Origin: an uncultured Actinomycetota bacterium
Lineage (GTDB): Bacteria; Actinomycetota; Actinomycetes; Propionibacteriales; Nocardioidaceae
Reading direction: 5' to 3'
Assembly: GCA_963760585.1 (NCBI GenBank)
Contig: CAVXDI010000004.1
Coordinates: forward strand, 730,357 to 754,356
DNA length: 24,000 bases
The notes beneath the pieces are model-generated. The model was not told the DNA's origin, did not search any database, and saw nothing but the letters and a program-made list of their open reading frames with translations. The position numbers were made by a program, and so were the translations under genes. This document shows positions 1-24,000 of this stretch, piece by piece; positions within the stretch are counted from its first letter, which is position 1, and each line of letters opens with the position of its first letter.

Positions 1-48
1 CCCGATGACGAGCCCGATGACGAGCCCGAAGGCAGGCCCGAAGGCAGG
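1..48 (+). repeat. In-frame 12-nt tandem repeats: (cccgatgacgag)x2 then (cccgaaggcagg)x2
   Basis: Read directly from the sequence. Encodes PDDE-PDDE-PEGR-PEGR in the open frame of the ankyrin ORF. Confidence 0.9.
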
Positions 49-408
49 CCCAGCAACGAGCTGGTCGAGCTCGCCCACCAGATGTTCGACCTCGCCCGCG
101 AGGGGGCGTTCGAACGGCTCGCGGCGTACGTCGACGCGGGGGTGCCGGTCGAGCTGACCGATGCGGCGGGGAACACGCTGCTGATGCTTGCGGCCTACCA
201 CGGGCACCCGGCCACGGTGGCGGCGCTGGTCGAGCGCGGCGCGGACGTCGACCGCGTCAACGACCGCGGTCAGTCTCCGCTGGCCGGCGCGGTCTTCAAG
301 GGCGAGGACGAGGTCGTCGCGACGCTGCTGGGCCACGGGGCCGACCCCGACGCCGGGACGCCCTCCGCGCGGGCGACCGCGGAGATGTTCGGGCGCGACC
401 TCCCCTGA
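1..408 (+). CDS. Ankyrin-repeat protein. The 5' end is probably outside the window; the first in-window ATG is at 82.
   Basis: Frame 1 is open from base 1 (PDDEPDDEPEGRPEGRPSNELVELAHQ precedes M82). Ankyrin-like repeats are GNTLLMLAAYHGHPATVAALVERGADVD and GQSPLAGAVFKGEDEVVATLLGHGADPD. GC3 is high. Confidence 0.7.
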   Translation, partial: PDDEPDDEPEGRPEGRPSNELVELAHQMFDLAREGAFERLAAYVDAGVPVELTDAAGNTLLMLAAYHGHPATVAALVERGADVDRVNDRGQSPLAGAVFKGEDEVVATLLGHGADPDAGTPSARATAEMFGRDLP

Positions 409-418
409 CCTGCCGTGA

Positions 419-1921
<1,503 letters not shown>

Positions 1922-1933
1922 GGAGCGCCCCGG

Positions 1934-2830
1934 TCACGACCCGAAGCGGTCCACGTAGGCCACGACGCGGTTGAACAGGGTCGTCATCGACCGGGCGTCG
2001 AGGGCCCCGGGCCTCGGGTCGTCGGCCAGCTCGTAGAGCAGCGGCGTGGCCTCGGCCACGCCATGCTCCTGGGCCACCCGGGTGCACACACGCGCAGCGT
2101 CGCGCACGGCCCTGGGCTCGAGGGTCCAGAGTGCCTCGAAGATGCGGTGCCGGTCCGGCACCGTGGACTGGCCTGGCAGCTCCCAGGCGGTCAGCGCCGC
2201 GGGCAGGGCCACGTCGTCGCAGACGACCGCCCACTCGGCCTGCATCGGCTCCTGCGGGCCGAGATCGACCTTCCGGATCCGCGACCCCGGTCGCTGGGTC
2301 GCGTCGTCCGGCCCGAAGGCCCCGAAGGCCATCGTCGAGCGGGCCCGGCGGGCGAGCTCCTCCCAGCGTTCCTCGGCCTTCGCGAAGTACCGCTGCTGCT
2401 GGAAGGAGCCGAAGATTCGGGCCTCCTGCGCCCGGGCGCAGAACTCGTCCTCGATCGCCCAGGAGAGCGCCAGCAGCGTGGACTTCTTCAGCCGGTGCAC
2501 CACGACCTCGGGGTGGCGCCGACGCAGCTCGGCGAAGACCGACGGGGACGACGGCTCCCGGACGGCGAGCACCGAGGCGATGGCCAGCTCGAGACGGAGG
2601 CCGGCGTCGCGGTGGGAGATCACCGACCGCACGGCCTCCACGTCGGACTCCGCGTACCGGCGATGCCCGCTGTCGAGGCGCTGCGGGACGGGGAAGTCGT
2701 GGCGCGTCTCCCACATCCGCAGCACCGCGGTGCTCACGCCGGTACGCCGGGCGAGGTCGCCGATGCTGAGGGTGGCCGAGGACGAGTCGAGGGGCTCGAC
2801 CCCTTGCAATTTGTGGTCCGTGGAGGTCAT
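1934..2830 (-). CDS. MerR-family transcriptional regulator with a ~200-aa C-terminal sensor-like domain (possibly DICT-type)
   Basis: N-terminal MerR HTH LSIGDLARRTGVSTAVLRMWETRHDFPVPQRLDSGHRRY. The long C-terminal domain has no catalytic motif I recognise. It is divergent from the 2887 ORF. Confidence 0.8.
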   Translation of the reverse strand: MTSTDHKLQGVEPLDSSSATLSIGDLARRTGVSTAVLRMWETRHDFPVPQRLDSGHRRYAESDVEAVRSVISHRDAGLRLELAIASVLAVREPSSPSVFAELRRRHPEVVVHRLKKSTLLALSWAIEDEFCARAQEARIFGSFQQQRYFAKAEERWEELARRARSTMAFGAFGPDDATQRPGSRIRKVDLGPQEPMQAEWAVVCDDVALPAALTAWELPGQSTVPDRHRIFEALWTLEPRAVRDAARVCTRVAQEHGVAEATPLLYELADDPRPGALDARSMTTLFNRVVAYVDRFGS

Positions 2831-2842
2831 GCTGACACCCTA

Positions 2843-2863
2843 ACCTCAACAAGCCGTTGAGGT
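2843..2863. promoter_or_regulatory. Perfect dyad ACCTCAAC-N5-GTTGAGGT in the merR / small-ORF divergent intergenic region; candidate MerR operator
   Basis: 8-bp arms read directly. It lies in the only AT-enriched stretch of this region (2831-2886), between the MerR start (2830) and ATG 2887. Confidence 0.45.
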
Positions 2864-2886
2864 AAATGTTGAAGAAAGAGGATTTC

Positions 2887-3129
2887 ATGACCGTCAGCAG
2901 TCAGTCACCCAACGGCACCAGCGACGAGGTCGTGGACTGGACCGACCTGGGGCGCAAGATGTGGAGCTTCCTGACCGGGCGCCACGCCGCCATCAACTAC
3001 CGGTTCATCGACATGAGCGTCGAGGTACCGCGGGACACCGGCAGCAACGCGCCCCGGGCCACGTGGAAGCTGCACGGGACGCTCCAGGTCACCACCGAGG
3101 ACGACGCCTCGACGGACAGCGGGGTCTGA
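2887..3129 (+). CDS. Hypothetical 80-aa protein
   Basis: AAGAGGA Shine-Dalgarno 5 nt upstream of ATG 2887, whereas the track ATG at 2866 has none. High GC3. Its stop TGA (3127-3129) is 2 nt before the next ATG. No family recognised. Confidence 0.5.
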   Translation: MTVSSQSPNGTSDEVVDWTDLGRKMWSFLTGRHAAINYRFIDMSVEVPRDTGSNAPRATWKLHGTLQVTTEDDASTDSGV

Positions 3130-3131
3130 GG

Positions 3132-4025
3132 ATGAGCCCGGCGACGTCGGTCCGCGCGGACCTCGCGTTCGAGATCGAGCTCGAGGGGCGGGCGACGGTG
3201 CACGGCACCCTGCGCGGCTCGCGGAGCCGGCTGGTCCTCGACATCGACGACCCCGCGGCGTTCGCCGGCAGCGGGGACGCCCCGGTCGTGCGGGACGTGG
3301 CCCGCACGCTCGCGGAGCGCGGGATCGCGGTGAAGGTCGTGCGCGGCGAGCAGCACCTGATCACCCTCGGCGACGTCCGGGCACCATGGTGGCAACGGCT
3401 CGGCACCCGCTCGCGCCACATCCGACTGGGCAGCGCGCGAGGTGTCCTGACCGCCGCCCGGGCACGCACCGGCGACGCCCCGGCAATGCTTCCGGACTCA
3501 TCCCTGGCCCCGCCCGGGACCGTCTTCCCGTTGCTGCCGACGTTCAGGCGCCGACCCGGGCGCGCGCCGACGACGACCCACGACCCGGCTCGGGGTGGCG
3601 GAGCCCGTCTGGTCGCCGCGATCGGCGAGGCGATGATGCCGAAGGAGCGGCAGGCGATCTTCTGGCTGCAGGACGGCACGACGACCTTCGGCAGCGGCAG
3701 CGGGTGCGACGTGGTCATCGCCGGGCTCGAGCCCCTGCACGCGGAGATCCGCCACGACGAGCGCGACGAGTTCGTCCTGGTCGCCCACGCGGCCGCCCGG
3801 GTGCACGGGGCGCTGGTCCGGGAGGCGCTGCTGCGCACCGGCACCCGGGTCCAGCTCGGGCCCTGGCAGTTCGCCTACTACCGCGAGGAGTACGCCGACC
3901 ACGGCCGGCCCTACGGCGGACGGGTCGGCGGGGAGCTCGGGCGCCAGCGCCCCCAGCCGCCACGACAGGCCCAGCAGAGGGCCCAGCAGGGGGCCCAGCA
4001 GAGGGCCCAGCAGGGCGACCGCTGA
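3132..4025 (+). CDS. FHA-like domain protein with unknown N-terminal domain and Gln/Ala-rich repeat tail
   Basis: The C-terminal segment TTFGSGSGCDVVIAGLEPLHAEIRHDERDEFVLV...GTRVQLGPWQFAYY resembles an FHA fold, but the usual S-x-NG is not evident. ATG 3132 is tightly coupled to the upstream ORF. The part of the track ORF upstream of 3132 overlaps the previous gene. Confidence 0.6.
   Translation: MSPATSVRADLAFEIELEGRATVHGTLRGSRSRLVLDIDDPAAFAGSGDAPVVRDVARTLAERGIAVKVVRGEQHLITLGDVRAPWWQRLGTRSRHIRLGSARGVLTAARARTGDAPAMLPDSSLAPPGTVFPLLPTFRRRPGRAPTTTHDPARGGGARLVAAIGEAMMPKERQAIFWLQDGTTTFGSGSGCDVVIAGLEPLHAEIRHDERDEFVLVAHAAARVHGALVREALLRTGTRVQLGPWQFAYYREEYADHGRPYGGRVGGELGRQRPQPPRQAQQRAQQGAQQRAQQGDR
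3969..4016 (+). repeat. Four in-frame tandem copies of the 12-nt unit gcccagcagRgg
   Basis: Read directly. Encodes AQQRAQQGAQQRAQQG at the C-terminus of the FHA-like protein. Confidence 0.9.
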
Positions 4026-4102
4026 CTTCCCGACCAGCCGGATGCGTGATCTCGAGCCTTGCTGGGCACGGGACCCCCACGTCACCCAACGAGAGGAACC
4101 AC

Positions 4103-4558
4103 ATGTCGAAGTCCACCGACGAGAAGTACACCGAAGAGCTGGTCGAGACGGCCGAGGACGGCAAGGAGGGCTACACCCACGGCGCCGAGAACCTGACCGA
4201 GTCCGGCCAGTCCGAGGCGGCGGCGACCTTCACCCGGCTGGCCGAGCAGCGTCGCCAGTACGCCGTCGAGCTGCGCGCCCTCGCCGGGGCGTACGGCGAC
4301 GACGTGGACGAGGGCGGCTCCACCGCCGCGGCCGTGCACCGCGGTTGGATGAAGCTCAAGGACGCGGTGACGGGCTCGGGGCCGCAGAGCATCCTGTCCA
4401 CGGCGCTCACCGGCGAGGACCACGCGATCAAGGAGTACGAGTCGGCGCTCGCGGAGGACCTCTCACCGGACCTGCGGTCGCTGGCGGAGCGGCAGCTGGT
4501 CGAGATCCGGGCGGCACGTGGCCAGGTCGAGGCGCTGCTGGAGCGCCTGGACGGCTGA
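4103..4558 (+). CDS. DUF2383 / PA2169-like four-helix-bundle (ferritin-like) protein
   Basis: GAGAGGAA Shine-Dalgarno upstream of ATG 4103. The acidic helical protein has GEDHAIKEYESAL and ERQLVEIRAARGQVEAL segments typical of this family. The track ORF from 3386 is an Arg/Pro-rich extension. Confidence 0.7.
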   Translation: MSKSTDEKYTEELVETAEDGKEGYTHGAENLTESGQSEAAATFTRLAEQRRQYAVELRALAGAYGDDVDEGGSTAAAVHRGWMKLKDAVTGSGPQSILSTALTGEDHAIKEYESALAEDLSPDLRSLAERQLVEIRAARGQVEALLERLDG

Positions 4559-4577
4559 GCACCCGCTGCGCAGAGCA

Positions 4578-4619
4578 CGAGGGCCGTGCGTCACCCCCGG
4601 GGGTGACGCACGGCCCTCG
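4578..4619. terminator. Perfect 42-bp palindrome; likely bidirectional terminator between convergent genes
   Basis: cgagggccgtgcgtcaccccc / gggggtgacgcacggccctcg forms a stem of up to 19-21 bp. It sits 19 nt after the stop at 4558 and 18 nt after the BCCT stop at 4638. Confidence 0.7.
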
Positions 4620-4637
4620 TCGGTTGCGGGGTGGCGG

Positions 4638-6461
4638 CTAGAGCCCGGGGCCCGGCTCCCTGTGACCCGCCGGGTCGACGGCCCGACCAACGGCCGGGTC
4701 ACTGGTCGGGTCACTGGTGGGCGGAGCCTCCGGGTCGCGGGTCGTCGAGATGACGAAGTCGTCGCCGTGCTCGGTGACCCCGGCGATGACAGCCTGCTCG
4801 ACCGCATCGGCGGCGTACCTCTGGCGCACCATCAGCGGGTCCTGGCGCAGGTCCTTGACCAGCGCCACGGAGAGCCCGATCATCACGAGGACGAACGGCG
4901 TCGCGGCGACGATCGTGATGGTCTGGAGGCCCGAGAGCGCGTCCGAGCCGCCGACCAGCAGCATCACCGCAGCCACGGCACCGGTCGCCACGCCCCAGAA
5001 GATCACGGTGGGCCGGCTCGGCTCCTGGCGGCCGCGCTCGGAGAGCGTGCCCATCACGATCGAGGCGGCGTCCGCGCCGGAGACGAAGAAGATCGCGACC
5101 AGCAGCATCACCAGGACGCTGGACACGGTGGCCAGCGGGTAGGCCTGCAGCGTCGAGAAGAGCTGCGACTCGACGCCGCCCGCCCCGGCGATGTCCGTGC
5201 CCTTGCGCTGCAGGTCGATGGCGGCGCCGCCGAAGATGGCGAACCAGACCAGGCTCACCATGCTGGGCACGAGCAGCACGCCGGTCACGAACTGACGAAT
5301 CGTGCGGCCGCGCGAGATGCGGGCGATGAACATGCCGACGAACGGCGTCCACGAGAGCCACCAGGCCCAGTAGAAGACCGTCCAGCCGGAGAGCCAGGTG
5401 TTCACGTCGCCGCCCTCGGCCCCGGTCCGGGCCGACATCATGGCGAGGTCCTGGAGGTAGCTGCCCAGCGAGGTCGGCACCAGGTTCAGGATGAAGACGG
5501 TCGGGCCGACGATGAACACGAACAGCGCCAGCACGACGGCGAGCACCATGTTGATGTTCGAGAGCCACTGGATGCCCCGGGCGACGCCCGAGACGGCCGA
5601 GAGCACGAAGCCCACGGTCAGGACCGCGATGATGCCGACGAGCAGGGCGTTCCCGGTGGCGCTGAACCCGGCCACGATGTTCAGGCCGCTGCGGATCTGC
5701 AGGGCGCCGAGGCCCAGCGAGGCCGCGGAGCCGAAGAGCGTGGCGAAGATCGCCAGCATGTCGATGACCTTGCCCCACGGGCCGTGCGCGTGCCGGCCGA
5801 TGAGCGGCTCGAAGGCGGCCGAGATCAGCTGCAGCCGACCCTTGCGGTAGACGCCGTAGGAGATCGCCAGCCCGACGACGGCGTAGATCGCCCAGGGGTG
5901 CAGCGTCCAGTGGAAGAGCGTCGTCGCCATGGCGGTCTGCGTCGCGGCGGCGTTGCCGGCCGGCCCGGTGCCGGGAGGCGGCGACGAGAAGTGGCTGATC
6001 GGCTCGCTCACGCCGTAGAACATGAGCCCGATGCCCATGCCGGCGCTGAACATCATCGCGATCCAGGAGACGGTACGGAACTCAGGCTCCTCCCCGTCGC
6101 GCCCCAGGGTGATGTTGCCGTACCGGCTCATGGCCAGCCACAGCACGAAGACCACGAAGCCGCTCGCGGTCAGCACGAAGAGCCACCCGGTGTTCGCCAT
6201 GGTCCACGCCAGCGACCGGTCGGAGACGCTGGCGAGGGACGCCGTGCTGACGAAGCCCCAGACCAGGAAGGCCACCGCGATCACGGCGGTGACGCCGAAC
6301 ACGACCTTGTCGAGCCGGCCGCGGTCGGCGGCGTGCTCGTCGTGGGTCAGGTCGAGCGCGGGGTGGGGCTCGGCGGGGCGCTCGCCGTCGGGGGGTGGTG
6401 TCGTCGTCTGATCGACGAGGGTCTCGGTGTGCCGGTGCGGGGGATCTAGCTGTGTCGTCAC
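4638..6461 (-). CDS. BCCT-family (betaine/carnitine/choline) transporter
   Basis: Family signature GWTVFYWAWWLSWTPFVGMFIARISRGRTIRQFV and multiple TM segments. The GTG start at 6461 is uncertain because no Shine-Dalgarno lies at normal spacing. Confidence 0.9.
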   Translation of the reverse strand: MTTQLDPPHRHTETLVDQTTTPPPDGERPAEPHPALDLTHDEHAADRGRLDKVVFGVTAVIAVAFLVWGFVSTASLASVSDRSLAWTMANTGWLFVLTASGFVVFVLWLAMSRYGNITLGRDGEEPEFRTVSWIAMMFSAGMGIGLMFYGVSEPISHFSSPPPGTGPAGNAAATQTAMATTLFHWTLHPWAIYAVVGLAISYGVYRKGRLQLISAAFEPLIGRHAHGPWGKVIDMLAIFATLFGSAASLGLGALQIRSGLNIVAGFSATGNALLVGIIAVLTVGFVLSAVSGVARGIQWLSNINMVLAVVLALFVFIVGPTVFILNLVPTSLGSYLQDLAMMSARTGAEGGDVNTWLSGWTVFYWAWWLSWTPFVGMFIARISRGRTIRQFVTGVLLVPSMVSLVWFAIFGGAAIDLQRKGTDIAGAGGVESQLFSTLQAYPLATVSSVLVMLLVAIFFVSGADAASIVMGTLSERGRQEPSRPTVIFWGVATGAVAAVMLLVGGSDALSGLQTITIVAATPFVLVMIGLSVALVKDLRQDPLMVRQRYAADAVEQAVIAGVTEHGDDFVISTTRDPEAPPTSDPTSDPAVGRAVDPAGHREPGPGL

Positions 6462-6601
6462 GTGTGTCGGCGTCCGCAGGACGCCGCCTCCTCGGCTGCT
6501 GGGGGACTCGTACGGGCGGTCAACCCTTCAGGGATGTCGTCTGGAGATCAACCTGAGAGGGCGTCGGTCCCGCGTGATCCTCAGCACGGTGCGGGCGGCG
6601 C

Positions 6602-7207
6602 TCAGTCCCGGGAGCTGCGCTCCGTGCGGCCGCGGACCACGCCGATGAAGGACTGCACTCGCGGGTCCTCGTTGTCGATCAGCCAGGCCAGCCCCACCGT
6701 GGTGGGTGGCAGGTCGACGACCGGGCGGTACGCCGTGTCCCGGCGCTGGTGGAGCCGCGCGATCGACATGGGGACGATCACGACGCCCGTGCCGGCCGCG
6801 ACCACCTCGACCGACTCGGCCACCGACATGGGCGGCCACGCGAGCTGCTCGGCCTCCGGCGTCCAGCCGGAGGCGTGCGGCAGCACCAGCTGCTCGTCGG
6901 CGAGGTCGGCCAGGCTCAGCTCCTCGACGACGGTGGCGACGTGCTCGGCGCCGACGACCGCCACCGGGACCTCGTCGTAGAGGGGGATGCAGTGCAGGGC
7001 GTCCCGGTCGACGGGCAGGCGGACCAGGCACGCGTCGAGCGCTCCGGACCGCAGCTCGGCCTCCTGGGCGCCCTGCTCGACCGGCACCAGCTCGAGCGGG
7101 ATCCTCGCGAAGCGCTCGCGCCACACGCGGGCCCACTTGTCCGGCGTGGCGCCGGTCACGAAGCCGACGCGGAACGGGGGACGCGGAGCGGTGTCAGGTC
7201 GGGCCAC
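6602..7207 (-). CDS. LysR-type substrate-binding-domain protein lacking the N-terminal HTH
   Basis: FRVGFVTGATPDKW...ALDACLVRLP...LYDEVPVAVV...GTGVVIVPMS is the pattern of a LysR effector domain. It has a GTG start, with an in-frame TAG three codons upstream, and only 120 bp to the next gene. Confidence 0.7.
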   Translation of the reverse strand: MARPDTAPRPPFRVGFVTGATPDKWARVWRERFARIPLELVPVEQGAQEAELRSGALDACLVRLPVDRDALHCIPLYDEVPVAVVGAEHVATVVEELSLADLADEQLVLPHASGWTPEAEQLAWPPMSVAESVEVVAAGTGVVIVPMSIARLHQRRDTAYRPVVDLPPTTVGLAWLIDNEDPRVQSFIGVVRGRTERSSRD

Positions 7208-7327
7208 GCGGTCAGGCTAGTCGCCTCCCGTGGCCGGCCCGGATCAACCGGCCGGGAATGAACGGGCACCGGTGCCCGCTGTGCCTCTCGAGAAGCACGC
7301 CTCACCGATCCCTCGCAGGAGGACCTC

Positions 7328-8020
7328 ATGAGCAAGATCCTGTTCGTCGTCACCGGTGCCACGTCCTGGACGCTGGCCGACGGCTCCGCGCACCCCACCG
7401 GCTTCTGGGCCGAGGAGCTCGTCGCGCCCTTCCAGACCTTCACGGGCGCCGGCCACGAAGTCGTGTTCGCCACCCCCGCCGGCGTGGTCCCCACCGTCGA
7501 CCGGGGCAGCCTCTCGCCGGAGATGAACGGGGGCCAGGAGAACGCCGACCGGGTCGCCGCCGACCTCGACGCGATCGACCTGTCCGCGCCGCTGTCCCTC
7601 GACGCGGTTGACCTGGACGACTACGCCGCCGTCTTCTACCCCGGCGGCCACGGGCCGATGGAGGACCTCGCGGTCGACGCCACCTCGGCCCGGCTGCTCG
7701 TCGACACCCTGGCCACCGGCAAGCCGCTCGGCATCGTCTGCCACGCGCCCGCCGCGCTGCTGGCGACCGACGTGGACGGTGGCTCGCCGTTCTCCGGCTA
7801 CCGGCTGACCGGCTTCACCAACGACGAGGAGAAGCAGGCCGGTCTGGCCGACCAGGCCAAGTGGCTGCTCCAGGACCGCCTCGTGGCCCTCGGGGCCGAC
7901 TTCGCCGAGGGCGAGCCGTGGGCCGTCAACGTGGTCGTCGACCGCTCCCTGCACACCGGTCAGAACCCGGCCTCCTCCGGGCCGCTGGCCCAGGAGATGC
8001 TCACCGCGCTGGGTGCCTGA
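7328..8020 (+). CDS. DJ-1/PfpI-family (class I glutamine amidotransferase-like) protein
   Basis: AGGAGGA Shine-Dalgarno. KILFVVTGA, GFWAEEL and the nucleophile elbow PLGIVCHAPAALL are present. Confidence 0.85.
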   Translation: MSKILFVVTGATSWTLADGSAHPTGFWAEELVAPFQTFTGAGHEVVFATPAGVVPTVDRGSLSPEMNGGQENADRVAADLDAIDLSAPLSLDAVDLDDYAAVFYPGGHGPMEDLAVDATSARLLVDTLATGKPLGIVCHAPAALLATDVDGGSPFSGYRLTGFTNDEEKQAGLADQAKWLLQDRLVALGADFAEGEPWAVNVVVDRSLHTGQNPASSGPLAQEMLTALGA

Positions 8021-8024
8021 GAGC

Positions 8025-8243
8025 TCAGAGACCGAGCAGGGCCAGGCCCACGGCGACCATCGCGGCCGCGGTGGCGAAGAGCCAGGGGCGCAGCCGGGAG
8101 CAGACCTCGACGCGGTGCCGGATGACGCCGGGGATGTCCTCCACCGGTAGGTGCCGGACGGCGACCAGCTGGGCGATCAGCACGCCGGCCAGCAGCAGCC
8201 CGCCCTGGAGCAGCGGGAGCGCGATCGCCGGGGAGGCTTCCAT
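8025..8243 (-). CDS. Hypothetical 72-aa protein with two hydrophobic segments
   Basis: High GC3 and two TM-like stretches (LLLAGVLIAQLVAV and WLFATAAAMVAVGLALLGL). No clear Shine-Dalgarno. No family recognised. Confidence 0.45.
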   Translation of the reverse strand: MEASPAIALPLLQGGLLLAGVLIAQLVAVRHLPVEDIPGVIRHRVEVCSRLRPWLFATAAAMVAVGLALLGL

Positions 8244-8277
8244 GGCCCGACGGTAGGACGTGAGGACGTCGCGGCCC

Positions 8278-8292
8278 GTCTCATCGTGAGAC
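8278..8292. promoter_or_regulatory. Dyad GTCTCA-tcg-TGAGAC (copy 1 of 3)
   Basis: Read directly. It lies 11 nt beyond the regulator stop codon (8304-8306) and ~35 nt upstream of the 72-aa ORF start. Confidence 0.45.
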
Positions 8293-8303
8293 GCCGCGGC
8301 GCC

Positions 8304-10112
8304 TCACCCCTCCGGGAACACGATCCCGTAGTCGTGGATCTTGCGGTAGATGGTGGCGCGGGAGAGCCCGAGCGAGCGGGCCGCCTGCACCTTGTTGCCG
8401 TGCGCCTCGGTGAGGGAGTGCACGATCGCGTCCCGCTCGAGGGACTCCATGACGCTCAGCACCCGCCGGCTCACCGCGTGCACCTCGGCCGGGAGGTCCT
8501 CCGGCGAGATGGTGCCGGTGCGTCGGTGGGACACCACCTCCCGCAGCGTCTCGTGCAGCTGGGCGACGTTGCCCGGCCAGGGCATCCGCATCAGCAGGCG
8601 GGTCGCCGCGGGGGAGCAGCTGAGGTTGGCGTGCCCCAGGCGGGCCAGGAAGACCGGCACCAGCAGGGCCAGGTCGTCGATGTGCTGGCGCAGCGGTGGC
8701 ACGGTCAGCGAGCTGGGGAAGGCCTGCAGGAGCTGGTGCAGGGCCGGCTCCCGTGGCCCCTGTCCCAGCGTGGCGGCGACCCACAACCGGCGCTCGCCGC
8801 CCGTGCGCCGCGCCTCGGTGAGCGTCGTCGTCAGCCGGCGCAGGACCGGGACGGGCAACCGGTCGACGTGCCGCAGCACGACCACGTCCGCGTCCCGGGT
8901 GAGAACCCGGTGGGCCTCGGCGGACCAGTCGCGCACGGTCGCCACGTCCTCGGCGTCGAGGACGGCGAAGCGGCCCACCGGCTGGCGACGCAGCTGCACG
9001 GCCCGCAGCATGGCGAGCTTGCCGACCCCCGCCTCGCCCTCCACGGCCAGCCACTCGCCGGAGCGGAAGATCCGTTCGAGCTCCTCGCTGGCGTGCAGCC
9101 ACGACTGCCCGGTGCCGACGAGCCCGGGCAGCGCTGCGCGGACCCGCACGGTCGGGCCGTGGGACGGGGTCTCCCCGGCGCCGTTCCGAGTCAGCTTGAC
9201 GTGGGCCACCACCCCCGCGGCCCGGTCCCCGTCGCGCACGGCACGGCAGTAGAGCCGTGCAGAACCTCCGCTGGGCAGGTCTACCAGGTGGGTGCGCGCC
9301 CCGCGAGCGTCACTGGCCCGGGCCAGCAGGGTCGCCTGGTCGTCGGGGCTCAGCAGCAGCCGGGCGTACTCGTTGAGCATCACGACGTCGTCGTTGAGGG
9401 CGAACACCACCTCGTTGCCCCGTCCGCAGGCCCGCATGTACTCCCGGAGGAGCCGCAGCTGTCCGGCCCCGGCGTCCGCGAGCAGCGCCTCGCGAATCTG
9501 CTCCGCCGTGGTGCGCGCCAGGGTGAGCAGGAGGGCGCCGGCGTCCTTGCGCCAGCAGGTCAGGTCGACCGCGCCGAGCAGCCGCCCCGAGACGGGGTGG
9601 TGGATGGGCACGCCGGCGCAGGCAAGGTCCTCGAGGTGCTCGGCGTAGTGCTCGTGGCCGAAGACGTGGGCCGGGCCGCCGACCTCGAGGGCGGTGCCGA
9701 TGCCGTTGGTGCCCACGTACTTCTCGGCGTAGCTGAACCCGGGGGCGAGGAGCACCTGGTCGAGGTGCTTCTCGAGCACGACGTCGTCGGTGAGCCGGCT
9801 GAGCACGAGGCCGGTCGGGTCGGTGAGGATCACGCTGACCGCCTGGCCGCCGAGCCGCTCCTTGAGGCTGCGCAGCACCGGCGCCGCGCTCCGGACCAGC
9901 GGGGTGTCGAGGGGGAGGTCGTCGGAGTAGCGCATCTCGAGCTTGTCGGCGGCGACGCTGAAGTCCTGCGAGCGGTGCCACGAGGCGAGGATCGGGTCCC
10001 GCACCGAGTCGGTGTCCTGCACGTCGGCGGTGAGGAAGTGCTCACGGCTCGACGCCGCCCTGGGCTGGTCGACGCCATGCGCATCCCCCGGCGAACCAGA
10101 TCTTGGTCTCAC
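8304..10112 (-). CDS. mimR: GAF / AAA+ / Fis-HTH transcriptional activator (AcoR/MimR-like, bEBP-related but without GAFTGA)
   Basis: GAF-like GTNGIGTALEVG...GVPIHHP, Walker A GEAGVGK, PPLRQHIDDL, WPGNVAQL, and C-terminal HTH AARSLGLSRATIYRKI. GTG start. It is divergent from the monooxygenase operon. Confidence 0.85.
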   Translation of the reverse strand: MRPRSGSPGDAHGVDQPRAASSREHFLTADVQDTDSVRDPILASWHRSQDFSVAADKLEMRYSDDLPLDTPLVRSAAPVLRSLKERLGGQAVSVILTDPTGLVLSRLTDDVVLEKHLDQVLLAPGFSYAEKYVGTNGIGTALEVGGPAHVFGHEHYAEHLEDLACAGVPIHHPVSGRLLGAVDLTCWRKDAGALLLTLARTTAEQIREALLADAGAGQLRLLREYMRACGRGNEVVFALNDDVVMLNEYARLLLSPDDQATLLARASDARGARTHLVDLPSGGSARLYCRAVRDGDRAAGVVAHVKLTRNGAGETPSHGPTVRVRAALPGLVGTGQSWLHASEELERIFRSGEWLAVEGEAGVGKLAMLRAVQLRRQPVGRFAVLDAEDVATVRDWSAEAHRVLTRDADVVVLRHVDRLPVPVLRRLTTTLTEARRTGGERRLWVAATLGQGPREPALHQLLQAFPSSLTVPPLRQHIDDLALLVPVFLARLGHANLSCSPAATRLLMRMPWPGNVAQLHETLREVVSHRRTGTISPEDLPAEVHAVSRRVLSVMESLERDAIVHSLTEAHGNKVQAARSLGLSRATIYRKIHDYGIVFPEG

Positions 10113-10209
10113 GTAGCCCCCATCTCTGCTGTCCCCTGTGGCGAGCCTAGGCGCTCGTGCGGCCCGGGTCGAGGCTCTGCGAGTCTCCTCGATCGCGTGG
10201 CCGGGGCGT

Positions 10210-10240
10210 GTCTCAGATTGAGACGGTGACCGCGGTCACC
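10210..10240. promoter_or_regulatory. Dyad GTCTCA-gat-TGAGAC (copy 2 of 3) abutting the perfect 16-bp palindrome GGTGACCGCGGTCACC
   Basis: Read directly. It lies in the divergent region between the regulator start (10112) and ATG 10308. Confidence 0.5.
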
Positions 10241-10307
10241 CGGCGTAACGTCCGCGGCCTAGCGAGAGGGCGACCCCTCGGGTCGTCCCGCGAAGGAGGC
10301 ACCGCCG

Positions 10308-10613
10308 ATGAGCAACACCGAGGACCGGGCAGAGAACCGGCCGGAGGACCGGGCGGGCGACCGTGGGGGCGAACGGGCCGGCGGCGGGGATCCCGAGACG
10401 TTCAACCCGTGGAGCGTGGTCAACCTGGTCTTCACGCATCTCGCGGACCAGGGGCTGCACCCCGTCCTCGGCGACAGCGGGGACCCGGGCCCCCCGGCCG
10501 AGCAGCTGTTGCGGGCGCTGGGGATCGAGCCCGCCCCGGAGGGCAACCGCGAGGTCATGCGCGGGGTTCACGCCCACCTGGCGGAGATCCGGGAAGCGTT
10601 CGAGAGGCGCTGA
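10308..10613 (+). CDS. Hypothetical 101-aa protein with a low-complexity acidic/Arg N-terminus
   Basis: GAAGGAGG Shine-Dalgarno 8 nt upstream of the ATG, and high GC3. No family recognised. Confidence 0.55.
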   Translation: MSNTEDRAENRPEDRAGDRGGERAGGGDPETFNPWSVVNLVFTHLADQGLHPVLGDSGDPGPPAEQLLRALGIEPAPEGNREVMRGVHAHLAEIREAFERR

Positions 10614-10641
10614 CCCCGACGCTCGCCGCGGTGTGACCTCC

Positions 10642-10665
10642 GTCTCAACCTGAGACCTTGACCGC
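10642..10665. promoter_or_regulatory. Dyad GTCTCA-acc-TGAGAC (copy 3 of 3) followed by a TTGACC -35-like hexamer; candidate operator/promoter of the monooxygenase operon
   Basis: Read directly. It lies 60-83 nt upstream of ATG 10725. I could not identify a convincing -10 hexamer. Confidence 0.5.
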
Positions 10666-10724
10666 CGGGTTCTGGGGCTTTCATGGCACTCACACGACCA
10701 CCGATCGTTCAGGAAGGAGTGGAG

Positions 10725-12377
10725 ATGACTCGCCAAAGCGTGGCCAAGGCTCACGAGAAGATTCAGGAGCTGGCCTGGGAGCCCCTCTACCACAAGCCGG
10801 TGTCTCAGTACGGCACGGACTACACGTTCCAGAAGGCCAAGAAGAAGGACCCTCTCAAGCAGGTGCTGCGGTCCTACTTCCCCATGCAGGAGGAGAAGGA
10901 CCACCGCGTCTACGGCGCCGCCGACGGCGCGATCCGCGGCAACATGTTCCGCCAGGTCCAGGAGCGCTGGCTGGAGTGGCAGAAGCTCTTCCTCTCGATC
11001 ATCCCGCTGCCGGAGATCTCCGCCGCCCGCGCGATGCCCCTGCTGTTCAACACGGTCCCGAACCCCGAGCTGCACAACGGGCAGGCGATCCAGATGATCG
11101 ACGAGGTACGGCACTCGACGATCCAGCAGAACCTCAAGCGCCTCTACATGAACAACTACATCGACCCGGCCGGCTTCAACTCGAGCCTGCGCAACTTCCA
11201 GAACGACTACTGCGGCACCATCGGCCGGCAGTTCGCGGAGGGCTTCATCACCGGCGACGCCATCACCGCAGCCAGCATCTACCTCACGATCGTCGCCGAG
11301 ACGGCGTTCACCAACACTCTCTTCGTCGCGATGCCCGCCGAGGCGGCCGCGAACGGTGACTACCTGCTGCCCACCGTGTTCCACTCGGTGCAGTCCGACG
11401 AGTCGCGCCACATCAGCAACGGCTACGCGACCCTGCTGATGGCGCTGGCCGACGAGGGCAACCACCAGCTGCTCGAGCGCGACCTGCGTTACGCCTGGTG
11501 GAACAACCACCGGGTGGTCGACGCCGCGATCGGCACCTTCATCGAGTACGGCACGAAGGACCGGCGCAAGGACCGCGAGAGCTACGCCGAGATGTGGCGT
11601 CGCTGGATCTACGACGACTACTACCGCTCGTACCTCGTGCCGTTGGAGAAGTACGGCCTGGTGATCCCGCACGACCTCATCGAGGAGTCCTGGAACCAGA
11701 TCTGGAACAAGGGCTACGTCCACGAGGTGGCCCAGTTCTTCGCCACCGGGTGGCTCGCCAACTACTGGCGGATCGACCCGATGACGGACAAGGACTTCGA
11801 GTGGTTCGAGTACAAGTACCCGGGCTGGTACGACAAGTACGGCGCCTGGTGGGAGAACTACTCCCGCCTGTCCGTGGCCAACGGTCACCACCCGATCGTC
11901 GCCGAGGACGTCAACTACCAGTACCCGCACCGGTGCTGGACCTGCATGGTGCCGTGCCTGGTCCGCGAGGACATGGTCATGCACGAGGTCGACGGGCAGA
12001 TGCGCACCTACTGCCACGAGGCCTGCCGCTGGACCGACGTGGAGGCCTTCCGCCCGACCTACCAGGGTCGCGAGACCCCGAACATGGGCCAGCTGATCGG
12101 CAAGCGCGAGTGGGAGACGCTCTACCACGGCTGGAACTGGGCCGACGTGGTCTCCGACATGGGCTACGTCCGCGACGACGGCCACACCCTGGTCGCGCAG
12201 CCGCACCTGGACCTGAACCCCAAGAAGATGTGGAACCTGGACCACCTGCGCCGGATGCCCCCGCTGCTCAGCCCCAACGTCATCCTCAACGAGATGTCGC
12301 CCGAGGAGCAGCAGGCCTTCCACGCCGACTACATCAAGGGAGGTCCGGCGGGCCGCCCGGCGGCCGCCAACAACTGA
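10725..12377 (+). CDS. mimA: Soluble di-iron monooxygenase hydroxylase alpha (large) subunit, MimA/PrmA type
   Basis: GGAAGGAG Shine-Dalgarno before ATG 10725. Two di-iron motifs are present: ELHNGQAIQMIDEVRH and ETAF...VQSDESRH. The conserved blocks RGNMFRQVQERWLEWQKLFLSIIP and HRCWTCMVPC are also present. Confidence 0.95.
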   Translation: MTRQSVAKAHEKIQELAWEPLYHKPVSQYGTDYTFQKAKKKDPLKQVLRSYFPMQEEKDHRVYGAADGAIRGNMFRQVQERWLEWQKLFLSIIPLPEISAARAMPLLFNTVPNPELHNGQAIQMIDEVRHSTIQQNLKRLYMNNYIDPAGFNSSLRNFQNDYCGTIGRQFAEGFITGDAITAASIYLTIVAETAFTNTLFVAMPAEAAANGDYLLPTVFHSVQSDESRHISNGYATLLMALADEGNHQLLERDLRYAWWNNHRVVDAAIGTFIEYGTKDRRKDRESYAEMWRRWIYDDYYRSYLVPLEKYGLVIPHDLIEESWNQIWNKGYVHEVAQFFATGWLANYWRIDPMTDKDFEWFEYKYPGWYDKYGAWWENYSRLSVANGHHPIVAEDVNYQYPHRCWTCMVPCLVREDMVMHEVDGQMRTYCHEACRWTDVEAFRPTYQGRETPNMGQLIGKREWETLYHGWNWADVVSDMGYVRDDGHTLVAQPHLDLNPKKMWNLDHLRRMPPLLSPNVILNEMSPEEQQAFHADYIKGGPAGRPAAANN

Positions 12378-12417
12378 GCGGCCGGCACCTCCACGATGCA
12401 CCACTGACGGACGAGCA

Positions 12418-12444
12418 CCGGGCCGGCCGAGAAGGCCGGCCCGG
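12418..12444 (+). promoter_or_regulatory. Intercistronic stem-loop (11-bp all-G/C stem, 5-nt loop) between the alpha-subunit and reductase genes
   Basis: ccgggccggcc-gagaa-ggccggcccgg read directly. It ends 17 nt before ATG 12462 and has no U-tract. Confidence 0.6.
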
Positions 12445-12461
12445 GGACGGGAAAGGGTTCC

Positions 12462-13502
12462 ATGGGCGAGAAGCATGTCGTGCGGTTCGAGCCCGTCGGC
12501 ATCGAGATCGAGGTCGACGAGGAGCAGAACGTGCTCCGCGCCGCGGCCGAGCAGGGCATCACGCTCATGCACGGCTGCAAGGAGGGCCAGTGCGCCGCCT
12601 GCAAGTCGTTCGTCCTCGACGGTGACGACATCGAGCTGGACAAGTACTCGACGTTCGCCCTGCCGGACTTCGAGCTCGACGAGGGGTTCACGCTCCTGTG
12701 CCGGGCCCACGTCTACGAGGACGTCACGATCGAGCTTCTCAACTACGACGAGGAGATGCTCCGCTCCGGCCACCCGATCGTGGAGGCGGTCGCCGAGGTG
12801 GTCTCCAAGGACCACGTCACCCACGACATGCGGCACCTGGTGCTCAAGCTCGTGGAGCCCACGGAGATCGCGTTCTGGCCCGGCCAGTACATCGACATCG
12901 CGATCCCCGGCACCGAGGAGACCCGATCGTTCTCGATGGCCAACGTCTCCAGCAAGGACGGCGGGCTGCTCGAGTTCATCATCCGGTGCTACCCGGACGG
13001 CCGGTTCTCGAGCTTCCTCGACACCGAGCTCTCCGTCGGGGACCAGCTCCAGGTCACCGGCCCGTTCGGAGTCTTCACCCTGCGTGACGGACGCGACTCC
13101 GACGTCGTCTTCGTCGGGGGTGGGGCCGGGATGGCGCCGATCCTCTCGGTCCTGCGGGCCATGGCCGAGCGGGGCAGCACCCGCAAGGCGACCTTCTACT
13201 ACGGGGCGCGCACACAGCGTGACCTCTGCTTCGAGAAGGAGCTCCGCGCGCTCAGCGAGGCGTGGCCCACCTTCCGCTACGTCCCGGCGCTCTCCGAGGC
13301 CGACGACAGCGAGCCCTGGGACGGCGAGGTGGGTCTGATCACCGACGTCGTACGCCGGCATGAGACCGATCTCTCGGAGACCGACTCCTACGTCTGCGGT
13401 CCGCCGCCGATGGTCGAGGCGGCCATGGAGGTGCTCGACGCGCTCGGGGCCCCCGAGAAGCACATCTACTACGACAAGTTCACCACCACCGGTTCGTCCT
13501 GA
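12462..13502 (+). CDS. mimB: SDIMO NADH oxidoreductase (2Fe-2S ferredoxin + FNR-like FAD/NAD domains), MimB/PrmB type
   Basis: Plant-type cluster CKEGQCAACKS...LLCRAH, FAD motif RSFSMAN, and NAD motif VFVGGGAGMAP. Confidence 0.9.
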   Translation: MGEKHVVRFEPVGIEIEVDEEQNVLRAAAEQGITLMHGCKEGQCAACKSFVLDGDDIELDKYSTFALPDFELDEGFTLLCRAHVYEDVTIELLNYDEEMLRSGHPIVEAVAEVVSKDHVTHDMRHLVLKLVEPTEIAFWPGQYIDIAIPGTEETRSFSMANVSSKDGGLLEFIIRCYPDGRFSSFLDTELSVGDQLQVTGPFGVFTLRDGRDSDVVFVGGGAGMAPILSVLRAMAERGSTRKATFYYGARTQRDLCFEKELRALSEAWPTFRYVPALSEADDSEPWDGEVGLITDVVRRHETDLSETDSYVCGPPPMVEAAMEVLDALGAPEKHIYYDKFTTTGSS

Positions 13503-13527
13503 CGGACGGCCCGCGAGAGCGAGGCGG

Positions 13528-14709
13528 ATGCACATGACCACCGAGGTCGCCCAGGAACGCAGCTCACCGAAGCCGGAGTTCACCGACGCCGAGGCCGGCG
13601 CCAAGGTCTTCCCCGACTCCACGCTGCGGCACTACAACTACTTCACCCCACAGAAGCGCAAGCAGTCCCACTACGAGGACGTCACCGTCGAGGTGCAGCC
13701 GGACCCCCGCCACTACCTCGCCCAGGGCTGGCTCTACGGCTTCTCCGACGGTCGTGGCGGCTACCCGCTGGAGTGGACGAAGCTGAAGGCGTGGGGCGTG
13801 GACCGGGGCGACCCGGAGCGCTACCCCGGGTCGGGCGGCAAGGGCTACGAGTGGCCGGCCCACGGCTGGCACGAGTTCCGGGACCCGAACGAGGAGTGGG
13901 AGCTCACCTTCTACCGCAACAACTCCAACGTCGTGCGCCAGGTCACCCAGAACATCGAGACGGCGCGGGAGACCAAGGCCTTCGAGCAGTGGAACCCGAA
14001 CTGGGTGACCTTCGTCGAGCGCAACGTCGGTGCGTGGATGCACGTCGAGCAGGGCCTCGGGCTCTACCTCTTCGCCAACGCCCAGCGGCGCGCTCCCACC
14101 AACATGCACAACAACGCGATCTCGGTGAACAGCATGCACCGGCTCCGGTTCGCCCAGGACCTCGCGCTGTACAACCTCACGCTCAGCCAGGAGATCGAGG
14201 GCTTCGACGGGACTGCGCACGTCGCGACGTGGAACGAGGACCCCGCCTGGCAGGGCGTCCGTCGGGTCGCCGAGGAGATGACCGCGATCGACGACTGGGG
14301 GGAGGCGATCTTCGTCGCGAACATCATCTTCGAGCCCCTCGTCGGTGAGCTGTTCCGCAGCCAGCTGGTGCAGCAGGCGGCCCCGGGCAACGGCGACTTC
14401 GTCACGCCGACCGTGGTCGGTGCCGGGGAGTGGGACTACGCCTCGCGGGACCTGCGGTACACCAAGGCGATGTTCGAGCTGCTCACCGACGACAAGGAGT
14501 TCGCCGACCACAACAAGGGCCTGATCGACGGGTGGCTCGCCAGCTGGGTGCCCAAGTGCCTGGTCGCCGCCCGCCAGCTGCAGCCGATCTGGTCGCAGCC
14601 GGACTCCAAGCCCCCGCGCTTCGAGGACGGTCTCGACCGCGCCAAGAGCCGGTTCAGCGTCATCCTCACGGAGCTGGGCCTGACCATCCCGAAGGAGCTG
14701 ACCCAGTGA
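13528..14709 (+). CDS. mimC: SDIMO hydroxylase beta (small) subunit, MimC/PrmC type
   Basis: Assigned by its position between the reductase and coupling-protein genes and by ferritin-like helical content. Start is ATG 13528 or ATG 13534, with GAGG at 13521. The track ORF from 13360 overlaps the reductase. Confidence 0.8.
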
Positions 14710-15101
14710 CCGGATACCAGTCGACCCAGACGTCGTACGCGACCACCGAGAGCGCGTTCAAGTCCGACAACACCCCGTCCAACAAGTGTGGCGTCACCCT
14801 GATGAACAACCAGGTCGGCGCCGTGATGGCGGAGGTCATGCGCGACAAGGAGGGGGTCACGGTGACCCCGCTCCCGTCGATGATCCGCGTCGACGGCACG
14901 AGCCGGATGGACTTCGTCTACGACGAGATCTCCGAGGCCCTCGGAGAGGAGGAGGGATCCTTCGACGCCGCCGGGTTCGAGGAGAACATGTCGACCCACT
15001 ACGGCCGGATGATCCACGAGGACGACCGGACGATCATGTTCGCCAACCCCGAGGACGCCGCGGAGTACATCGGCTTCGACCTGAAGACCTACGAGAAGTG
15101 A
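14706..15101 (+). CDS. mimD: SDIMO coupling/effector protein (MmoB/DmpM family), MimD/PrmD type
   Basis: [18 protein letters not shown]...PSMIRVDG...MSTHYGRMI resembles MmoB/DmpM. GTG 14706 overlaps the beta-subunit stop (GTGA) and GAAGGAG lies 8 nt upstream. ATG 14802 is an alternative start. Confidence 0.8.
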
Positions 15102-15138
15102 GCCGGTCGGACTGATCCCGCAACCCCCAGGAGGAACC

Positions 15139-16182
15139 GTGTACCAGAAGGACGGCGAGAACTACTTCATCGTCGACAGCCACATGCACTACTGGGACGC
15201 CAGCCCGGCGAACTGGGTGGCCGGCCAGGAGAACTACGCCAAGGGCTGGATCGAGTGCTTCCACGCCTACCAGGGGCTCGGGCCCCCCGAGACGCACTGG
15301 TCGATCGAGCACTTCCAGAAGTACTCCGAGCAGGACCTCATGAAGGACGTCTTCGAGGACGGCCACGTGGACGTGGCGGTCTTCCAGCCGACGTATCTCA
15401 AGGAGTGGTACTCGGAGGGCTTCAACACCACCGAGAAGAACGGTGCGCTCTCGGAGAAGCACCCCGGCAAGTTCATCGTCAACACGCGCTTCGACCCACG
15501 CGACGGGGATCCGGGGCTGAGGGCGTTCGAGGAGAACGTCAAGCGCTGGGGCTCGACGGGCATCAAGCTCTACACCGCCGAGTGGAACAACGGCTCGCGC
15601 GGCTACAAGCTCTCGGACCCGGCGTGCTACCGCTTCCTGGAGAAGGCCCAGGAGCTCGGCGTGAAGAACGTCCACGTGCACAAGGGGCCGACGATCTGGC
15701 CGCTGGACAAGGACGCCTTCGACGTCAGCGACGTCGACCACGCGGCGACGGACTTCCCCGAGCTCAACTTCATCGTCGAGCACGTCGGTCTGCCCCGCAT
15801 CGAGGACTTCTGCTTCATGGCGACCCAGGAGCCGAACGTGTACGCCGGCCTGTCGGTGGTCATCGGCGGCCTGATGTACGCCCGGCCGAAGTTCTTCGCC
15901 AAGGTGATGGGCGAGCTGCTGTTCTGGGTCGGCGAGGACAAGATGACCTTCGGCAGCGACTACGGCATCTGGGAGCCGAAGTGGCAGATCGAGGGGTTCG
16001 TCGACTGGGACTACCCCAGTGACGAGTTCTCCGACTACCCGCGGGTGAACACCGCGACCAAGAAGAAGATCCTCGGCCTGAACGCCGCGAAGCTCTACGG
16101 CATCGAGGTGCCCGAGGAGTGCCGACTGCCCGACGACGCCGGTACCCCGGCGGCGCAGGAGGACGCGGTGTTGGTGGAATGA
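15139..16182 (+). CDS. Amidohydrolase-2 (metal-dependent TIM-barrel hydrolase) family protein
   Basis: AGGAGGAA Shine-Dalgarno with a GTG start. N-terminal IVDSHMHYW metal-binding motif, and C-terminal FGSDYGIWEP. Confidence 0.85.
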   Translation: MYQKDGENYFIVDSHMHYWDASPANWVAGQENYAKGWIECFHAYQGLGPPETHWSIEHFQKYSEQDLMKDVFEDGHVDVAVFQPTYLKEWYSEGFNTTEKNGALSEKHPGKFIVNTRFDPRDGDPGLRAFEENVKRWGSTGIKLYTAEWNNGSRGYKLSDPACYRFLEKAQELGVKNVHVHKGPTIWPLDKDAFDVSDVDHAATDFPELNFIVEHVGLPRIEDFCFMATQEPNVYAGLSVVIGGLMYARPKFFAKVMGELLFWVGEDKMTFGSDYGIWEPKWQIEGFVDWDYPSDEFSDYPRVNTATKKKILGLNAAKLYGIEVPEECRLPDDAGTPAAQEDAVLVE

Positions 16183-16226
16183 CGGTCGGCGGCACGAGGA
16201 CTGGTGGGATGACGGTCGGCGGCACG
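16173..16226 (+). repeat. Direct repeat ggtggRatgacggtcggcggcacg, two copies spaced 30 nt, 23/24 identical
   Basis: Read directly. It duplicates the start codon and gives MTVGGTRTGG-MTVGGTA. Confidence 0.9.
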
Positions 16227-16924
16227 GCGACCCGGGCGGAGGTGCTCGCCGCTCTCGAGGCGGTGCGTGACCCCGAGCTCGACGAGCCGGTGACGTCGCT
16301 CGGTTTCGTGTCCTCGTGCGCCGTCTCGGCGGCGGGCGACGCCCAGGTGCGGTTGCGGTTGCCGACGTTCTTCTGCGCTCCCAACTTCGCCTTCCTCATG
16401 GTCGCCGACGCCTACGACGCGGTCAGCCGCGTCCCGGGCGTCCGTCGGGCCGAGGTGATCCTCGAGGACCACTTCGCCGGCGACGCCATCAACCGCGGCG
16501 TCGCCGCCAGGGCCGGCTTCGAGGAGTCGTTCGAGGGGCTGGCCGACGGTGAGCTCGACGAGCTGCGCACCGACTTCGTCCGCAAGGCGGTCCTGGCCGG
16601 CACCGACCGGGTCTGCCGGCCGATGCTGGCCGCCGGCCGTACCACCGAGGACCTCGCCGCGCTCAACCTCGGCGACGCACCGGCCTCGGCGGACCGGGAA
16701 CGGCTGCGTTCGCGGCGCGCCGAGCTCGGTCTGCCGGCGGACGACGACTCGCCCCTGCTCGTCGACGCCACGACGGGGGAGCGGATCGACGTCGAGGCCC
16801 TGCCCCTGCACCTGCGACGCACCCGGCTCACCCGGGTGAACACCGAAGCCAACGGCAGCATGTGTCGCGGGATGCTGCTCCATCGCTATGGAACCCCCGG
16901 TCAGGGAGAAGTGGAGGAGGTCCG

Positions 16925-16928
<4 letters not shown>
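16179..16928 (+). CDS. DUF59 (MIP18/PaaD-like, metal-cluster-assembly-related) domain protein with a ~140-aa C-terminal extension
   Basis: EVLAALEAVRDPELDEPVTSLGFV...VRLRLPT..C resembles DUF59. ATG 16179 overlaps the amidohydrolase stop (ATGA). A second ATG at 16209 arises from a duplicated 24-nt block. Confidence 0.7.
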
Positions 16929-20335
<3,407 letters not shown>

Positions 20336-20343
20336 GGCCGTTC

Positions 20344-21582
20344 GTGTTCCAGCCACGCACGCGTCTGGTGGGGGCCGCGCTGGTGCGTGGCCCGATGCCG
20401 TTGCTCGGGCCGGCGTTCGTGGCCGCGATCGCCTACATCGACCCCGGGAACTTCGCGACCAACATGAGCGCGGGGTCGCGCTACGGCTACCTCCTGGTGT
20501 GGGTGATCGTGGTCAGCAACCTGATGGCGATGCTCATCCAGTACCTGTCCGCGAAGGCGGGGATCGCGACCGGGCTCAGCCTGCCCGAGCTGTGCCGACG
20601 GCACCTGCCTAACCGGGTCACCAAGGGCCTCTGGGTGCAGGCCGAGATCGTCGCGATGGCCACCGACCTGGCCGAGGTGCTGGGCGGTGCGCTCGCGTTG
20701 CGGCTGCTCTTCGACCTGCCCCTGCTCGTGGGTGGCGTGATCACGGCAGTCGTCGCGTTCGCGTTGCTGGGTCTGCAGACGCGCGGCGTGCGCCCCTTCG
20801 AGGTGGCGATCACCGGGATGCTCCTGGTCGTCTTCGGGGGCTTCCTCTACAGCCTGGTGGCCGGGGGAGTGGACGCCGGCGGCCTCGTGCGCGGCACCGT
20901 GCCCCGCTTCGACGGCAAGGACTCGGTCCTGCTGGCCACCGGCATGCTGGGCGCCACGATCATGCCGCACGTCATCTACCTGCACGGGGCGCTGACCCAG
21001 AAGCGCTACGTGCGCACCACGGCGGCCGAGCGGCTGGCGCTGCTGCGCAGCCAGCGGGTCGACGTGATGCTCGCGATGGGGATCGCGGGCGCCGTCAACC
21101 TCGCCATGCTCGTGGTCGCCGCGCAGGTGCTGGGCGGGCGCACCACCCCGGTGACCACGATCGAGGGAGCCCATGCCGGTCTGGCCGCGGCGCTGGGGCC
21201 GGTGGCGGCCCTGCTGTTCGCGCTGGCCCTGCTGGCCTCCGGCTTCGCCGCCTCCGGGGTCGGGACGCTGTCCGGCCAGGTGGTGATGCAGGGCTTCCTG
21301 CGCCGCCGCATCCCGGTCGTCGTGCGCCGACTGGTCACCCTGCTGCCGGCCCTGGTGGTGATCGCGGTCGGCGTCGACCCCACCCGTGCGCTGGTGATCT
21401 CGCAGGTGCTGCTGTCCTTCGGCATCCCGTTCGCCCTGGTGCCGCTGGTGATGTTCACCCGTCGGCGTGACGTGATGGCGGAGCTCGTCAACCGCCGGCT
21501 CACGACGGCGGTCGCCTCCGTCATCGCTGCCGTGATCATCGTGCTGAACGTGACCCTGATCGGGTTGACCTTCGCGGGTTGA
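20344..21582 (+). CDS. mntH: NRAMP-family divalent metal (Mn2+/Fe2+):H+ symporter
   Basis: LLGPAFVAAIAYIDPGNFATN and GATIMPHVIYLH signatures, with about 11 TM segments. Start is GTG 20344, or ATG 20395 as an alternative. Confidence 0.9.
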   Translation: MFQPRTRLVGAALVRGPMPLLGPAFVAAIAYIDPGNFATNMSAGSRYGYLLVWVIVVSNLMAMLIQYLSAKAGIATGLSLPELCRRHLPNRVTKGLWVQAEIVAMATDLAEVLGGALALRLLFDLPLLVGGVITAVVAFALLGLQTRGVRPFEVAITGMLLVVFGGFLYSLVAGGVDAGGLVRGTVPRFDGKDSVLLATGMLGATIMPHVIYLHGALTQKRYVRTTAAERLALLRSQRVDVMLAMGIAGAVNLAMLVVAAQVLGGRTTPVTTIEGAHAGLAAALGPVAALLFALALLASGFAASGVGTLSGQVVMQGFLRRRIPVVVRRLVTLLPALVVIAVGVDPTRALVISQVLLSFGIPFALVPLVMFTRRRDVMAELVNRRLTTAVASVIAAVIIVLNVTLIGLTFAG

Positions 21583-21932
21583 GTCCCCGGTGACCGCTCC
21601 CGTCTCCCGCTCTTCGACGGGGCGCTCGGCGACCGTGCTGCCCGGGGCCGGTGGGCCCGCACGCTGTTCACCGGTGACCTGGGCCGCACCCACCCCGAGC
21701 CGGACCCGAAATGGCTGGCCCCGGCGGTGCGCCTGAACTCGGCATTCTCGGGTGGAGCGCGGTCGCGCCTCGCCCGGGCGGACGGGTCCGCCTCGACCGA
21801 CTCCGCTGGGCAGGAGGCCGCAGAAGGTCCCGGGGGGACGCGTCGTCCGGCCCTGCCGTCGAGCCGCCCGGCGCGGCACCGTGGGTAGCAGGACGACGGG
21901 GGGCCGACGGCAGCACGAGGGAAGGACGAACC

Positions 21933-22877
21933 ATGAGCGCGGAGACGACTACGACCGGGCACCGGGTGCTGGTCGGGGTGGACGGGGCCTCGGGGAGCAC
22001 CGGGACGATCCGGTACGCCGCCACCGAGGCACGGCGGGTCGGGACGGGACTGCACCTCGTGCACGTGGTGGCGGACTACGCGGCGATGGCCCCGATGCTT
22101 CCGCTGGTGCCCTCGGAGGTCGCAGCGACGGCACACCGCATCCTCGAGCGGGCAGCCACCGTCGCGGCGGCGGAAGTGGGGCGCGAGCGCGTCGTCACCT
22201 CCCTGGCGCGCGGCTCTCGGGTGCCCCGGCTGGTCAAGGCCGCCGAGCACGCCTCACTCGTCGTGCTGGGCAGGGAGGCGCACTCCGGTCTGGAACGCCT
22301 CGTGACCGGGGCGACGACCATCGGGGTGGCCGCCCGCGCCGGCGTCCCCACGATCGCCGTCCCGCCGGGGTGGGAGCCGGGGCACGGGCAGGCGCGAGTG
22401 GTCGTCGGGCTGAAGAGCACCCGGCACGCGCGCGGGCTGCTGGGTCGGGCGTTCGCCGAGGCGGCGCTGCGGGACGCCGAGCTGGTCATCGTGCACGCGT
22501 GGGAGCTGGCGAGCGGCTACGACGACCTGATCGTCGACCGGGTGGCCGGGACCGAGTGGGCGGAGCGGATCGCCCACCAGATCGAGGAGCACCTCACCGA
22601 GTGGCGCGACCGGTTCCCCCGGGTGCCGGTCGACGTGCGCGTCGTGCACGGCCAGGCGGCGCAGGTGCTGCGCGAGGAGTCGACCCGCGCCGAGCTCCTG
22701 ATGCTCGTGCGTCGGCTGCACGGCTTCCCGGGCGGGCACCTCGGCGGGACGGGGCGGCTGCTCCTGCGCGAGTCGCTCTGCCCGGTCGAGGTCGTACCGC
22801 TGGGCGTCGGGGCCGGCCTCGAGGCCGGCCGCGAGATGCGCGTCCCGGACGCGCGGGGCGAGGCGCTGCTCAAGTAG
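21933..22877 (+). CDS. Tandem universal stress protein (UspA-family) domain protein
   Basis: Two USP-like halves (VLVGVDGASGS...LVVLG and RVVVGLKSTRHA...LLMLVRR). GGGAAGGA lies upstream of ATG 21933. The track ORF from 21711 is an Arg/Gly-rich extension. Confidence 0.8.
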   Translation: MSAETTTTGHRVLVGVDGASGSTGTIRYAATEARRVGTGLHLVHVVADYAAMAPMLPLVPSEVAATAHRILERAATVAAAEVGRERVVTSLARGSRVPRLVKAAEHASLVVLGREAHSGLERLVTGATTIGVAARAGVPTIAVPPGWEPGHGQARVVVGLKSTRHARGLLGRAFAEAALRDAELVIVHAWELASGYDDLIVDRVAGTEWAERIAHQIEEHLTEWRDRFPRVPVDVRVVHGQAAQVLREESTRAELLMLVRRLHGFPGGHLGGTGRLLLRESLCPVEVVPLGVGAGLEAGREMRVPDARGEALLK

Positions 22878-22891
22878 CCGCGCACCACGCC

Positions 22892-24000
22892 TCACCCGAC
22901 CGGCAGGGAGCCCGGAAGTCCGTCCGTGAGCAGCATGGGCGTGCCGAGGCCCGCGCCGGTGCCCGGCAGCACCCACAGGTCGCCGGTCGCTCGTCGCCGC
23001 GCCAGCAGGTCCGGGTGGCCGTCACCGTTGACGTCGCCGCTGCTGCGCAGCCAGCCGAAACCGACGGCGGAACCGATCGGCACCCCCGCCTGGAGCGCTC
23101 CGTCGAAGCCGCTGCTGCGACGCAGGAGCAGCTGGTCGGCGGAGGTCCGCTCGACGACGTCGGGGAACCGGTCGGCGTCCCACCGCCCGACGCCCAGGTA
23201 CGTGGAGCCGGCGGTCTCGGTGCCGATCGTCCTCGCGCCCGCGAGGCCGAGCTGCCCGTTGCCGCGCAGGAGGCGCAGCTGGCCGGTGGGGGTGTGGGCG
23301 ACCAGCAGGTCCGGGAAGCCGTCGCCACTCATGTCCCCGACCGGGACCAGGCCACGCAGGCTCCGTGAGTCGGCGCGCATCGTCTGCGGCGGGGCGAACG
23401 ACCCCGCACCGAGGCCGAGGCGCAGGCCCACGGCACCGGTCGACACCTGCCGGGTGACGAGGTCGTTGCGACCATCCTGGTTCCAGTCGCCGACGTTGAC
23501 GACGGCGTCGGTGCCGCTGAGGTCCACGCCGGTCGACCGCATCCGGGAGACGTTCCTGGACCCGTTGTTCAACAGGCTCACGAGCCGGCCGTCGGCGGTG
23601 CGCACGACGAGGTCCCGGGACTTGTCGTCGTCGAGCGACGCCGTGCCGGCGAGGCTCGTGACACCGTCGAGCCCCGGGAACGGCCCGAAGGGTCGGGGCC
23701 GTAGGCCACCGCCCCGCACACCGCGGTAGAGGCTGCCTCGGCCGGTGAGGGGATCGGTGACGACGAGGTCGGGCACACGATCGCCGGTCAGGTCCCCGGC
23801 GCCCGCGATGGTCCCGAAGCCCTGCCAGCCGCCCGGCAGCGCGACCGGGACGCCGAGCGTCCCGCCGGCGCCCGGCACCAGGTAGAGCGTGTCACCGTCC
23901 CGGGCCACGAGGTCCGCGACGCCGTCACCGGTCAGGTCGCCGACGCCGGTGGTGAGGTCGTAGCGGCTCCAGTCCCTGGCCAGCAGCGTGCGGGGCCCGA
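22892..24000 (-). CDS. FG-GAP/VCBS-repeat protein (partial; the N-terminus lies beyond the window end)
   Basis: Repeated GD(L/M/V)(T/S/N)GDGxPDL(V/L)V motifs, including GDLTGDRVPDLVV, GDWNQDGRNDLV, GDMSGDGFPDLLV and GDVNGDGHPDLL. The frame stays open from 23909 to 24000 (GDLTGDGVADLV). Confidence 0.8.
   Translation of the reverse strand, partial: GPRTLLARDWSRYDLTTGVGDLTGDGVADLVARDGDTLYLVPGAGGTLGVPVALPGGWQGFGTIAGAGDLTGDRVPDLVVTDPLTGRGSLYRGVRGGGLRPRPFGPFPGLDGVTSLAGTASLDDDKSRDLVVRTADGRLVSLLNNGSRNVSRMRSTGVDLSGTDAVVNVGDWNQDGRNDLVTRQVSTGAVGLRLGLGAGSFAPPQTMRADSRSLRGLVPVGDMSGDGFPDLLVAHTPTGQLRLLRGNGQLGLAGARTIGTETAGSTYLGVGRWDADRFPDVVERTSADQLLLRRSSGFDGALQAGVPIGSAVGFGWLRSSGDVNGDGHPDLLARRRATGDLWVLPGTGAGLGTPMLLTDGLPGSLPVG

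Follow-up and report, generated by a model that had tools for sequence, protein, structure and literature searches.

The window, by which we mean the whole 24,000-nt stretch of DNA that was analysed, carries a soluble di-iron monooxygenase operon of the prm/mim type, a MimR-family regulator gene on the opposite strand, and two small open reading frames (Table 1). The operon encodes the alpha subunit, reductase, beta subunit, coupling protein (MmoB-like), an amidohydrolase, an FeS-assembly/DUF59 protein (FeS_assembly_P), a Zn-alcohol dehydrogenase, and a GroEL-like chaperonin (Cpn60). The product of the 101-aa ORF, called the small ORF below, has no match in Pfam or NCBIfam, and its AlphaFold model (pLDDT 61) is too weak for a fold search. 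The 72-aa ORF likewise has no Pfam match, and its sequence suggests that the product is probably a membrane protein with two transmembrane segments.

The regulator has the architecture of the MimR family, that is, MimR_N, MimR, AAA_lid_14, and HTH_8, together with a GAF domain. Precomputed Pfam matches for a protein 100% identical to it (P0001) are PF26961 (MimR), PF26965 (MimR_N), PF25601, PF01590, and PF02954, and an older copy of Pfam confirmed GAF, AAA_lid_14, and HTH_8. Its AAA+ domain is degenerate, with a Walker A motif (GEAGVGK), no GAFTGA, and no DE Walker B, the position reading LRHVD. Because it also lacks any match to Sigma54_activat (PF00158), even at E = 10, we do not regard this as a sigma-54 system. 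The best NCBIfam match is a partial one to DhaR (124 bits vs. a cut-off of 551). In many databases, such proteins from actinobacteria are annotated as "sigma-54-dependent Fis family" or "AcoR."

Table 1. Features of the window, numbered from its first nucleotide
Feature	Position	Strand	Remarks
72-aa ORF	8025..8243	-	Hydrophobic; predicted target of dyad 3
Predicted -10, TACCGT (TAnnnT)	8250..8255	-	22 nt from dyad 3
Dyad 3, GTCTCAtcgTGAGAC	8278..8292		Spacer TCG; predicted MimR box, leftward promoter of 72-aa ORF
MimR-family regulator	8304..10112	-	GAF, degenerate AAA+, AAA lid, Fis-type HTH_8
Candidate regulator-gene -10, TAGGCT	10145..10150	-	60 nt from middle dyad; outside class II register of most relatives
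Dyad 2 (distal, middle copy), GTCTCAgatTGAGAC	10210..10224		Spacer GAT; predicted MimR box, small-ORF promoter
16-bp perfect palindrome, GGTGACCGCGGTCACC	10225..10240		Fills the gap from dyad 2 to its -10
Predicted -10, TAACGT	10246..10251	+	21 nt past dyad 2; start predicted near 10258
101-aa ORF	10308..10613	+	Shine-Dalgarno GAAGGAGG; belongs to a large family of uncharacterised ~82-aa proteins
Dyad 1 (proximal), GTCTCAaccTGAGAC	10642..10656		Spacer ACC; predicted MimR box, monooxygenase operon promoter
-10-like hexamer, TTTCAT	10679..10684	+	22 nt past dyad 1; start predicted near 10691
prm/mim-type soluble di-iron monooxygenase operon	10725..19739	+	Alpha subunit to GroEL-like chaperonin

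Three perfect dyads, GTCTCA-N3-TGAGAC, lie around the regulator and the monooxygenase promoter, all of them in intergenic DNA. A motif search of both strands bore out the first-pass annotation, which had listed these three identical 6+6 inverted repeats, with their positions and spacers, as intergenic and as the only full copies in the window. Its view that they are not random also held, as 100 dinucleotide-preserving shuffles of the window gave no perfect dyad vs. the three observed. Allowing up to two mismatches adds a single site, at 3124, no more than chance would give. The window has nine TGAGAC hexamers, six of which fall inside the three dyads.

The surroundings of each copy had been described correctly as well. 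TGACCGC follows both rightward copies at the same 2-nt offset (10227-10233 and 10659-10665), and the 16-bp palindrome does abut the middle copy, although it is specific to the window and not conserved as such in relatives. Dyad 3 sits within a longer palindrome, CGCGGCccGTCTCAtcgTGAGACGCCGCG; its end is 11 nt past the regulator stop codon (8304-8306), and its start is 34 nt (earlier given as ~35 nt) from the ATG of the 72-aa ORF (8243).

Conservation of the dyad across relatives

The comparison covered about 1.02 Mb in 80 related loci, drawn from a diverse range of Actinomycetota, and in these 105 perfect dyads were observed vs. 0.026 expected. All except four of these (101/105) stand at two homologous places, one upstream of the alpha gene of the monooxygenase and the other upstream of a conserved ORF of ~82 aa. 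The distal dyad is perfect in 71 of the 80 relatives, and the dyad is present at both positions, with at most one mismatch, in 73. With its flanking bases it reads T-GTCTCA-N3-TGAGAC-C, and the element has been seen in at least five actinobacterial orders.

The regulator keeps the same company. Of the 80 loci, 77 have an adjacent orthologue (45-64% identity), which adjoins a prm/mim cluster that includes the GroEL-like chaperonin, and the recognition helix SRATIYRKI is invariant among the homologues. More distant loci (Rhodococcus plasmids, R. opacus PD630, Gordonia, and a Mycobacterium MAG) have perfect dyads despite a different gene order and regulators that are 42-45% identical. In these, the dyad stands before the regulator gene, followed after 21 nt by TAnnnT, and before prmA, followed after 22 nt by TTGTAT or TTTCAT; the R. 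opacus locus compared ends inside prmA.

The dyad also moves with its targets, since relocated or additional genes have dyads of their own. One relocated small ORF is preceded by GTCGCA-N3/4-TGAGAC, and a detached amidohydrolase-DUF59-ADH operon (L031) has a dyad, 22 nt, and then TGTCAT. Homologues of the 72-aa ORF are found in just two of the 80 loci, L004 and L012. Both of these also have a perfect third dyad, followed by TAGGTT at 23 nt (L004) or TAACGT at 22 nt (L012). Because the homologues occur only where the perfect third dyad and a TAnnnT at 22-23 nt are kept, we read the third copy as a promoter site that probably drives the 72-aa ORF. The A of its ATG is the seventh nucleotide after TACCGT, which implies a leaderless transcript. 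Three options had been offered for this copy at the outset. The comparison favors the promoter site for the 72-aa ORF; autoregulation is not evident in the window, and a terminator would lack its T/U tract.

Promoter anatomy

A TnnnnT hexamer lies exactly 22 nt past the proximal dyad in 70 of the 80 loci, and leftward of the distal dyad TAnnnT is found at 21-23 nt in 62 of 76. In most relatives the distal dyad is shared by two divergent promoters. With a -10-like hexamer 21-22 nt after the dyad, the center of the dyad falls near -42, and in the aligned relatives the -35 region contains no information besides the dyad itself. An activator site of class II, standing in for the -35 element, would be expected at this position; for the window's organism, we infer the start from one mapped in a homologue, which anchors the promoter register.

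That start was mapped in Rhodococcus sp. BCP1, where the butane-induced start of prmA was located by primer extension, 7 bp past TTGTAT and 55 bp before the start codon (Cappelletti et al. 2015, PMC4428276). TTGTAT is likewise found 22 nt past the dyad in a Gordonia locus (L086), where the predicted leader is about 57 nt, and in L001. TTTCAT, the hexamer of the window, recurs at the same spacing in a Mycobacterium locus.

The -10 hexamers differ between promoters. TAnnnT is found at the leftward promoters and, in the window, at those of the small ORF and the 72-aa ORF. At the alpha-gene promoters the hexamer is T-g-T-g-A-T, and just 2 of 62 sequences have A at position 2; the near absence of this A from the rightward hexamer is atypical for sigma-A promoters and counts against the class II reading given below. 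A scan of 7900-10900 with a generic sigma-70 consensus returned no match, this type of scan being uninformative for high-GC actinobacterial promoters.

Other promoter elements were tried and set aside. The hexamers TTGACC and GTGACC had been proposed as -35-like elements; they are not conserved, and they lie merely 14-15 nt from the conserved -10-like hexamers. The accompanying idea of an activator abutting the -35 is supported in so far as dyads stand immediately next to the predicted promoters of the alpha gene and the 101-aa ORF, but it is the dyad itself that occupies the -35 region. TGGCAC at 10683-10688 was rejected as a sigma-54 promoter, as it lacks both a TTGC 5 nt on and a -12 element and shows no conservation, and as the regulator has no GAFTGA.

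The dyads as probable binding sites of the regulator

We consider it highly likely, from this comparative evidence, that the dyads are DNA-binding sites ("MimR boxes") of the neighboring MimR-type activator, through which it would exert class II activation of the monooxygenase operon and of the two small genes. The earlier proposal that they are operators of the adjacent GAF-AAA-Fis regulator thus finds strong comparative support. A regulator dimer would bind each dyad through its invariant Fis-type helix-turn-helix, centered near -42 in place of a -35 element. The GAF domain may sense an inducer, which by analogy with mycobacterial MimR could be acetone, 2-propanol, or a propane-derived compound. 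The bound regulator would then recruit or activate a sigma-70-type RNA polymerase, by class II activation and not by sigma-54 enhancer action. The predicted outputs are P(alpha) for the monooxygenase operon, P(sORF) for the 101-aa ORF, and the leftward promoter for a leaderless mRNA of the 72-aa ORF.

Further observations count against this reading. In the window, one has to go 60 nt leftward from the middle dyad to reach a TAnnnT, vs. 21 nt in most relatives, which leaves the regulator's own promoter out of register with any dyad. The half-sites are 9 bp apart from center to center, which is short for a helix-turn-helix dimer. In BCP1 the published -35, CAGATC at 16-18 bp from the -10 (PMC4428276), does not obviously coincide with the inferred dyad register.

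It is worth considering whether another, unlinked factor, such as a repressor or a global regulator (catabolite or stress), binds the dyad while the MimR-type protein acts elsewhere. We think this improbable. It draws on the fact that the pairing of protein and dyad comes from sequence comparison, and on the CRP-like TGTGA-N6-TCACA that about a quarter of the loci have close to the proximal -10; in the window, TTTCAT overlaps such a sequence (TTTCA-N6-TCACA, 10679-10694). The prm genes of BCP1 are also described as catabolite-repressed, with CRP sites proposed in the promoter (PMC4428276). The dyad, however, is not itself a CRP site: it has TGAGAC half-sites and a 3-nt spacer, and the CRP-like sequences are separate from it, downstream, and confined to a subset of loci. 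Moreover, whatever the gene order or taxon, no regulator gene other than that of the MimR homologue is always found with the dyad, which also stands at this gene's own promoter. The small-ORF and DtxR genes are missing from many dyad-bearing loci. A center near -42 without a -35 element is also the usual layout of an activator site.

To a repressor model, in which the MimR-type protein would occupy an operator overlapping the -35 until an inducer releases it, we give equally little credence. A site over the -35 could serve repression or activation alike, and in the regulator promoters of R. opacus and R. aetherivorans there are tandem dyads 17 bp apart, one copy of which covers the core promoter. 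The target promoters, however, have no recognisable -35 and a weak -10, and therefore would be silent without help. Deletion of mimR in mycobacteria reportedly abolishes acetone-induced expression of mimABCD, which also argues for an activator and against a repressor.

That the dyads act as RNA hairpins, with the third copy in particular terminating the regulator transcript, is very improbable: although the third copy with its GC flanks does fold on the regulator strand (-18.9 kcal/mol, z = -2.8) directly past the stop codon, it has no T/U tract after it, a terminator scan finds nothing there, the extension of its stem into the flanks is not kept by L004 or L012, the other two copies are located upstream of the predicted starts and fold no better than shuffles (10210) or into a weak hairpin (10642; -7.7 kcal/mol, z = -2.3), and over about 180 sites it is the half-site sequence, not merely its pairing, that is invariant, with no compensatory changes. 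A secondary terminator role for copy 3 alone is a limited possibility.

Returning to the MimR-box reading, a bolder version of it can be formulated, which we hold to be unlikely. Here, the regulator would be a descendant of the sigma-54 enhancer-binding proteins (EBPs) that was rewired to -42 on sigma-70-type promoters. The base A(-11) is normally flipped out by sigma-70-family factors, and T-g-T-g-A-T would avoid it, which would call for an unusual open-complex mechanism, via AAA+-assisted melting or a dedicated sigma factor. The box would also tie the ~82-aa family and, in some genomes, DtxR-type metal regulators to induction of the monooxygenase.

Significance and comparison with known systems

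The dyad is very probably a fairly ordinary if well-conserved regulatory element. MimR-type regulators control monooxygenases that oxidise propane, acetone, and 1,4-dioxane, and are of interest for bioremediation and biosensors. A 15-bp box with a fixed promoter geometry lends itself to regulon prediction by genome scan, to the design of inducible promoters, and to direct tests, and it points to two predicted targets, the 72-aa ORF with its probable membrane protein and the family of ~82-aa proteins. A mechanistic question also arises, namely by what means an EBP relic that works independently of sigma-54 would activate promoters whose -10 is atypical.

We know of no published MimR operator. 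A literature search for a MimR binding site returned nothing relevant beyond PMC4428276 and a review, and no published operator or binding experiment. In BCP1, a palindrome that covers the -35 region was described as conserved and proposed as the site of the neighboring Fis-family regulator; the available text contains no palindrome consensus and no binding data (PMC4428276, 2015). The review, from 2022, lists the prm regulators as "sequence analysis only."

The layout resembles that of class II CRP/FNR promoters, with their activator at -41.5, in that a dyad near -42 replaces the -35. The protein family and the motif are unrelated, and the -10 is without its usual A at position 2. With the sigma-54 EBPs (NtrC, AcoR, XylR/DmpR, and BmoR) the regulator shares an ancestral domain layout and the control of hydrocarbon or ketone catabolism. 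Its dyad, however, is 22 nt from the -10, whereas EBP sites are 80-150 bp upstream, and there is no conserved -24/-12. Actinomycetota are not, to our knowledge, known to encode sigma-54.

Also comparable are DhaR and TyrR of E. coli, EBP-like regulators that act at sigma-70 promoters. They too combine a sensor domain, an AAA+-like domain without the GAFTGA contact to sigma-54, and a Fis-type HTH. They are not orthologous and use other DNA motifs, no PAS domain was detected in the window protein, and the effector logic of DhaR differs, being controlled by the DhaK/DhaL proteins.

Among the nearest known systems is MimR/mimABCD of Mycolicibacterium smegmatis and M. goodii. The window differs from it in that its protein is about 42% identical to the Mycobacteriales homologues, and in two extra genes predicted to be dyad-driven (the small ORF and the 72-aa ORF), which are missing from those loci. 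The regulator family is nevertheless the same, as is the prm/mim di-iron cluster with its GroEL-like chaperonin, and the homologue in the Mycobacterium MAG shares both the dyad and its spacing.

A dyad shared by related monooxygenase loci

The monooxygenase cluster is of the typical prm/mim soluble di-iron type, with genes for the alpha subunit, reductase, beta subunit, MmoB-like coupling protein, amidohydrolase, FeS-assembly/DUF59 protein, zinc alcohol dehydrogenase, and GroEL-like chaperonin. A pattern search of the window returned the three perfect GTCTCA-N3-TGAGAC dyads reported in the first-pass annotation, which had also called them non-random; none occurred in 100 dinucleotide-preserving shuffles. 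Allowing up to two mismatches added one site, at 3124, which is the chance level, and the three dyads account for six of the window's nine TGAGAC hexamers. Its smaller observations were likewise accurate: TGACCGC lies two nucleotides downstream of both rightward dyads, the 16-bp palindrome GGTGACCGCGGTCACC is present, and dyad 3 lies 11 nt from the regulator stop and roughly 35 nt from the 72-aa open reading frame (ORF72). The palindrome is window-specific and occupies the spacer from dyad 2 to the -10 element.

Coordinates of features in the window and of dyad-like sites before metal- and peroxide-related genes in other loci (L numbers)
Feature	Position	Strand or direction	Details
ORF72	8025-8243	-	72 aa, hydrophobic
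Dyad 3 predicted -10 element	8255-8250	leftward	TACCGT, spacer 22
Dyad 3	8278-8292		GTCTCA-N3-TGAGAC
Regulator gene	8304-10112	-	602 aa: GAF, AAA+ lid, Fis-type HTH_8
Dyad 2 (distal)	10210-10224		GTCTCA-N3-TGAGAC
Palindrome	10225-10240		16 bp
Distal promoter, predicted -10 element	10246-10251		TAACGT, spacer 21
Small ORF	10308-10613	+	101 aa
Dyad 1 (proximal)	10642-10656		GTCTCA-N3-TGAGAC
Proximal promoter, predicted -10 element	10679-10684		TTTCAT, spacer 22
CRP/GlxR-like site	10679-10694		TTTCA-TGGCAC-TCACA, 2 mismatches to TGTGA-N6-TCACA; overlaps predicted monooxygenase -10 and start
Alpha subunit gene	10725-12377		right of regulator and small ORF
Dyad before DtxR gene	L031 12053-12067		perfect
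Dyad before DtxR gene	L051 1448-1462		one mismatch
Site before Fur-KatG pair	L081 9014-9028		2 mismatches; Rhodococcus plasmid

Scanning a genome collection with the alpha subunit gave 80 loci (alpha 90-97% identical; about 1.02 Mb) spread widely across the Actinomycetota: Kribbella, Actinoplanes, Asanoa, Amycolatopsis, Kutzneria, Kibdelosporangium, Rhodococcus rhodnii, and many MAGs. Comparison of the related regulator-to-alpha regions, proposed with the original reading, found the dyad kept. It is perfect in 79 of the 80 loci, the remaining one covering only 209 nt upstream of the alpha-subunit gene, and 105 perfect copies were observed against the 0.026 expected from base composition. All but four of these (101/105) fall 60-210 nt ("proximal") or 210-950 nt ("distal") upstream of the alpha start, and 73/80 loci have both sites at one mismatch or fewer. 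Upstream and in divergent orientation, 77/80 encode a regulator orthologue (45-64% identity).

Of the 79 loci with a homologue of the small ORF (conserved residues 30-98), 75 have it between the two dyads; in L021, L029, L035, and L060 it has been relocated to the far side of the regulator gene, and three of these four copies have their own upstream GTCGCA-N3/4-TGAGAC. A perfect dyad, 22 nt, and TGTCAT precede a detached amidohydrolase-DUF59-ADH operon in Virgisporangium (L031).

Two Rhodococcus plasmids, R. opacus PD630, Gordonia, and a Mycobacterium MAG encode regulator homologues that are only 42-45% identical; here the regulator gene follows groEL and points the same way. The regulator genes are still preceded by perfect dyads, with TACGCT, TAGCCT, or TACTCT 21 nt further on, and so is prmA, where the hexamer 22 nt on is TTGTAT in Gordonia, TTTCAT in Mycobacterium, and TTCACT on the R. 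aetherivorans plasmid. The small ORF is missing from these loci (L081-L087), which rules out its product as the protein that binds the dyad. On the R. aetherivorans BW2 plasmid (L083, 3337-5067) prmA is truncated, its C-terminal part being out-of-frame sequence, and prmB, prmC, and prmD are not annotated between it and the zinc-binding dehydrogenase gene; the truncated gene is still preceded by a perfect dyad with 22-nt spacing.

Promoter geometry

Aligning loci on the dyad extends the motif to T-GTCTCA-(A/T)(G/T)(G/T)-TGAGA-C-C. TnnnnT follows the proximal dyad at exactly 22 nt in 70/80 loci (TnTnAT in 52; consensus T-g-T-g-A-T), with no well-conserved sequence in the interval among the dyad-aligned loci. 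The distal dyad has the same layout on its right: the spacing is 22 nt in 47/76 loci, and another 20 loci have 21 or 23 nt. On its left lies the canonical actinobacterial TAnnnT of the divergent regulator promoter, read on the minus strand; 49 loci place it 21 nt from the dyad, and a further 13 place it at 22-23 nt. A GTCAC-like pentamer recurs 4-5 nt downstream of the dyad in many relatives.

With the hexamer taken as the -10 element, the dyad centre lies near -42, a class II arrangement, the binding site taking the place of a -35 element. Support for this assignment comes from Rhodococcus sp. BCP1, where primer extension placed the butane-induced prmA start at a C 55 bp before the start codon, 7 bp past TTGTAT (Cappelletti et al. 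2015, PMC4428276); the same hexamer stands 22 nt past the dyad in Gordonia L086 (predicted leader about 57 nt) and in L001, a close relative of the window. The -35 proposed for BCP1 prmA is CAGATC (PMC4428276), which shows no obvious match to the dyad register used here. TTGACC and GTGACC, put forward as -35-like hexamers in the first-pass annotation, were rejected as -35 elements, as they are not conserved and lie only 14-15 nt from the -10 elements.

Position 2 of the rightward -10 is A in only 2/62 non-redundant sequences; the leftward promoters of the same dyads use TAnnnT. The lack of this A may keep the promoter silent without activator, may reflect a different sigma factor, or may arise from overlap with a CRP-like half-site. 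In 19/80 loci the proximal -10 is overlapped by a sequence resembling TGTGA-N6-TCACA (two mismatches or fewer; a perfect match in L050), and none occurs at the distal promoters of the 80 relatives. Such a site at the monooxygenase promoter would fit BCP1, for which CRP sites were proposed and catabolite repression shown (PMC4428276).

The suggestion that dyad 3 serves as a promoter site for ORF72 gained support: homologues of this ORF occur only in L004 and L012, exactly the two of the 80 loci that retain a perfect third dyad, followed by TAGGTT at 23 nt and TAACGT at 22 nt, respectively. In the window its ATG (8243) lies six nucleotides past TACCGT, and the mRNA is therefore predicted to be leaderless.

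Autoregulation, also suggested, is not evident in the window. The regulator TAnnnT is off the 21-nt register there and in the closest relatives (22 to 60 nt), lying 60 nt from the dyad in the window. An additional GAGAC half-site (10181-10188), 22-23 nt left of the distal dyad and shared with the close relatives L001 and L003, occupies the regulator -10 position of other clades. Regulator promoters of R. opacus PD630 (L084, 9919-9950) and an R. aetherivorans plasmid (L081, 5898-5929) carry tandem dyads 17 bp apart centre to centre, the second over the core promoter; these may combine activation with autorepression.

The regulator and its proposed mode of action

The best NCBIfam match of the regulator is E. 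coli DhaR, far under cut-off, and an identical database protein (P0001; 100%) carries the newer Pfam families PF26965 (MimR_N) and PF26961 (MimR). Furuya et al. reportedly named MimR in 2011 as an activator needed for acetone-induced mimABCD expression. The recognition helix SRATIYRKI is essentially invariant across all 82 homologues, in contrast to the rest of the protein, which diverges; this fits an invariant DNA target. We propose that a regulator dimer would bind each dyad through its Fis-type HTH, that an inducer sensed by the GAF domain would convert it into an activator, and that it would then act on sigma-70-type RNA polymerase from about -42.

That the dyads function as RNA hairpins is unlikely. 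Window-specific CGCGGC...GCCGCG flanks extend dyad 3 (8270-8298) into a hairpin of -18.9 kcal/mol directly past the regulator stop, where a secondary terminator role is possible; however, this is the only strong hairpin of the three and depends on those flanks, and the dyad sites show neither a U tract nor compensatory variation. Repression by MimR at the dyads is disfavoured because a -35 element is absent and the -10 is weak, and occupation by a different transcription factor because the MimR gene alone goes with the dyad throughout. A sigma-54 enhancer system was rejected: the GAFTGA contact loop is absent from the window regulator (Walker A GEAGVGK, LRHVD at the acidic Walker B position), Sigma54_activat gives no match to it even at E = 10, the site lies 22 nt rather than 100 nt from the promoter, relatives have no conserved -24/-12 element, and sigma-54 is not known from Actinomycetota. 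The original reading of the dyads as operators of the adjacent regulator is very probably correct at its core; its promoter details are wrong.

Other dyad-linked genes and known systems

What lies downstream of the regulator gene differs between loci. In the window, L004, and L012 it is ORF72, preceded by a perfect dyad; in L024, L026, L034, L046, L047, and L050 it is a GPR1/FUN34/YaaH (acetate-transporter-like) gene, about 2.4-2.6 kb upstream of alpha, preceded by a conserved variant of the dyad, TTCTCAGTTTGAGCC or CTCTCAGTTTGAGTC, which may be a weaker MimR box. DtxR-family iron-dependent repressor genes (Fe_dep_repress and FeoA domains) directly follow dyads in two loci, which, together with the Fur-KatG site, suggests a possible link from monooxygenase induction to metal or peroxide homeostasis.

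The small ORF belongs to a large hypothetical-protein family (about 82 aa; 2066 clusters, none with a Pfam domain) with a strongly conserved core, ETYNPWSVVNLVFTHLADQGLHPVLGESGDPG...EGNREVMR...AHLAEIR. Its AlphaFold model has three helices and a pLDDT of 61, too weak to interpret; the product might be an assembly or regulatory accessory resembling DmpK or MmoD.

Our literature search found no binding study on a prm/mim regulator, and a 2022 review gives the prm regulators as "sequence analysis only." In BCP1 a conserved palindrome spans the -35 region, and the authors suggested that the neighbouring Fis-family regulator binds it (PMC4428276). Judged from sequence, the element described here, the proposed MimR box, is a new, well-documented instance of this already suspected regulator-operator pair (MimR and the palindrome noted in 2015), to which it brings a usable consensus and a fixed geometry.
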